Source of the DNA: Rickettsiales bacterium
GTDB lineage: Bacteria; Pseudomonadota; Alphaproteobacteria; Rickettsiales; JABSSG01
Length of the DNA stretch: 64,000 nt
Reading direction: 5' to 3'
NCBI GenBank assembly: GCA_040221415.1
Contig: JAVKEN010000005.1
Coordinates: 5,114 to 69,113, forward strand
Shown: positions 1 through 64,000 of the stretch, piece by piece
Position numbering within the stretch: position 1 is the first letter of the stretch
Layout: each line of letters opens with the position of its first letter
Notes under the pieces: generated by a model
The model's database searches: none
What the model was told of the DNA's origin: nothing
Seen by the model: only the letters and a program-made list of their open reading frames with translations
Program-made: the position numbers and the translations under genes

Positions 1-615
1 GGAGGAGTAGGAAAGTCAACCATTGCCTATGGTCTGGCAAGGACTTTATCAGAGAAACATAACGTAGGTTTATTAGATGCTGATATTTACGGGCCATCAA
101 TACCAATTCTAGCGGGTGTGCATGAGGAACCGAGGTTTAATAACAGTGAGTTTGAGCCTATCATTAAAGATGGCATCAAGTTAAATTCTATTGGATTTTT
201 AATACCAGCGGATAAGTCCTTAGTATGGAGAGGGCCGATGATTACCAAGGCGATTCATAAATTATTTCTTAATACTAATTGGGGAGAGCTTGATTATTTG
301 ATCATTGATATGCCTCCTGGAACAGGAGATATACACCTTACTATTTTGGAAAAGTATCATGTGGATAAAGTCGTAATGGTTACAACTCCATCGAAGTTGG
401 CGGAAGCTGATGTTAGCAGGGCTAGAGATATGTATAAAAAACTCGGCATCAAGGAGATAATAGATATATGTAATATGGCGTATATGGAAAGTGGAGGAGA
501 AAGGTTCTACCCTTTCGGCAAAAGTTCTTCTGCAAACCAGTTCCCCTTATCCAAGGATATTTCAGACGATGTTCACCTAAAACGCTTTGCAAACGATTTG
601 CAGAAAAACAAATAG
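1..615 (+). CDS. mrp: Mrp/ApbC family Fe-S cluster carrier ATPase, 5' end truncated by the window edge
   Basis: Frame open from base 1: GGVGKST P-loop, LLDADIYGPS, WRGPM and DMPPGTGD motifs. The ORF track starts at an internal GTG (118). Confidence 0.93.
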   Translation, partial: GGVGKSTIAYGLARTLSEKHNVGLLDADIYGPSIPILAGVHEEPRFNNSEFEPIIKDGIKLNSIGFLIPADKSLVWRGPMITKAIHKLFLNTNWGELDYLIIDMPPGTGDIHLTILEKYHVDKVVMVTTPSKLAEADVSRARDMYKKLGIKEIIDICNMAYMESGGERFYPFGKSSSANQFPLSKDISDDVHLKRFANDLQKNK

Positions 616-675
616 CATTCAAACTATGTGCTTTATCTGCTAATCAAATTAGATAAAAAAAAGCGATTTTTATGT

Positions 676-704
676 TTGACAAATTTTTATCCTAGCTATA
701 TAAC
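676..704 (+). promoter_or_regulatory. sigma70-type promoter of the 23S-5S rRNA unit
   Basis: TTGACA (676-681), 17-nt spacer, TATAAC (699-704), about 120 nt upstream of the 23S 5' end. Confidence 0.7.
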
Positions 705-711
705 TCAATCT

Positions 712-738
712 CACCTTTTTGGGTGTAGCTGTTTAACA
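712..738 (+). promoter_or_regulatory. rRNA antitermination leader: boxB-like hairpin plus boxA
   Basis: CACC-TTTTTG-GGTG hairpin (712-725) followed by GCTGTTTAACA (728-738), one mismatch from the E. coli boxA GCTCTTTAACA. Confidence 0.6.
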
Positions 739-824
739 TTGTGTATATATAATTTTCTTAAAATAACCGAAATTTAATTTGTACAGTTTTAACACTGTAT
801 ACATTGAGTAATCTCAAGATAGCG

Positions 825-3567
<2,743 letters not shown>

Positions 3568-3651
3568 CATTATCGATTACTCATGTGTACAGCGTTAAGG
3601 CTGTATAAAAAGAAAATTATATACACAATAATACTTTAGGCCTGTTTAACT

Positions 3652-3768
3652 GGCCTGGTGGTTATAGCATTCGTGAAACACCTGATCCCATTCCGAACTC
3701 AGAAGTGAAACCGGATAGCGCTGATGGTACTACGTCTTAAGTCGTGGGAGAGTAAGTCGCCGCCAGGC
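3652..3768 (+). rRNA. rrf: 5S ribosomal RNA
   Basis: GGCCTGGTGG...CACCTGATCCCATTCCGAACTCAGAAGTGAAAC...GGGAGAGTAAGTCGCCGCCAGGC with terminal helix I. Ends approximate. Confidence 0.97.
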
Positions 3769-3807
3769 TTGTTAAGCAGGTTTTTTTATTGGCCTAAACC
3801 ATAATAA

Positions 3808-3836
3808 TTTGCAAAACTTTCTATCTTAAGTAGAAT
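3808..3836 (+). promoter_or_regulatory. putative sigma70 promoter of gltS
   Basis: TTTGCA/TTGCAA at 3808-3814 and TAGAAT at 3831-3836 (16-17 nt spacer). Confidence 0.4.
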
Positions 3837-3874
3837 GTTAGGAGCATAACTTTATATCTATACAAGCGATTTTT

Positions 3875-5098
3875 ATGGAAGCACACACTACTCTCAATAT
3901 CTCTGGTATTAACATGGTGGCAATTAGTATCCTTGTGTTTTTTATTGGGTATTTTTTTGTCCATAATGTTAAAATGTTGCGTCGATATAATATACCCGAA
4001 GGGATAGTTGGCGGGGTATTAGTAAGTCTATTTTTTTTCTTTATTAAAAAATCATATCATATCAAGGTTGTATTTGATACGGACCTCAGAGATTTATTTT
4101 TAATGATTTTCTTTTGTACTGTAGGTATGACTGCAAAGTTTAAATTGTTGATCTCTGGAGGAAGAACTTTAGCTAAATTGATTGTAGTTGTAATAGCATT
4201 CTTGATGTTACAGAATTTGACAGGAGTTGCTGTGGCACGACTGATAGGAGAATCAGATGTTGAGGGCTTAATTGCTGGCTCAATTACTTTGGCTGGAGGT
4301 CATGGTACCGCAATATCTTGGGGTACGTTTTTTGAAGAGCATGGTTTTAAAGGGGCAACAGAGTATGGGCTGATTTCTGCTACAATTGGCTTAGTATGTG
4401 GAGGAATTTTTGGCGCTCCAGTGGCAGAAAAATTAATTCATAAGCACAAACTGTTGAAATTTGATAATACAGGTCAAGAAATTATTCCTAATGAAGATAA
4501 AAAGCCTACGGCTAACATTGAAAGACTAGCTACAACTTTCATTATCGTCCTTATGTCTATATTTTTTGTTATCTTATGTATTATTTTAGGTGAAATCGCA
4601 CATAAATTTTTATTAACAAAAAATATAGTTACACCTGCCTATTTGCCAGTTTTGCTGATTGGGATTCTTTTTACTAACACAAGCGAATATGTGAAGATTA
4701 CTATTCCACCAAATCTGATAAATTTATTTAGAGATGTTAGCTTACAAGTGTTCATAACTATGAGTATGATGTGTGTAAATATTGAGTACTTATTTGATAA
4801 AAAAGTATTTTCTATTATAACTATTATAGCGGTTCAGATCGTTATGGTGGTGCTGTTTGCCAAACATGTATTCTTCAAAGCTGCAGGTAAGAATTATGAT
4901 GGAGCTGTAATTACAGGAGGATTTATTGGATCTGGACTGGGTGCTACGCCAGTGGCATTAGCAAACGTAGATGTCATTGGAAGAAAGTATCATCAGTCTG
5001 ATAAAGCTTTACTGATAGTTCCACTTTTAGGCTCCGTGTTCACTGATTTCTTTAGTGCAATTATTTTACAAGGGTTTCTGCATTATTTGATTTTATAA
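3875..5098 (+). CDS. gltS: Sodium/glutamate symporter (GltS family)
   Basis: About 400 aa polytopic membrane protein. LRRYNIPEGIVGG, ITLAGGHGT re-entrant motif and GSGLGATPVALAN match GltS. Confidence 0.88.
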   Translation: MEAHTTLNISGINMVAISILVFFIGYFFVHNVKMLRRYNIPEGIVGGVLVSLFFFFIKKSYHIKVVFDTDLRDLFLMIFFCTVGMTAKFKLLISGGRTLAKLIVVVIAFLMLQNLTGVAVARLIGESDVEGLIAGSITLAGGHGTAISWGTFFEEHGFKGATEYGLISATIGLVCGGIFGAPVAEKLIHKHKLLKFDNTGQEIIPNEDKKPTANIERLATTFIIVLMSIFFVILCIILGEIAHKFLLTKNIVTPAYLPVLLIGILFTNTSEYVKITIPPNLINLFRDVSLQVFITMSMMCVNIEYLFDKKVFSIITIIAVQIVMVVLFAKHVFFKAAGKNYDGAVITGGFIGSGLGATPVALANVDVIGRKYHQSDKALLIVPLLGSVFTDFFSAIILQGFLHYLIL

Positions 5099-5163
5099 GA
5101 AGGATTCTTGATTTATTTATATCTATCTTATAATCTTCTTGCGACTATAGGATAGCTAAAATT

Positions 5164-6780
5164 ATGAAATCAATTGATCTGAAGCCACGTCAAATTTGTG
5201 ATCTTGAAATGATACTTAATAATGGTTTTAAGCCATTACGAGGTTTTCTTAATGAAGAAGATTACAGCTCAGTATGCAAAAAAATGCGTCTAAAGTCCGG
5301 AGAGGTTTGGCCTATACCTATAACTCTTGATGTTGATGAGTCTACCGCAATGGAGTTAAAAAAAGGTGAGCAGATAGAGTTGAGGGATTTAGAAGGAGTG
5401 GTGCTCGGTTTATTGACTGTAAGTAGCATATGGCAACCAGATAAGAAAATAGAGGCAGAGTTAGTTTTTGGTTCAACGGACCAAGCTCATCCTGCAGTTG
5501 ATTATTTACTTAATAAGGCTAGAGATTATTATATTGGTGGTGAAGTAAAAAAGGTTCAGCTGCCCACACATTATGATTATAAAAAATATAGAAAAACACC
5601 AGATGAGTTAAAAGAGGAGTTTGATAGATTGGGTTGGAAAAAAATTGTCGCTTTCCAAACGCGCAATCCACTTCATAAAGCTCACCAGGAGTTGACACTT
5701 AGGGCGGCCAAGGATAATGAGGCTAACCTGTTAATTCATCCTGTGGTAGGGATGACAAAGCCTGGCGATATAGATCATCACACTAGAGTCAGATGTTATG
5801 AGGCTATAATTGACTCTTATCCCCAAGAAACAACTAAGTTAAGCTTATTGCCCATTGCAATGAGAATGGCTGGTCCCAGAGAAGCTTTATGGCATGCTAT
5901 CATTAGAAAGAACTACGGATGTACACATTTTATTGTTGGGCGTGATCATGCTGGCCCAGGAAAAAATTCACAAGGTGAAGATTTTTATGATCCATATGGG
6001 GCACAAAAATTAGTAGCAAAATATGAAAGTGAAATTGGAATAAAAATGGTTCCATTTAAGATGATGCAATATAGTGAAGATAGGGCGCAGTATGTTCCAG
6101 CTGATGAGGTGCAGGATGGAGAGAATCTACTTAATATTTCAGGAACTGAACTTAGAAGAAGGTTGCGTGAAGGTTTGGAGATACCTGAGTGGTTTTCTCC
6201 CTCAGAAGTTATAACAGAGCTTAGAAGATCTTTTCCTCCTATGAATCAAAGAGGGTTTACTATTTTCTTTACTGGATTATCTGGAGCAGGAAAGTCTACT
6301 TTAGCAAATGGGTTGATGGTTAAGTTGATGGAAATCGGTACTAGGCCTGTGACCTTGCTTGATGGAGATATAGTAAGAAAACATTTGTCATCTGAGTTAG
6401 GGTTTTCTAAGGAGCATAGAGATATTAACGTACGAAGAATTGGTTATGTTGCGAGTGAAATCACAAAAAATAGAGGAGTTGCCATATGCGCACCTATCGC
6501 TCCATATGCTGATTTAAGAAGAGAAGTAAGACAGATGATTTCTGAATATGGTGTGTTTGTAGAAGTTTACGTGTCAACAGATTTAGATGTTTGTGAAAAA
6601 AGAGATCGCAAAGGACTTTATAGGTTAGCTCGCGAGGGAAAGATAAAACATTTTACGGGTATTGATGACCCATATCAGGAGCCGCAAAATCCTGAAATTA
6701 TAATAGATACAGCAGATTTAGATGCTGAGGAGGCGATTAACATGATAATGTTGAAATTAGAAAAGCTTGGTTTAGTTTGA
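5164..6780 (+). CDS. sat/cysC: Bifunctional sulfate adenylyltransferase (Sat-type) / adenylylsulfate kinase
   Basis: N-terminal ATP sulfurylase with FQTRNPLHKAH and VGRDHAG. C-terminal APS kinase with GLSGAGKST, LLDGDIVR, RDINVRRIG and FTGIDDPY. Confidence 0.95.
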   Translation: MKSIDLKPRQICDLEMILNNGFKPLRGFLNEEDYSSVCKKMRLKSGEVWPIPITLDVDESTAMELKKGEQIELRDLEGVVLGLLTVSSIWQPDKKIEAELVFGSTDQAHPAVDYLLNKARDYYIGGEVKKVQLPTHYDYKKYRKTPDELKEEFDRLGWKKIVAFQTRNPLHKAHQELTLRAAKDNEANLLIHPVVGMTKPGDIDHHTRVRCYEAIIDSYPQETTKLSLLPIAMRMAGPREALWHAIIRKNYGCTHFIVGRDHAGPGKNSQGEDFYDPYGAQKLVAKYESEIGIKMVPFKMMQYSEDRAQYVPADEVQDGENLLNISGTELRRRLREGLEIPEWFSPSEVITELRRSFPPMNQRGFTIFFTGLSGAGKSTLANGLMVKLMEIGTRPVTLLDGDIVRKHLSSELGFSKEHRDINVRRIGYVASEITKNRGVAICAPIAPYADLRREVRQMISEYGVFVEVYVSTDLDVCEKRDRKGLYRLAREGKIKHFTGIDDPYQEPQNPEIIIDTADLDAEEAINMIMLKLEKLGLV

Positions 6781-7547
6781 TGGTTAACAAAAATGACATA
6801 TCGTACCTTATTCAGTTGATTGACCAAGCAGGAACATCTGCATTAGCGTTTTATAAAGGCGATAACACGACAACAATAAAATCCGACAATAGTCCAGTTA
6901 CTAAGGCTGATATTGCTTCACATGAAGTAATACATCGGGGGTTAAGTAAATTTAATTTGCCAGTAATTTCTGAGGAATCAACTGAAAGCCACGGTATAAA
7001 AAGTGATAGATACTGGCTGATTGACCCTCTTGATGGCACGAAAGAATTTATTAATCACTCTGCTGAATTCACAGTGAATATAGCCCTAATAGAAGGAAAT
7101 AAGCCAGTTTTTGGGATTGTGTCTGCACCCGCTCTCAAACAAATATGGTATGGAGGCAAAGGTGTGGGTTCACACAAGTTGGATTCAGGTCAAGAAACTA
7201 AAATTATTTGCAGACCAGTAAATGCAAATAATTTGGTTTCTTTGGTTAGCAAGAGTCATTCTAATAAATCTGATCTAGAAAAATTTTATAAAAGTAATAA
7301 CCTTTCTGATGTAATTGAAAAGCCTGCAGGTTCCTCATTGAAGATATGTTATATAGCTGAAGGAAAGGCTGATATATACCCAAGACTAGGACCTACGATG
7401 GAATGGGATATTGCAGCTGCCCAATCTGTAATTGAAAACTCTGGTGGGTTTATATACACTGAATCTGGCGCTATGAAGTATGGTAAAAAAGAGTTGCTGA
7501 ATCCTCATTTCGTAGCCTCAGGATTTAAACGCAAATATATATTTTGA
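6780..7547 (+). CDS. cysQ: 3'(2'),5'-bisphosphate nucleotidase CysQ
   Basis: SPVTKADIASH, VISEE, WLIDPLDGTKEF, GSSLKICYIAEGKADIYPRLGPTMEWDIAAA. The ATG at 6780 overlaps the sat stop (TGATG). Confidence 0.93.
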   Translation: MVNKNDISYLIQLIDQAGTSALAFYKGDNTTTIKSDNSPVTKADIASHEVIHRGLSKFNLPVISEESTESHGIKSDRYWLIDPLDGTKEFINHSAEFTVNIALIEGNKPVFGIVSAPALKQIWYGGKGVGSHKLDSGQETKIICRPVNANNLVSLVSKSHSNKSDLEKFYKSNNLSDVIEKPAGSSLKICYIAEGKADIYPRLGPTMEWDIAAAQSVIENSGGFIYTESGAMKYGKKELLNPHFVASGFKRKYIF

Positions 7548-7548
7548 T

Positions 7549-7770
7549 ATGTATAAATATGAAGAAAGCTCCGTCAGATCGATTTTGAAATCATTTTCAT
7601 GGCGCGTCCTTGCTACGGCCACTACTGTGTTAATTGCATATATAATTACTGGGGAGATTGATATGGCTAAAAAAATAGGATGTATTGAATTTGTATCTAA
7701 AATGCTAATATATTTTTTGCATGAGCGTTTATGGAATGAAATTTCATTCGGGCGGGTGAAAATTAAATAA
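7549..7770 (+). CDS. DUF2061 family small membrane protein
   Basis: RSILKSFSWRVLAT...KMLIYFLHERLW pattern of DUF2061, a family often found next to APS kinases. Confidence 0.8.
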   Translation: MYKYEESSVRSILKSFSWRVLATATTVLIAYIITGEIDMAKKIGCIEFVSKMLIYFLHERLWNEISFGRVKIK

Positions 7771-7797
7771 CTCTCTAAAAAACTAATAAGTGTTCTC

Positions 7798-8889
7798 ATG
7801 ATAAATTCATCTAATACAAATGAATTTCTATCTGCCTTTAAGTACGCTTCGATTGGTATGGCCATTGTTTCTCTCGAAGGAAAATGGGTAAAAGTAAACA
7901 AATCAATATGTAATATAGTTGGTTACACAGAGGAGGAGCTGCTTCAAACTGATTTTCAAACTATAACTCATCCAGATTCTTTAGGTGATGATTTGCAATA
8001 TGTACAGCAAATGCTTGATAAGAAAATTGATTACTATGAGATGGAGAAACAATACATACATAAAAAAGGTCATACAGTGTGGGTGTTATTGAGCGTATCA
8101 TTGGTTTTTGATGAAGGTGACAATCCGAAATATTTTATTTCCCAGATCCAAGACATTGATGCACGCAAGAAGGCAGAGAATAAGTTGCGTGAATACACGA
8201 ATAATCTTGAAGTTAGCCATCAGCAACTGGAAGAATTTGTGCATATTGTATCTCATGACCTAAAAGAGCCTTTAAGGGGAGCTTCTTATTATAACAGCTT
8301 AATCTCGGATGATTGTTCACCTTTATCTCCAAGTCTAAAAAAACTACTGAACTCTCAAAGTATACTATTAAAAAAAATGTCTGACTTGCTTGATCATTTG
8401 CTGTATTACTCACAAATTGGCTGTGATCATCTTTCATTCTCAAAAGTAAACATAAAGAAAATAGTGAACTCTGTTATTCACGAAAACTTAAAAGTATTAA
8501 TCAAAGAAAATAATGTCAAAATTATTGTGGCGAATACTCTTCCTATTCTTGAGAATTGTGATCCGTTTAAAATAGAAGAAGTTTTTCAAAATCTGATATC
8601 AAATGCAATCAAATATAACCTATCTACAAGCAAAAAAGTAACTATAGGTTTTGACAAAAAAAAGAAATTTTATTTTGTTGCAGATAATGGAGTAGGTATA
8701 CAGATAGATAATAGCGATAATATATATCGCATATTTAAGAGAGCGCATGATTCAAAGGACCTTCCCTCTGGATCTGGTGTTGGGTTATCAATCGTAAAGA
8801 GAATAATTGAAAGACATAATGGTAAAATATGGTGTGAACCGGCCCCTCATTGCACAGGAACAAAATTTTGCTTTACTCTTAATGTGTGA
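7798..8889 (+). CDS. Cytoplasmic PAS-domain sensor histidine kinase (PAS/PAC-HisKA-HATPase)
   Basis: PAS (SIGMAIVSLEGKWVKVNKSIC...THPD...EKQYIHKKGHTVWVLLSVS), H-box SHDLKEPL, N-box QNLISNAIKY, G1 DNGVGI, G2 GSGVGLSIV. No TM segment or receiver domain. Confidence 0.92.
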   Translation: MINSSNTNEFLSAFKYASIGMAIVSLEGKWVKVNKSICNIVGYTEEELLQTDFQTITHPDSLGDDLQYVQQMLDKKIDYYEMEKQYIHKKGHTVWVLLSVSLVFDEGDNPKYFISQIQDIDARKKAENKLREYTNNLEVSHQQLEEFVHIVSHDLKEPLRGASYYNSLISDDCSPLSPSLKKLLNSQSILLKKMSDLLDHLLYYSQIGCDHLSFSKVNIKKIVNSVIHENLKVLIKENNVKIIVANTLPILENCDPFKIEEVFQNLISNAIKYNLSTSKKVTIGFDKKKKFYFVADNGVGIQIDNSDNIYRIFKRAHDSKDLPSGSGVGLSIVKRIIERHNGKIWCEPAPHCTGTKFCFTLNV

Positions 8890-8902
8890 TAAGAGAGGTT
8901 TT

Positions 8903-8979
<77 letters not shown>

Positions 8980-9036
8980 ACAACTGTATTTAGTTATATA
9001 TAAAATAAAATAAAAATCAATGGTTCTTTTTGATGT

Positions 9037-10023
9037 CTATATGCCAAGCTCTAAGTACACTTTATCTAACAAAAGATCTATACCTTCTTTGCTAACTGCA
9101 GATATTATGAAAACTTTCTTTTTTATTTTTTTTTCCAAATAAGCGGCAATCTCTTTTGCCTCTTCAGGACTTTTTGAATCACATTTGTTTAACGCAATGA
9201 TTTCAGCCTTGTTTGATAATAGCTTACTGTAATTATTTAATTCTTTGCGAATAATTTTATAATCAATTTCGGCTCTGTGAGCATTAATATCAATTAAATG
9301 TAATAATATTTTACATCTTTCTATATGCTTCAAAAATCTGTGACCTAAGCCATGACCATCGCTTGCACCCTCTATTAAACCTGGAATATCTGCAAAAGAT
9401 ATTTCTTGAAAGTTTTTTATTACCATGCCTAATTGCGGTTTCAATGTAGTAAATGGGTAAGAGGCGATTTTTGGTTTTGCTCTTGAGATCGAAGAGATGA
9501 ACGTAGATTTTCCAGCATTGGGCTTTCCAATAATTCCAACATCTGAGATTAGTTTCAATTTCATCCAAATCCACAATTCTTCTCCAATAGTTCCAGTAGT
9601 TTTGGTTCGTGGTGCTTGGTTGGTCGAAGATTTAAAAGTGGCGTTTCCTCTTCCGCCTCTTCCGCCTTCAGCAATTGTGATCTCTTGATCTTCTTGTGAT
9701 AAGTCTGCAATTAAAACATCACCGTTCTCAGTAAATATCTGCGTCCCTACGGGGACCGTCAAAATAAGAGGGGGTCTAGATTGACCGTGCCTGTTACTTC
9801 CTTTTCCAGGCTCTCCGCTTTTGGCTTTGAAATGCTGTTTATACCTGTAGTCAATCAAAGTATTCAGATTTGAGGCTGTTCTAATTATTACTGAAGACCC
9901 GTTTCCTCCATTTCCACCGTCTGGACCACCATTAGGAATGAACTTCTCGCGTCTGAAGCTTACACACCCAGAAGCGCCATCTCCGGCTTTAATGAATATC
10001 TTTGCTTCATCAAGAAATTGCAT
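9037..10023 (-). CDS. obgE: GTPase ObgE/CgtA
   Basis: MQFLDEAKIFIKAGDGASG, GGPDGGNGGNG, GKPNAGKST, YPFTTL, DIPGLIEGA, NKCD. Confidence 0.97.
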   Translation of the reverse strand: MQFLDEAKIFIKAGDGASGCVSFRREKFIPNGGPDGGNGGNGSSVIIRTASNLNTLIDYRYKQHFKAKSGEPGKGSNRHGQSRPPLILTVPVGTQIFTENGDVLIADLSQEDQEITIAEGGRGGRGNATFKSSTNQAPRTKTTGTIGEELWIWMKLKLISDVGIIGKPNAGKSTFISSISRAKPKIASYPFTTLKPQLGMVIKNFQEISFADIPGLIEGASDGHGLGHRFLKHIERCKILLHLIDINAHRAEIDYKIIRKELNNYSKLLSNKAEIIALNKCDSKSPEEAKEIAAYLEKKIKKKVFIISAVSKEGIDLLLDKVYLELGI

Positions 10024-10047
10024 GAATTTTAGAGGCTTGAATTTGAA

Positions 10048-10299
10048 TTAGCCTTCTACGCTAACAAATACTTTATTTCCGATTTTTCTGTGAAATTTAA
10101 CTCTGCCAGGAGACGTTGCAAATATTGTGTGATCTTTACCTAATCCCACATTACTTCCAGGATTGTATTTTGTTCCTCTTTGACGAACAATAATATTACC
10201 TGACACTACAGATTGGCCATCGCTACACTTAACACCTAGCCTTCTTCCTATTGAGTCTCTGCCGTTCTTAGAACTACCACCTGCCTTCTTCGTTGCCAT
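10048..10299 (-). CDS. rpmA: 50S ribosomal protein L27
   Basis: [38 protein letters not shown]. Confidence 0.98.
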
Positions 10300-10316
10300 T
10301 GTTTACTCCAGTATGC

Positions 10317-10631
10317 TTATTTCTTAATTTCAACTATTTCAAGCTTAGATAATTCTTGCCTGTGACCTTGTTTTCGTCGGTAATTTTGTCTTTTCTTTTT
10401 CTTAAACACGATAATCTTATCAGTTTTTAAGTGCTCTAATATTTTTACTTTGACAGAGGCTGACTTTACAATTGGGTCTCCTATTGTAGTTCCAGTTTTT
10501 TCATCGCTTACAAACAGCACCTCTTCTAAATTCATTGAGGAACCTGGTTCTCCATGAATCTTTTCAACTAAAATGTGTTTTCCAACTTCAGCCTTATACT
10601 GCTTTCCGCCAGTCTTTACAATTGCAAGCAT
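10317..10631 (-). CDS. rplU: 50S ribosomal protein L21
   Basis: AIVKTGGKQYKA, KIIVFKKKKRQNYRRKQGHRQ. Canonical rplU-rpmA-obgE order. Confidence 0.98.
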   Translation of the reverse strand: MLAIVKTGGKQYKAEVGKHILVEKIHGEPGSSMNLEEVLFVSDEKTGTTIGDPIVKSASVKVKILEHLKTDKIIVFKKKKRQNYRRKQGHRQELSKLEIVEIKK

Positions 10632-10866
10632 TGCCTATTACCATTAAATGAGACTGACATATTTATTAGTTTTGAGTCAAAATGTCAAATAGTTTTCAAT
10701 AAAATATTTGAGCAATAATCCTTTCTGACCACAAGGGATGTATTTTTTCTTGTATAATATCATCTCCCGTTGAAATCACTTGCATTTATATGCTAACTTA
10801 ATGAAAAGCATTGCTAAAACACTACTTTTGATGTTTTATATATTATTTACTAACTAATGGAGCATT

Positions 10867-11493
10867 ATGCAAAAGAAAGACTTAGAATTTTGTGAATTAT
10901 TATGTGCTAAGTTTTGCCATGATTTGTCTGGACCAATTGGAGCTATCAACAATGGTATAGACTTTCTGGACTCAGATAATGTTGGTATGAAGGAAAAAGC
11001 AGCTGATTTAGTTAAACTCAGTTCTAATCAGGCTGTTAATAGATTGGCATTTTTTAGGCAAGCTTATGGTTCGTATACCATAGGTTCGAAGATTAATATA
11101 TCACAGCTGAAATCACTAATAAATAAGTATACGCATGATACAAAAATTCGTGTTGAGTTAGTGAATATGATTTCACAAGACCTGGAAATAGACCATTTGT
11201 TAAGCAAAGTTTTGCTAAACTTTATGGTGATAGCATCGGGAATTGTATTGCTAAATGGTAATGTGGAAATTGATTTTTGCAACGATGAAGCGATGAAGAC
11301 AATTAAGATTAATGCTACAGGACCTGTAGCGAAAGTAGACGAAGATCTTAAAAGTATTCTTGAGGGGGGTGTTGTTGAAAAAACTACAAGAAATGTACAG
11401 CAACTATATACAAAACATCTGCTTGATTCCGCCTCAATAAAGACTGAGGTGCAAAATGATAAATCGGGCATAAAAATCGAACTTACTATATAG
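10867..11493 (+). CDS. chpT: Histidine phosphotransferase ChpT
   Basis: ELLCAKFCHDLSGPIGAINNGIDFL and RLAFFRQAYG match ChpT (DUF2328). Degenerate CA domain. Confidence 0.9.
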   Translation: MQKKDLEFCELLCAKFCHDLSGPIGAINNGIDFLDSDNVGMKEKAADLVKLSSNQAVNRLAFFRQAYGSYTIGSKINISQLKSLINKYTHDTKIRVELVNMISQDLEIDHLLSKVLLNFMVIASGIVLLNGNVEIDFCNDEAMKTIKINATGPVAKVDEDLKSILEGGVVEKTTRNVQQLYTKHLLDSASIKTEVQNDKSGIKIELTI

Positions 11494-11498
11494 CGGAC

Positions 11499-12368
11499 AT
11501 GATTTACAAAGGTGCTTTTACGGCCCTGATCACTCCTTTTAAGAAGGGTGCTATTGATCTAGAGAGTTATAGAGAGATAATCAAACATCAAATAAGCAAT
11601 AACATTCACGGTTTAGTTATTCTAGGGTCTACAGGGGAGTCGATGTGCTTATCCTATGAGGAAAGGAGAGAGTTAATTAGCCTGTCTGTGGAGCAGTCTA
11701 ATAAGCAAATCCCTGTTGTTGTAGGAGTTGGATCAAATAACACGCTTGAGTCGATAAAATTATCTCAGCAAGCTCAAGATCTGGGAGCTAGCGCCCTGAT
11801 GGCGGTAATGCCTTATTATAATAAACCCTCAAAAGAAGGGGTGTATCATCATTTTAGACAAATCGCTGAGAATATCGATATTCCTCTTATGTTATACAAT
11901 GTTCCCGCGCGCACTTGTTCGGATATTGCTGATGAGACAGTTGCTTTGCTTTCTGAAATTGACAATATTTTTGCTTTGAAGGATGCATCTGGGGATATTA
12001 ATAGGGTGTCGAGATATAAAAAAATAAATAAAAAACTCCTTCAATTTTGTGGAGAAGATGATTTGATTTGCCAATACTATTCTTCTGGGGGTGATGGATC
12101 AATATCTGTTATCTCGAATGCAATGCCGAAGGAATGGTCTGGTGTATATACGGAATTTAAAAAAGGAGGCGATGAGTATAAAGGTCTGTTCTCAAAATGT
12201 AAGATTTTATTGTCAGCATTATCATGTGACTCTAACCCCGTTCCCATAAAATATGTTCTTTATAAGATGGGTATGTGTAATGAAGAATACAGATTGCCCT
12301 TAGTGAAGCTATCTGAGGCAAATAAATTGCTAATTGATAAAGCTTTAAATAAGCTGGGCCTAGTTTAA
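11499..12368 (+). CDS. dapA: 4-hydroxy-tetrahydrodipicolinate synthase
   Basis: TALITPF, LGSTGES, GVGSN, PYYNKPS, LYNVPART, ALKDASG, NPVPIKY. Confidence 0.95.
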   Translation: MIYKGAFTALITPFKKGAIDLESYREIIKHQISNNIHGLVILGSTGESMCLSYEERRELISLSVEQSNKQIPVVVGVGSNNTLESIKLSQQAQDLGASALMAVMPYYNKPSKEGVYHHFRQIAENIDIPLMLYNVPARTCSDIADETVALLSEIDNIFALKDASGDINRVSRYKKINKKLLQFCGEDDLICQYYSSGGDGSISVISNAMPKEWSGVYTEFKKGGDEYKGLFSKCKILLSALSCDSNPVPIKYVLYKMGMCNEEYRLPLVKLSEANKLLIDKALNKLGLV

Positions 12369-12369
12369 C

Positions 12370-12819
12370 ATGAAACAAATTGCAAAAAATAGTAAGGCTT
12401 CTTTTCAGTACGAGCTTCTTGAAGAGTTTGAGGCTGGAATCGTATTGCTTGGATCTGAGCTTAAGTCTATTAGAGCTGGTAAGGTTAGTGTTAATGAATC
12501 TTTCGTCGTGGTTGATGGTGGTGAGTTATATGCATTGTATATTCATATTTCTAAATATAGTAATGCGAATAGGTTTAACCATGATGAAACTAGACCAAGA
12601 AAGCTTTTATTACATAAAAAACAGATTAATAAAATTCTTGGAAGGATCAAGACAAAAGGTCTGACTGTAGTAGTGAGATCAATGTATTTTAATAAGCGAA
12701 ACATGGTAAAATTAAGTATTGCCTTGGCAAAGGGAAAAAAGTTGCACGATAAAAGGCAGAGTATCAAAGAGCGTGATTGGAGCAGGGAAAAAAACAGAGA
12801 GTTAAAAAGTATGCAATAG
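12370..12819 (+). CDS. smpB: SsrA-binding protein
   Basis: IAKNSKASFQY, EAGIVLLGSELKSIR, RPRKLLLHKKQI, GKKLHDKRQSIKERDW. Confidence 0.97.
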   Translation: MKQIAKNSKASFQYELLEEFEAGIVLLGSELKSIRAGKVSVNESFVVVDGGELYALYIHISKYSNANRFNHDETRPRKLLLHKKQINKILGRIKTKGLTVVVRSMYFNKRNMVKLSIALAKGKKLHDKRQSIKERDWSREKNRELKSMQ

Positions 12820-12896
12820 TTGATACTAATTAAAACTTTATTAATTTTTTAATTTGTGTTAATATACCTCACACATTTATCTAACAGAGGAGAGAA

Positions 12897-13403
12897 ATGT
12901 CAGAAAACAAAAAATTTTCTGTGGGAGATACTGTAGTTTATCCTTCTCACGGAGTAGGCACTATTCAAGATATAGAAAAGCAAAAAATTGGAGGGATGGA
13001 TCTTGAGTTCTTTGTGATATTTTTTGAAAAAGAAAAAATGTCATTAAGGGTTCCAGTATCTAAGGCTAAGAAAACAGGTCTTCGTCATATCATTAACCAA
13101 GACCAGCTAGTTAAAGTATTTGAAGCTCTAAAAAGCAAGCCCAAATCATGCAAAGGCATGTGGAGTAGGAGAGCGACAGAGTATGAAGCCAAGATAAATT
13201 CTGGCGAGCTTCATTTGATTGCTGAAGTTGTTAGGGATCTACATAAAAACGTTAATGATCCAGACAGGTCATACAGCGAAAGAGTGATCTATGAATCTGC
13301 TCTAAACAGATTGATTAGCGAAATTTCTATTCTTGAAAATATAGAAGTAAGTGTTGCTCAAGAAAAAGTAGAGAACATAATACAAGAAATTCAGCTCGTA
13401 TAG
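12897..13403 (+). CDS. carD: CarD/CdnL family transcription factor
   Basis: FSVGDTVVYPSHGVG, MWSRRATEYEAKINSG, IAEVVRDL, SYSERVIYESA. Confidence 0.93.
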   Translation: MSENKKFSVGDTVVYPSHGVGTIQDIEKQKIGGMDLEFFVIFFEKEKMSLRVPVSKAKKTGLRHIINQDQLVKVFEALKSKPKSCKGMWSRRATEYEAKINSGELHLIAEVVRDLHKNVNDPDRSYSERVIYESALNRLISEISILENIEVSVAQEKVENIIQEIQLV

Positions 13404-13426
13404 ATTTTTTTCTAGTTCGTAATTTG

Positions 13427-13462
13427 AAAAAAAAGGCTATCTGACGATAGCCTATTTTTTTT
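13427..13462. terminator. Bidirectional intrinsic terminator between carD and tRNA-Leu
   Basis: A-tract, AGGCTATC-TGAC-GATAGCCT hairpin, T-tract, lying between convergent genes. Confidence 0.8.
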
Positions 13463-13548
13463 GGTACCCGCGGCCGGACTTGAACCGGCAAGAGCAAAAG
13501 CTCCACGGATTTTAAGTCCGTTATGTCTACCAATTCCATCACGCGGGC
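13462..13548 (-). tRNA. tRNA-Leu (TAA)
   Basis: Reverse complement GCCCGCGTGATGGAATTGGTAGACATAACGGACTTAAAATCCGTGGAGCTTTTGCTCTTGCCGGTTCAAGTCCGGCCGCGGGTACCA, long variable arm. Confidence 0.96.
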
Positions 13549-13590
13549 AAGATAAAATTATATAATAAGGACAACTATTATTATTTCAAG

Positions 13591-13797
13591 TCAATCTTTG
13601 TTTTTTAGTATGATTTCTATTTCTTCTTGAGAGATTCCAACTGCTTGTTCTTTTAATAGTAATGGGATGCCATCAGAAATGGGGAAAGCAAGCTTTGCTT
13701 TAGGACTTATAAGTCGAGAGTTTTTATAGTCATAAACTAATTTGTCTCCCGTAACGGGACACACCAATACGTTTAGAAGATCAGACGTCACTCTCAT
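13591..13797 (-). CDS. Trm112 family protein (UPF0434)
   Basis: [17 protein letters not shown]...[13 protein letters not shown]. Start set at the ATG at 13797. Confidence 0.9.
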
Positions 13798-13863
13798 TGT
13801 CAACAAGTTCTCTATTCAGAATAGCTAAAATACAGTTTGTGACTGATAAGTAAAGAAATTTTA

Positions 13864-14751
13864 TTAATAATTAATAAAATTATGATGCGTTAGCAATTTA
13901 TCCCAACTTTTAACTTTTATATGAGTACGGAGAAATATTTTCTTTCCAACTTCTCTTTCTAAATCTATCCTAGATTGGGTGCTTATTCTTTTTAAGAGAT
14001 CTCCGTTAGACCCGAGAAGGATAACTTTCTGACTTTCTGAGTTTACATATATAGTTACGTATATTTTTGCTAATTCTTTTGATTCTTCTAAATATTCAGT
14101 GCTTAGTAGTACGTTATAGGGAATTTCTTTGTGTGTATTTAACAAAATCTTTTCTCTTATAACTTCTTGGATATAAAAACTTAGTGGAGCTGTTGTTTCT
14201 TCATCTTTATCAAAGTACCATCCTGGCGAAGAAGCGTTGAGAAACAAATAATTCTCTAGCTGTGCAATCCCGTCTTTTTTAAGTGCAGAAATCATAAAAA
14301 TTTCAGAAAATTCAAATAGGGAAGAAAATTCAGAAGCTTTTTTCAGCAAGCCAGATTTGTTTATCTTATCTATTTTATTTAAAACTAAGATAACCTTTCT
14401 TTGATTAGGAGGATGTTTTTTTGATAAGAAAGTTCGTTCTCTTCCAGATATTTTTTTGGTTGCGTCATGAATGAATAATATAACATCTGAATCTGGTATA
14501 GAGTCATGAATTGCCTTTAGCATCATTTTATCTAAATTCTTTTCTCCATTGAGAAAACCGGGGGTATCAATGAAAACAAGTTGAGTGTCGCCTTTTGTTT
14601 TGATACCTTTTAAGGTGTTGCGTGTAGTTTGAGGTTTTGGAGTAGTAATAGATAATTTTTTCCCAAGAAGCGCATTAAACAAAGTTGATTTGCCTGCATT
14701 TGCTTCTCCAAGAACACATACCCAAGAGTTTTTTTGATTATCTTTGCTCAT
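13864..14751 (-). CDS. era: GTPase Era
   Basis: GEANAGKST, KPQTTR, DTPG, NKID, KH region with HKEIPY and LGSNGDLLKRI. Downstream of rnc. Confidence 0.95.
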   Translation of the reverse strand: MSKDNQKNSWVCVLGEANAGKSTLFNALLGKKLSITTPKPQTTRNTLKGIKTKGDTQLVFIDTPGFLNGEKNLDKMMLKAIHDSIPDSDVILFIHDATKKISGRERTFLSKKHPPNQRKVILVLNKIDKINKSGLLKKASEFSSLFEFSEIFMISALKKDGIAQLENYLFLNASSPGWYFDKDEETTAPLSFYIQEVIREKILLNTHKEIPYNVLLSTEYLEESKELAKIYVTIYVNSESQKVILLGSNGDLLKRISTQSRIDLEREVGKKIFLRTHIKVKSWDKLLTHHNFINY

Positions 14752-15412
14752 TTATAACCTGGTTGATGAAAGATTGAGCTGCTTTCTTTTCTGCGGATTT
14801 TTTTGAAGTTCCCACTCCAGTTGTTGTTAAATGGCCCTGGATTTTGATTTCTACAGTAAATTGGGGCTTATGATCATTACCTGTTTTATTTGTTACATTA
14901 TATTCTGGGAATGGAAGCCCTCTATTCTGCGCCCATTCCTGGACAAAAGTTTTAGGCTCAATAGGTGTGATTTTCACCTTTGAAATTAATGTGCTCCATG
15001 TTTTCGAAATAAATTTCTTACATTCGTCAAAATTGGAATCAAGGTACATGGCTCCTAAAAGTGACTCTACAACATTTTCTAAGATATTCTTGTTTGCTCT
15101 TCCTCCTAATCTTTCCTCTGTGGGTGAGAGAATAATATATTTGTCCAGACCAATTTCTTTCGCAATATCAGCTAATGACTCACCCTTTACAAGATAAGAA
15201 CGTTTTTTTGCCAGATCTCCTTCATTTGATTCAGGGAATTTATTCATTAGAATCTCTGTGAGTACGAGTGATAATACAGAGTCTCCTAAAAACTCTAACC
15301 TTTCATAATTTCTGGTATTTGAACAACTGAGGCTAGGATGTGTCAAGGCCTCCGTCAGTAAAGATTTATTTTTAAATTTATAGTTAATTATATTCTCGAG
15401 CGCATCTAACAT
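14738..15412 (-). CDS. rnc: Ribonuclease III
   Basis: ALTHPS, YERLEFLGDSVL, ESLLGAMYLDS, C-terminal dsRBD. Confidence 0.97.
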   Translation of the reverse strand: MLDALENIINYKFKNKSLLTEALTHPSLSCSNTRNYERLEFLGDSVLSLVLTEILMNKFPESNEGDLAKKRSYLVKGESLADIAKEIGLDKYIILSPTEERLGGRANKNILENVVESLLGAMYLDSNFDECKKFISKTWSTLISKVKITPIEPKTFVQEWAQNRGLPFPEYNVTNKTGNDHKPQFTVEIKIQGHLTTTGVGTSKKSAEKKAAQSFINQVINEQR

Positions 15413-16113
15413 TATTTTATACTTTTAAAAGTTCTTCCTGATCTGAAATATTGAAAAAAATTAATTACATCATACATAGGGTATCTACTAGAAAAGATTA
15501 TATTTTCTGCTTTTCCAATTAGGTTGTCAAATTTCACATATCCTATTCCGTGCAAGTTGCGACTATCATTAGAGTTATCCATATTATCTCCCATGAAGAA
15601 ATAATGGTTCTCTGGAACTCGATACACTTCCGTGTTGTCAAGTTCCGTGAGTCTATCATCTAAGACGATATATTGCCGTTTATTAGGCAGGGTATGAGTA
15701 TATTTATTCGATTCCTGATCAAATGAAGTAAACTTTCCACTTTTTTTCTTTGGCACTTCAGAGCCATTAATAAAAATTTGTCCATCAATGATCTGGATAG
15801 AGTCTCCAGGGAGACCTATTAATCTTTTTATATAAATTTTATCTGTTTCGAATACTATCACATCCCCTCTTCTTGGAAGATTCATAACAAATTTACGGCC
15901 TTCGAATAAAGGTGGTGACATAGGGAATGAATATTTGCTTATTCCATATGCATATTTATTAATTAATATGCGGTCACCTATTAAAAGATTGGGATACATT
16001 GAGCTTGATGGAATGTAGTACATTTCATAAGCAACTGACCTAAAAAGTAGTGCTAAAAACACCACCCAGAAGAGACCTATAACTTCTTGCTTCATATTTC
16101 TTTTTGTACTCAT
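15412..16113 (-). CDS. lepB: Signal peptidase I
   Basis: IPSSSMYPNLLIGD, YIKRLIGLPGD, FFMGDNMDNSNDSR. Confidence 0.96.
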   Translation of the reverse strand: MSTKRNMKQEVIGLFWVVFLALLFRSVAYEMYYIPSSSMYPNLLIGDRILINKYAYGISKYSFPMSPPLFEGRKFVMNLPRRGDVIVFETDKIYIKRLIGLPGDSIQIIDGQIFINGSEVPKKKSGKFTSFDQESNKYTHTLPNKRQYIVLDDRLTELDNTEVYRVPENHYFFMGDNMDNSNDSRNLHGIGYVKFDNLIGKAENIIFSSRYPMYDVINFFQYFRSGRTFKSIK

Positions 16114-17597
16114 TTCTTTTTCTTTATTAAATTCTTTCCAGTCATAGAAATAGGTTGCTCAATATTAAATAAACCTAATATGGTTGGAGCAATATCGTCT
16201 AATCCACCGCCCTCTAAAGAAATCTCTAAATTATCTGCAATAACAATAAAAGGCACAGGGTTAGTAGTATGAGATGTGACCCTCTGCTGGGTCTTTTTAT
16301 CAAACATTAATTCGGCATTTCCATGGTCAGCTGTTATTATAAGAATGCCTCCTAGATTTTTGACTATTTGCTTGTAGAGTACTTCTAAGCATTTATCTAT
16401 ACAAGAAACCGCTTTTTTAGTTGCTTCGTAATTTCCAGTGTGACCTACCATATCAGCGTTTGGATAGTTTACCAAAACAAAATCATAGGAACTTGCTTTG
16501 TTTTTAATAAAGTCAGTAACTTTATATGCCGACATCTCGGGGCATAAATCATAAGTTGCAACTTTTGGAGAGTTGGTTAATATCCTATCTTCACCAGGAT
16601 ATTCTTCTTCATTCCCGCCATTAAAAAAGTAAGTGACGTGAGGATATTTCTCTGTCTCTGATACGCGCAGCTGCCTAAGTCCTTTCTTCGATAACAGTTC
16701 TCCCAACGTATTTTCAATAGTTGATTTTGGGAATAATACTTTGGCAAATGTAGAAATTGTATCTGAATAATGAGTCATGGTGTAGATGTTAGACTCGCTG
16801 GATTGCTTGTGAAGTTCTTCGACTAATTGCCTCATCCTATCCGGACGAAAATTATAAAATATAATGTTATCGTATGCATTCAATCCTTGATATTTGGAGC
16901 TAACAGCTGGTTTAAAGAACTCATCATATATTTTGTGCTTGTAGGATTTATCTATAGTTTGGTATAAGTCATCATATTTTTCTCCATGACACTTTGTTAT
17001 GGCATTGGCAGCGAATTGAGTTCTATCTGCACGATTATCTCTGTCCATGCTATAATATCTACCAGATACAGTTGCGATTAAAAAATTCTTATCTTTTAAG
17101 TATTTGGATAATTTTTTTATATATTTAGCACAAGATTTGGGGCTAGTATCTCTACCATCAGTAATTATATGTAGATATACTTTCTTATCATTTTTCAGAA
17201 GAAAATCACAAACATTTAATGCATGATCTATATGAGAATGAATTCCACCATCAGATAATAGCCCAATAACATGGAATGGTTTGTTGCTTTGAGATAGTTG
17301 ATTAAAAGATATACTATGTTCAATATCTCCATTTTTAAAGAATTCTGAGATCTTTACAAGGTCTTGTTGAATTATGCGCCCACTACCAATTGTCATGTGA
17401 CCGACTTCTGAGTTACCCATTTGTCCATTAGGAAGGCCTACATGCTTCCCAGAAGTTTGCAGTTTGGTTGATGGATATTTTTCTATTAAATAATTATAGA
17501 AATTTGGGTTAGCATTGGTTATAGCATTATGGGGCCCTTTAGATCCAATGCCCCAGCCGTCAAGAATACATAAAATAATTGGTCTTCTAGCTGACAT
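16110..17597 (-). CDS. gpmI: 2,3-bisphosphoglycerate-independent phosphoglycerate mutase
   Basis: ILDGWG, GQMGNSEVGH, SDGGIHSH, SETEKYPHVTYFF, NADMVGHTG, TADHGNAE, TSHTTNPVP. Confidence 0.96.
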   Translation of the reverse strand: MSARRPIILCILDGWGIGSKGPHNAITNANPNFYNYLIEKYPSTKLQTSGKHVGLPNGQMGNSEVGHMTIGSGRIIQQDLVKISEFFKNGDIEHSISFNQLSQSNKPFHVIGLLSDGGIHSHIDHALNVCDFLLKNDKKVYLHIITDGRDTSPKSCAKYIKKLSKYLKDKNFLIATVSGRYYSMDRDNRADRTQFAANAITKCHGEKYDDLYQTIDKSYKHKIYDEFFKPAVSSKYQGLNAYDNIIFYNFRPDRMRQLVEELHKQSSESNIYTMTHYSDTISTFAKVLFPKSTIENTLGELLSKKGLRQLRVSETEKYPHVTYFFNGGNEEEYPGEDRILTNSPKVATYDLCPEMSAYKVTDFIKNKASSYDFVLVNYPNADMVGHTGNYEATKKAVSCIDKCLEVLYKQIVKNLGGILIITADHGNAELMFDKKTQQRVTSHTTNPVPFIVIADNLEISLEGGGLDDIAPTILGLFNIEQPISMTGKNLIKKKK

Positions 17598-18253
17598 CAG
17601 ATTATTTTTTTGCCAGTGTTAATATAGAATAAAATTTTTGCGAGTTTAACAATATAGTCTCCAATGCGCTCAATATTTTTACTTGCCATTACGATTTGTA
17701 TTGAATCAGACATTGTGTTTTTTTTCTCAATTTTAAGATCTGAGATTTTATTCATGAAATTGGAGTATAAAGTATCTATATTATCATCCAATTTTATTAC
17801 GTGCATTGCATTACTTGTCTCCCATTTCTGGAAGCAAGTGCAAATTCTTTTCATCATTTCTATCAAAGATCTATTCATTTTTAATATGTCTTCAGAAAAA
17901 ACAGCTAACATATCTGTTTGTATATAAGAAGATCTTTTAATGACATTTTTACTAAGGTCCCCCATTCTTTCTAAGATGACCGCAATTCTTATTGCAGAGA
18001 CTACAAATCTTAAATCAATAGCTAGAGGCTGTCTAGTTGCTAACACAGTAGTTGCCAGAACTTCTATATGCTCATCACATTGATTGATTTTTAAATCTAG
18101 GTCTATTGAATCTTTGATGTAATCTTCTCCGAAATTCTGCATTGCTTTGTTCTGCAGTTCTAAAAGATCTAAGAAATACTTAGACATTTGCACCAAAGAA
18201 GTGTCTAAATCATTTAATTCATTTTGATAAGATGAGACTGTATGGTCTACCAT
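17597..18253 (-). CDS. phoU: Phosphate transport regulator PhoU
   Basis: RQPLAIDLR, LERMGD, DDNIDTLY, KNIERIGDY repeats. Confidence 0.9.
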   Translation of the reverse strand: MVDHTVSSYQNELNDLDTSLVQMSKYFLDLLELQNKAMQNFGEDYIKDSIDLDLKINQCDEHIEVLATTVLATRQPLAIDLRFVVSAIRIAVILERMGDLSKNVIKRSSYIQTDMLAVFSEDILKMNRSLIEMMKRICTCFQKWETSNAMHVIKLDDNIDTLYSNFMNKISDLKIEKKNTMSDSIQIVMASKNIERIGDYIVKLAKILFYINTGKKII

Positions 18254-18310
18254 GTTAAAAGGAAATTGTTATGCTTTGATACTAAGTAAAAAACTACTAC
18301 AGGTCAAGCT

Positions 18311-18772
18311 TCAGCGAGTTTTATCTTTATTAATAGTATGCAAAAAATTTTCAAAATCAGAAATATTATTAAAGTCATGATACACGGAAGAGAACCTTAC
18401 ATAAGCTACGTCATCTAGTTTAGATAATTCATTCATAACAAGCTCACCTATTTCTTTTGACGTTATTTCACCATCCACATTATGTTCAATGTTATTTATT
18501 ATTCCATCAATCATACTATCTATTTCTTCTGGAGAAATATCCCTTTTTCTTGTGGCTATGCTTATAGATTTAAAGAGCTTCTCTCTGTCAAAATTTCTTC
18601 TGGAGCCGTCTTTCTTTACTACCATTATGTCTCTATTTTGCATGCGCTCATATGTAGTAAAGCGTGTGTCGCAGGCAGAGCAATATCTTCTTCTCTTGAT
18701 GGACTTGCCATCATTGCTTTGTCTTGAGTCCTTTACTTGAGTATCTAAAGCATTACAAAAAGGGCATTTCAT
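18311..18772 (-). CDS. nrdR: Transcriptional repressor NrdR
   Basis: MKCPFC...VKDSR...RRRYCSACDTRFTTYER, ATP cone, VAYVRFSSVY. Confidence 0.97.
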   Translation of the reverse strand: MKCPFCNALDTQVKDSRQSNDGKSIKRRRYCSACDTRFTTYERMQNRDIMVVKKDGSRRNFDREKLFKSISIATRKRDISPEEIDSMIDGIINNIEHNVDGEITSKEIGELVMNELSKLDDVAYVRFSSVYHDFNNISDFENFLHTINKDKTR

Positions 18773-18788
18773 AAGTTATAAATAAAGC

Positions 18789-20072
18789 TTAATATATAGG
18801 ATATTGCTTACACAAATTCTCAACTTTTGACAATATCTTTTGTTCAGTTTCACTGTTATCCTCATAATTATTTTGTAGACCTCTAACTACTTCAGATATC
18901 ATTGACCCTATCTCGGTAAACTCTTTTTCCTTAAAACCTCTAGTGGTGCCTGCTGGAGTTCCCAACCTTATTCCAGAGGTTACAAAAGGAGACCTTGGAT
19001 CGTTTGGAACAGTGTTTTTGTTACATGTTAATCCTGCGTTCTCCATGCTACGTTCCGCATCTTTTCCTGAAACATTCTTGGATATCAAGCTGACAAGCAT
19101 TAAGTGGCAATCTGTTCCTCCAGAAATAAGATTGAAATCGTGTCTTATCAATTCCTCTGCTAGTGCTTGTGCGTTTTTGATTACTTGTTGGCTGTAAGAC
19201 TTGAATTCAGGTTTAAGGCACTCACCAAATGCAACAGCTTTTGCAGCTATCACATGCATTAGTGGGCCACCTTGAAGCCCAGGGAAAATTGCTGAATTAA
19301 GTTTTTTGTATAATTCTGGATTATTGGATAACATTAACCCGCCTCTAGGGCCTCGAAGAGTTTTGTGGGTAGTGGAGGTCATTACATCTGCATATTTGGC
19401 AGCAGAAGGATATAATCCTGAACATATCAAACCGGCGTAGTGTGCAATGTCTGCTAATAAAAAAGCTCCTACTTTGTTTGCTATTTCTCTAAATTTCTTA
19501 AAATCTATTTTTCTTGGATACGCAGACCCTCCAGCAATAATGAGTTTAGGTTTATGTTCTACAGCTTTTTTTTCCACCTCACTATAATCTATTAATCCAG
19601 TTTCTGGGTCAATCCCGTATTGAATTGCATTAAACCATTTACCTGAAATATTCGGAGCAGCCCCATGTGTCAGGTGCCCTCCATCAGCTAAGGACATGCC
19701 AAGAATAGTGTCTCCGGGATTCAGGAGCGCTAAAAACACAGCTTGATTTGCCTGAGATCCTGAGTGCGGTTGTACATTAGCGTATTCACAATCAAATAAT
19801 GTTTTTGCGCGATTAATGGCAATATTTTCAATTTCATCTACAAATTCGCAACCACCGTAATATCTTTTGTTAGGATATCCTTCTGCATACTTGTTTGTGG
19901 CAACAGTTCCCATTATTTCCATAACTGATTTACTTACTATATTTTCAGAAGCAATCAATTCAATTTGATTTTGTTGTCTTTTTAACTCTCTCTCTAGACA
20001 AATGGAAACATCTGGATCTGTTAGAGAGTAATTATTGGTAAAAAAATTTACGTGTTTTCCTATATCTTTCAT
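18789..20072 (-). CDS. glyA: Serine hydroxymethyltransferase
   Basis: [44 protein letters not shown]. Confidence 0.98.
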
Positions 20073-20080
20073 AATAACCT

Positions 20081-20503
20081 TTAAATATTGATTTTATTTA
20101 CTCTTGTTTCATGCCTTCCTTTATCAAAAGATGATTTGATAAATTCATCAACCATTTCTTTTGCATGATCGTAATCAGTTTCGTCTGATCCCAATACTAA
20201 AACGTTGGCGTTATTATGTTTTCGAGATAGGTAGATATCTTTGATTGATCTACACAAAGCCGCTCTTATGTTCCTGTGTCTATTTGCTGCAATTGACATG
20301 CCAATTCCACTGCCGCAGATCAAAACACCCACTTGTTCATCACGAAGTTTTTTAGCTAGCAAGTGTGCGTAATCAGGATAATCTGCAGAAGTCAAATCAT
20401 AAGGTCCGAGATCTTGCACTACATGTCCTTCATCATTTAAAAATTGAGCGAGTCTTTCTTTTAAAGAAAAACCTCTGTGATCCGAGGCAATTAAAAATTC
20501 CAT
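20081..20503 (-). CDS. rpiB: Ribose-5-phosphate isomerase B
   Basis: [41 protein letters not shown]. Confidence 0.95.
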
Positions 20504-20575
20504 AATAATAATGCTATTAACAATTAGAAATTTGTAGCATTTTTTTTACAAGATATAAAGGCGAGATTTAGTTTT

Positions 20576-21937
20576 CTATAAAAGTTCAGATTTTATTGCC
20601 GATTCAATACGAGATATAGATTTGCTTATCACCCTCTTTTCTGGGTGCTCAACCATAATCCTTATAAGGGGCTCTGTACCTGAGTTACGAACATTTACTC
20701 TCCCACTTTTGCCAAGCTCCATCTTAACTTCATCTATAGCACTCTGCACTTTCTTTAAAGAATGGATATTTGTTTTCGTATCTTTAATTGGTACACTATG
20801 TATTTGCTGAGGTGTAGATTGAAAAGGATGACAAAACTCTGAAAATTTCTTCTTTTTTGATCTAATGAAGAATGAGAGCATAGATAATGCTGACACGATA
20901 CCATCACCAGTTGTTGAATAGTCACTCATAATGATGTGTCCAGACTGTTCACCTCCAAGGTTTGAGGTGTTTTTTCTCAACTCATTCGAGACGTGTTTGT
21001 CACCTACATTGGTACGGACAACGTCAACTCCAATAGAGTTACAAAATTTTTCAAATCCAATATTTGACATTTCTGTGCAAATTACTCTGTCATTCTTTAA
21101 AAAGTTATTGCTTTTCATCCCTGCTGCTATGCATGCAAGGATTGCATCTCCATTTGCAACATTTCCTTTTTCATCAATCATTAATATCCTGTCCGCATCT
21201 CCATCTAGAACTACACCGAGATTTGCTTTTTCATGAATTACTCTTTCAATAGCTTTTTCAGGATGCATAGAACCACAGTTTAAATTGATATTTGTTCCGT
21301 TAGGGTTATCAAAAATTGAAATAACCTCGGCCCCTAATTCCCAGAATATTTTGCTTGCTAAATGATACGCAGCACCATTAGCAGCATCGACAACTATCTT
21401 CATGCCGGAAAGACGCAAATTTTTAGGGAAAGTATTCTTTGCATATTCAATATATCGCCCTGGGGCATCATCTAATCTTTTTGCTCTACCCAAGTCTGTA
21501 TTTTTTGCAGAATTATTTCCTTTGGGGTAGTCTTTGATAAGTGTTTCAATAGCTGTTTCATCTTTTTTGGTTAATTTGTAACCATCTTGGTCAAAAATTT
21601 TAATACCATTATCTTGGAATTGATTATGAGACGCCGAAATCATAATTCCAAAATCTGCTCTGAGAGACTTTATTAACATAGAAATAGCAGGAGTTGGCAT
21701 CGGGCCAACCAATAAAACATTAATTCCAGTAGATACTAATGCAGAAGTAAGGGCTGGTTCTATTAAATATCCAGATAAACGTGTATCTTTACCAATGACT
21801 GCTAATTGTCTTTGTTTATTAGGTTTATAAAAATAACTTCCGCATGCCATACCAATTAGGGTAACAACCTCTGGTGTTAAGTAATTTTCATTAGCTTTAC
21901 CCCTAATGCCATCTGTACCAAAGTTTACTTCAATCAT
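20576..21937 (-). CDS. glmM: Phosphoglucosamine mutase
   Basis: [49 protein letters not shown]. Confidence 0.96.
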
Positions 21938-23805
21938 TTTTTAGTTTTATTCTTAGGTTTTGCAGTGCTTTTTTGGGTGACGGTTATCTTTTTGTCCGAA
22001 GAAGTGTTTTTGCTTAATTTGATCTTAAGAAGAGTTTTTATCTCATCACCAGTCAATGTTTCTTTTTCAAGCAGGGTTATAGCAAGTAAATCAAGCTTCT
22101 TTCTATGTTTTTCTATAATAGACTTAGCTAATTTATAACCATCCTCAATTAATTTTTTAACTTCTAGGTCTACTAGAATTTCTGTTTCTGTAGAGTATTG
22201 CTTCTGTCCGTGGTCGCCAGCATATTTATCTTGGCCTTCTGGCCCGTAAAACACAGGGCCAACTTTGTTACTCATGCCCCACTCTCTGACCATGGCTCTT
22301 GCAATGTTAGTGGCTTGTTTGATATCAGAAGAGGCTCCACTAGTAACATTTCCGTGACCAAATACTATTTCTTCTGCCACGCGCCCTCCCATTGCTACTG
22401 CTATATCTGCGGTCATTTTATCTCTGGTCACAGAAAATCTATCTGATTTTGGTAGACGCATCACTAATCCTAAAGCCCTTCCCCTCGGTATAATGGTAGC
22501 TTTATGAATCGGATCAGAGGCTGGGCAAAACAATGATACTAATGCGTGCCCGCCCTCGTGAAATGCAGTGAGTCTTTTTTCTTCATCACTCATTACCATA
22601 GACCTTCTCTCAGGGCCCATCATCACTTTGTCCTTTGCATCTTCTAACTCTTTTGTGGATACTATCTTTCTATCTCTTCTTGCAGCTAAAAGTGCAGCCT
22701 CATTAACAAGGTTTGCAAGGTCTGCTCCAGAGAATCCAGGAGTACCTCTTGCAATAACTTTTATATCTAAATCCGGTTCGCAAACTATTTTTTTTAGATG
22801 AACATTTAATATTGCTTCTCTGCCCTTTATGTCTGGTGGGGGTACATGTATCTGCCTATCAAACCTTCCAGGCCTTAAGAGTGCTGGATCCAAAACATCA
22901 GGCCTATTAGTAGCAGCAATAATTATGACACTGTCGTTTGCCTCAAATCCATCCATCTCAACTAATAATTGATTTAAAGTTTGTTCTCTTTCGTCATTTC
23001 CACCCCCTAATCCTATTCCTCTATGTCTTCCTACTGCATCAATTTCATCAATAAAAATAATACACGGCTCATGCTTTTTACCTTGTTCAAACATGTCACG
23101 GACACGACTGGCACCAACTCCAACAAACATCTCAACAAAATCAGAACCTGAAATAGTAAAAAAGGGCACATTTGCTTCACCAGCCACAGCGCGAGCTATA
23201 AGTGTTTTTCCTGTCCCTGGGGATCCTATTAATAAGCATCCTTTAGGGATTCTGCCGCCCAATGTTTGAAACTTTGATGGATTTTTCAAAAACTCAACTA
23301 TCTCCTGCAGTTCTTCCCTAGCTTCATCGATTCCGGCCACATCTTTGAATGTAACCTTGTCAAGTTTATCTCCCATAAGACGAGCTTTAGATTTTCCAAA
23401 GCCCATTGCTTTTCCACCGCCGCCTTGCATCTGTCTTAAAAAGAAAACCCATATACCAATTAAAAGTAGCATTGGGAACCACGATAGCAAAATACTTACA
23501 AATCCTCCCATTTTGCTTTCTGTTGGCGAAGCCTTTATGTTGACGTTATGTTTTTGTAATAGATCTACCAATCCTGGATAGTAAGGAGAGTAGGTTCTAA
23601 ATTTCTTGCCGTCAGCATATTTTCCATCAATGTTATTTCCTTCTATAAGGACATCAGATACTTGTGATGCTTCGACGTTAGTAATAAACTCGGAGAAAGA
23701 AATATTAACTCGTTCTCCATATTCTACTCCATTGAAATTGTCAAAAACTATCAGCAAAAGAATTACAATTCCGATCCAGACAGCAAGATTCTTTTTAAAG
23801 TTCAT
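21934..23805 (-). CDS. ftsH: ATP-dependent zinc metalloprotease FtsH
   Basis: Two TM segments, [31 protein letters not shown] at 23805 is preceded by GGAG. Confidence 0.98.
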
Positions 23806-23831
23806 TAATATCTCCAATGATTAGAACGTTG

Positions 23832-25100
23832 TTACCCAACAGTTTGACTTGAAACACTTCTTTTGGCTGCGTATTCAAAGTCGAGGTCACTATAATAGCC
23901 TTTGCTTGTGAATGGAACAAGTTTTTTTCCTGAGTGGGCTTCTATTTTAAAAGCGGATTTACGAATTGTATTTGGAAGATCTGGTGCGTTGGTTTTATTT
24001 AATCTCATTACTGAGAAATTCTTTCTTTGCACACTTTTAAGAACATATTGTCCACAAAACACTATTTCGTTTTCTCTGAGTTCGATAGTATTGCTTAGGT
24101 GCTCTGGGTAAATGAAAATTTTATTTTGTTTTTTATTTATTTTGATAATAGCATTGCCTAGTGTAAACACCCCTTTCTTATTTAAAGAAATATGTGAAAC
24201 TATTAATTGTAAAGATTTCTTTCTTGGCCCATGTTGATCTTTACCACCTATAGTATTAATTACTGTACTTAAGCAACGAACGGCCAAATCTTTAGTTTGT
24301 TCTTTAAATGCATCTAACTTAATTATACAATATCCACTATTGTAAATGGTAATATGTTGTGCCAGAAACTTGTTGAGCGCTTGTATGTTTGTAGAGTAAA
24401 CTTCTTGTGTCTCTATGATTACATCATTTATGCGATCAAATATAACTGATTTATCTGTTTGATTTGACATCTCTACAAAACCTTCTGAATTTAAAATATT
24501 TCTGGCTAAATTTCTTTTGTATTTTAAATCTTTATTAGAAGGATCAGAGATCCATTGGACATCAATAGAATTCAGATAAAATTTGAGATCCTCTCTATGA
24601 AAACTTAATAACGGCCTTAAAACCCTAATATCGTTAAGAATGATTTTTTTATTTATACCTTTTAGACCCTTCAGAGAAGTTCCTCTTGTTAATCTTATAA
24701 AAAAGTTTTCTACATTATCATTTAGGGTGTGACCTGTAAAAAGATGATGAATTTTATTTTTTTTACAGTGTTGAGCAAGTAACTTATACCTTTCGATTCG
24801 GGCCGTTTCCTGCTTATTAGTTTTAATCGTATTTGGTTTAATTTTATAGTATTCATGATGAATTGAGTGCATGGCAAGCAAGTTATGCAATCGCAGAGTT
24901 TCATCTTTTGACTCTCTTCGTAGCGAATGATCAATAGTTACAGCTGATAATTGAAAGCCGTTTAGTTTGCACCATTCATTTAATAAGAATGTTAGAGCAA
25001 GAGAGTCGCTGCCACCAGATACCGACACACAAATTCTTGCTTTTTCTTCATAAGGTCCAAGTCTATTTACGTATTTAAAGAAACGATCTATGATATTCAT
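23832..25100 (-). CDS. tilS: tRNA(Ile)-lysidine synthetase
   Basis: SVSGGSDS, IDHSLR, ARIERY, GHTLND, RPLL, DPSN. Upstream of ftsH. Confidence 0.93.
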   Translation of the reverse strand: MNIIDRFFKYVNRLGPYEEKARICVSVSGGSDSLALTFLLNEWCKLNGFQLSAVTIDHSLRRESKDETLRLHNLLAMHSIHHEYYKIKPNTIKTNKQETARIERYKLLAQHCKKNKIHHLFTGHTLNDNVENFFIRLTRGTSLKGLKGINKKIILNDIRVLRPLLSFHREDLKFYLNSIDVQWISDPSNKDLKYKRNLARNILNSEGFVEMSNQTDKSVIFDRINDVIIETQEVYSTNIQALNKFLAQHITIYNSGYCIIKLDAFKEQTKDLAVRCLSTVINTIGGKDQHGPRKKSLQLIVSHISLNKKGVFTLGNAIIKINKKQNKIFIYPEHLSNTIELRENEIVFCGQYVLKSVQRKNFSVMRLNKTNAPDLPNTIRKSAFKIEAHSGKKLVPFTSKGYYSDLDFEYAAKRSVSSQTVG

Positions 25101-25117
25101 TTATTTGGAGATAAATT

Positions 25118-25996
25118 TTGCGTCTATTAATTTTCATTCTAGTCTTACCCTTCTATGCTTTTGCGGATACAGATGAGCATACAGTAAGAAGTGTTTACAC
25201 AGCTTCTGAGGATTATAATGCAAGATTCGCAAAAGAAAAGGCATTTAAACTAGCTTTAGATCAAGCCTATCAAATTATAGCTAATGACCTCAATCTTGAT
25301 TTCAAGAGTGACAAATGGAAAATTATTGACTCTGTGTTATCGTATCAAATTAAGAATGAAAAAATTTATGAAAACAAATATTCAGCAACTTTTGATATAA
25401 AATTTAATATATCTAAATTAAAAAAGTTGGCAAATAGAAGTAGCCACGAGACTAATCAAAAACTCAGATTAATTTATGAGCCTGTAGGTGATAGAGATGA
25501 TTTTTTGAATATTGCACAAAATTTATCTCAGATGCTAGGAGTAGATTTTATTTTATACAAAGATGCAGATAAATTGTTTCACAATGATATTGTTGTAACT
25601 TGTATCCAAAACCCCTCTGAAAAAGAATATGTCTTTTCTTTGGAGTCTGAGGGTAGGTTGATCAACTTGACTGCACGTGATTTAAAAGAAAGCTACTTTG
25701 CATTAATAAAAGTTTTATATAGTGAATTGATGTCGCCAATTAAAAAAGATGCGAATTACATCTTAATAAGTGGAGTTAGCGGTGAATCAAGTAATCCAGC
25801 TGTAGTACAAAAGTTTTTAAAAGAGTATTTTTGGATAAATAATATTAAAATCATAGGTTACGAATCTGAGATAAATCCAATATACCTCATAAATATTGCT
25901 GAAAAAGATGATTTGTTTTTAAGCTATGTTTATAATAACAATGACTATACACTAAATGATATGAGAATTTTTAAACAAATTTTTGAGAAGCTATGA
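25118..25996 (+). CDS. Secreted hypothetical protein (possibly DUF2066-like)
   Basis: Signal-peptide-like N-terminus, TTG start after GGAG. A..KA...A..QAY and Y.ATFDIKF segments and the position before AI-2E/hda resemble DUF2066. Family call tentative. Confidence 0.55.
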   Translation: MRLLIFILVLPFYAFADTDEHTVRSVYTASEDYNARFAKEKAFKLALDQAYQIIANDLNLDFKSDKWKIIDSVLSYQIKNEKIYENKYSATFDIKFNISKLKKLANRSSHETNQKLRLIYEPVGDRDDFLNIAQNLSQMLGVDFILYKDADKLFHNDIVVTCIQNPSEKEYVFSLESEGRLINLTARDLKESYFALIKVLYSELMSPIKKDANYILISGVSGESSNPAVVQKFLKEYFWINNIKIIGYESEINPIYLINIAEKDDLFLSYVYNNNDYTLNDMRIFKQIFEKL

Positions 25997-27060
25997 AGTC
26001 GGATATTAATCGGAATATATTTTTTATTTTTGCAATTTCCATATTTATTTATCTATTTTATTTATCTTGGAATGTAATCGCTCCCTTCTTAGGTTCATTT
26101 GTTATAGCCTATTTGTTTTCTCCTGTAGCAGAAAAAATTCACGAGAAAACTAAAATATCAAGATGGTTCATCTCACTGCTAATTGTTGCAGTAATTTTCA
26201 TTCTATTTATCTTGATTTGGGTTACATTAATTCCTGTTATTTATGATCAAATAGCTCATTTTGCTGGCAATATCCCTCAATACAAAGTTTTCATCAAGAG
26301 CAATGTTTACCCTAAAGTGGAAAGCATTGTCCGGAAATTTGATGCTAGCTATGTTACAAAACTAAAGCAAAATTTAGATAATGTGTTTACAATTTTTTTC
26401 CAAGCTGGTGTTGATCTTTTAAATAAAATTTGGAAATCAGGATATGCTGTTATAAATATAATAACCGCTATATTTCTTGTGCCTTTGGTAAGTTTTTATA
26501 TGATTAGAGACTGGAATAAAATATATGATAATGTTTTGGATATCGTCCCAGTGAAAAGTAAGAGCAATATTAGAAAGCTATTTAATGATATAAATCGTGC
26601 TCTCTCAGGGTTTATTAGGGGGCAATTGAATATTTGTATTATTCTTGCAATTTTTTATTCTATTGCTCTCAGTGTGATAGGTTTAAAATATGGTGTTTTT
26701 ATAGGGATAACTACTGGACTTATTTCCTTTATTCCATTCATTGGATTAACGAGTGGTTTTATAATTTCACTGATTGTTTCTTATTTCCAAGATGCATCAT
26801 GGCACGGTGTGATGATGGTCTGTGTTGTTTTTGGAATAGGTAACTTAATAGAAAGCCTGATATCACCAAAAATTGTTGGCAATAAGGTTGGCTTGCATCC
26901 AATATGGGTAATTTTTGCGCTAATAGTGGGTGCTTCTACTCTTGGTTTTTTTGGAATGCTTGTCGCTATTCCAGTTGCTGCTGTACTAGGTGTAATACTG
27001 AGATTCTTTATTGAGATGTATAAAGACAGCAGTTTGTTTAGTAACAAAAAAAGAAAGTAA
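25993..27060 (+). CDS. AI-2E/PerM family transporter
   Basis: APFLGSFVIAYLFSP, GFIRGQL, FIPFIG, SPKIVGNKVGLHPIWVIFAL, GMLVAIPVAA. Confidence 0.92.
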   Translation: MKSDINRNIFFIFAISIFIYLFYLSWNVIAPFLGSFVIAYLFSPVAEKIHEKTKISRWFISLLIVAVIFILFILIWVTLIPVIYDQIAHFAGNIPQYKVFIKSNVYPKVESIVRKFDASYVTKLKQNLDNVFTIFFQAGVDLLNKIWKSGYAVINIITAIFLVPLVSFYMIRDWNKIYDNVLDIVPVKSKSNIRKLFNDINRALSGFIRGQLNICIILAIFYSIALSVIGLKYGVFIGITTGLISFIPFIGLTSGFIISLIVSYFQDASWHGVMMVCVVFGIGNLIESLISPKIVGNKVGLHPIWVIFALIVGASTLGFFGMLVAIPVAAVLGVILRFFIEMYKDSSLFSNKKRK

Positions 27061-27062
27061 TT

Positions 27063-27731
27063 TTGTCTCAAGTACCTTTTAATATTAAATCCTCACCTAG
27101 TTATTTAGAAGATGACTTTTTTGTCTCTGATGTAAATGTCTTTGCCAAGAAGTGGGTGGATAGCTGGCCTAATTGGGGAGAGGGTGGACTAAACAAAATA
27201 TTTGTTCTCATTGGAGAAGAGGGGTCGGGGAAAACTCATTTGGCAAATATATGGGGAGAAAGAGCCAATGCAATTGAGCTGAACATTTCTAATATTGTTA
27301 ATAAGACATATAACTCTTCCGAATCTGACAATTTTGTTTTTGAGGATGTGCATAAATATCAATCTTATGCTGAAGATATTTTTTATTTGCTTAATTATGT
27401 AATCAACAATGGAAAATATTTATTTATTACTAGTTCAAAAAGCATAAAACTTATTGATTTCAAGCTGAAGGATCTCAGCTCTCGTCTTAGTGGAGCAATA
27501 TTAGTTGATTTGTTAAGTCCTGATGAGAATGTTATCTCACAAGTTATAATGAAATATTTTTCTGATAGGCAAATGAGAATTGATCAAAAAACTATCAAAT
27601 TTCTAAGTGTAAGAGTACCCAGGTCATACCCAAATGTGAAAAAGATTCTTGAAGAGATAGATTACTTGTCGTTAAAAAATAAAATGCCAGTAACAATACC
27701 TTTTCTACAAAAGTATTTTGATCTAATTTAA
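27063..27731 (+). CDS. hdaA: DnaA regulatory inactivator Hda-like protein
   Basis: FFVSDVN, GEEGSGKTHLA, FEDV, LKDLSSRL, RVPRSY. DnaA-like AAA+ domain without a DNA-binding domain. Confidence 0.85.
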   Translation: MSQVPFNIKSSPSYLEDDFFVSDVNVFAKKWVDSWPNWGEGGLNKIFVLIGEEGSGKTHLANIWGERANAIELNISNIVNKTYNSSESDNFVFEDVHKYQSYAEDIFYLLNYVINNGKYLFITSSKSIKLIDFKLKDLSSRLSGAILVDLLSPDENVISQVIMKYFSDRQMRIDQKTIKFLSVRVPRSYPNVKKILEEIDYLSLKNKMPVTIPFLQKYFDLI

Positions 27732-30700
27732 ATAATCTGTTCTATTAAGGATTCATTTATCCATCCAAGATAACATTCTATTCTGTGTGCCGTATATATT
27801 TTTTCTAAGGCCTCCTTGTAATACTCAAGCTGCAGTTTGTAATTTTTTTGAGTTTCTTCGGTTCTGGCAGAGAATTTATAATCTAATATCTTAATTAGAT
27901 CCCCTTTAATTATTATGAGATCAGCAACTCCTTTCCTGTATTTTCCATCCTTATTAAACAAAAAAGCCTTTTCTTTCATGACTTGGTTACTACTTGAAAT
28001 CATATCCTCCACTTTGCGAATAAAATTTTCTAATCTTATGCGTTCCGATTTGTTTAAAGTCATATGAAATTTCTTTGAGTGATTGAATATTATCTCAGTA
28101 AGATCATAGCTCTCCTCTGAAATAATATGCTCAAGAATTTTGTGCATCATCACTCCCTTGGATGTCGCTTCTAGGTCATAATTTTGGTTAGTAGTTTCTA
28201 TTGATTTGTTGTTTTTGAAGTCTTCAAAATTCAAAGTAATTTGATTTTTGCTGCTGGTTGTCTTTTTGCGCAGAGGCCTTACAGGCTCTATATTGTTTTG
28301 TATAAAGTATTTTTTAGTGCTTAACGTATTAGCAAAGTTATTTGCATTTTTGTTTATTAAGTCATAACCAAATATGTCTGAAATATTTTTAGCAATTAGT
28401 GTATTCTCACAAGTTTTAATAATATATTTCATCCACGAATTTTGCGGTAAACTTTGGTAGTTACTGTAACCAAATATATAAAGCTGATCCTTAGCTCTTG
28501 TAATGGCCACGTATAATAAGCGATAATATTCCGATATAATTTTCTCGTTATTAATTTTCTTTGATTCCTGGAATTCTTTGCAGAGAATAGGAGAATTTAC
28601 TCCGTAAATAGGTATGTTGTTTACACTATCCCAAAATTGATTTCCCGACGGACGAGGTGTTGAGACAGCATCAGCCAAAATGACTATTTTGGATTGCAAT
28701 CCTTTAGCACCGTGTATGGTAAGCAGATTTACATTTTCAGAACTTAAATTAGCTTCTTGTTTGATAATAATCTGCGTTTTCTCCAACCAATCTAAAAAAT
28801 TTAGCAAAGACCCATTGTGTTTATTTTGTTGAGATTCGCATATATCTAGAAAGTGATTGATGATATCTTCAGCCACAGAGCCATATTCTGATAAATATTT
28901 TTGCTTAATGCCTTTTTTAACAAGAAGATCAAAATATAGATCAAATATTTGAGAAGTTGAGAATTCCAGATAATACTTAAGAACTTTTTGTACGTGCAGT
29001 ATTTCTTGTTGTTCGGAGTTTAAGATTTCTTTCCAGACATCATTCTTCCGTTTATAGCATAACTTATACAAGTTCTCTTCAGAAACATCGAAAATAGGTG
29101 ATTTCAGTAAAGCGGCTAAATTCAGGTCGTCATACTGGAATAAAAGAAATTTTCCAAATGATATTAAATCTTTGACTATAATATTATTTGTCAGTGAAAT
29201 TCTATCAAGCCCAGAAAATGGGATATTTTTCTCTTTTAGAAGGCGAGATATTAGCAATGTATGTCTGTCACGCTTTTGAACCAATATCATTATATCTTCT
29301 GGGTTTTCACCAGATTCAACCAAACTCTTGACTTTGGATGCAACTAAATTTGCATTAATTTCTAAAGGACTACTACTGTCGTTATGCTCTGTTGGTAGTA
29401 TCCAGCGACTCTCAATTTTTTCTCTTTTAAGAGGTATAATGGTTGGGGACACTTCTATTTTACTGAAGTTTTGTTTTGCTCTTGAGATATGCTTTATATA
29501 ATTTTGTGTCAATGGAGATGAGAAATTATAATTTATATCGCTAAATATTTCATCAACACAATCTAATATCAGCTGGCTTGTCCTAAATGAAGAATTAAGG
29601 TGTACTTTACTCAAAGATTTTTTATAAGTTTTTAAATATTCTTTGATCTTCTCTTCAATCGCTGAAAATATGATGGGAGAAGAGCCTTGAAAGCTATAGA
29701 TAGACTGCTTTTCATCTCCCACCACGAATATTGAAGAGTTTTCATCACTTAATATCTCCTCTTTCAATGACAGAATGATTTTCCATTGCTCGATGCTTGT
29801 GTCTTGACTCTCATCAACTAAAATATGTCTAAGCTTTGGAAAAATTTTATGAAATACAGCAGACTTATTCCTTGGGACACTCAGCAAATGTGAGGCATAT
29901 CTAATTAAGTCATTATAATCAATAAATCCTTTCTGAATTTTTAATTTATTATAGTGCCTGTGCAGAATTATTCTTAATTCACATAAAGATTTTGACAAGC
30001 GAGCTTGGTAGATTGCATATTTTTCTTCTAAAATGTCTGATAGGTCATTCTGAATTGAAATAAGTTCGTTTTCTAACCTGCCAGCTTTACTCGTTTGGTG
30101 GCTAGTTAAAAGCCGTTTGCGAGGTGTATAAGACTGGGTGTATAAAATCTCAACTAGTGAATCTAACAGTTTTTCTGGATTGTTAATTTTTATCGCTTCA
30201 TTTAATTCTGATAAAACCGAAATATCGTCGATGTGTTCACTAAATTTAGCACAAGTAAATTTAACTCTTAATGCTAAAGCATCTATATTTTTTGGGTAAT
30301 TGATTCTAGACTCTAATTTAAAATATTCCTCTACTCTTTTTACTAATCTAGCGTAATTTTCTTCTATATCAGTCCACTCAGAAGATTCGTTCTCATACGA
30401 CATTAGCTCTTCAATTAACTGAAAAAAACTTCTTTCACTAAGATTCTCAAAAAGAAAATTAACATTAGATTCTTTAGGAAGTTTTTGTTTTAAAATATCT
30501 AGTGCAGCTTGATTTATTAATTCACATTTATCGTTCTCATCAAGTATTTGAAAATCTCCCGCAATACCAGACTCGTAAGGAAAAGTATTAATTATATCCT
30601 GACACAATGAGTGTATAGTAGAAATTTTAAGGGGGGTATTATCATCTAATATTTTGTATATAAGATGGCGTGCTTTTGTTATGATTGTTTTCGTTGGGCT

Positions 30701-30961
30701 TACGTTGAGTCCTTGAAGATCCGCGATCAAATCTTTTTCTTCTTTTTGAAACCAACTAAAAAGTACATCTTTGATTCTCTCATACATCTCTGATGAAGCT
30801 GATTTTGTAAAAGTAATACAAAGAATGCTTTCAGGTGGTTGGCCACTGAGCAGTATTCTTAACACTCTGTCGACAAGGAGTTTTGTTTTACCAGACCCAG
30901 CCGATGCTGAAACCCAAATATTTTTCGTTGGATCTGATGCTTCTAAATATGATTTAATCAC
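27728..30961 (-). CDS. addA: Double-strand break repair helicase-nuclease AddA
   Basis: WVSASAGSGKT, TFTKSAS, VDESQDT, VGDEKQSIYSFQG, LLTIHGAKGLQ, LLYVAITRA, and C-terminal RecB nuclease ADL...DYK...QL. Confidence 0.93.
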   Translation of the reverse strand: MIKSYLEASDPTKNIWVSASAGSGKTKLLVDRVLRILLSGQPPESILCITFTKSASSEMYERIKDVLFSWFQKEEKDLIADLQGLNVSPTKTIITKARHLIYKILDDNTPLKISTIHSLCQDIINTFPYESGIAGDFQILDENDKCELINQAALDILKQKLPKESNVNFLFENLSERSFFQLIEELMSYENESSEWTDIEENYARLVKRVEEYFKLESRINYPKNIDALALRVKFTCAKFSEHIDDISVLSELNEAIKINNPEKLLDSLVEILYTQSYTPRKRLLTSHQTSKAGRLENELISIQNDLSDILEEKYAIYQARLSKSLCELRIILHRHYNKLKIQKGFIDYNDLIRYASHLLSVPRNKSAVFHKIFPKLRHILVDESQDTSIEQWKIILSLKEEILSDENSSIFVVGDEKQSIYSFQGSSPIIFSAIEEKIKEYLKTYKKSLSKVHLNSSFRTSQLILDCVDEIFSDINYNFSSPLTQNYIKHISRAKQNFSKIEVSPTIIPLKREKIESRWILPTEHNDSSSPLEINANLVASKVKSLVESGENPEDIMILVQKRDRHTLLISRLLKEKNIPFSGLDRISLTNNIIVKDLISFGKFLLFQYDDLNLAALLKSPIFDVSEENLYKLCYKRKNDVWKEILNSEQQEILHVQKVLKYYLEFSTSQIFDLYFDLLVKKGIKQKYLSEYGSVAEDIINHFLDICESQQNKHNGSLLNFLDWLEKTQIIIKQEANLSSENVNLLTIHGAKGLQSKIVILADAVSTPRPSGNQFWDSVNNIPIYGVNSPILCKEFQESKKINNEKIISEYYRLLYVAITRAKDQLYIFGYSNYQSLPQNSWMKYIIKTCENTLIAKNISDIFGYDLINKNANNFANTLSTKKYFIQNNIEPVRPLRKKTTSSKNQITLNFEDFKNNKSIETTNQNYDLEATSKGVMMHKILEHIISEESYDLTEIIFNHSKKFHMTLNKSERIRLENFIRKVEDMISSSNQVMKEKAFLFNKDGKYRKGVADLIIIKGDLIKILDYKFSARTEETQKNYKLQLEYYKEALEKIYTAHRIECYLGWINESLIEQII

Positions 30962-30963
30962 CT

Positions 30964-31440
30964 TTAGGGTTGTATATTTTGAATTAATTTTCCTGAGTTA
31001 GGGATAAAATTTTTCCACAATTCTATATCTATCTCAAATTGTTTGAAAGATCCGGGTAAACAAGATATGTGGCTTTCGTCTTTGCACAGGTTGCATCCTA
31101 TTTCGCTTATAATTGGGTTATGTCCTACAATTAACACGTTGCTGTATTTATCATTAATATCTGTAATAATTTTATTTAAATTTTTATCTTCATATGAATA
31201 TAAACTCTCGCTCCATTCTACCTCAAAACTTGCTTTTTGGTTCGATTTAATTATTTCAAAAGTTTGTTTGGCTCTCTTGATAGGTGAGCTTATTATAAAA
31301 TCAAATATGATGTTGTGGCTTTTAAGTTTGTTTGCTAAATTTTCAATATCTAGCCTTCCTTCTTCGCTCAAAATTCTAGATCTGTCATCTAGAGGGTTCT
31401 GCGGTGATTTTCCATGACGTAGAATAGATATGTATTTCAT
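30964..31440 (-). CDS. sixA: SixA-type histidine phosphatase
   Basis: LRHGKS, SSPIKRAKQT, LIVGHNP. Start set at the ATG at 31440. Confidence 0.88.
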   Translation of the reverse strand: MKYISILRHGKSPQNPLDDRSRILSEEGRLDIENLANKLKSHNIIFDFIISSPIKRAKQTFEIIKSNQKASFEVEWSESLYSYEDKNLNKIITDINDKYSNVLIVGHNPIISEIGCNLCKDESHISCLPGSFKQFEIDIELWKNFIPNSGKLIQNIQP

Positions 31441-31507
31441 AATTAGAGTTGGAATTTGCAAAGAATATTATTATAAATGATCTGATATAACAAGATTTTA
31501 CTAAAAA

Positions 31508-32269
31508 ATGTTGATTCTACTTTCTCCAGCAAAAACTTTAGATGAGATGCCTTTAAATCTCTCAATTAAGTCTACCGATCCTTATTTTCAAAAAGAGATT
31601 AGGGAATTAGTTGCTGTTATGAGAAAGAAGTCGTCCGATGATCTTCAAAAATTGATGGGCGTTAGTAAAAAAATTGCTGAATTAAATTATCAAAGGTACC
31701 AGGACTTCTCTGAAAAGTACACTAATCAAAATTCTAAGCCCTCTTTGTTTATGTTTAAGGGCGAGGTTTATAATGAAATGCAAGTTGCTGATTACAAAGA
31801 AAGTGATTTGAATTTTGCGCAAAAGCACCTATACATCATTTCTGGCCTATATGGCTTGTTAAGGCCTCTAGATAAAATGCAGCCATACCGTCTTGAGATG
31901 AGTACTAGGCTTAAAACTAAATTTGGTAAAAATCTATACGATTTCTGGGGCAATAGAATTGTCACCACCCTTAATAAGAGTGAAGAAAGTGATGTTTTAA
32001 TAAACCTTGCTTCAAAAGAGTATTTTAGCTCTGTAAATACTGCTATGTTTAATGGTAGGATTGTTAATATTCACTTTAAAGTGAATAAAGGAGGAGCATT
32101 AAAAGTTGTTGGAATTATTGCAAAGAGGGCGAGGGGATCTATGGCAGACTATATAATAAAGAACAAAATAAGAAATCTAGAATTAATAAAAAATTTTAAA
32201 GGGCAGGGTTTTAGGTTTGACGAAAAACTGTCGAATTTAGAGAATTTTGTTTTTGTAAAATCCACATAA
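31508..32269 (+). CDS. yaaA: Peroxide stress protein YaaA (UPF0246)
   Basis: MLILLSPAKTLD, FKGEVY, ISGLYGLLRPLDKMQPYRLEM, NLASKEY, AKRARG. Confidence 0.95.
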   Translation: MLILLSPAKTLDEMPLNLSIKSTDPYFQKEIRELVAVMRKKSSDDLQKLMGVSKKIAELNYQRYQDFSEKYTNQNSKPSLFMFKGEVYNEMQVADYKESDLNFAQKHLYIISGLYGLLRPLDKMQPYRLEMSTRLKTKFGKNLYDFWGNRIVTTLNKSEESDVLINLASKEYFSSVNTAMFNGRIVNIHFKVNKGGALKVVGIIAKRARGSMADYIIKNKIRNLELIKNFKGQGFRFDEKLSNLENFVFVKST

Positions 32270-32276
32270 ATATAGT

Positions 32277-32987
32277 TTGTTCAATCACACGTTACTTTTA
32301 GATAGACGCAGGAGGTTAGGTAAGAGATTCCATAAAGCAAACTTCTTGCACAAGATTTCAAATGATGAGATTTGCTTTAGAGCTAGAGTAATTAGTGATA
32401 AATATGGAAAAGTTTTGGAGGTGGGCTGCAGAGGAGACTTTCTAGAAAAAGAAATTATAGAAAATATTAAATTTTCTAAATACAACAAAATTAGCGAGAT
32501 CGAGGTAGGTGATTTTGAGGAAAAAGATTACGATCTTATAATAAGCAGCTTATCATTCCATTATTTAAATGATTTTAGGGAGTTCATGCTAAAATTGCAT
32601 AAAATTCTTGCTCCTAAGGGTGTATTGATTTTTTCTATCTTCGGTAACGATACCTTGCTTGATTTCAAAAGAAAAATAGCTGAAATTGAGATGAAAAATA
32701 TTGGTGCTGCGTACCAGAGAATTATTCCTATGATCAGAGATCAAGACATTTCCCATACTTTAAATGCTTCTGGGTTTACAGAGGTAGTTGTTGATTCGAT
32801 GCGTCAAGGGGTTGTATATCAGGATCTAAGCTCTCTTGCGAGGGATGTGAGGTTGATGGCTGAGAATAATATTATGGATTCTGTGAAAAGCAAAATAAAT
32901 AAGAAGGTTTTCTTAGATTTGCAGAAAAATTATAATAATAAGGTTTTTGAGAATTTCGATATGATTTTTGCTACTGCCATAAAATAA
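32277..32987 (+). CDS. SAM-dependent methyltransferase (BioC-like / NDUFAF5-like)
   Basis: VLEVGCRG, DLIISSLSFHYLND, LAPKGVLIFSIFG, L.RDVR.M.E. TTG start. Confidence 0.75.
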   Translation: MFNHTLLLDRRRRLGKRFHKANFLHKISNDEICFRARVISDKYGKVLEVGCRGDFLEKEIIENIKFSKYNKISEIEVGDFEEKDYDLIISSLSFHYLNDFREFMLKLHKILAPKGVLIFSIFGNDTLLDFKRKIAEIEMKNIGAAYQRIIPMIRDQDISHTLNASGFTEVVVDSMRQGVVYQDLSSLARDVRLMAENNIMDSVKSKINKKVFLDLQKNYNNKVFENFDMIFATAIK

Positions 32988-33064
<77 letters not shown>

Positions 33065-33186
33065 TTAAGGGAGTTGTATTAATATCAATTAAACAATTTC
33101 GAGTAAATAATTTTTTGTACTTTTACTTTTATTGGTTGAAAAAAAGACAGTAAATCGTATAAAGTTACACAAACTACTTTGCTAAC

Positions 33187-34320
33187 ATGAAAATCGCAAT
33201 TTTACGAGAAAGACAAGTTTCAGAAAATAGGGTGGCAATAACTCCCGATTTAGTGAAATCGTACAAAGATATGGGCTTTGAGGTCTGTATAGAAGGTGGA
33301 GCTGGTACTGCAGCCAGCTACAGCGATGAGTGTTTTGAAAGTGCTGGGGCAAAAATATCCAAAGTACTTCTAGAAATTCTCGCTGATGCAGATATCTTGT
33401 TGAAGGTACAAAACTCACCGACTGATGAAAAAGTTGAACTTGAATATATGAAAGAGGGTTCAATTATTATTGGCATGATGTCGCCATTTGAAAATGCCAA
33501 ATATTTTGAGAATGCTAATGCTAAGAAAATTAATATTTTCTCGATGGAATTTGTGCCAAGAATTACAAGAGCGCAGAGCATGGATGTTCTGTCTTCTCAA
33601 AGCAATTTAGCTGGATATCGTGCTGTTATTGAAGCTTCGTACCATTACTCAAAACTGTTTCCAATGTTGATGACTGCTGCTGGGACTATATCTCCGGCTA
33701 AAGTATTAATTCTTGGAGCTGGGGTTGCCGGCTTGCAAGCAATTGCTACAGCTAAAAGATTAGGAGCTGTCGTAAATGTTTTTGATGTTAGGGCCGCAGC
33801 AAAAGAGCAAGTTGAAAGCTTGGGAGCTAAGTTTGTTGAAGTTGAATCAGATGAGGATATGGAAACTTCGGGAGGTTATGCAAAAGAGGCTTCGGAGGAA
33901 TATAAGAGAAAGCAGTCAAGGTTAATAGATGAATATGTTGTTAAGTCCGACATTGTTATAACGACAGCTTTGATACCTGGGAAAAAAGCTCCTACCCTTG
34001 TTACAAGACGGATGGTTGAGGATATGAAATCTGGTTCGGTTGTTATTGACCTAGCTGCAATTTCAGGTGGAAATTGTGAATTGACAGAGCTTGATAATAT
34101 TGTGGAGTTTGAAGGAAAAAAAATTGTAGGTCTTAGAAATATATTGTCTTCAGTAGCTACCGATGCAAGCAAGATGTATTCAAAAAATCTGTATAACTTT
34201 GTAAAGTTACTTTTTGATAGCGATGAGAAAAAAATTCAAATTAACCTGGACGATGAAATTATAAAGCACTCACTAATTACTAGTGAAGGAAAAGTGATTA
34301 ATGAAAGGTTGAAGACGTAG
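33187..34320 (+). CDS. pntAa: NAD(P) transhydrogenase subunit alpha part 1 (domain I)
   Basis: [56 protein letters not shown]. Confidence 0.96.
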
Positions 34321-34322
34321 GA

Positions 34323-34733
34323 ATGAAAAAATCTATTAGCAAAATTGAATCTCTCTCAGGTGAGATTGTTACAAAAGCAAAGCAGATTGTTGTTGAGGCT
34401 GGAAATGCTGGCTCCAGCACGACTGAGTGCTCTAATGTGGTTAGTGGAGTAGATCCTTTTGTGTTTGCAGTCACAGTGTTTATCCTGGCTTGTTTCATTG
34501 GGTACTATGTTGTTTGGAAGGTGACGCCTGCTCTTCATACCCCGTTAATGTCAGTCACAAATGCTATCTCTGGAATTATTATTGTGGGTGCAATGATTGC
34601 ACTTGGTCCTAAGGGAATGGGGGTTTCTCAGGTGGTTGGGTTCATTTCAGTTGTAATTGCCTCAATAAATATTTTTGGTGGATTTGTTGTCACTAACAGA
34701 ATGTTACAAATGTTTAAAAAGAAAAGTAAATGA
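34323..34733 (+). CDS. pntAb: NAD(P) transhydrogenase subunit alpha part 2 (membrane)
   Basis: [35 protein letters not shown]. Confidence 0.96.
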
Positions 34734-36127
34734 TACCTGCATATATCTCGTTCGCATATTTATTTTCAGGAGTGTGTTTTATTCTAGCTATCAAAGGCCT
34801 GGCATCTCCTAAGTCGGCGCGCCAAGGTAATATATATGGTATAATTGGTATGATAAGCGCTATTGCAGCCACTGCTTATTATCCAGGTGTCGAGAATAGA
34901 GAAATCATTCTTGGTGGTGTTGCGCTTGGTGGTGTGATTGGGGTAGTTATTGCTCTTAGAATTAAAATGACTGCAATGCCACAACTTGTTGCAGCGTTTC
35001 ATTCCCTTGTTGGTTTGGCAGCTGTATTAATTGCAGCAGGAGCATTAATTAGTCCAGCAAGCTATGGAATTGGCAAGTCGGGCGGTATTAGTTTAGCGAA
35101 CCTAATAGAAATGATTTTAGGAGCTATCATTGGCGCGATTACATTTACTGGCTCAGTAATTGCATTTATGAAATTACAAGGAATTATGAAAAGCAAGCCG
35201 ATAAGATTCAAGGGTCAGCATGTAGTTAACTCTTTAATTACTGTAACAATAATTATTTTATCAATAAAATTTTGTCAGACTGAATCACTCTGGTTGTTTA
35301 TTTTAATATCTTTAGTGTCAGCTGTTCTTGGGATTCTTTTAATTATTCCTATTGGTGGAGCAGACATGCCAGTAGTCGTGTCTATGCTCAATTCTTATTC
35401 TGGTTGGGCAGCAGCAGGAATTGGATTTACTTTAAACAATAGTCTTTTAATTATTACTGGAGCAATTGTTGGTTCTAGTGGTGCAATACTTAGCTACATA
35501 ATGTGTAAGGCAATGAATCGTTCGATATTTAATGTGATATTTGGAGGATTCAGTGATGCTCCAACATCATCTAATGATTCGGAAGACGATGACAGAACCA
35601 CACAAGCAAGTAACCCTGAAGATGCTGCGTTCATGATGAAGAATTCCTCGTCTGTTATTATAGTTCCAGGTTATGGAATGGCGGTTGCTCAGGCTCAGCA
35701 CGCTTTGAAAGAGATGGATGAAATTCTTGAGAAAAGTGGCATCAAGGTGCGTTATGCAATCCACCCAGTTGCAGGAAGAATGCCAGGACATATGAATGTA
35801 TTACTTGCGGAAGCTGGAATAAGTTACGATAAAGTGTTTGAATTAGAAGATATCAACAGAGAGTTTGGTTCAACAGATGTGGTATATGTTATTGGAGCTA
35901 ATGATGTAACAAATCCTTCTGCAAAAACAGACAAAGCAAGCCCAATATACGGGATGCCTATTCTTGATGTGGAAAATGCAAAAACAATTCTGTTTGTTAA
36001 AAGATCAATGTCACCTGGTTATGCCGGAGTTCAAAACGAATTATTTTTCCGTGATAACACATACATGTTGTTTGGTGATGCAAAAAAAATGACAGAAAAT
36101 ATCGTTAAGGAACTCGAAAATCAATGA
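34730..36127 (+). CDS. pntB: NAD(P) transhydrogenase subunit beta
   Basis: [61 protein letters not shown]. Confidence 0.97.
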
Positions 36128-37653
36128 GTGCAAAAATTTTAGATGTAATCCAAAATTTTTTGTGGCCAATTAAACGTCACGAGCTCAAAAAGTTCTTCCC
36201 AATGGCGTTCATGCTATTTTTTATTTTATTTAATTACTCAGTTTTAAGGGTTTTGAAGGACAGTTTAGTTATACCTGCTCTTGGAGCTGAGGCGGTCAGC
36301 TTTATCAAGTCGTATTTTGTTGTGCCTTGTGCTGTGGTATTCGCGCTATTATATGCAAAGATGACTAATTTAATGAATTTCAACAGAATATTTTTTTCAA
36401 TCAGCGCTTTCTACTTAGTATATTTTATATTTTTCGGTTTGGTTATATACCCCCATCAAGAGTTTTTTCATCCGTCTTCGTATTTAGTAAATAAACTCAT
36501 TCATGAAAAATATGATCTGTACTTTTTTAGTATTGATATGGATCATTTTAAGTGGTTTATAATTATATTTGGTAAATGGTCGTTTGTACTAAATTACATA
36601 CTTGCTGAATTATGGGGATCATCAATGATCTTCTTATTATTTTGGCAGTTTGCAAATCAAACAGTCAAAACAGAGGAGGCCAAAAGATTTTATCCAATGT
36701 TTGGTTTGATTGGTCATGCAGGTGCGCTTATATCTGGCTATTTGTTGAAATATTTTGCTCATAATAGCGTAACTAACTATTACTTTTTTGGTATGGTTTT
36801 TGATGATAGCTTTACGGCTTCAGTTTTAGTTAGTGCTTTTATTGCACTGCTTATGATTATCGCAATTTTCTACTATATTAATTATGTTGCTGAGAAGGAG
36901 ACTGTGTATATTACAAAGGCCAAACGACCGGAAATGCTTAAGTCTAAATTGTCTATTAGAGAAAGTATCAAAGTTATAATGTCCTCAAAATATTTAGGAT
37001 ACATAGTGGTCTTAATTTTTTCTTATGGCATTGCTATTAATTTAGTAGAAGGTGTTTGGAAGGATAGAGCAAGAGCTCTTTATTCCAATACTGTTGACTA
37101 TGCAGGATTCTCTAGTGATGTGATTGTATATACTGGATATAGTGCAATGTTTTTTATGCTTGCGGGAGCAAACATATTTAAATATTTTGGTTGGCTGACA
37201 GCAGCACTCATTACACCAATTACAATATTTATCACGGGGATTCTTTTTTTCTTACTAGTTGTTTTCTCGGATACTATGTATGCGAACGTAGCAGCTATGA
37301 CGATAGTTAACCCATTGTTTCTGACTGTTTTTATTGGAACGATACAGAATGTATTATCAAAAGGTACGAAATACGCTCTGTTTGATTCAACAAAAGAGAT
37401 GTCCTATATACCTTTAAATCAAGAGCTTAAAAGCAAAGGGAAGGCAGCTGTAGATGTGATAGGAGCGAGGTTTGCAAAGTCTGGTGGAGCGCATGTTCAG
37501 TCCTTGATATTTATGATATTTCCTTCTGCTACATATACCTCAATTGCTCCCTATTTAATGGTGGTCTTCTCAATTGTCATGATCATTTGGCTGTTAGATG
37601 TGAAGTTGCTTTATAAGGCCTATACTTTAAAGTTGTCTAAATCAAAGAGCTAA
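36124..37653 (+). CDS. tlc: Nucleotide translocase (Tlc/NTT, AAA family), copy 1
   Basis: [63 protein letters not shown]. Confidence 0.95.
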
Positions 37654-37725
37654 TATACCTGTTTGTTGTTGTTTTTTCTTGAATATATTACTAACATTTA
37701 AGTGTAATATTTTATATAACAAAAC

Positions 37726-38262
37726 ATGATGTCTTTTATAAAGCACTCCAAATATTTTTTCTTTGTCAGGTTCCCTTTGATAATTTTAGTTCTTGTTCTT
37801 ACGTTTAAATATATTTTCCCACAGACTGAGTTTGTTGCAACAAATCTTATAGAGCATAAAATAGGCAGCGTAGGATCTAGCGATGACAATAAATTTTATA
37901 GTTCTGTTATGACCTTTATGGGTGCAATGGCTGCTATGCTGTACTTGTTATACATGATTCTTTATGATGAAATGAAACTTTGCAATAACCATTACAGTAT
38001 GTTGTCAATTAATAGGAGAAAAGTTGTAAGTTCATTTTTGATGATCTTATTCGGAATGTTTTGTTTCACTGTGGTCCATATAATGCCAACTGATCAAAGT
38101 ACATTCATTGAAACTTTGGCGTATACTGGTTTGCTCCTAATGATATTAGCTTTTTGGTACATTGTGATTGCTGCGCTTAATCTCGCATATATCAATTTAG
38201 ATGCCGCTAAAACTTTGAAAAAAGAAATGAAGAGCTCTATTAAGATTAAAGTTTCAAAATAG
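37726..38262 (+). CDS. Hypothetical integral membrane protein (about 4 TM)
   Basis: 178 aa ORF with four hydrophobic segments filling the gap between tlc copies 1 and 2. No family recognised. Confidence 0.65.
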   Translation: MMSFIKHSKYFFFVRFPLIILVLVLTFKYIFPQTEFVATNLIEHKIGSVGSSDDNKFYSSVMTFMGAMAAMLYLLYMILYDEMKLCNNHYSMLSINRRKVVSSFLMILFGMFCFTVVHIMPTDQSTFIETLAYTGLLLMILAFWYIVIAALNLAYINLDAAKTLKKEMKSSIKIKVSK

Positions 38263-38299
38263 AAGTGCTTTCCAGTAAGTAAATCACTTTGAATTTCTG

Positions 38300-38343
38300 T
38301 TGACTTATATATTGAAAAAGAATAAAAGTTTCCTTTTGGAAAC
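38300..38343 (+). promoter_or_regulatory. Putative promoter and leader hairpin for tlc copies 2-3
   Basis: TTGACT (38300-38305), 17 nt, TAAAAG, then a GTTTCC-TTTT-GGAAAC hairpin ending 5 nt before the ATG. Confidence 0.3.
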
Positions 38344-38348
38344 TCAAT

Positions 38349-39851
38349 ATGAATTCATTACTTCAGTTTCTATGGCCTATAGAAAAAAAGGAATTAAAAA
38401 AGTTCCTACCGATGGCCTTGATCTCATTTTTCACAATATTTAACTACAATGCTTTGCGTAGTGTGAAGGAAACTCTCGTAGTTCCATCTATGGGAGCTGA
38501 ATCAATTACTTTTATAAAGGTTTATTTAGTAACCCCTTCGGCTATATTACTATTTTTACTGTATGCCAAATTATCAAATCGCTTTTCTTTCAAAGCTATT
38601 TACTATCAAGTAGCATCTTTTTATGTAATGTTCTTTATTTTATTCGGATTTATATTACTGCCTAATGCATCTTATATTCATCCAAGCCAATTATCCATAT
38701 CTCAGATTTCTGACAAAGAGGTGGACTTAATGTTGTTCAGTATAAATCTTAGTCATTTTAAGTGGTTTTTTACTCTTTATCAAAATTGGATGTTTGGGGT
38801 GTTTTATGTTTTGGCGGAGTTCTGGAATTCAACCATGACTCTACTTTTATTTTATCAGCTGGCTAACAAAATAACGCTGACTGATGAAGCAAAAAGATTT
38901 TATCCAATGTTCGCATTAGTTGGTAGTTTAGGAAATTTTGTTGCTGGAACAAGCATTAAAGTATTGCATGGCGCATTCTCTGAGAATGGTTCTTTGTTGA
39001 TGATACAGTCAATCATAGTAATGGCCGTGATTGCCACATTTTCTATTATGTTTTTGTTCCGATACATAAACGCAAATGTATTAACCAATAAATCAATTCA
39101 TGTTCCGAGGCCAAAGAACACAATAACTTCTAAGAAGAAAATTCCATTGAAAGAAAGCTTTAAAATAATCTTTTCATCTAAATATCTTGGAATGGTTGTG
39201 GTCCTAGTTATTTCCTATGGAGTAGCAATTAATTTATTAGAAGGTCCTTGGAAAGCTGAAGTTCGGAAAGTTTATCCAGGTAAAAATGAATACTTGTATT
39301 TTATGGCTACTCTGAATCAAGCGAATGGTCTGATTTCAATGATTTTTATGTTAGTTGGCGCAACGATTCTTAAGAAGTATAGTTGGTTTACTGCTGCAAT
39401 TATAACTCCTTTAATTATTTTTGTAACAGGCATTGCTTTTTTCTCGTTTGTTGTTTTTGGAGAATATATCAGTATATTGTTAGGTGCTTTCTTTATGATT
39501 AACCCTGCTTTTATTGCTGTGATTTTAGGAATGTCCCAGAACGTGTTGAGTAAATCTACAAAATACGCCTTGTTTGACCCTACTAAAGAAATGACGTATA
39601 TCCCTATTGACGAAGAATTAAAAAGCAAAGGCAAAGCAGCAGTTGACGTTGTGGGAGCGCGTTTTGCGAAATCTTTTGGTGCATTTGTGCAATCAACGAT
39701 TTTTATTCTATTCCCCGCCGCAACATATTCGAGCATTTCATGGTTCTTAATGATAATTTTTGCTATTGTTGCAATTATATGGATTTTAGATGTAAAGATT
39801 CTGAATAAAGAATATCTTCAGTATCTAAATCAAAACAAAGAAAAAGTTTAA
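38349..39851 (+). CDS. tlc: Nucleotide translocase (Tlc/NTT), copy 2, most divergent
   Basis: [62 protein letters not shown]. Confidence 0.94.
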   Translation: MNSLLQFLWPIEKKELKKFLPMALISFFTIFNYNALRSVKETLVVPSMGAESITFIKVYLVTPSAILLFLLYAKLSNRFSFKAIYYQVASFYVMFFILFGFILLPNASYIHPSQLSISQISDKEVDLMLFSINLSHFKWFFTLYQNWMFGVFYVLAEFWNSTMTLLLFYQLANKITLTDEAKRFYPMFALVGSLGNFVAGTSIKVLHGAFSENGSLLMIQSIIVMAVIATFSIMFLFRYINANVLTNKSIHVPRPKNTITSKKKIPLKESFKIIFSSKYLGMVVVLVISYGVAINLLEGPWKAEVRKVYPGKNEYLYFMATLNQANGLISMIFMLVGATILKKYSWFTAAIITPLIIFVTGIAFFSFVVFGEYISILLGAFFMINPAFIAVILGMSQNVLSKSTKYALFDPTKEMTYIPIDEELKSKGKAAVDVVGARFAKSFGAFVQSTIFILFPAATYSSISWFLMIIFAIVAIIWILDVKILNKEYLQYLNQNKEKV

Positions 39852-39866
39852 TCTTCTATTTTAAAA

Positions 39867-41384
39867 ATGAGTTTTTTTAATAGTGCAAAGCAATTTTTAT
39901 GGCCTATAGAAAGGTGGGAATTGAAGAAATTCTTGCCAATGACCTTTATGATGTTTTGTATTTTATTTAACTATAATGCTCTGAGATCTATAAAAGATAG
40001 TTTGGTGGTGCCAAACATAGGAGCAGAAGCAATTAATTTCATAAAGTTTTATTGTGTTGTGCCGACTGCCATAATTTTTATGGTGGTTTACGCGAAGATG
40101 ACCAATGTGATGAGAGCACCAAAAATATTTTATATTTTATGTATGTTTTTTTTGGCCTTTTTTCTTCTTTTTGCATTTGTTTTTTATCCAAATCAAGAAT
40201 TCTTTCATCCTGATCAATCAAAAATTTCCTCTTTAGAGAACTCTAAAATAAATTTCATGCTATTTAGTATTGATGCAGCTCATTTTAAGTGGTTCTTAAG
40301 AATATATTCTAAATGGACGTATGCTTTGTTTTATATTATTGCTGAATTGTGGGGATCGGCGATGTTGATGCTTTCGTTCTGGCAGTTTGCAAATCACATT
40401 ACTAGCACTTCACAGGCAAAAAGATTTTACCCAATGTTTGGCTTCTTAGGTAATATAGCCCTTATCATTGCTGGTGGAGTCATAAAGTATCTAGCTGTTA
40501 TTCAGAAAAATATGTCTGGCATTAACGTGATTTCTGATTCTGGTATGATGATTAAAACCATGCTTACTTTTATGAGTTTGTCTATAATTGTTATTATGTG
40601 GCTGTACAATTACATGCAGGTTGAAGTTCTTACTGATTCAAAGTATTTCTCTAAACCTAGAAAGAAAACAAAGCCAAAACTATCAATTGTTGAGAGTTTC
40701 AAAGTTATTTTTTCATCTAAATATTTAGGATATATAGTTGTTCTTGTGTTTTGCTATGGCATGTCAATAAATCTTGTTGAGGGGCCGTGGAAAAGTAAGG
40801 TTAGAGAGCTTTATCCAAATACAAATGACTATGCTTATTTTATGGGAAGTCTAAATCAGTATACTGGTTTGGCTTCAATGATATTTATGATAATAGGAGC
40901 TAATTTCCTGAGAAGGTTTAGTTGGTCTAAGGGTGCAATAATAACTCCTTTAATTATCTTTTTTACTGGTTTAGGATTCTTCAGCTTTGTTGTGTTTGAT
41001 GAGTTGGTTTTTAGCTATGTGGCAATTTTCATGATGATAAATCCTGTTTTTATTGCGGTGTATATAGGCACTATACAGAATGTTCTTTCAAAAGGCATAA
41101 AATATGCATTCTTTGATCCAACAAAGGAGATGGCATATATTCCGATAGATGATGAGTTAAAGACTAAGGGTAAAGCAGCGGTTGATGTCGTAGGGGCCAG
41201 ATTAGCAAAATCTTTTGGGGCATTTATTCAAGCTTCAATATTTAGTGTATTTCCATCAGCAAACTACAATGAGATTACGCCATATTTAATGGTTGTTTTT
41301 GTAATTATTTGTTTTGTATGGTTGTTAGATGTAAATTTCTTAAACAGAGAATATAAAAAAAGTTTGAAGTTAGAGGGAAATTAG
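39867..41384 (+). CDS. tlc: Nucleotide translocase (Tlc/NTT), copy 3
   Basis: [62 protein letters not shown]. Confidence 0.95.
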   Translation: MSFFNSAKQFLWPIERWELKKFLPMTFMMFCILFNYNALRSIKDSLVVPNIGAEAINFIKFYCVVPTAIIFMVVYAKMTNVMRAPKIFYILCMFFLAFFLLFAFVFYPNQEFFHPDQSKISSLENSKINFMLFSIDAAHFKWFLRIYSKWTYALFYIIAELWGSAMLMLSFWQFANHITSTSQAKRFYPMFGFLGNIALIIAGGVIKYLAVIQKNMSGINVISDSGMMIKTMLTFMSLSIIVIMWLYNYMQVEVLTDSKYFSKPRKKTKPKLSIVESFKVIFSSKYLGYIVVLVFCYGMSINLVEGPWKSKVRELYPNTNDYAYFMGSLNQYTGLASMIFMIIGANFLRRFSWSKGAIITPLIIFFTGLGFFSFVVFDELVFSYVAIFMMINPVFIAVYIGTIQNVLSKGIKYAFFDPTKEMAYIPIDDELKTKGKAAVDVVGARLAKSFGAFIQASIFSVFPSANYNEITPYLMVVFVIICFVWLLDVNFLNREYKKSLKLEGN

Positions 41385-41385
41385 A

Positions 41386-42249
41386 ATGGAGTTATTAATT
41401 ACAAATTACAGTTTTATTTTAATTACATTCTCTGTCATTTTAAGGCTATTTAATAAATTCAAGAAGCTATCCATTATTTCATACGCTTGTGCCTTGGGTG
41501 TTGCTTTGGGGCAGAACTATATTGAACCCATTGGCTTTGCGTATATTCTGACTGCCGTTGCAGCAATCATTTTATTTTATAAAAAAAACAATCATCTATA
41601 CATTAAAGTTGCTGCATTTTTTTTCATAGCTATCTTTGGTTATAACCTTCTAGCACACCAGCTTCCAGGATTTAATAATATTCAGCTTTTGTATGAAAAA
41701 CTTTCTCCTGACTCAGAGTATTACAGTCTATGGCTAAATTATGACTCTACTTTTTTTGCTAGCTTTATTTTTATTAAGGCATACAAGCCGATAGGTTTAA
41801 AAAAGCATTTCAAAGTAATTTTTCAAGGAGTAGCTTATGGTGCAGTAATTTCGCTGATATTGAGTTTTATATGCTTACATTATGGCATCATAAGGCTTGA
41901 TACCACAGTCCCCGACATCATTTGGTTGTGGTTATGGATTGTATCTTTATATGCAATATTTTCCGAAAGTTTTTACAGGATGTTTTTTATTGATTTTATA
42001 AGAGAAATTTGTCCAGGATCATTATCCTGGCTATTTGTCACAATAATAACTTCCTCTTTCTTATTTGCATATAGTCACTCTTGGGCTGGATCGTTGTACG
42101 TCTATGCTTCCTTTTTAGCTGGTGTGGTGTATTGTGTTTCTTATATTAAATCTGGATATAGAGTGGAGTCTTCGTCAGTAACTCATATAATGGTAAATGT
42201 TTTACATTTTATATTTTTTACATACCCGTTTTATATTCAAACCAGTTAA
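41386..42249 (+). CDS. CPBP/Abi family intramembrane (CAAX-type) protease homolog
   Basis: Multi-TM protein with SESFYR (EExxxR-like), FAYSH and HIMVN motifs. Confidence 0.75.
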   Translation: MELLITNYSFILITFSVILRLFNKFKKLSIISYACALGVALGQNYIEPIGFAYILTAVAAIILFYKKNNHLYIKVAAFFFIAIFGYNLLAHQLPGFNNIQLLYEKLSPDSEYYSLWLNYDSTFFASFIFIKAYKPIGLKKHFKVIFQGVAYGAVISLILSFICLHYGIIRLDTTVPDIIWLWLWIVSLYAIFSESFYRMFFIDFIREICPGSLSWLFVTIITSSFLFAYSHSWAGSLYVYASFLAGVVYCVSYIKSGYRVESSSVTHIMVNVLHFIFFTYPFYIQTS

Positions 42250-42265
42250 GTAATTTGAATTTACA

Positions 42266-43471
42266 ATGTCCATTATTGTACAAAAATTTGGTGGCACATC
42301 TGTTGGTAACATTGAAAGAATAAATAATGTTGCTGACATAATTATTACTGAAAAAAACAAAGGTAATCAGGTCATTGTAGTTGTATCAGCCATGGCAACA
42401 GTGACTAATAGCCTTGCCTCTCTGGTAAAGGAGAATTTCAAAGTTGAATCACAAAATGGCTTGGCAGAGATTGACTCTATTTTATCTTCAGGCGAGCAAG
42501 TTTCATCTGCACTTCTAGCTCTTGCTCTTCAAGAAAAAGGATATTCAGCACGATCATATCTTGGTTGGCAAATACCCATAGAGACTGATTCAAAATATGG
42601 TTGTGCAAGAATAAAAAGCATCAATACAAAAATATTTGATGAAAAAGAGATACCTATAGTTTCTGGTTTTCAGGGAATAAATAGCGACGGGAGAATAACA
42701 ACGTTGGGAAGAGGTGGATCTGACACAACAGCAGCTGCAATTGCCGCTGCTATAAAAGCAGATAGATGTGATATATACACTGATGTGGAGGGTATTTTTA
42801 CATGTGACCCGAGGATTGTAAAAAATGCTAAAAAACTAGATCGAATATCTTATGAAGAAACCTTAGAAATTGCTTCGCTGGGCGCAAAAGTCTTGCAGAT
42901 AAGGTCGGTAGAGATAGCAATGAATTATAATATTCCTTTAAAAGTATTATCTAGTTTTAATAAGGATAGTGGAACAATGTTAACTACAGAGGACAAACAA
43001 ATGGAGAAAAGAATAATTACTGCGGTGACTTATACTAGGAATGAAGCCAGAATTAATATAAGTGGTGTTCCAGTGACAAAAGGTGCGGTCAGCATTTTTG
43101 ATCATTTGGAGGATATCAATATTGATACTATAGTGCAGAATATGCACTCAGACGGAGAGAGCTTGAATGTAACTTTCACAGTTCCTGGAGATGAGCTTTC
43201 AAAAACGGTTGAAAGATTAAAAAAGAATAAAAATAAAATTTTATATAAAAGTCTAGTAAGTGAAGAAAACCTAGCTAAGGTTTCTGTTGTTGGTGTCGGA
43301 ATGAAGAGCCAAGCTGGCGTAGCAAGGGACATGTTTAAAGCTTTATTTGAGAAATCAATTGATATTAAGGTGATATCTACATCGGAAATTAAAATTAGTG
43401 TTATTATTCCAGAGGAATATTTGGAATTAGCAGTCAGAACTTTACACTCAAAATTTGAATTAGAGAAATAA
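42266..43471 (+). CDS. lysC: Aspartate kinase
   Basis: VQKFGGTSV, VVVSAM, TLGRGGSDTT, YTDVEG, two ACT domains, STSEIKIS. Confidence 0.97.
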   Translation: MSIIVQKFGGTSVGNIERINNVADIIITEKNKGNQVIVVVSAMATVTNSLASLVKENFKVESQNGLAEIDSILSSGEQVSSALLALALQEKGYSARSYLGWQIPIETDSKYGCARIKSINTKIFDEKEIPIVSGFQGINSDGRITTLGRGGSDTTAAAIAAAIKADRCDIYTDVEGIFTCDPRIVKNAKKLDRISYEETLEIASLGAKVLQIRSVEIAMNYNIPLKVLSSFNKDSGTMLTTEDKQMEKRIITAVTYTRNEARINISGVPVTKGAVSIFDHLEDINIDTIVQNMHSDGESLNVTFTVPGDELSKTVERLKKNKNKILYKSLVSEENLAKVSVVGVGMKSQAGVARDMFKALFEKSIDIKVISTSEIKISVIIPEEYLELAVRTLHSKFELEK

Positions 43472-43472
43472 A

Positions 43473-44468
43473 ATGAAATTAGAAAAGCTATGGAAGAAAG
43501 GAACAGATTTTTTAGGTAGTAAATATGCTATTTTAGGGGGAGCTATGTCATGGGTCTCTGAGCATAACTTAGTTTCTGCAATTTCTAACGCTGGAGGTTT
43601 TGGTGTTATCGCGTGCGGATCGATGAATCCCGATATGCTAGAAAGTGAAATTAAGAAAACTCAATCCAAAACTAAGAAGCCCTTCGGCGTTAATCTTATA
43701 ACTATGCACCCTCAATTAAGTGATTTAATTGAGGTTACGATTAAGTTGGGTGTTACGCATGTGGTTCTAGCAGGGGGGCTTCCTAAGGCTGAACATATAA
43801 AGAAGTTGAAAGATCATAATATTAAGGTTGTTTGCTTTGCTCCTGCTGCAGTAATTGCAAAAAGACTTATTCGCAATGGAGTTGATGCCATTGTGATTGA
43901 GGGGATGGAGGCTGGTGGTCACATCGGCCCTGTGTCAACTTCTGTCCTAGCACAAGAAATTTTGCCTGAATTTAGGAATATACCTGTATTTATAGCTGGA
44001 GGTATTGGAAGAGGAGAAGCGATTACTCAGTATTTAAGACAAGGAGCTGCTGGTTGTCAGTTAGGAACGCGTTTTGTATGCGCAGAAGAATGTATCGCGC
44101 ATGAAAACTTTAAAAATTTATTTATAAAGTCTAACGCAAGAGATGCAACTGTTTCAGTGCAGGTGGATCCTAATTTTCCTGTGATCCCGGTGCGTGCAAT
44201 TGAAAATGATGCGTCAAAAAGATTCATGGAATATCAGATAGAGACAATTAAAAGATATCAGTCTGGAGTGGTATCAAAAGAAGAAGCTCAGTTAGAGATA
44301 GAACATTTCTGGGCTGGAGCATTGAGGAAGGCTGTTATTGATGGAGATGTTACTAACGGTTCTGTGATGGCGGGTCAGAGTGTTGGACTGGTCAAAAAAA
44401 TACAACCAGTACAAGACATTATTGAAGAATTGGTATCTCAAGCTAGAGCTTCATTAAACGATGAATAG
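43473..44468 (+). CDS. Nitronate monooxygenase / FabK-like FMN oxidoreductase
   Basis: GGAMSW, PFGVNL, EGMEAGGHIG, AGGIG, QLGTRF, MAGQSVG. Confidence 0.88.
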   Translation: MKLEKLWKKGTDFLGSKYAILGGAMSWVSEHNLVSAISNAGGFGVIACGSMNPDMLESEIKKTQSKTKKPFGVNLITMHPQLSDLIEVTIKLGVTHVVLAGGLPKAEHIKKLKDHNIKVVCFAPAAVIAKRLIRNGVDAIVIEGMEAGGHIGPVSTSVLAQEILPEFRNIPVFIAGGIGRGEAITQYLRQGAAGCQLGTRFVCAEECIAHENFKNLFIKSNARDATVSVQVDPNFPVIPVRAIENDASKRFMEYQIETIKRYQSGVVSKEEAQLEIEHFWAGALRKAVIDGDVTNGSVMAGQSVGLVKKIQPVQDIIEELVSQARASLNDE

Positions 44469-45435
44469 AATCTTAAGTCTCTTATTGATTCTTGTTGTAT
44501 CGAGTTGTGAAACTAGTCTGAATCAGAAAGCTGTTGTTTCGTACAAGAATAATGTAATAGTTGGTCAGAAAAATGTAGGAAATATTGAGTCAAAGGTAGC
44601 GACTATTACTCAAAAAAAATATGATGGGCATACAATATTTTCTCTTGATTTATTAAATGTAGATAGTAAAAGGAATAAGTATCTATATAAAGTCCCATAC
44701 GTTTCTCGTTCTCAGTATTTTTTAAGAACTCTGTTAAACTCTCCTTCAACTAAAAATTACTACAAAAACTCATATATAAAAAACATCACCAAGCAATCAT
44801 CTGATAAAAAGAGGATGATTAAAAGTTTAGGTGTACATACATCAAAAAAAATTCGTGAACTGCAGATTTTTACTAGAAGAATACATAAAAGAATGAATCT
44901 TCACAGAATCAGACACTCAAATCCAATGAGACAAACAATTGCAAAAATGGATCAATATCTAACTAAAGCTAGAGCAGGATTAAATAAACTTTCTTTAGAT
45001 CAAAAACTTTTAATATTAAGAAAAACACTTACTATTTTAGAAAATATCCCTGCAGCAGTTCCACTTGAGAATTTTCGAGTATCATCTAGATTCAAGGTTC
45101 GATGGCATCCTATACAAAGAAAACGGGTTATGCATAAAGGAATAGATTTGGTCGGTAAGAAGAGAGCCCCGGTTCTTGCGACTGCGAACGGTGTAGTTTC
45201 GTTTGCAGGAAGGCAATCTGGTTATGGAAAAACAATTATTATTGAACATAGCAATACCTCCTCAACCTTGTACGCTCATTTGAATACCATATTAGTATCT
45301 AAAGGGGAGAGGGTAAGACTAGGTGAAAAAATTGCTATACAGGGTAATACAGGAAGTAGTACAAACGACCATTTGCATTATGAAACCAGGTTAAAAAATC
45401 AGCAAGTGAATCCAGAAATATTCACTGCTTTTTAA
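44461..45435 (+). CDS. M23 family metallopeptidase, predicted lipoprotein
   Basis: Lipobox-like VVSSC. HKGIDL, ATANGVV, YGKTIIIEH, YAHL, GNTGSSTNDHLHYE. Confidence 0.9.
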   Translation: MNRILSLLLILVVSSCETSLNQKAVVSYKNNVIVGQKNVGNIESKVATITQKKYDGHTIFSLDLLNVDSKRNKYLYKVPYVSRSQYFLRTLLNSPSTKNYYKNSYIKNITKQSSDKKRMIKSLGVHTSKKIRELQIFTRRIHKRMNLHRIRHSNPMRQTIAKMDQYLTKARAGLNKLSLDQKLLILRKTLTILENIPAAVPLENFRVSSRFKVRWHPIQRKRVMHKGIDLVGKKRAPVLATANGVVSFAGRQSGYGKTIIIEHSNTSSTLYAHLNTILVSKGERVRLGEKIAIQGNTGSSTNDHLHYETRLKNQQVNPEIFTAF

Positions 45436-46262
45436 ATGCTAGCTATATCACTCTCTAAATGATGAAATAGGTTTTTAGTAAAAGTGAACTGGTTTCCTTT
45501 CCATTCATTTTTTATTTCTGATATTGGCAAAATAATATGGTTTGCATTTGTCATAAATATTTCGTCTGCAGTTAGTAAATTATTAATGGGGAAAACTCCT
45601 TGATTTACTCTAATTCCATCTGATTTAAGGATTTGATTTCTAATTACACCTCTTATCAGGGGGCATTTATTTGATGGAGTATAAAGAACTTTGTTCTTAA
45701 CCCAAAAAATATTCCCTGAGCTAAATTCACAGATATATTTTTTATTATCAAGTTGTATACCATCAAAGCAATTATTCTCTTCTGCCTCTATTTTAGCTAG
45801 AACCGAATTTAGGTTAGCAAGTGTTTTGACTTGAGTTGGAATAGATTCTGGATTAGGCTTAGGTATAGATGAAATGATCACCTGTACAGGCTCTTTCCAA
45901 AGAATATTTTTTTCATTAGTTTCAATTATGATATTTGCTGGGCTATTTTTCATTCGTGAATATCCCACACTTTTTTCGCCTGCAGTAACAATGATTTTTA
46001 ATAAACCATTATTCACATGGTTCTTTTGTATGAGTGCACAAGCGTGATCTTTTATATTGTGAAGTGTAACGTTTCTAATTTTTAGGATATCCAAGCCTTT
46101 TTTTAATCTTGCAATATGAAAATTCCACTGGTAAATCTTTCCATTGGAAATTCTAATGGTTTCAAAAAGGCCGTCACCAAATCTCAGACCTCGGTCATGT
46201 GTAGAGATAAGTCTTTTTTGATCCTCAAAATATTTTCCGTTTAAATATATATATTTTGACAT
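45432..46262 (-). CDS. pabC: Class IV aminotransferase family, likely aminodeoxychorismate lyase
   Basis: YLNGK, DRGLRFGDGLFET, VKTLAN, EFSSGNIFW, GVIR, EIFMTNA. Start set at 46262 because homology begins at MSKYIYLNG. An IlvE/Dat assignment cannot be excluded. Confidence 0.75.
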   Translation of the reverse strand: MSKYIYLNGKYFEDQKRLISTHDRGLRFGDGLFETIRISNGKIYQWNFHIARLKKGLDILKIRNVTLHNIKDHACALIQKNHVNNGLLKIIVTAGEKSVGYSRMKNSPANIIIETNEKNILWKEPVQVIISSIPKPNPESIPTQVKTLANLNSVLAKIEAEENNCFDGIQLDNKKYICEFSSGNIFWVKNKVLYTPSNKCPLIRGVIRNQILKSDGIRVNQGVFPINNLLTADEIFMTNANHIILPISEIKNEWKGNQFTFTKNLFHHLESDIASI

Positions 46263-46635
46263 GAAGAAAAATATAGCGATAAAGCTAGAAAGATTGCAAG
46301 TTAAAACTTTTATAGGCGTCACAGAGGAGGAGAGAAAGTCGCCCCAAACACTTGAGTGTAATTTAGAAATCAAGAGTGAAAATTCATTACAGTGCCTTGA
46401 TAAGGATGGAAAGGAAGATTATATTTGCTATGCTCTTATTTCCGAAAAAATTTGCCAGTTTTGTTTAGGAAACGAATTTATGCTAATAGAATATTTAACA
46501 AATCAGGTTTTTAAAATGTTAAGGGAGTCAATTCCTAAGAGTTTTGGTATAAAAGTTGAATTTAAAAAACATAACCCTGATATGAAATCTAATCTTCACG
46601 CAGCCTCATGCGTAGTAAGCGATTATGCAGAATAA
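46261..46635 (+). CDS. folB: Dihydroneopterin aldolase
   Basis: LQVKTFIGVTEEE...DYICY...LIEYL. First gene of the folKPC cluster. Confidence 0.85.
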   Translation: MKKNIAIKLERLQVKTFIGVTEEERKSPQTLECNLEIKSENSLQCLDKDGKEDYICYALISEKICQFCLGNEFMLIEYLTNQVFKMLRESIPKSFGIKVEFKKHNPDMKSNLHAASCVVSDYAE

Positions 46636-47131
46636 TTTTGTTATAGTTTCTTTTGGTTCAAATTTGGGTGAGCGGGAAAAAAATATTCACAAAGCAGTTA
46701 GCGCCATTCAAAGTAGTGATATAATGAAGGATACAGTTCTATCTGAAATTATAGAGACAGATGCTATATTATTAGAAGGAAGCCCTAAATCTTGGAATAA
46801 AAAATTTCTAAATGCGGTAATGTGTGGGTCTACGAGGCTTTCTCCCCAAATGTTGTTATCTAGATTAAAAGATGTGGAAAGCTACTTAGGCAGGAGTTCA
46901 TCCGAGAAATGGTCACCAAGACTGATAGATATTGATATTTTATTCTATAATAATCTGTATATAAATGAAGATGAGATTCAAATACCGCATCCTGAATTTC
47001 TGAATAGAAAATTCTTAGTAGAATTAGTTTCCAAGATTACTCCAGATTACACTTTCCCAGTACGCGGCAGATTTTATAAAGAGAAAATGGCTGCTATTAA
47101 TAAACATCTAACAGTTCATGAAGAAGTTTGA
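46625..47131 (+). CDS. folK: HPPK (2-amino-4-hydroxy-6-hydroxymethyldihydropteridine diphosphokinase)
   Basis: SFGSNLG, FLNAV, KWSPRLIDIDIL, IPHP. Confidence 0.94.
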   Translation: MQNNFVIVSFGSNLGEREKNIHKAVSAIQSSDIMKDTVLSEIIETDAILLEGSPKSWNKKFLNAVMCGSTRLSPQMLLSRLKDVESYLGRSSSEKWSPRLIDIDILFYNNLYINEDEIQIPHPEFLNRKFLVELVSKITPDYTFPVRGRFYKEKMAAINKHLTVHEEV

Positions 47132-47924
47132 AACTAAAATAGTTGGCGCACTAAATCTTACTCCAGACTCCTTTTCAGATGGGGGTAGATATAACTCTCA
47201 TTCTCAAGCTTTAGCCCATATTTCAGACATGATATCTAATGGAGTAGACGTAATAGATGTTGGAGCTGAGTCAACTCGTCCTGATGGAGTAAGAATTACA
47301 GTCGAAGAAGAGAAGAAGCGTCTAGATGGTTTGATCCAGATGATATACAAAATTGCGAAAGAAAATAATGTCAAAGTGAGTTTAGATTCACACAACATTG
47401 AAACTTTGACACATTATCAAAATTACTATGATATAATTAATGATGTGACCGGGTTGTCAAGTGATGAGATAATTTCTTTACAGAAAGACACTGGAAAAGA
47501 GGCTGTATTTATGAGAAGTCTTACGGTTCCAGTCATTAAAACAAAAGTTATTGATCCTACATTAGACCCAATTATATATATTCAAGATTGGCTGAATAAA
47601 AAGATTGATTTTTTTACTAGAAAGGAGATTGATTTAAATAAATTAATTTTTGATCCAGGCATAGGATTTGGTCTAGGTCAGAAAAACGATATGCTATTAA
47701 TCAAAAAGATATCTGATTTAAACACTCAAGGTTTGCAATTAATGGTGGGACATTCGAGGAAGTCTTTCCTTCAGGTGTTTGGTTCTAGCAATCCCAGAGA
47801 GAGAGATCCTGAAACGCATGTATTAAGTTCATATTTAATAAATTTAGGAGTAGATTATATTCGTGTGCATGATGTAGAATCTACTGCTAGAGTAAAAGCT
47901 TTAACCAAAGAATTATATAGTTAG
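47118..47924 (+). CDS. folP: Dihydropteroate synthase
   Basis: LNLTPDSFSDGG, IDVGAESTRP, INDV, FDPGIGFG, GHSRKSF, RVHDV. Confidence 0.96.
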   Translation: MKKFETKIVGALNLTPDSFSDGGRYNSHSQALAHISDMISNGVDVIDVGAESTRPDGVRITVEEEKKRLDGLIQMIYKIAKENNVKVSLDSHNIETLTHYQNYYDIINDVTGLSSDEIISLQKDTGKEAVFMRSLTVPVIKTKVIDPTLDPIIYIQDWLNKKIDFFTRKEIDLNKLIFDPGIGFGLGQKNDMLLIKKISDLNTQGLQLMVGHSRKSFLQVFGSSNPRERDPETHVLSSYLINLGVDYIRVHDVESTARVKALTKELYS

Positions 47925-47926
47925 TC

Positions 47927-49207
47927 ATGGTATGGATGCCTCATTGGCCGAGAGTAGGTGAAAAATCTTCCATAAAGCTTGGATTGAATAATATCAAATC
48001 ATTACTAGAGGCGCTTGATAACCCTCAAGATAAAATGCCGCCTGTAATACATGTTGCTGGCACAAATGGTAAAGGCTCTACAGTATCATTTCTGCAGTCT
48101 ATTCTTGAGGCTTCTGGACTAAGAGTGCACGTTAACACTTCACCTCACATCTATAGATTTAACGAGAGAATTAAGATTGGCGGCGAAGAAATATCAGATA
48201 GATATCTGAAAGAAATTCTTGAAGAATGTAGGATAGTCTCAGAGAAAAATAATATTAACACTTCATTCTTTGAGGGAATTACAGCAGCAGCTTTTTTGGC
48301 GTTTTCTAGAAACAAAGCAGACATTACTTTGGTTGAAGTCGGAATGGGTGGAAGGTTAGATGCTACTAATGTGCTTACAAAACCTTTAATGACAGTAATC
48401 ACTCCAATATCCCTTGATCATGTGGAGTCTTTAGGAGATACGGTTGAGAAAATTGCATACGAGAAAGCTTGCATCATGAAGAGTGGAATTCCTTCTGTAA
48501 TTAGCGCCCAATTAGATGGGGCTCATAAAGTTATTGAAGAGTATGCTAGCAAAAACAAAGTCCCTCTTTTTAGGTATGAATATGATTTCGGTATAGAGCC
48601 AAATATCAATGGTGGCTTTCAATATATGTCTGATGATTGCAAAATAGATTTGCCAGAGCCATCTTTGAAAGGGTTGCATCAATATGTCAATGCAGCGACT
48701 GCAATAGCAGCTGTAAAGCTTATAAAAGGGGGGGGTATTACAGATGCATCAATTTCAGAAGGTATTGAAAATGCTAAATGGCCTGGAAGAATAGAGAAAA
48801 TTAATTCTGGTAAATTATTTGATATCCTTCCTGATGGTTCTGAAGTTTACCTAGATGGTGCGCATAATCAATCTGGCGCTCAGGTTCTTGCTACTTGGCT
48901 AAGCATGCAGCCTGAAATGAGAACTTTTATGGTGGTTGGGTTTACTAAGAATCGCAATGCTAATGATTTTCTAAAATATTTCCAAATCATGAATCCTAAT
49001 GTTATTTGTTCAACAGTTCATTCAGAGCCTTTAAGTTATAAAGGACATGAGTTGCAGGAAATGATTGACTGCAAATTCCCAGATATCTCTTCAGTTAATA
49101 AAATAGAAGAGGCTTTAAGAAGAATTGTTTCCGAAAATACAAAGCCTGTTCGGGTTATAGTCAGTGGGTCTTTATTTTTAGTGTCTGATTTTTTAAGAGC
49201 TAATTAA
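47927..49207 (+). CDS. folC: Dihydrofolate synthase / folylpolyglutamate synthase
   Basis: HVAGTNGKGS, TSPH, EVGMGGRLDATN, WPGR, LDGAHN, SGSLFLV. Confidence 0.96.
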   Translation: MVWMPHWPRVGEKSSIKLGLNNIKSLLEALDNPQDKMPPVIHVAGTNGKGSTVSFLQSILEASGLRVHVNTSPHIYRFNERIKIGGEEISDRYLKEILEECRIVSEKNNINTSFFEGITAAAFLAFSRNKADITLVEVGMGGRLDATNVLTKPLMTVITPISLDHVESLGDTVEKIAYEKACIMKSGIPSVISAQLDGAHKVIEEYASKNKVPLFRYEYDFGIEPNINGGFQYMSDDCKIDLPEPSLKGLHQYVNAATAIAAVKLIKGGGITDASISEGIENAKWPGRIEKINSGKLFDILPDGSEVYLDGAHNQSGAQVLATWLSMQPEMRTFMVVGFTKNRNANDFLKYFQIMNPNVICSTVHSEPLSYKGHELQEMIDCKFPDISSVNKIEEALRRIVSENTKPVRVIVSGSLFLVSDFLRAN

Positions 49208-49627
49208 TCCTAGAGAATTTTTAATTCTGCTAGTAATCTTCTCTAATTTTGTGACTCCGTCACAGGCCACAAAAATTGTATCATCGCCAGCTACTGTTCC
49301 TAGAATATCTGCGCTATTAAGTCTTTCCATATCAATTTGATATGCAACAGCATTTGCATGTCCTGGTGGTGTGGTAACTATAATCAGGTTTGGTTCTGAT
49401 AGTAAAAAGCTAATATTTTTGGTGCTATTTTTTTTCATAGGGTTTAACCTATAAAAACCATCCACCTTTTCTATAAAGCATTTATTTAATTTTCTAGAAA
49501 GTGTTGATTGGGTAATTTCTATTTTATAATGATGCTTTAGGTAGTCTAGAATCTCCTGATGAGTTGATATTTTTGTGTTGTTTATTAAAGATTTTAAAGT
49601 TTCTTCAAGTGACTTTCTCATTGACAT
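49193..49627 (-). CDS. argR: Arginine repressor
   Basis: Winged-HTH ITQSTLSR and C-terminal TPPGHANAVA...GTVAGDDTIFV arginine-binding motif. Start is ATG 49627 or 49621. Confidence 0.93.
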   Translation of the reverse strand: MSMRKSLEETLKSLINNTKISTHQEILDYLKHHYKIEITQSTLSRKLNKCFIEKVDGFYRLNPMKKNSTKNISFLLSEPNLIIVTTPPGHANAVAYQIDMERLNSADILGTVAGDDTIFVACDGVTKLEKITSRIKNSLGLISS

Positions 49628-49672
49628 AATGCATATTTTCACATATTATTGCATATATCTGCATAATATGCA
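49621..49672 (+). promoter_or_regulatory. sigma70 promoter of the amino-acid ABC operon overlapped by tandem ARG boxes
   Basis: TTGACA (49621-49626), 17 nt, TATTAT (49644-49649). ARG-box-like 18-mers AATGCATATTTTCACATA (49628-49645) and ATTGCATATATCTGCATA (49648-49665), 2 nt apart. Confidence 0.75.
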
Positions 49673-49687
49673 AATTAAAGGTAGTAT

Positions 49688-50437
49688 ATGTTTTTGAAGA
49701 ATGTTTTCAGTGTATTTTTAATGTTATTAGTCCTTTATTCTTGTGGGAATGAAGAGAAGGCAGATAAGTCGAATGACAAAGAAATGCTAATTATGGGTGT
49801 ATCAGCTGACTATCCTCCATTTGAATTTATAAAAAGCAAAAAGGTTGTTGGATTTGATATTGATTTAGCAAACCAAATTGCAAAAAAGCTTGGTGTGAAG
49901 TTATATATTAAAGAAATGAATTGGGATAGCTTAATACCTGCTCTTCATTCTGGAAGAGTTGATTTTGTGATGTCTGCAATGTCTAAAACGTCTGACAGGG
50001 CAAAGAATGTTGATTTTTCTATTCCTTATTACGCGCCCTCATTAGCCATTCTGTATAAAAAATCTGCGCCGATTAAAGACGTCTCATTATTTGATAATAA
50101 AGAAATTGCGGTGCAGCTTGGGTCAACCATGGAATCTTTTATAAGAAAGCAGTCAAAAAAATATAAAATTGACATCATTTCATTGACAAGAGTTCCAACT
50201 ATGGTTCAAGAACTAAAGTTAGGAAGGGTTGATGCAGTTTTGATAGAAGAGGCTCAGGCAAAAGAATTCGTCTTAAGAGACCAAAACTTAGATTATTCAT
50301 TAGCAAGTGATAACGATGGAGAATACTCTGTAGCATTTCCAAAAAATTCTGATCTAAAGTCTAGGTTTGATGAAGCTCTTGTTGCAATTAGAGATTCTGG
50401 AGAATTGGACAAAATTAAAAGTAAGTGGTTATCATGA
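49688..50437 (+). CDS. Polar amino-acid ABC transporter substrate-binding lipoprotein (ArtJ/GlnH-like, probably arginine)
   Basis: Lipobox LYSC, SADYPPFEF, GFDIDLA, WDSLIPAL, VQLGST. Confidence 0.9.
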   Translation: MFLKNVFSVFLMLLVLYSCGNEEKADKSNDKEMLIMGVSADYPPFEFIKSKKVVGFDIDLANQIAKKLGVKLYIKEMNWDSLIPALHSGRVDFVMSAMSKTSDRAKNVDFSIPYYAPSLAILYKKSAPIKDVSLFDNKEIAVQLGSTMESFIRKQSKKYKIDIISLTRVPTMVQELKLGRVDAVLIEEAQAKEFVLRDQNLDYSLASDNDGEYSVAFPKNSDLKSRFDEALVAIRDSGELDKIKSKWLS

Positions 50438-51075
50438 TGGGTTTAGACTTGAGCTCTGTTTCTTATATTGTTCAAGGTATTGGTGTTACGCTGATGTATA
50501 CTTTATACTCATTCTTGGCAGGGTATTGCGTTGCTATGATGGTAGTCTTGATGAGAATAAGTAAGCTAAAGATTCTCAATTATTGTGCGATGTTCTATGT
50601 CTCGATATTTAGGGGGACACCAGTCCTTGTGCAGTTAAGTATTGTGTATTTTGGACTACCTTTGAGCATGGGATTTAAAATAGACGTTTTTGAAGCAGGA
50701 ATTATCACCTTCTCTCTCAATTCAGCAGCGTATATTGCAGAGATATTGAGGTCTGGAATAAATTCAGTTTGTAAAGGGCAACTAGAGGCTGCTAAATCCC
50801 TTAGTATATCGTACCGAGACACAATGGGTAAAATCATTTTACCTCAGGCATTAAGAGTTTCTTTGCCCGGGCTAGTTAACGAGTTTGTAAACCTTCTGAA
50901 AGAAACAGCTATTATCTCGATGATTGGTGGGTACGATCTAATGAAAAGAGCTCAGGTGGTTGCTGCAGAGAAGTATATTTATATGGAGCCATTATTGGTC
51001 GCAGCTCTATGTTATTATTTTATGGTTATGATGTTTAGTACTTTTGCTAAGTATATAGAAAGAAGGGTTGTTTAG
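50434..51075 (+). CDS. Polar amino-acid ABC transporter permease
   Basis: FRGTPVLVQ, AAYIAEILRSG, GQLEAA, LPQALR, KETAI. Confidence 0.93.
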   Translation: MMGLDLSSVSYIVQGIGVTLMYTLYSFLAGYCVAMMVVLMRISKLKILNYCAMFYVSIFRGTPVLVQLSIVYFGLPLSMGFKIDVFEAGIITFSLNSAAYIAEILRSGINSVCKGQLEAAKSLSISYRDTMGKIILPQALRVSLPGLVNEFVNLLKETAIISMIGGYDLMKRAQVVAAEKYIYMEPLLVAALCYYFMVMMFSTFAKYIERRVV

Positions 51076-51791
51076 TGATAAGCATAAAAAATCTTTATAA
51101 ATCTTTTGGCACACATCCTATCTTAAGAGATGTCAATTTAGAAATAAAAACAGGTGAGGTAGTATCGATCATTGGGCCTTCTGGGAGTGGAAAGTCTACC
51201 TTAATAAGGTCGATAAATTATTTAGACGCGCCTGATTCTGGGGAGGTGATTATTGACTCTCAAAAGTTAAGTAACAATAATCAGAAGCAAATCAGAAAAA
51301 ACATTGGAATGGTTTTCCAGTCATTCAATTTATTTTCTAATATGTCGGTCCTGGAGAACATAGTGTTTGCTCCTATTAAAGTGTTAAAGACCTCCAGAAA
51401 AGATGCAGTAAAGGAAGCGAAAATATTACTTAAAAAAGTTGGCCTTCAAAATTTTGGTGATAAAAATCCCCAGGATTTATCAGGTGGACAAAAGCAAAGA
51501 GTCGCTATAGCGAGAGCGTTAGCGATGAATCCAAAAATTATGCTATTCGATGAGCCCACTTCTTCTTTGGATCCAGAAATGATTAAAGAAGTGCTTGAGG
51601 TGATTGAAAGTTTTGCGCATAAAGGAATGACGATATTAATCGTTACTCACGAGTTGGACTTTGCAAAAAGAATTTCGGACAAAATAGTTTTTTTAGATGA
51701 TGGTAAAATTATTGAAGTGAGTAATCCATCAAGTTTCTTTAAGAAACCCAAAACTAGAAGGGCACAAGAATTCTTATCTAAAGTTTTATAA
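51075..51791 (+). CDS. Polar amino-acid ABC transporter ATP-binding protein
   Basis: GPSGSGKST, GMVFQSFNLF, LSGGQKQRVAIARALAMNP, FDEPTS, VTHE. Confidence 0.95.
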   Translation: MISIKNLYKSFGTHPILRDVNLEIKTGEVVSIIGPSGSGKSTLIRSINYLDAPDSGEVIIDSQKLSNNNQKQIRKNIGMVFQSFNLFSNMSVLENIVFAPIKVLKTSRKDAVKEAKILLKKVGLQNFGDKNPQDLSGGQKQRVAIARALAMNPKIMLFDEPTSSLDPEMIKEVLEVIESFAHKGMTILIVTHELDFAKRISDKIVFLDDGKIIEVSNPSSFFKKPKTRRAQEFLSKVL

Positions 51792-51793
51792 GT

Positions 51794-53146
51794 TTAATTT
51801 GGTTTGATTCTTCGAGTGCCGTCGGAGAATTGTATCGAGTAAGTTTGGTCGTGTTGTAAATCGTCTGATTTCTTTATAATTTTCTTGGATTCGTTTTTTA
51901 CTATCGTATATCCCCTTTTTAGGGTGTTCTCATAGTTGTATGAATCAAATAAAGACAAAGTCGTTCTTAATACCATGTCTTTTTCAGCATGTTTTGACTC
52001 AATTAATCTATCTAGCGTATGACAAGTAGCATCAAATTTTTCCATAAGATAATCAATTATTTTAGTAGGAGATGTGTTTTGCGATGCTAACACTAATACT
52101 TGGTTATATTTATCACGAATTGTTCTCAATGCTGAATCGTATAACCTATCACTAAAGTCATCTAACCTTTGTTCGAATTCGTGTGTTAACTTGTTTAAAT
52201 CTGGTAGAGCTCTAGCTAGTGAGAGAAGCTCTGTTTTAAGATGAATAATTCGTTTTTGGATTCCAGCATCCATTCTGTGTTGAATTTCTTCGGTTGTGAA
52301 TTGTAAATCACTTCTCACTGGAACTGCCATTTCCGCGGCAGCAGTTGGAGTGGGTGCTCTTCTATCCGCAACTAAATCAATCAGTGTATTATCGGTTTCA
52401 TGGCCAACAGCTGAAATAATTGGTATTTCTGATCCAAACGTTGCTCGTACAACAGTTTCTTCATTAAATGCCCATAAATCTTCTATGGATCCTCCACCTC
52501 TGGCAACAATTATGACATCTGGTCTTCCGTTTGTTTCGTTCAATCTATTAAATCCTTCTATAGCTTCAGTGATTTGTGCAGCAGAGTTAGATCCTTGAAC
52601 AAGAACTGGCCATATTAATACTTTACATGGAAATCGGTCAGATATTCTATGAATAATATCTTTGATTACAGCTCCTCCCATCGAAGTAACAACCCCAATT
52701 ATTTGGGGAATAAATGGAATGGGTTTTTTATGCATAGGGTTGAAAAGCCCCTCTTCCAACAGCTGCCTCTTCCTTTTTTCTAATATAGCCATTAAGCTTC
52801 CAATTCCTGAGTTTTCAATAGAAGTGACAACTAATTGGTATTTAGATTGACCGGAATAAGTGGTAATGTTTCCAGTACAAACGACCTCCATTCCTTCCTC
52901 TGGCTTACATTTTAAACTACTATAATTTCCTTTCCAGCAGACGCATGCTAGAACAGATTTATCATCTTTTAACGAGAAGTATAAATGACCTGATGGTGCT
53001 ATTTTAAGACCCGATATCTCTCCTTTTACTCTTACGCATCCAAATTTTGATTCAATAAAATTTTTAATTTGAGTAGAAAGTTGCGAAACGCTTAGTTCAA
53101 CATCTGTTTTTCGTTCTAGTGAAAATAAATCGGAGTCAGAGTTCAT
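51794..53146 (-). CDS. xseA: Exodeoxyribonuclease VII large subunit
   Basis: VKGEISG, SGHLYFSLKD, GAVIKDI, RGGGSIEDLWAFNEE, SAVGHETD, APTPTAAAE. Confidence 0.96.
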   Translation of the reverse strand: MNSDSDLFSLERKTDVELSVSQLSTQIKNFIESKFGCVRVKGEISGLKIAPSGHLYFSLKDDKSVLACVCWKGNYSSLKCKPEEGMEVVCTGNITTYSGQSKYQLVVTSIENSGIGSLMAILEKRKRQLLEEGLFNPMHKKPIPFIPQIIGVVTSMGGAVIKDIIHRISDRFPCKVLIWPVLVQGSNSAAQITEAIEGFNRLNETNGRPDVIIVARGGGSIEDLWAFNEETVVRATFGSEIPIISAVGHETDNTLIDLVADRRAPTPTAAAEMAVPVRSDLQFTTEEIQHRMDAGIQKRIIHLKTELLSLARALPDLNKLTHEFEQRLDDFSDRLYDSALRTIRDKYNQVLVLASQNTSPTKIIDYLMEKFDATCHTLDRLIESKHAEKDMVLRTTLSLFDSYNYENTLKRGYTIVKNESKKIIKKSDDLQHDQTYSIQFSDGTRRIKPN

Positions 53147-53220
53147 TTTAATAAATTAATTGAACTTAATGGTAATTAATAATAAATAATATATGCTAAT
53201 AATAAATAATATCTATAGGT

Positions 53221-53688
53221 ATGTCTAAAGATTTAGAAGTAAATGATCAAGTTCCTCATTTTCAGGTTCTTGTCGGTGAAGACAAGCTTGTATCACCCGA
53301 GGATTTTAAGGGAAAAAAACTAGTTATATATTTTTATCCAAAAGACAACACTCCTGGTTGCACAACGGAAACAAAAGAGTTCGTAGAAAATTATAAAAAT
53401 TTTCAAAGCGAAAATGCAGAGATTTTGGGTGTATCTAAAGATAGCTTAAAAAGCCATAAAAAATTTATCGACAAGCTGAATATACCTTTCCAGTTGGGTT
53501 CAGACCCAGAAACCAAAATATGTGAAAAGTTTGGGGTGTGGATAGAAAAAAGCATGTATGGCCGTAAATATATGGGAATTGATAGATCAACTTTTTTAAT
53601 TGATGAAGCTGGGAAAATAATTAAAATTTGGAGGAAGGTGTCAGTTAAAGGCCACGTAGAAGAAGTATTAAAAGAGGTTAGTAAATGA
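53221..53688 (+). CDS. bcp: Peroxiredoxin Bcp/PrxQ
   Basis: YFYPKDNTPGCTTE, GVSKDS, KSMYGRKYMGIDRSTFLID. Confidence 0.95.
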   Translation: MSKDLEVNDQVPHFQVLVGEDKLVSPEDFKGKKLVIYFYPKDNTPGCTTETKEFVENYKNFQSENAEILGVSKDSLKSHKKFIDKLNIPFQLGSDPETKICEKFGVWIEKSMYGRKYMGIDRSTFLIDEAGKIIKIWRKVSVKGHVEEVLKEVSK

Positions 53689-54614
53689 GAATAACTAGAG
53701 TAGTAAAAAAAATTTTAGATAATTATGAAAGTGATAACCCAGGAACAAAATCGAAGCTGGCTAGTATTTTAATGCATGGAAAATTAGGTGGAACTGGTAA
53801 AATGGTTATACTTCCAGTTGATCAAGGGTTTGAGCATGGGCCTGCTAGAAGTTTTGCAAAGAATCCACCAGCATATGATCCTCATTATCATTATTCTTTA
53901 GCTATTGAATCTGGCTTAAATGCATATGCTGCTCCTTTGGGAATGATTGAAGCTGGTGCAGATAGTTTTGCAGGAGCAATTCCTACTATATTGAAAGTAA
54001 ATAGTGCTAACTCTCTTAACTCGAAACATACCCAACCATATCAAGCTATTACTTCTAGCGTAAGAGATGCTTTGAGACTAGGGTGCTCAGCTATTGGTTT
54101 TACAATATATCCTGGTTCTGATATGTCACTTGATATGATGGATGAGATAAGAGAAATGTCAGAAGAAGCTAAAGAAGTTGGTATTGCTACAGTAATTTGG
54201 TCTTATCCTAGAGGTGGTGATTTATCAAAAACAGGTGAGACAGCAGTTGATATTTGTGCATATGCTGCTCATATGGCATGTCTACTTGGCGCTCATATAA
54301 TAAAAGTGAAGTTACCAAGTGACCATTTAGAACTTAATGAGGCAAAAAAAATATATGAATCTGAGAAAATAAATATTTCAACAATGGCTGATAGAGTAAA
54401 ACACGTTGCTCAAAGCTGTTTTAATGGTAGGCGTATGGTAGTTTTCTCGGGCGGCGGAAGCAAAAGTTCTTCTAGTGTGTATGATGATGTAAAGGCTGTA
54501 AGAGATGGTGGCGGTAATGGCTCCATTATTGGCAGAAATACATTCCAACGCTCAAGAGGCGAGGCATTAAAAATGCTTCAAGAAATTGTAGACATATACA
54601 AAAGAAAGGCATGA
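53685..54614 (+). CDS. fbaB: Class I fructose-bisphosphate aldolase (DhnA/FbaB type)
   Basis: ILPVDQGFEHGP, AIGFTIYPGS, WSYPRG, AHIIKVK, SIIGRNTFQR. Confidence 0.9.
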   Translation: MRITRVVKKILDNYESDNPGTKSKLASILMHGKLGGTGKMVILPVDQGFEHGPARSFAKNPPAYDPHYHYSLAIESGLNAYAAPLGMIEAGADSFAGAIPTILKVNSANSLNSKHTQPYQAITSSVRDALRLGCSAIGFTIYPGSDMSLDMMDEIREMSEEAKEVGIATVIWSYPRGGDLSKTGETAVDICAYAAHMACLLGAHIIKVKLPSDHLELNEAKKIYESEKINISTMADRVKHVAQSCFNGRRMVVFSGGGSKSSSSVYDDVKAVRDGGGNGSIIGRNTFQRSRGEALKMLQEIVDIYKRKA

Positions 54615-55750
54615 GTTTTTTTTCCATAAATTTTGCAGATAAATTAAAGAACATCTCATATTACAAGAATCTTCTTGCATACTTTGAAGAAGAATTTTTG
54701 CTTGGAATATTTACAGAGGTGGCGATCGTAATATTCACTTTATCTCTGGCATATGCTGCTTCTAAGTTCCTTACTATTCTAGCTAAAAGATTAGAAAAAA
54801 CGGATAATCATTGGGACGATATTTTAGTGAAAGCTCTTAAGCTTCCAGTGATTATGTTGGTTATTGTTATTGGTATTACAGAGTCTATGGAAATTTCTGG
54901 AGTGGTGAATAATAGACTTATTCATAAGTTATCAGTTCTATCGAAAGAGTTTGTTTTTGCATTTTCCGTTGGTTGGTTTCTTATTTCATATGTTGGCTTC
55001 TTTGAGAAACGAATAATATATTCAAAGAGATCTAAAGGAGAAAAAGTAGATTATGGTACAATTGACGGAGTCTCTAAGTTAGTAAAATTCCTTATTTTTT
55101 TAGCAACTTTTATCGTCATTCTAGATGTTTTAGGTGTGAATATAAAAGGTATAGTTGCAGCTGCTGGTATTGGTGGTGTCGCATTAGGTTTTGCATCAAA
55201 AGATTTATTGGCTAATTTCTTCGGTACGACAATTATATATTTAGATAAGCCATTTACTATTGGTGATTGGATAAAGTCTCCAGACAAAGATATTGAAGGT
55301 ACTGTTGAGGAGATTGGTTGGAGAATGACTAAAATTAGAAAGTTTGATAAAAGACCTATTTATGTTCCTAACTCGTTATTCAGTACAGTTGCAATTGAAA
55401 ATCCATCTAGAATGACCCATAGAAGGATAAGAAATATAATCGGTGTGCGTTACTCAGACGTGAAGGCGTTACCTAAAATCACCGAGCAAGTTAAACAGAT
55501 GCTAATTAATCACCCAGAGATTGACACTAATCAAACGTTAATAGTGCATTTCGAAGAGTTTGCAGATTGGTCCGTAAATTTTTTAGTCTATACATTTACG
55601 TACACTACGAATTGGATTAAATTTTATGAGGTAAGACAAGACGTAATGATGAAGATATCGGATATTATTTCTAAAAATAAAGCTAGCATTGCGTTCCCAA
55701 CAAACACTTTGGAATTCAGCAACTCACCTGTAGTAAGAACAAAAAAATAA
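54611..55750 (+). CDS. Mechanosensitive ion channel, MscS family (YnaI-like)
   Basis: GIGGVALGFASKDLLANFFG, KPFTIGDWI, GTVEEIGWRMT, IAFPT. Confidence 0.93.
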   Translation: MSFFSINFADKLKNISYYKNLLAYFEEEFLLGIFTEVAIVIFTLSLAYAASKFLTILAKRLEKTDNHWDDILVKALKLPVIMLVIVIGITESMEISGVVNNRLIHKLSVLSKEFVFAFSVGWFLISYVGFFEKRIIYSKRSKGEKVDYGTIDGVSKLVKFLIFLATFIVILDVLGVNIKGIVAAAGIGGVALGFASKDLLANFFGTTIIYLDKPFTIGDWIKSPDKDIEGTVEEIGWRMTKIRKFDKRPIYVPNSLFSTVAIENPSRMTHRRIRNIIGVRYSDVKALPKITEQVKQMLINHPEIDTNQTLIVHFEEFADWSVNFLVYTFTYTTNWIKFYEVRQDVMMKISDIISKNKASIAFPTNTLEFSNSPVVRTKK

Positions 55751-55763
55751 AAGGATTTAGTGG

Positions 55764-56333
55764 ATGAAAATAATAGCTAACTCAATTAGAGCAGGAAATG
55801 TTTTAATGCACAATAACAGACTTTATGTGGTTGCTAAAACTCCTGATCACACTAAGCCTGGCAAAGGTGGGGCCTTCGTTCAAGTTGAAATGAAAGACTT
55901 GAAAACTGGTAATAAACTGAATGAGAGGTTTAGTTCAACAGAGAATGTTGAGAAGGTTAGATTAGATCAAAAAGAATACCAATATTTGTACATAGAAGAT
56001 AATAAAGTATCTCTAATGGATTTAGAAAGTTATGAGCAGATAGAGATCCCGGTGGAGTTGTTAGGAGATAAAAAGAGTTTTTTACAAGACGGTATGCAAG
56101 TTGCCGTAGAGTCATATGAGGGCTCAGCAATCAGTGTGGAATTACCTGAAACTGTTGTTGCAACAGTTGTTGAAACGGAGCCTGTAGTAAAAGGGCAAAC
56201 TGCCTCAGCTTCTTACAAACCAGCTATTTTGGACAATGGAATCAGAGTTATGGTTCCGCCATTTGTAAACACTAACGATAAATTGGTGGTGCGTACAGAA
56301 GATTCATCATATGTAGAGAGAGCAAAGCCATAA
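55764..56333 (+). CDS. efp: Elongation factor P
   Basis: HTKPGKGGAFVQ, TEPVVKGQTA, KPAILDNG, VPPF, YVERA. Confidence 0.98.
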   Translation: MKIIANSIRAGNVLMHNNRLYVVAKTPDHTKPGKGGAFVQVEMKDLKTGNKLNERFSSTENVEKVRLDQKEYQYLYIEDNKVSLMDLESYEQIEIPVELLGDKKSFLQDGMQVAVESYEGSAISVELPETVVATVVETEPVVKGQTASASYKPAILDNGIRVMVPPFVNTNDKLVVRTEDSSYVERAKP

Positions 56334-57073
56334 TGTCAAATTTTTCAGCTAATATTACTGTACTCCAGAAAGTCAGAGATAAGGTTACTAACCGCTTAAG
56401 GCGTGATTATGAGGAAATATCTCATTTGCAAAACTCCATAAAGTCTACCAATACTTTTGCGCAGATGTCTCGTGATAAAATTGAGAAAAATATTGTAGAA
56501 GAGTTGTTATATGCACGTAATAATTTTGATTTATTGTCAGCAAATATGGGAGTAATCAAAAACGATAATCAGAAATTTAGGTGGGTAGTAAACTGTATTT
56601 CTGATATTAATAATTTTGCGCATGCGTTGCCTTTCTCAACCGTTTCAATTTCAATAGAAGAAGATGTAAAAAATGAGTTTACAACTATTGCATGTATGGT
56701 GATGGTGCTTGGCGCAAATGAAATATTCTATGCAGAAAAAGGCAAGGGTTCATGGGTAGAAATTAGTAAAACACATGTCTCTAATTCTAGAATTAGAGTC
56801 TCTAATAGGTCAAAGAATCTTGTTTTGGTATCTGAAAATGAAATAGAGCAAGAAAAAGTCAGTTTTAATTCAAAGATTGTGCCGCTTGTGTACTTGGCAG
56901 CTGGTAGAATAGACGGTGTCTTCTTTAAGGAGGTGTCGCATTTCGAAATCTCAGCACCTGTTTTACTGATAAATGAAGCAGGGGGGTATGTCAAAAAGAA
57001 ACAATTGAAAGATCATTACAGTATTTTTGCTACAAATCACAAAAGTGATAAATTTCTACCGACCCTTTCTTAA
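56333..57073 (+). CDS. suhB: SuhB/inositol monophosphatase family protein with degenerate active site
   Basis: IMPase fold cues (RDYEEISHLQ, NNFAHALP, FYAEKGKGS, YLAAGRIDG, LINEAGG). The catalytic DPLDGT and WD motifs are replaced. Confidence 0.75.
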   Translation: MSNFSANITVLQKVRDKVTNRLRRDYEEISHLQNSIKSTNTFAQMSRDKIEKNIVEELLYARNNFDLLSANMGVIKNDNQKFRWVVNCISDINNFAHALPFSTVSISIEEDVKNEFTTIACMVMVLGANEIFYAEKGKGSWVEISKTHVSNSRIRVSNRSKNLVLVSENEIEQEKVSFNSKIVPLVYLAAGRIDGVFFKEVSHFEISAPVLLINEAGGYVKKKQLKDHYSIFATNHKSDKFLPTLS

Positions 57074-58294
57074 GTGCTCAGTAACTGAGGTTTTTAATTG
57101 ATGAATTTCTTCAATATCTCTATTTAATTGCAATATTTTGTCACAATTCATTAATGCCTCGGCGTAATTTTTTTTCTTATAAAGGATTTTTGCAGTAAGA
57201 GTCAATGCATCGATATTATCTTTTTGTAGATCAATGGACTTTGCCAAATCTGATAATGCAATGTCATACTGTTGAGATTGGTAGAATATGTAGGCTCTAT
57301 TATAATATTGGTTAGATGAGTTAGTATGATACTCTTCGTGCTCAATTTTTGCGGATTTTAAAGATTTATTTAAGTATTTCTTAGCAATTGAATACTTCTC
57401 TTGAAAAAAAGCAGCAATTCCATAAGCGAACAAAACAAAGTCATTATTCGTTTTTTTTAGTAATTTAGCAAAAATCCTTTCGGAATCTTTCCATTTTTGT
57501 TGTGCCAAGAGACAGTATCCATAGTCATATAATGCAGATTCATTGCTGTTTTCTTTCGATAAATATTTTTCAAAAAATGTTTGTGCGACACTATATTTCT
57601 TTAAATGATAATGGCAGCAAGCTATGTAATATAAGAACTTGTTGTATTTATATTTTTTGTAAGCCGCTTCAGAGAATTTAATTACATCTTTAAAATGTGA
57701 TTTCTGATACAGGAAATCTATTTTGTAAACAATGTCATCCAGGCTAGCATCTTTTTTTGATAAAACTGTAAGAATATTTTTATACTTGAGATTCGAAATT
57801 TGTTGATAATCAAAATCCAATGCTACATTTATAAAATACTTTGAAGAATGAAATGAAGGGTTTTCAGTGATAGGTGTCTCATGGAATTTAGCAGCCTCTT
57901 TATTTTGATGGTCTTGAAAGATAGCTTTTTCATAAAAACTATTTGCCCCGCTTTTATCTTTTTTAATCAGGTGTATATGCCCTAAATAAGTGTATATAGC
58001 TGAACAAAAAAAATGTATATGATGATGATACTGTGAATTGATGCTAATTGCTTTTGATAAGTCTTTTAAAGATTGGCTATAATTTCCAAATTCAAAATTC
58101 AATACGCCCAGATTATTATAGGCATCGCTATCTTTTGGGTTTTCATTTATGACTTTGATATAATGATTTTTGAGCTGTTTTTCTAATTTTAAAGTATAAG
58201 GAGTAGCTGCTTCTGAGAGGAAGTTTATTATGGTTTTTGGTATATAACTAAATATATTCATTTTGACTACACTATAACTAAAACATAGTCTCAT
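57056..58294 (-). CDS. Tetratricopeptide repeat protein
   Basis: Several TPR consensus units (AYNNLGVL...Y..SL.DLSKAISIN; ALYDYGYC; YYNRAYIFY..QQYD.AL.DL.KSI.L). The true start may be ATG 58261. Confidence 0.85.
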   Translation of the reverse strand: MRLCFSYSVVKMNIFSYIPKTIINFLSEAATPYTLKLEKQLKNHYIKVINENPKDSDAYNNLGVLNFEFGNYSQSLKDLSKAISINSQYHHHIHFFCSAIYTYLGHIHLIKKDKSGANSFYEKAIFQDHQNKEAAKFHETPITENPSFHSSKYFINVALDFDYQQISNLKYKNILTVLSKKDASLDDIVYKIDFLYQKSHFKDVIKFSEAAYKKYKYNKFLYYIACCHYHLKKYSVAQTFFEKYLSKENSNESALYDYGYCLLAQQKWKDSERIFAKLLKKTNNDFVLFAYGIAAFFQEKYSIAKKYLNKSLKSAKIEHEEYHTNSSNQYYNRAYIFYQSQQYDIALSDLAKSIDLQKDNIDALTLTAKILYKKKNYAEALMNCDKILQLNRDIEEIHQLKTSVTEHLRKGR

Positions 58295-58359
58295 AGATGT
58301 GATTAAATTTCAATAAAGCAACATGATAATATATAATTACCACAAAAATACACCATTAC

Positions 58360-59748
58360 ATGATTTGGAGTTCTCAGACAATTAGAAAATTTTGCTACGG
58401 GGAAGTGATTGGCTCTTGGGAAGCCGAAGGGATCTCTATAGATACTCGTAGAATCGCACCTAATGAAATCTTTGTTGCTTTTAGAGGAAATAATGTTGAT
58501 GGTCATGATTTTATATCTGAAGTTGCCTCTAAAAATCACGTTTTTATTTGCGAGAGACTTCCAAAGAGTCTGATTAAAAATAAAAACTTAAAATATTGGA
58601 TTGTGGATGATGTGGTAAAAGCTATCGAGGTAATGGCTAAGTACAACAGATCTAGATCTAAAGCTAAATTTATTGGAGTGACAGGAAGTGTTGGTAAAAC
58701 AACTGTTAAGGAAGCGCTAACTTTTTTATTTTCTAAATTTGGTAAAACGTTTTCTTCCAAAGGAAATTACAATAATCACCTTGGTGTACCAATAAGTTTG
58801 GCGTCTATGCCATTAGATATAGAGTATGCTATATTTGAGATGGGTATGAGTGCTCTTGGAGAAATCGACTTCCTTACGAAATTTGTTAGGCCAAACATTG
58901 CAATCATTACACATGTTGCTCCTGTGCATATAGAATTTTTAAAGACTATAGAAAATATTGCCAGAGCGAAATCTGAAATATTTAATTCGATGGATAAAAA
59001 TGGAGTTGCTATAATTAATGGTGATGTAGAAATGATTCAAATAGTCAGGGAATCAATTCAAAAGAATAATATTTATAGAGTCTATAGTTTTGGAAAGAAG
59101 TCTAAGAATAATTTGCAGCTAACCAAATATACTCAACACGTTGACCGGTCATCTATAGAAGCGCAATTTTTAGGGAAAAAGTTAAAATTTGATCTATCTA
59201 TCCGAGGAGAACATCATGCTCAAAATATGCTATCAGTTATACTGGCTGCACATGTTTTAGGTGTGGATACAAATAAAATTACAAAAGCCCTGAAGAACTT
59301 TAATTCAATAGCTGGAAGAGGGCAAATTGAGAGTATTGTCTACAATAAAATGGAGATAATGTTAATAGATGAGTCATATAATTCTAGTCCTGAATCTTTG
59401 ATTTCTGCATTAAAGGTTCTTGGAGGGATATGTATGAACGATAAATGGAAACGCAAAGTTGCTATTCTTTCAGATATGGGTGAATTGGGTGAAATTGCTA
59501 TTAAAGAGCATTTAAGAATAGCAAAGTATATTTCAGAAAATAAAATAGATTTCTTGATTACAGTTGGAAAATTGATGAAAAATTTGCATAATGCTGTTTT
59601 CAAGGAAGTGAATTGTATTCATTACGATTCAAACGACGATTTGAGGAATAATTTGGATAGACTTATCTCTGATAAGGATGTTGTTTTAGTTAAAGGTTCA
59701 AACGGGACAAAAATTTACGAAATAGTGCAATTATTAAAAGGAAAATAG
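58360..59748 (+). CDS. murF: UDP-MurNAc-tripeptide--D-Ala-D-Ala ligase
   Basis: IDTRR, DGHDF, VTGSVGKTT, NYNNHLGVP, FEMGM, IDESYNSSP, VLVKGS. Confidence 0.95.
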   Translation: MIWSSQTIRKFCYGEVIGSWEAEGISIDTRRIAPNEIFVAFRGNNVDGHDFISEVASKNHVFICERLPKSLIKNKNLKYWIVDDVVKAIEVMAKYNRSRSKAKFIGVTGSVGKTTVKEALTFLFSKFGKTFSSKGNYNNHLGVPISLASMPLDIEYAIFEMGMSALGEIDFLTKFVRPNIAIITHVAPVHIEFLKTIENIARAKSEIFNSMDKNGVAIINGDVEMIQIVRESIQKNNIYRVYSFGKKSKNNLQLTKYTQHVDRSSIEAQFLGKKLKFDLSIRGEHHAQNMLSVILAAHVLGVDTNKITKALKNFNSIAGRGQIESIVYNKMEIMLIDESYNSSPESLISALKVLGGICMNDKWKRKVAILSDMGELGEIAIKEHLRIAKYISENKIDFLITVGKLMKNLHNAVFKEVNCIHYDSNDDLRNNLDRLISDKDVVLVKGSNGTKIYEIVQLLKGK

Positions 59749-60837
59749 ATGTTATATAGTTTGTTATCAAATGCTGATGGTTTGGTTTTTATTAATCTTT
59801 TTAGATACATTAGCTTTAGAAGTGGTGGAGCAATTTTTACTGCTTTTCTCATTTCTTTATTTATTGGACCAAAAATTATAAATATTTTGCGTCAACTCAA
59901 TCCAAAGGGGCAGCCCATACGTAAAGATGGCCCTCAATCGCATATTAAGGATAAGAAAGGAACTCCTACAATGGGAGGACTGATTATTTTAATATCTTCT
60001 TTAGTAAGTACTCTGTTATGGGTTGATCTAGGAAACTCATATATATGGATTGTGTTGTTCGTGACAATCTCCTTTGCCTTGCTCGGGTTTGTTGATGATT
60101 ACCTTAAAGTTACAAAATATAGCTCCAGAGGTGTTCCTGGTAAAGTCAAATTATTGATACAAACCTTTGTTAGTATAATTGCATGTTATGCGATCCAAAA
60201 ATTTAGTTTGCCTGAATATTATGATACTATAACCCTTCCCTTTCTCAAAAGTTTTAATTTAAGCATTGGTTGGTTCTATTTTGTATTTGTATCTGTAGTT
60301 ATAGTTGGCGCATCTAATGCAGTAAATCTCACAGACGGTTTAGATGGGTTAGCAATGGGTCCAAGCATCATAGCATTTGTTTGTTTTGCTATAATTAGCT
60401 ATATCACGGGAAACATTATTTTTTCCTCTTACTTGCAGATTATTTTTGTAAAAGGAGTGGGTGAAATTACAGTTTTCTGCGCTGCAATGGTAGGATCTTG
60501 TCTAGGATTTTTATGGTTTAATTCACCTCCAGCAAAAATATTTATGGGGGATGTTGGCAGTTTGTCTTTAGGAGGTGCGCTTGGCACTATAGCAGTGATT
60601 ACCAAGAATGAGTTTGTCTTAGCAATTATCGGAGGAGTGTTTGTTATGGAGGCTATATCAGTCATTTTACAAGTTTACTATTTCAAATTTTCAGGTGGTA
60701 AGAGGATTCTTCTTATGGCCCCATTGCATCATCATTTTGAAAAGAAAGGATGGTCTGAAGCCACTGTGGTGATACGTTTCTGGATCATGGCTGCTTTATT
60801 TGGCTTGATTGGTATTGCCACTTTAAAACTTAGATAA
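59749..60837 (+). CDS. mraY: Phospho-N-acetylmuramoyl-pentapeptide transferase
   Basis: [43 protein letters not shown]. Confidence 0.97.
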
Positions 60838-61508
60838 TGTTTGGCAGAAACCCTAAAAGAAAACCTATTGTCAAATACAACGGCTCATTGTTTTTGAAAG
60901 AGATAGTAGCGACTTTTCAAGGAGAGGGGCCTTTTGTTGGGCGTCCAGCCATATTTATAAGGCTTGGAGGGTGTAATTTATCATGTGAGTTTTGTGATAC
61001 AGATTTCGAAGATTTTTTGTCTGCTAAAACTTCCAACATTCTTTTAGAAGTAGAAGAAAAATCGGTTTGCAAAGGAAAAAAAATTAACTTAGTGGTGATA
61101 ACAGGAGGAGAGCCTTTAAGGCAACCGATTGAGGACCTATGTGATCAATTGTTAGATTTGGGTTATGAGGTGCAAATTGAGACTAACGGGACCTTACATA
61201 GAAAGTTAAATAAGAAAGTTCATATAGTTTGCTCTCCCAAAGTAGTAAATAAAGAATATTTAAAGATTCATCCGTTGTTATTACCTAATGTAACTGCTTT
61301 CAAATTTTTAGTATCAACAAAAGTTGAGGGATATAATGACATCCCTAGTTATGCCAAGTCTTTCAATCAAGATATGGTATATTTGCAGCCAATGGATGAA
61401 ATCGATGAGTCTAAAAATAGAGAAAATATGTTGCATACTTTGAGATTAGCAAATAAATATGGTTTTAACCTTTGCTTGCAAACTCATAAAATATGGGGAA
61501 TTTACTGA
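60837..61508 (+). CDS. queE: 7-carboxy-7-deazaguanine synthase (radical SAM)
   Basis: TFQGEG, FIRLGGCNLSCEFCDT, TGGEP, IETNG, QTHK. Confidence 0.93.
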   Translation: MFGRNPKRKPIVKYNGSLFLKEIVATFQGEGPFVGRPAIFIRLGGCNLSCEFCDTDFEDFLSAKTSNILLEVEEKSVCKGKKINLVVITGGEPLRQPIEDLCDQLLDLGYEVQIETNGTLHRKLNKKVHIVCSPKVVNKEYLKIHPLLLPNVTAFKFLVSTKVEGYNDIPSYAKSFNQDMVYLQPMDEIDESKNRENMLHTLRLANKYGFNLCLQTHKIWGIY

Positions 61509-62194
61509 TGGAAAAAAGGGCAATAGCAATAGTTAGTGGTGGAATAGATTCTACTACTTTACTAGCAAAGCTTATAAACGAAGGATATGAAGTTGATGTT
61601 TTATCTTTCTTGTACGGACAAAGAAACACTTTTGAAATAAATAAGGTTAAAAAAATTGCAAAATCATATAATGTGGTTACACATAAAATTATTAAATTAA
61701 ACCTTGATCAGATAGGGGGGTCTGCGTTAACTGCTGAAATAGATGTGCCTAAAAACAACTATGACAAAAACTCAAGTGATAAGGATATCCCAGTTACCTA
61801 TGTTCCTGCAAGAAATACAATTTTTCTCAGCTATGCTCTTGGTTGGGCGGAAGTTAGAAAAATAAATCATATTTTTTTTGGTGCGCATATTGTTGATTAT
61901 AGTAATTACCCTGATTGCAGGCCAGAGTATATTGATGCTTTTGAAAAGATGGCAAACTTAGCTACTGAAATGGGTATAAAGGGCAAAAAGATTTTTATAG
62001 AGGCGCCATTTGTTAAAATGGCAAAATCTGACATTATAAAGATAGGATTAGATTTGGGAGTGGATTATTCTGAAACTATAAGCTGCTATGATCCTTCTTT
62101 GGAAGGAAAAAGCTGTGGTAAGTGTGATGCGTGCATCATAAGACTAGAAGGGTTTGCCAAAAACAACAAAAAGGATCCAATTGAATATCAGTGA
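61508..62194 (+). CDS. queC: 7-cyano-7-deazaguanine synthase
   Basis: SGGIDS, YGQR, TYVPARNTIFL, YPDCRPE, SCY, CGKCDAC. Start set at ATG 61508 (TGATG overlap). Confidence 0.96.
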   Translation: MEKRAIAIVSGGIDSTTLLAKLINEGYEVDVLSFLYGQRNTFEINKVKKIAKSYNVVTHKIIKLNLDQIGGSALTAEIDVPKNNYDKNSSDKDIPVTYVPARNTIFLSYALGWAEVRKINHIFFGAHIVDYSNYPDCRPEYIDAFEKMANLATEMGIKGKKIFIEAPFVKMAKSDIIKIGLDLGVDYSETISCYDPSLEGKSCGKCDACIIRLEGFAKNNKKDPIEYQ

Positions 62195-62732
62195 AGATAA
62201 GATTTTTGCTAATTTTCCTACAATAAAAACTGACAAGTTTTTATTGAGAGAAATTAAAATTTCTGATGCAAAACATTTTTTTGAATATATTACTAATTCA
62301 AATGTAGTCGAATTTCTATCATCTGAAGAGTTACCAGATAGTTATTCAAATGCTATTAGTGAGTTGTCTTATTGGAAAGGATTATTTGATAATAAAAGAA
62401 GTATATATTGGGGTATTGAGAAAGATTCAAAATTAATTGGTACGTGTGGATATAACAATTGGAATAGAACTCATAAAAGATGTGAAATAAGCTACGATTT
62501 ATCCTATTCCCATTGGGGGCAAGGAATTATGACAGAAGCAGTAAAGTTGATTGTAAGATTTGCGTTTAACGAAATGGGTATAAATCGTGTGCAAAGTACG
62601 GTAGCTACTGATAATATAGCATCTATAAAAGTGCTGGAAAAAAATCATTTTAAACGAGAAGGCAGGATGGAAAAGTTTGGCATTCTCAATGGAAAACTTA
62701 AAGATTTTTTTATGTATTCGAGGGTTAGGTAA
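62154..62732 (+). CDS. GNAT acetyltransferase, RimJ/RimL family
   Basis: LREIKISDA, LIGTCG, EISYDL...WGQGIMTEA, NIASIKVLEKNHF..EG. Start uncertain (TTG 62154 or 62181). Confidence 0.88.
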   Translation: MPKTTKRIQLNISEDKIFANFPTIKTDKFLLREIKISDAKHFFEYITNSNVVEFLSSEELPDSYSNAISELSYWKGLFDNKRSIYWGIEKDSKLIGTCGYNNWNRTHKRCEISYDLSYSHWGQGIMTEAVKLIVRFAFNEMGINRVQSTVATDNIASIKVLEKNHFKREGRMEKFGILNGKLKDFFMYSRVR

Positions 62733-63127
62733 TGTTAAAGAATGACTTAAAATTAAACATTAAGGCAACTCCAAATTTTGAGGGCGATGCTGCAAAGTTT
62801 CGTAGTGATGAGGGTTATGTCTGGACATACGATATTGTGGTAGAGAATATGGGAGATCAACCGGTGCAGATATTATCAAGAAATTGGAGAATAATAGACT
62901 CCTTAGGCAATATAAGAGAGGTCGATGGTGAAGGTGTGATTGGTAAAAAGCCAATTATAAATTGCGGTGAAAGATTTCAGTATTCTTCCTTTGCACAATT
63001 AAGTAGCTCGTCGGGAATAATGTATGGAAGTTACCAAGCGAAAGCGCTAGAAAGCGGAGAAGTTTTTACGGCAGACATACCAGCTTTTTCTTTAGATGCT
63101 CCTGATGATGAAAGAGTGGTAAATTAA
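62732..63127 (+). CDS. apaG: ApaG domain protein
   Basis: YVWTYDI, VQILSRNWRI, VDGEGVIG.KP, FQYSS, G.MYGSY, IPAFSLD. Confidence 0.94.
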   Translation: MLKNDLKLNIKATPNFEGDAAKFRSDEGYVWTYDIVVENMGDQPVQILSRNWRIIDSLGNIREVDGEGVIGKKPIINCGERFQYSSFAQLSSSSGIMYGSYQAKALESGEVFTADIPAFSLDAPDDERVVN

Positions 63128-63128
63128 T

Positions 63129-63539
63129 ATGTCTTTAGTTGAAGCGTACACTTTTTTATTTTTTGATAGCCTGATGTCTTCGATGATTTTTGTATCAAAC
63201 ACCACAATGGCTTATCATGTGATGTACATATTTGATGGATATAATAAATACTTGATGTTATTGGTGGCTGTATTAGGGAGCCTGTTTGGTTTATCAATTA
63301 ATTATCTCTTGGGAGTTGCCTTTGGTACTGTTAAGAAAAAAAAGTTGGGTGAATCTATAAAATATTCTCGTTTAAGATCCTTCACACAAAATAAATTATT
63401 CTTTATAAGCTTTTTTTCTTTTGTACCCCTACTAGGAGTTCTTGCGACGACCTTTTCAGGTCTTATGAGGGTTAGTTTTTCTAGGTTTTTTATAGCAGCC
63501 TTGCTTGGAAGACTGCTATACTATTTTTTGATTTCTTAA
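63129..63539 (+). CDS. DedA/YqaA-like (VTT domain) membrane protein
   Basis: AVLGSLFG...NY.LG, FVPLLGV, GLMRVSF..F......GR. Confidence 0.78.
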   Translation: MSLVEAYTFLFFDSLMSSMIFVSNTTMAYHVMYIFDGYNKYLMLLVAVLGSLFGLSINYLLGVAFGTVKKKKLGESIKYSRLRSFTQNKLFFISFFSFVPLLGVLATTFSGLMRVSFSRFFIAALLGRLLYYFLIS

Positions 63540-63904
63540 GCTTCGTCTGCTAAAGTTTTAACCAGAGTGTTTACTGCGTCTTGATATATTGAATTGTTTA
63601 TTTTCATGAAATTTCTTGCAACTTCAATACACATTCTCTGGTGGTGTGTATTTACTTCTGTCACATCTTGTTCAATATCTTGGTAAAAATATGAGATGTC
63701 TTTGCTTAAGACTTTCGCAATAAGTGCCAGTCTACCTGCTGAAACTCTATTAGTTCCTTTTTCATATTTCTGACATTGTTGGTGAGTTACCCCAATAGCG
63801 TCCCCAAGTTCTTGCCTAGACATTCCTAGAGCAAGACGCAACTTGTATATCTTTTGTCCAATATGTTTATCGATGTGATCGATGTCTTGATTTTTTCGAC
63901 CCAT
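63536..63904 (-). CDS. XRE/HTH_3 family transcriptional regulator
   Basis: IDKHIGQKIYKLRLALGMSRQELGDAIGVTHQQCQKYEKGTNRVSAGRL, the alphaproteobacterial XRE type. Start set at ATG 63904. Confidence 0.92.
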   Translation of the reverse strand: MGRKNQDIDHIDKHIGQKIYKLRLALGMSRQELGDAIGVTHQQCQKYEKGTNRVSAGRLALIAKVLSKDISYFYQDIEQDVTEVNTHHQRMCIEVARNFMKINNSIYQDAVNTLVKTLADEA

Positions 63905-64000
63905 TTTTATGCCTCTCAATTAAAAATTGTTATGTATCAATATAATATGAACGATAAGTTAACATAAATTAATAATAATTCCAAGTATTTTTTTTATATT

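Follow-up and report, generated by a model that had tools for sequence, protein, structure and literature searches.

Does a nucleotide transporter gene that begins inside the end of a transhydrogenase operon mark a module that turns host NAD into NADPH? The window analysed here is a stretch of 64,000 nucleotides from a Rickettsiales bacterium, in which pntAa, pntAb and pntB lead straight into a gene of the TLC/NTT family, which we call tlcA. The original prediction from this DNA was that the carrier may import host NAD(H) or adenine dinucleotides in stoichiometric co-expression with the enzyme that uses them. The evidence tips slightly towards another account as a whole, in which the coupled gene string is real but its origin is historical, TlcA would be a ribonucleotide importer or exchanger, and there would be no dedicated NAD module.

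A transhydrogenase operon that runs into a transporter gene

The open reading frames called across 33187-37653 give pntAa, pntAb, pntB and tlcA as intact genes, all on the + strand (Table 1). By their Pfam and NCBIfam matches, the first three encode a three-subunit proton-translocating transhydrogenase, PntAB, with dI, the 4-TM alpha-2 part and a full PNTB (dII+dIII) all intact. pntAa matches positions 1-366 of the 510 in NF006942 at 425.5 bits (cut-off 383), and pntAb matches positions 421-509 of the same profile. pntB matches PF02233 (PNTB) from position 2 to position 455 of 456 with 652 bits, and its score against NF006974, 541.6 bits, falls below the equivalog cut-off of 689. The three-gene form of this enzyme, pntAA-pntAB-pntB, is the Rhodospirillum rubrum type of the Alphaproteobacteria and is found in Rickettsia as well. 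As in that type, alpha is divided between dI and a 4-TM piece, beta comes next, and the domains are matched over their full length; the present operon differs in that a nucleotide transporter gene follows with no gap, which is the case in the present family only. tlcA belongs to the TLC/NTT family (TC 2.A.12) over its full length and above the curated cut-offs, with 534.9 bits against PF03219 (cut-off 21; positions 10-491 of 491) and 449.1 bits against TIGR00769 (cut-off 387.2).

Table 1 Features of the pntAa-tlcC region, in coordinates of the window
Feature	Position	Strand	Evidence
yaaA, peroxide stress protein YaaA	31508..32269	+	PF03883 2.2e-83; NF002542 314 bits
SAM-dependent methyltransferase, weakly BioC-like	32277..32987	+	Methyltransf_23/11/12 matches
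tRNA gene	32991..33064	-	Rfam RF00005, 73 bits
Sigma-70-like promoter candidate, TTGAAA-18-TAAAGT	33136..33165	+	consensus match only
pntAa, transhydrogenase alpha-1 (dI, NAD(H)-binding domain)	33187..34320	+	377 aa; AlaDh_PNT_N+C (PF05222, PF01262)
pntAb, transhydrogenase alpha-2 (4-TM membrane part)	34323..34733	+	136 aa; PNTB_4TM, PF12769 6.8e-38
pntB, transhydrogenase beta (membrane dII + NADP(H)-binding dIII)	34730..36127	+	465 aa; PF02233
tlcA, TLC/NTT nucleotide transporter, family-specific orthogroup A, copy behind pntB	36124..37653	+	509 aa; PF03219, TIGR00769
orf178, small hydrophobic orphan protein between tlcA and tlcB	37726..38262	+	no Pfam/NCBIfam match
tlcB, TLC/NTT paralogue, orthogroup B	38349..39851	+	PF03219 521 bits; clade B support 100/100
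tlcC, TLC/NTT paralogue, orthogroup C	39867..41384	+	PF03219 587 bits
Rce1-like (CAAX protease family) membrane protein	41386..42249	+	PF02517 5e-08

Both ATGA overlaps described in the original prediction could be read directly. One, of 4 nt, joins pntAb to pntB at 34730-34733 (...AAATGATA), and the other, also of 4 nt, joins pntB to tlcA at 36124-36127 and is made up of the pntB TGA stop and the tlcA ATG start (...AATCAATGAGT). The tlcA start is backed by homology, with the alignment to the solved carrier 9j3n beginning at residue 8, and in relatives a later start is excluded by a conserved N-terminal WPI..EL block that leaves no room for one. Spacing at the pntB/tlcA junction is -4 nt in the present genome (G000), in G006, where it reads GTGA, and in L074, L075 and L076; it is +1 nt in the g4 genomes G003, G007, G009 and G010, and +5 nt in G002. 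The junction thus combines an overlap or a spacing of ≤5 nt with no room for a promoter and with conservation in relatives, as translational coupling calls for, and the four genes are probably co-transcribed and translationally coupled. Coupling of this kind does not set a protein ratio; stoichiometric co-expression is something that we could at most infer. We rejected the ATGA overlap as remarkable in itself, because 4-nt overlaps are common in the present genome: we counted exactly this overlap in 82 of 865 same-strand neighbour pairs (9.5%) of a crude gene call, in which ~30% of same-strand pairs are spaced at -4, -1 or 0-5 nt.

The surroundings of the string are also partly conserved. The conserved block upstream begins with yaaA, which is syntenic in G003, G005, G006, G007, G009 and G010; the methyltransferase gene behind it, whose product scores 70 bits against TIGR02072, below cut-off, likewise keeps its synteny in relatives. 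A tRNA gene on the opposite strand lies between the methyltransferase gene and pntAa, and the promoter candidate lies 22 nt upstream of the pntAa start. The scan of the region for promoters and terminators returned the number of matches expected from shuffled sequence, and an internal promoter is neither favoured nor disfavoured by it. Downstream of tlcA, orf178 is 67% identical to the ORF in the same place in L074, the closest relative, and has no counterpart in G006, L075 and L076. The Rce1-like gene starts 1 nt after tlcC and has the same position in G006, L075 and L076.

Conservation of the junction across genomes

The adjacency of pntB and tlcA is not unique to this genome: it recurs across four genera within one uncultured Rickettsiales family, and three more metagenome contigs have it too. 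Of 16 genomes from other families that carry pntB as well as tlc, none has the junction. Among the Rickettsia-like genomes sampled, none of the five tlc genes adjoins pntB, unlike in the present family. Within it, the junction is tight (-4 to +5 nt) in ten genomes or contigs over a span of TlcA identity of ~50-87%, and it was retained in L075, where the genes upstream of pntAa have been replaced by rearrangement; these two observations would fit selection for co-expression. The tight packing of pntAa-pntAb-pntB-tlcA into one gene string is real in this family.

The same degree of order extends well beyond the string. Window genes 25-41, a block of 17 genes, are collinear with g4 and g6 contigs, and the sole break in the block is at pntB/tlcA itself, caused in g6 by an insertion of five lys/dap genes. 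Conservation of the junction does not exceed that of the 17-gene synteny around it, and because the entire block is collinear we rejected conservation of the adjacency as remarkable. Furthermore, the distribution of the junction does not follow that of NAD metabolism. It is present in G003, G007, G010 and G002, which have pncB, nadD and nadE, in G009, which is without pncB, and also in the NAD-less genomes G000 and G006. Because it occurs in genomes that are positive for pncB, nadD and nadE, the junction predates the loss of NAD salvage. Clade-A tlc is kept in G001 and G004 as well, two genera without pntB, in which pntAB has been lost.

NAD auxotrophy and the TLC paralogues

In the present genome, which is 99.6% complete, we found no match for QRPTase (nadC), NAPRTase/NadV (pncB/nadV) or NadD. 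The sole weak NadE-family match is MnmA, and there is no NMN adenylyltransferase, the only PF01467 (CTP_transf_like) proteins being CoaD and RibF. NAD kinase is retained (NF003406, 308.8 bits against a cut-off of 211), and on both the losses and the retained kinase the expectation of the original prediction was borne out. The combination of no de novo or salvage route with a kept NAD kinase is that of an NAD auxotroph with Rickettsia-type metabolism (Driscoll et al. 2017). Because it lacks any recognisable NAD route yet keeps NAD kinase and PntAB, this bacterium must import intact NAD, and it is predicted to be a clean NAD auxotroph with four NTT carriers only. Uptake of intact NAD by Rickettsia-type bacteria has been known since 1989, and the carrier was never identified (PMC5615194). 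Among the neighbours of the fourth tlc copy (D, on contig C13) and of nadK we found no NAD-related genes, and the presence of copy D does not track NAD loss among the genomes compared. Nucleotide synthesis is affected too: tblastn with E. coli queries gave no match for purD, purH, guaB and pyrB in the present genome and only weak partial matches for guaA (22-25% identity), while pyrG and eno were found. Across Rickettsiales, tlc presence mirrors the loss of nucleotide synthesis (Castelli et al. 2024, PMC10847448).

In a maximum-likelihood tree of 55 TLC/NTT proteins, TlcA, TlcB and TlcC form three well-separated, family-specific orthogroups in one expansion (support 94/100). The sister group of this expansion is Rickettsia Tlc2-5 (99/94); Tlc1 branches next, and 9j3n and AtNTT1 fall outside. 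TlcA falls within the canonical NTT clade bracketed by AtNTT1, the chlamydial-type carrier and Rickettsia Tlc1-5. G000, G006, G005, L075 and L076 all retain the gene order A-B-C, which together with the tree indicates tandem duplication. Like the present locus, Rickettsia prowazekii with Tlc1-Tlc5 (TC 2.A.12) presents multiple canonical NTT paralogues in an obligate symbiont without nucleotide or NAD synthesis; in contrast to Rickettsia Tlc1-5, the A/B/C expansion is independent and family-specific, with no one-to-one orthology to any characterised Tlc. In R. prowazekii, according to PMC5615194, Tlc1 exchanges ATP and ADP, and Tlc4 and Tlc5 import other ribonucleotides.

TlcA aligns to the solved carrier 9j3n over residues 8-501 with ~40% identity (362 bits). 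Its residues K62, E162, E309 and K452 align to those that we take to be K155, E245, E385 and K527 of AtNTT1, mapped through PDB chain 9j3j with a consistent offset of 84. Mutagenesis of AtNTT1 reportedly found these four residues to be needed for transport (Trentmann et al. 2000), and structures 9j3j and 9j3n were reportedly described in Nature (Lin et al. 2025). The four charged residues are kept in all four orthogroups, with one K/R variant in clade A. TlcC retains 88% and TlcA 78% of the 124 columns that are invariant in four ATP/ADP-type references. TlcC is also 47-49% identical to Rickettsiaceae Tlc1, evolves most slowly, has the shortest branches and the highest TLC score, and is the paralogue most like ATP/ADP carriers. 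Over the columns conserved in the ATP/ADP references and in clade C, only two changes are specific to clade A (I/V for L at 169 and H/Q for N at 198), and two sites do not suffice to make a case for a new specificity of TlcA. In the NAD-less lineages (G000, G006, G005 and G008), shared substitutions occupy 4 sites in clade A, 5 sites in clade B and 2 sites in clade C. Judged by its sequence, TlcA is a canonical NTT without diagnostic departure from ATP/ADP-type carriers, and substrate class is not readable from NTT sequence.

Candidate substrates of TlcA

Most likely, an ancestral tlc lay immediately behind pntB, or came to lie there, and would then have duplicated in tandem to give the three paralogues A, B and C. 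Because the tested markers of de novo purine, GMP and pyrimidine synthesis and the NAD routes are missing, the four TLC carriers together would supply host nucleotides, as in Rickettsia. Among them, TlcA most probably serves to import or exchange ribonucleotides. The link between PntAB and TlcA would most likely reflect joint transcription within a compact genome of high synteny and not a dedicated NAD-to-NADPH module.

NAD import by TlcA is, on the sequences compared here, a minority reading. PamNTT4 of Protochlamydia amoebophila, a class III NTT, is reportedly an NAD+/ADP antiporter (Haferkamp et al. 2004) and is, to our knowledge, the only dedicated bacterial NAD importer. It seems unlikely that TlcA is a carrier of this NAD+(H)/ADP type, translated with PntAB, through which host NAD would reach NAD kinase and the transhydrogenase and end as NADPH. 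Intact NAD must nevertheless enter this bacterium, in which NAD kinase and PntAB are intact, we identified no other candidate NAD carrier, and the junction is family-wide, found in none of the other-family genomes sampled and robust to the rearrangement upstream. In addition, the rickettsial NAD importer is still unidentified (PMC5615194), and, according to PMC5381601, no family other than the NTTs has known bacterial NAD carriers (PamNTT4 and CtNpt1). PamNTT4 and TlcA share a Pfam superfamily (TLC), but TlcA nests among AtNTT1, 9j3n and Rickettsia Tlc1-5 and PamNTT4 lies outside the clade of plastid, chlamydial and rickettsial carriers, a separation drawn from Major 2017 (PMC5381601) and the present tree, not from direct sequence comparison. 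The canonical sequence of TlcA does not exclude NAD transport, because Npt1 of Chlamydia trachomatis is likewise a canonical NTT and carries NAD (Fisher et al. 2013, as cited in PMC5381601). Npt1 and 'ADP,ATP carrier protein 1' (PDB 9j3n/9j3o) share the fold and clade of TlcA, for which NAD transport is only a candidate role at ~40% identity to 9j3n. So far as the searchable literature goes, the chlamydial carrier is not encoded beside a transhydrogenase, whereas tlcA is. Furthermore, the one canonical NTT known for NAD is an ATP/ADP exchanger, and here it is TlcC that is most ATP/ADP-like.

Several observations weigh against copy 1 as an NAD(H) importer for PntAB, the core of the original prediction: the junction arose before NAD salvage was lost; TlcA orthologues outlived pntAB in two genera; g6, although NAD-less itself, has a broken junction; and the substitutions shared by NAD-less lineages carry no clade-A-specific signal. 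In a bolder reading, TlcA would be a canonical-clade NAD(H) importer, made from one message with PntAB, which turns NADH and NADP+ into NADPH, and would have pre-adapted the family to lose pncB-nadD-nadE at least once. We consider this rather unlikely; if true, TlcA would be the first member to be identified of the rickettsial-type NAD uptake system that has long been missing.

Least probable, and in our view quite doubtful, is that TlcA exchanges ATP for ADP and that its co-expression with PntAB ties energy parasitism to redox supply, with imported ATP conceivably generating proton-motive force through a reversed F1Fo and PntAB spending it on NADPH: PntAB does consume proton-motive force, and TlcA resembles the ADP,ATP carrier 9j3n and has retained all four charged residues, but TlcC is the better candidate by invariant columns, TLC score and branch length, and pntAB was lost in two genera while TlcA stayed. 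Moreover, only one of five Rickettsia paralogues exchanges ATP and ADP (Audia and Winkler 2006, as cited in PMC5615194).

We therefore return to TlcA as a probable ribonucleotide carrier with a historical tie to pntB. If TlcA is not an NAD carrier, the arrangement would be a family-specific gene-order marker in compact genomes with no special function. An NAD auxotroph with four NTTs nonetheless provides a candidate list of four genes for the NAD carrier, and one of the four is locked to the transhydrogenase operon across the whole family. Should TlcA prove to be that carrier, an old gap in symbiont metabolism would be closed, which may help towards media for axenic culture.

The pnt-tlc gene string and its conservation

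In the window the four ORFs pntAa, pntAb, pntB and tlcA share one direction, and ATGA overlaps join both pntAb to pntB and pntB to tlcA, as the original prediction had read directly in the sequence. TlcA also scores 449 bits against TIGR00769 (cut-off 387). On the 5' side of pntAa are yaaA, a methyltransferase gene and an antisense tRNA, and a fourth TLC gene sits on another contig of the genome (G000; 1.39 Mb, 26 contigs, 99.6% complete). The 4-nt overlap is not remarkable by itself: by a crude genome-wide gene call, 865 neighbour pairs lie on the same strand, and 82 of them (9.5%) overlap by exactly 4 nt; ~30% of the 865 have a spacing of -4, -1 or 0-5 nt.

Features of the window around the pnt-tlc string
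Feature	Coordinates	Length (aa)	Position	Matches
23S + 5S rRNA pair	825-3768		near window start	
pntAa	33187-34320	377	co-directional string	AlaDh_PNT_N+C (Pfam); NF006942, 425 bits (NCBIfam)
pntAb	34323-34733	136	co-directional string	PNTB_4TM
pntB	34730-36127	465	co-directional string	PNTB, 652 bits, profile positions 2-455 of 456
tlcA	36124-37653	509	co-directional string	TLC/NTT nucleotide transporter; PF03219, 535 bits
Orphan membrane ORF	37726-38262	178	downstream of tlcA	
tlcB	38349-39851		downstream of tlcA	TLC gene
tlcC	39867-41384		downstream of tlcA	TLC gene
Rce1-like gene	41386-42249		downstream of tlcC, start 1 nt past it	CAAX protease family membrane protein

The hydrophobic orphan ORF between tlcA and tlcB matched no Pfam or NCBIfam family. 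The closest relative (L074) has a 67% identical ORF at the same position, and the ORF is missing from the relative G006 and from contigs L075 and L076; it has the look of a small membrane protein, specific to the genus, that was inserted in the tlc array. The Rce1-like gene keeps its position in all three. Rfam found no 16S gene within the window; an unlinked 16S gene is usual in Rickettsiales.

Among the species-representative genomes scanned, five related MAGs carry the yaaA-methyltransferase-pntAa-pntAb-pntB-tlc-tlc block, with TlcA 53-70% identical to that of the window. We took exact junction positions from whole-genome searches of this uncultured family (f1) and its order. A TLC gene lies directly 3' of pntB in seven genomes of four genera (G000, G002, G003, G006, G007, G009 and G010), at a spacing of -4 nt (ATGA or GTGA), +1 nt (TAA-A-GTG or TAG-C-GTG) or +5 nt, and in the +1 genomes the N-terminus ahead of the conserved WPI..EL block is too short for any later start. 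Three more metagenome contigs keep the 4-nt overlap (TlcA 72-87% identical), and L075 has other genes upstream of pntAa yet retains pnt-tlc-tlc-tlc-Rce1. In genus g6 (G005 and G008) pntB and tlcA are set apart, in G005 by a five-gene, 5.7-kb insertion exactly at the junction (L031, G005:C2, 5717-11415). The inserted genes read from sequence as lysA-like, aspartokinase (lysC), dapB-like, dapF-like and an aminotransferase, a putative lysine/diaminopimelate set. Whole-genome searches found no pntB in G001 and G004, which represent two genera.

Both pntB and a TLC gene are present in 22 genomes of an even sample of 151 from the order, and their adjacency is confined to f1. It was found in none of the 16 genomes of other families with both genes, among them eight Rickettsia-like genomes that carry five TLCs apiece, and pntB was in the flanks of none of the five tlc loci of one named Rickettsia genome. 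The adjacency on which the original prediction was built is thus not unique to the window's genome and is a trait of one family; a literature search found no published description of it.

We rejected conserved adjacency as a sign of a functional tie. Contigs of genera g4 and g6 share the gene order of window genes 25-41 (20.6-41.4 kb), and G006 is collinear with almost the entire window. Because all adjacencies in this 17-gene block are conserved as well as pntB/tlcA, itself the sole break (in g6), that adjacency is no evidence of a tie, and shared pntB-tlcA transcription is favoured solely by how very closely the two genes are spaced.

The tlc paralogues

Residues 8-501 of TlcA align with the solved bacterial 'ADP,ATP carrier protein 1' (9j3n; 362 bits), and plastid AtNTT1 (9j3j) aligns at 311 bits. 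We built an ML tree of 55 sequences, including five Rickettsia paralogues (Tlc1, Tlc2 and Tlc5 named via their clusters, and Tlc3/Tlc4, not told apart). The f1 TLCs form three orthogroups, A (82/99), B (100/100) and C (98/90), of which A takes in every copy directly after pntB. Together these make up a single family-specific expansion (94/100), sister to a Rickettsia Tlc2-5 clade, with Tlc1 as the next branch and the fourth copy, D, more basal; the tree contains no one-to-one orthologue of a characterised carrier among the copies. The gene order A-B-C, seen in G000, G006, G005, L075 and L076, indicates that duplication took place in tandem on the 3' side of pntB.

Three MAGs (L007, L008 and L012; CAMDPW010000022.1, CAMCSP010000016.1 and CAZEVK010000003.1) carry the public labels 'Rickettsia typhi' or 'uncultured Rickettsia sp.'. 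The labels look wrong. These MAGs belong to the separate family f1: each has the pnt-tlc junction and 3-4 TLCs from orthogroups A/B/C, with TlcA only 53-54% identical to the window's.

All four orthogroups retain the equivalents of AtNTT1 K155, E245, E385 and K527, in what we take to be the numbering of Trentmann 2000, mapped by a consistent offset. Four ATP/ADP-type references share 124 invariant columns, of which, in G000, TlcC keeps 88%, TlcA 78%, D 77% and TlcB 75%. By this measure TlcA is a moderately diverged paralogue, like Rickettsia Tlc3/4, and clade A has only two specific changes at otherwise conserved columns. An extra and extremely diverged TLC copy of G005 (L032, G005:C2:294000-296600) has an end branch of 3.57 changes per column and keeps only 48% of the invariant columns; it may be decaying or newly functional.

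NAD metabolism and the carrier question

The original prediction was that TlcA may import host NAD(H) or adenine dinucleotides in co-expression with PntAB, which makes NADPH; as a check it named loss of the NAD synthesis genes with NAD kinase retained. HMM searches of G000 and 20 relatives bear out this gene content. NAD kinase was found in G000 (NF003406, 309 bits, cut-off 211) and in nearly all relatives. NadD, NadE (the only weak match is MnmA) and the NAPRTase/NadV family were not found in G000, nor QRPTase anywhere in f1, and because CoaD and RibF are its only CTP_transf_like proteins, G000 lacks every type of adenylyltransferase for NMN or NaMN. Since recognisable routes to NAD are absent, G000, judged by its genes, must import NAD. 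It resembles in this Rickettsia, where NAD import is accepted and the carrier still unidentified (Driscoll 2017, PMC5615194).

G000 therefore does need an importer, and no family other than the NTTs is known for NAD import; however, nothing favours TlcA over TlcB, TlcC or TlcD, and comparison across genomes is neutral to negative for the NAD model. The NAD-less genomes are G000, G006, G005, G008 and, from another family, G013. Both nadD and nadE are kept in G003, G007 and G010 (strong NAPRTase-family match), G002 and G004 (weak) and G009 (none). The g2 genome G001 (f1; 95% complete) keeps pncB and nadD, has no full-length NadE match and has wholly lost pntAB; it may show NAD-pathway decay caught midway or reflect an assembly gap. 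The junction is found in NAD-less G000 and G006 and in nadD/nadE-positive G002, G003, G007, G009 and G010, it is broken in g6, itself NAD-less, and both pnt-less genera retain a clade-A tlc. By this distribution the junction is older than the loss of NAD salvage and neither pntAB nor tlcA depends on the other, which counts against TlcA as the NAD supplier of PntAB. A scan for substitutions common to NAD-less lineages picked out no single paralogue.

Plastid, chlamydial and rickettsial carriers form a clade that excludes PamNTT4 (Major et al. 2017, PMC5381601). TlcA falls inside this clade, so it is probably not PamNTT4-like. Chlamydia trachomatis Npt1, like TlcA a canonical NTT, transports NAD according to work cited in PMC5381601, which leaves room, on sequence, for NAD transport by TlcA. 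Overall, we consider it unlikely that TlcA is an NAD carrier serving PntAB. Somewhat less likely still is an ATP/ADP exchanger role for TlcA with an energetic link to PntAB; the best ATP/ADP candidate among the four copies is TlcC, because it keeps the most invariant columns.

Host nucleotides and TlcA

In tblastn searches with E. coli protein queries, purD, purH, guaB and pyrB were not found in G000 and guaA gave only weak partial matches (22-25% identity); pyrG, eno, xseA and hupA were detected. Because of these absences the bacterium needs host adenine nucleotides, guanine nucleotides and UTP, and a need of this kind usually explains why Rickettsiales carry several tlc paralogues (Castelli 2024, PMC10847448). 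The most economical reading, which we favour by a little, makes TlcA a canonical-clade NTT that imports or exchanges ribonucleotides. TlcA would be one of three tandem paralogues that originated next to pntB, and tlcA would be transcribed with pntAB since the compact genome leaves no gap between them, the two proteins forming no pathway.

What the first reader, a model, noticed from the sequence alone, without database searches (positions are those of the whole stretch)
45432..46263. pabC-like gene inserted antisense with zero spacing at both ends: shared CATG start overlap and TTAA stop overlap
Seen: the minus-strand ATG of pabC (CAT at 46260-46262) interlocks with the plus-strand ATG of folB (46261-46263) in one CATG palindrome. 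At the other end the M23 stop and pabC stop share TTAA (45432-45435). Both starts fit homology (MSKYIYLNG; MKKNIAIKLERLQVKTFIG) and neither has a Shine-Dalgarno. There is no intergenic DNA, so each gene's promoter and ribosome-binding region must lie in the other's coding sequence, or folBKPC is transcribed from upstream straight across pabC. Established: non-contiguous operons/excludons create long antisense overlaps processed by RNase III. Inference: two branches of folate synthesis (pABA versus pterin) may be mutually regulated by antisense or transcriptional collision.
Basis: partly seen in the sequence, partly recalled or inferred. Interest (0 to 1): 0.65.

Follow-up and report, generated by a model that had tools for sequence, protein, structure and literature searches.

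The report
pabC and folB share CATG start
In a small-genome Rickettsiales-like bacterium, two folate-pathway genes on opposite strands really do begin on the same four bases, a layout kept in four related genomes, so their expression signals must lie inside each other's coding sequence; this is tidy genome compaction of a known kind, not a new system.

Summary
The minus-strand class IV aminotransferase (pabC, 45432-46262) and plus-strand folB (46261-46635) interlock their ATGs in CATG (46260-46263). pabC and the M23 peptidase gene share TTAA at their stops (45432-45435). Both starts fit homologue N-termini.

The CATG overlap recurs in all four genomes with M23-pabC-folBKPC synteny (pabC 46-53% identical). 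It was not inserted: divergent pabC|folB adjacency occurs across the order with spacers of about 40-175 bp, so the spacer shrank to -2.

- The 4-nt stop overlap is the commonest convergent layout (34 of 202 pairs).
- Only 17-26% of genes have a Shine-Dalgarno core.
- Divergent overlaps are rare (9 of 193 pairs).

pabC identity is supported: aroC, pabB and pabC occur only in the same two of 11 family genomes.

A sigma-70-like TTGCAA-N18-TATATT sits 7 nt before the pabC ATG, inside folB codons 4-13. TATATT sits 5 nt before the folB ATG. Both -10 positions are kept in all four genomes and absent in relatives with spacers. I infer leaderless or near-leaderless mRNAs from two overlapping, mutually exclusive promoters.

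The parts
44461..45435 (+). M23-family peptidase gene (324 aa), convergent with pabC
   Evidence: PF01551 at 108 bits. It is the last gene of a tightly packed plus-strand run, lysC-NMO(fabK-like)-M23.
45432..45435 (.). TTAA: the shared 4-nt overlap of the M23 stop (TAA, plus strand) and the pabC stop (TAA, minus strand)
   Evidence: Conserved as TTAA, CTAA, TTAA in G006, L047, L048. The -4 overlap is the commonest convergent class in the genome, 34 of 202 pairs.
45432..46262 (-). pabC-like class IV aminotransferase (276 aa), a probable aminodeoxychorismate lyase
   Evidence: PF01063 at 166 bits. TIGR03461 pabC_Proteo scores 161.7, just under its cut-off of 176.85. Orthologues sit upstream of pabB-like genes. 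Its phyletic pattern matches pabB and aroC.
46260..46263 (.). CATG: the interlocked start codons of pabC (minus) and folB (plus)
   Evidence: Conserved in G006, L047, L048.
46261..46635 (+). folB (dihydroneopterin aldolase, 124 aa), first gene of folB-folK-folP-folC
   Evidence: PF02152 at 60.6 bits and TIGR00526 at 58.5 bits, both above cut-off.
46625..49207 (+). folK (46625-47131), folP (47118-47924) and folC (47927-49207). folB/folK and folK/folP overlap; folC starts 2 nt after folP.
   Evidence: PF01288, PF00809, Mur_ligase_M/C. TIGR01498, TIGR01496 and TIGR01499 are all above cut-off.
46270..46299 (-). Candidate pabC promoter inside folB codons 4-13. The -35 is TTGCAA (46299-46294), then an 18-nt spacer, then the -10 TATATT (46275-46270), then 7 nt, then the pabC ATG.
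   Evidence: Found by the consensus scan at 9 of 12 matches. The same site is found in L047. A -10-like hexamer sits at exactly 7 nt in 4 of 4 clade genomes and 0 of 9 outgroups. The null for a 9/12 promoter ending 5-8 nt from such an ATG is 0.86%.
46250..46255 (+). Candidate folB -10 hexamer TATATT, 5 nt before the folB ATG, inside pabC codons 3-5. It has no good -35.
   Evidence: A hexamer matching at least 5 of 6 sits 5-8 nt upstream in 4 of 4 clade genomes and 0 of 14 other folB upstream regions. The null is 5.2%.
46250..46275 (.). Perfect 8-nt inverted repeat TATATTTT (46250-46257) / AAAATATA (46268-46275) bracketing the CATG. It consists of the two -10-like elements.
45649..45663 (+). 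Weak terminator-like hairpin on the plus strand inside the pabC antisense, 215 nt past the M23 stop. Of doubtful significance.
   Evidence: 2 overlapping hits against 1.4 +/- 1.3 in shuffles. A non-homologous hairpin sits 125 nt past the M23 stop in L047; there is none in G006.

Best explanation
Origin. This is an ancestral divergent gene pair: pabC (pABA branch) against folB-folK-folP-folC (pterin branch and condensation). In one clade of a small-genome Rickettsiales-like family, its shared control region has been squeezed out completely. The two ATGs now interlock in CATG, and the 3' end of pabC is flush with the neighbouring M23 gene.

Where the signals lie. The expression signals were not lost. 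They now lie inside the first ~13 codons of the partner gene.
- pabC is driven by a sigma-70-type promoter, TTGCAA-N18-TATATT, written in folB codons 4-13. Its predicted start site, 7-8 nt after the -10, is the A of the pabC ATG.
- folB has a -10 hexamer, TATATT, in pabC codons 3-5, 5 nt before its ATG.

Inferred mechanism.
- Both mRNAs would be leaderless or carry only 1-3 nt of leader. They would be translated without a Shine-Dalgarno, which most genes of this genome also lack.
- The two promoters occupy the same ~60 bp, so only one RNA polymerase can sit there at a time. The two folate branches would then compete for initiation rather than being regulated by long antisense RNA.
- folB has a poor -35 and probably also receives read-through transcription from lysC-fabK-M23.

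Status of each step.
- Shown: the overlaps, the starts, their conservation, the ancestry of the adjacency, the pabC assignment, and the position and conservation of the promoter-like hexamers.
- Inferred: that these hexamers are the promoters in use, leaderless initiation, and promoter competition.
For: - Overlaps and starts.
- The CATG is kept in four genomes with pabC only 46-53% identical, one of them in another genus of the family.
- The adjacency is ancestral. Relatives across the order have divergent pabC(-pabB)|folB(K,P) with spacers of about 40-175 bp. One (G013) has an independent 10-nt start overlap.
- pabC promoter: the scan finds TTGCAA-N18-TATATT ending 7 nt before the ATG in the window and in L047. 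A TANNNT hexamer sits at exactly 7 nt in 4 of 4 clade genomes and 0 of 9 outgroups. folB codons 4-5 encode NI, NI, II and SL, yet all read ANNNTA.
- folB -10: a match of at least 5 of 6 sits 5-8 nt upstream in 4 of 4 clade genomes and 0 of 14 other folB upstream regions.
- Genome nulls for the antisense of CDS 5' ends: TATAWT at 5-8 nt 1.0%, a hexamer matching at least 5 of 6 5.2%, a full 9/12 promoter 0.86%.
- All eight start codons are ATG, and CATG gives C(-1)A(+1) on both strands. The preference for pyrimidine-purine at start sites is from my own knowledge of E. coli promoters.
- A Shine-Dalgarno core is present upstream of only 17-26% of genes, although the 16S rRNA carries CCTCCTTT.
Against:
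- The genome as a whole shows no leaderless signature. Strict -10 hexamers peak 22-37 nt upstream of ATGs, and there is no excess at 5-8 nt.
- Same-family folB genes with free upstream DNA have their best -10 about 20 nt upstream, not next to the ATG.
- Promoter-like sites in this AT-rich DNA are no more frequent than in shuffled sequence (12 against 12.8).
- Part of the hexamer conservation could come from protein constraints: a conserved Tyr TAT codon in pabC and a hydrophobic residue in folB beta-strand 1. The four genomes are also not independent.
- folB lacks a convincing -35, and 5 nt is at the short end for the distance from -10 to start site.
- In G006 the folB hexamer is 8 nt away because of a one-codon insertion, so strict leaderless geometry is not kept there.
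- The other CATG pair in this genome (C24) has no such hexamers.
Confidence: 0.5

Rival explanations
1. Non-contiguous operon. folBKPC has no promoter of its own and is transcribed from the upstream plus-strand run (lysC-fabK-M23) straight across the antisense of pabC. pabC is made from a promoter inside folB. The ~830-nt overlap then gives mutual repression through collision and double-stranded RNA processing.
For: - pabC is the only minus-strand gene interrupting the tightly packed plus-strand run from 39867 to 49207 (the stretch listed).
- The M23/pabC junction has no spacer for a terminator, and convergent genes here have a median gap of 0.5 nt.
- In genus g6 of the same family, M23 and pabC are absent and folB follows the fabK-like gene directly, with a 10-nt gap or a 4-nt overlap. 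There folB is certainly co-transcribed with it.
- folB lacks a good -35.
Against: - Nothing shows the transcript. Such operons cannot be predicted from sequence (PMC11034616).
- 830 nt of untranslated RNA is a natural Rho target (my knowledge).
- Weak terminator-like hairpins lie 215 nt (window) and 125 nt (L047) past the M23 stop on that strand.
- A conserved -10 hexamer right before the folB ATG in all four genomes would be unexplained.
- This reading is not exclusive of the main explanation.
Confidence: 0.3
2. Ordinary leadered transcripts. Both genes use promoters deeper inside the partner's coding sequence, giving the 15-30-nt 5' UTRs typical of this genome. The two mRNAs would overlap head-to-head by about 30-70 nt (a short 5' excludon). 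The hexamers next to the ATGs would be by-products of AT-rich codons.
For: - The genome-wide position of -10 hexamers is 22-37 nt upstream of ATGs, and there is no leaderless peak.
- Looser TANNNT hexamers exist 24 nt before the folB ATG and 19 and 35 nt before the pabC ATG.
- Promoter-like sites occur at the chance rate.
Against: - None of those deeper hexamers has a -35 partner or reaches 9 of 12.
- They are not conserved in position across the four genomes, whereas the hexamers next to the ATGs are.
Confidence: 0.17
3. Annotation artefact. One of the two true starts lies elsewhere and there is no real overlap.
For: - Gene callers in relatives chose other starts: TTG giving a 111-aa folB in L047, GTG giving a 271-aa pabC in L048, and TTG giving a 278-aa pabC in G006.
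- Divergent overlaps are often suspected mis-annotations in the literature (PMC2478687, title and abstract only).
Against: - The alternative starts would remove half of folB beta-strand 1 or the first four residues of a conserved pabC N-terminus.
- Profile alignments begin at residue 1-2 for pabC and residue 7 for folB.
- N-terminal lengths match orthologues with free upstream DNA.
- No other start exists for folB upstream of 46261.
- The same ATG pair is available in all four genomes.
Confidence: 0.03

Closest known systems
Short divergent (head-to-head) overlapping gene pairs of prokaryotes (Lillo & Krakauer 2007, PMC2174442)
   Same: Two protein-coding genes on opposite strands overlap at their 5' ends by fewer than 5 nt. 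That survey found 331 divergent overlaps against 12737 co-directional ones in 58 genomes, 57 of them shorter than 5 nt. It attributes the rarity to the need to encode regulatory elements upstream.
   Different: Here both starts are checked against homologues and the overlap is conserved across genera. The pair joins two branches of one pathway. Candidate promoter elements can be placed in the partner's codons.
Non-contiguous operons and excludons (S. aureus menE-menC/ytkD; Listeria excludons; PMC11034616, PMC7154746, PMC12288877)
   Same: One gene on the opposite strand interrupts a co-directional run of genes. There is potential for overlapping transcripts and mutual repression.
   Different: These classes are defined by observed transcripts, and none is available here. 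In the known cases the antagonistic gene is usually functionally opposed. Here pabC and folBKPC are needed together to make dihydropteroate.
Leaderless mRNAs with a -10 box 6-8 nt before the AUG (Mycobacterium, Deinococcus; PMC3898074, PMC4633059, PMC4007540; lambda cI from PRM, my knowledge)
   Same: A -10 hexamer sits 5-7 nt upstream of an ATG, there is no Shine-Dalgarno, and the start codon is ATG.
   Different: Those organisms show the signature genome-wide. This genome does not. Here two such promoters would face each other with start sites 1 nt apart.
Overlapping or competing promoter pairs such as E. coli bioA/bioBFCD and convergent phage promoters (my knowledge; not tested here)
   Same: Two promoters share one short stretch of DNA, so polymerase binding at one excludes the other. 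The bio case also concerns a cofactor pathway.
   Different: Those lie in intergenic DNA with a repressor operator. Here the promoters are in coding sequence and no regulator site is known. The 8-nt inverted repeat is simply the two -10-like elements.

Membership tests
Aminodeoxychorismate lyase (PabC) | Class IV (fold type IV) PLP-enzyme domain | tested here: met
   PF01063 at 166.2 bits against a cut-off of 28.5, covering residues 31-250.
Aminodeoxychorismate lyase (PabC) | Score above the curated equivalog cut-off of a PabC model | tested here: not met
   TIGR03461 pabC_Proteo scores 161.7 against 176.85, PRK07650 155.9 against 308, and PRK06092 149.3 against 260. The top hit is a BCAT subfamily model, also below its cut-off. 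Sequence alone does not separate PabC from BCAT or D-amino-acid transaminase.
Aminodeoxychorismate lyase (PabC) | Genomic and phyletic linkage to pabB, chorismate supply and folP | tested here: met
   Orthologues lie directly upstream of chorismate-binding (PF00425) genes in several families of the order. Within the family, pabC-like, PF00425 and chorismate synthase occur only in G000 and G006, while folP and folE occur in all 11 genomes. A second class IV paralogue, present in most family members, covers the housekeeping role.
Aminodeoxychorismate lyase (PabC) | Converts 4-amino-4-deoxychorismate to pABA and pyruvate | not testable with these tools
   Needs an enzyme assay, or complementation of an E. 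coli pabC mutant.
Dihydroneopterin aldolase (FolB) | FolB domain above curated cut-offs | tested here: met
   PF02152 at 60.6 bits against 31.8, and TIGR00526 folB_dom at 58.5 against 45.05. The equivalog TIGR00525 scores 47.7, below its cut-off of 72.15. The gene is followed by folK, folP and folC.
Divergent (head-to-head) overlapping gene pair | Both start codons are real and their coding sequences overlap at the 5' ends | tested here: met
   Starts are supported by profile registers and orthologue N-termini. The 2-nt start-codon overlap is conserved in four genomes.
Non-contiguous operon | A single transcript spans the genes on both sides of the oppositely oriented gene | not testable with these tools
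The literature states that these operons cannot be predicted computationally.
Excludon | A long antisense transcript from one divergent unit overlaps and represses the other | not testable with these tools
   No transcript data.
Leaderless mRNA | Transcription start at, or within a few nt of, the A of the start codon | not testable with these tools
   Sequence proxies only: -10-like hexamers 7 nt (pabC) and 5 nt (folB) before ATG.
Leaderless mRNA | The organism shows a genome-wide -10 peak next to start codons and a lack of Shine-Dalgarno | tested here: not met
   -10 hexamers peak 22-37 nt upstream and show no excess at 5-8 nt. Shine-Dalgarno use is low but real, at 17-26% against 4-11% background.

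The most novel reading that the evidence does not exclude
The CATG junction is a two-way switch with no intergenic DNA. Two leaderless promoters face each other with start sites one base apart, each written in the other gene's first codons. A polymerase bound for the pABA branch (pabC) excludes initiation of the pterin branch (folBKPC), and the reverse. This fixes or tunes the ratio of the two substrates of dihydropteroate synthase. The arrangement would be kept by selection across genera rather than being a passive result of deletion bias.
Probability: 0.15. Interest if true: 0.6.

Novelty: new member of a known kind. Interest (0 to 1): 0.3.

Why it matters
- It is a clean, homology-verified and evolutionarily conserved example of a head-to-head start-codon overlap. 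Such overlaps are rare and often dismissed as mis-annotation.
- It shows that promoter and initiation signals for two biosynthetic genes can be fully written inside coding sequence.
- Practically, automatic gene callers mis-set one of the two starts in three of the four genomes. Annotation pipelines that forbid divergent overlaps will truncate or extend such genes.
- If the leaderless, competing-promoter reading were confirmed, it would give a minimal model for coupling two branches of a cofactor pathway without a regulator. It would also be a first documented leaderless pair in a Rickettsiales-like symbiont.
- If not confirmed, it remains an ordinary by-product of genome reduction.

Tried and rejected
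No transcript test was possible and read laying was not attempted.
- The search for related loci in genome contigs with the single protein returned only two distant class IV paralogues, from Ignavibacteriaceae and Hymenobacter, which were of no use. The genome search, and the search for homologous proteins with the look-up of encoding contigs, gave the informative relatives.
- 'Leaderless expression is general in this genome' was rejected. There is no -10 peak next to ATGs.
- 'folB is ancestrally leaderless in the family' was rejected. Family members with free upstream DNA have their best -10 about 20 nt upstream.
- Other near-zero-gap divergent pairs of the genome were checked for the same hexamer geometry. 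No consistent pattern appeared.
- 'pabC was inserted' was rejected on synteny across the order.
- A shared operator or structured RNA was sought. The only inverted repeat is the pair of -10-like elements, and no Rfam family matches near the locus.
- A terminator after M23 inside the pabC antisense was sought. There are weak, non-homologous hairpins in two of four genomes, at about the chance rate in the window. This is inconclusive.
- A literature search for leaderless mRNAs or start-site maps in Rickettsiales found no paper in the library.
Full report
**What is there**

Window 45432-46263 holds a minus-strand ORF of 276 aa (45432-46262). Its ATG is the complement of 46260-46262. A plus-strand ORF of 124 aa starts at 46261, so the four bases CATG (46260-46263) carry both start codons. 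At the other end, the stop of a plus-strand M23 peptidase gene (44461-45435) and the stop of the minus-strand ORF share TTAA at 45432-45435.

Pfam assigns the genes as follows:
- Minus-strand ORF: class IV aminotransferase (PF01063, 166 bits).
- Plus-strand ORF: FolB (PF02152, 60.6 bits).
- Next three plus-strand genes: FolK, FolP and FolC.

The window is C5:5114-69113 of a 1.39-Mb, 26-contig, 35.5% GC genome. Named homologues of the minus-strand protein come from Rickettsiales and Alphaproteobacteria MAGs.

**Are the starts right?**

For folB:
- 46261 is the first ATG/GTG/TTG after an in-frame stop at 46219-46221.
- The only later candidate, TTG at 46294, would remove half of the first beta-strand. 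The Pfam model begins at residue 7.
- Orthologues in the same family with 300-400 bp of free upstream DNA have the same N-terminal length: 17 residues before the (I/L)G(V/I) motif.

For the aminotransferase:
- NCBIfam profiles align residue 1-2 to model position 1-2.
- The conserved block YLNG...DRGLRFGDG leaves no other in-frame start.
- The register to the DR motif is identical in relatives.

Both starts therefore stand.

**Is the gene pabC?**

Sequence alone is ambiguous. pabC_Proteo scores 161.7 bits against a cut-off of 176.85, and branched-chain and D-amino-acid transaminase models score similarly. Context settles it:
- In several families of the order, the orthologue lies immediately upstream of a 415-452-aa chorismate-binding (pabB-like) gene on the same strand.
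- Among the 11 genomes of the family, the pabC-like gene, the chorismate-binding enzyme and chorismate synthase occur in exactly the same two genomes, G000 and G006. folP and GTP cyclohydrolase I occur in all 11.
- A second class IV paralogue (C22) is present in most family members and presumably does the housekeeping job.

**Conservation and origin**

The divergent pabC|folB(K,P) adjacency is widespread in the order. It occurs with spacers of roughly 40-175 bp (G033, G022, G021, and metagenome contigs L050 and L051). One independent case, G013, has a 10-nt start overlap, ATGTATGCAT. pabC was therefore not inserted; the spacer was lost.

The exact CATG overlap occurs in every genome I found with M23-pabC-folBKPC synteny:
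- G000, the window's genome.
- G006, another genus of the family, with pabC 47% identical.
- ENA contig L047, 53% identical.
- Logan contigs L048 and L049, 46% identical.

In these genomes the gene callers obscured the overlap:
- A 111-aa folB from TTG in L047.
- A 271-aa pabC from GTG in L048.
- A 278-aa pabC from TTG in G006.

The reading frames and N-terminal alignments show the same ATG pair in each. The stop overlap with M23 is also kept, as TTAA, CTAA, TTAA. In genus g6 of the family, M23 and pabC are absent and folB follows the fabK-like NMO gene directly.

**How unusual is it in this genome?**

I made crude gene calls: 1358 genes covering 92.6% of the genome. The results were:

| Feature | Result |
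|---|---|
| Convergent pairs, median gap | 0.5 nt |
| Convergent pairs with a 4-nt overlap | 34 of 202 (the modal class) |
| Divergent pairs, median gap | 102 nt |
| Divergent pairs with gap of 0 or less | 9 of 193 |
| Genes with a Shine-Dalgarno core upstream | 17-26% (background 4-11%) |

- The flush 3' end is therefore ordinary.
- Some of the nine divergent overlaps probably reflect start-choice errors.
- One other CATG pair exists at C24:80456.
- The 16S rRNA has the canonical CCTCCTTT tail, so the lack of a Shine-Dalgarno at pabC and folB is the norm.
- In the literature, divergent overlaps are the rarest class: 331 against 12737 co-directional overlaps in 58 genomes. The rarity is explained by the need for upstream regulatory elements (PMC2174442).
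- Earlier notes of this scan list further CATG pairs in other compact genomes. These are unverified leads.

**Where can the signals be?**

On the minus strand, the consensus scan finds TTGCAA-N18-TATATT at 46299-46270, matching 9 of 12 positions. It ends 7 nt before the pabC ATG. The same site is found by the scan in L047. All four clade genomes carry a TANNNT hexamer at exactly 7 nt: TATATT, TATATT, TATAAT and TAAACT. None of nine outgroup pabC upstream regions has one at 5-8 nt. The underlying folB codons 4-5 encode NI, NI, II and SL, yet all read ANNNTA.

On the plus strand, TATATT (46250-46255) lies 5 nt before the folB ATG. The relatives have TATAGT at 5 nt, CATAAT at 5 nt and CATAAT at 8 nt. 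None of 14 other folB upstream regions has a match of at least 5 of 6 at 5-8 nt. The two elements form a perfect 8-nt inverted repeat around the CATG.

Nulls taken from the antisense of all CDS 5' ends in this genome are:
- 1.0% for TATAWT at 5-8 nt.
- 5.2% for a hexamer matching at least 5 of 6.
- 0.86% for a full 9/12 promoter.

Caveats:
- The hypothesis was formed on these same sequences.
- The four genomes share ancestry.
- Part of the pattern may be protein constraint, from a conserved Tyr TAT codon in pabC and a hydrophobic residue in folB.
- Promoter-like sites in this AT-rich DNA occur at the shuffled rate overall.
- folB has no good -35.
- The genome shows no general leaderless signature. 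Its -10 hexamers peak 22-37 nt upstream of ATGs.

**Most likely mechanism**

The ancestral bidirectional control region was compacted into the first codons of both genes.

pabC is transcribed from the embedded TTGCAA-N18-TATATT promoter. folB is transcribed from the TATATT hexamer, probably helped by read-through from lysC-fabK-M23.

In both cases the predicted start site falls on or next to the A of the ATG. This would give leaderless or near-leaderless mRNAs. CATG also provides a pyrimidine-purine step at the start site on both strands (my knowledge of E. coli start-site preference).

The two promoters occupy the same DNA, so initiation would be mutually exclusive. I put 0.5 on this package. 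The compaction and embedded-signal core is near certain, and the leaderless part is about 0.4.

The rivals are:
- A non-contiguous operon (0.3, not exclusive of the main explanation).
- Ordinary leadered transcripts from deeper promoters (0.17).
- A start-site artefact (0.03).

Non-contiguous operons cannot be predicted from sequence (PMC11034616).

**Verdict**

- This is a new, well-documented member of a known kind: a short head-to-head gene overlap in a reduced genome.
- It comes with a testable but unproven leaderless, competing-promoter reading.
- Interest is modest.

Noticed in passing
G000:C24:79822-81526 (outside the window): A second divergent pair in the same genome shares a CATG start overlap. 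One gene is a 211-aa protein with an OmpR-type Trans_reg_C domain and the other a 356-aa GTP cyclohydrolase II (ribA-like). No -10-like hexamer lies next to either ATG.
   Followed up: partly
G000:C1:6494-8347 (outside the window): A zero-gap divergent pair reads CAT|ATG. One gene is a 411-aa membrane protein and the other a 205-aa TsaB/TsaD-family protein. The starts were not checked against homologues.
   Followed up: no
L019 / L044 (G013:C29), locus L019 1501-1510: An independent lineage of the order (GC 0.30) has pabC and folB starts overlapping by 10 nt, ATGTATGCAT. Each ORF has only one possible start.
   Followed up: partly
L036 (G008) 2611-4003 and L038 (G005) 2475-3862: In genus g6 of the family, M23 and pabC are missing. 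folB follows the fabK-like NMO gene with a 10-nt gap or a 4-nt overlap, so folBKPC there has become part of the upstream operon.
   Followed up: partly
whole genome G000: Convergent gene pairs have a median spacer of 0.5 nt, and 34 of 202 overlap by exactly 4 nt. Most convergent genes therefore have no room for an intrinsic terminator (crude gene calls).
   Followed up: partly
window 825-3768; G000:C10: The 23S and 5S rRNA genes lie in the window without a 16S gene. The 16S 3' end, with anti-SD CCTCCTTT, is on contig C10. This is consistent with the split rRNA operon known from Rickettsiales (the Rickettsiales trait is from my own knowledge).
   Followed up: no
L045 (G000:C1:~3590-4680): The only chorismate-binding (pabB-like) gene of this genome has an open frame of about 363-371 aa. 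Order relatives have 415-452 aa with an Anth_synt_I_N region. The N-terminal domain may be shortened, and the gene is unlinked from pabC here.
   Followed up: no
window 49193-49207: The argR-like repressor gene (minus strand) and folC overlap convergently by 15 nt.
   Followed up: no
L047 1588-1923, L048 3001-3816, G006 protein P0003: Public gene calls avoid the divergent overlap by truncating folB (111 aa from TTG), truncating pabC (271 aa from GTG) or extending pabC (278 aa from TTG). This is a systematic annotation error for this locus.
   Followed up: yes
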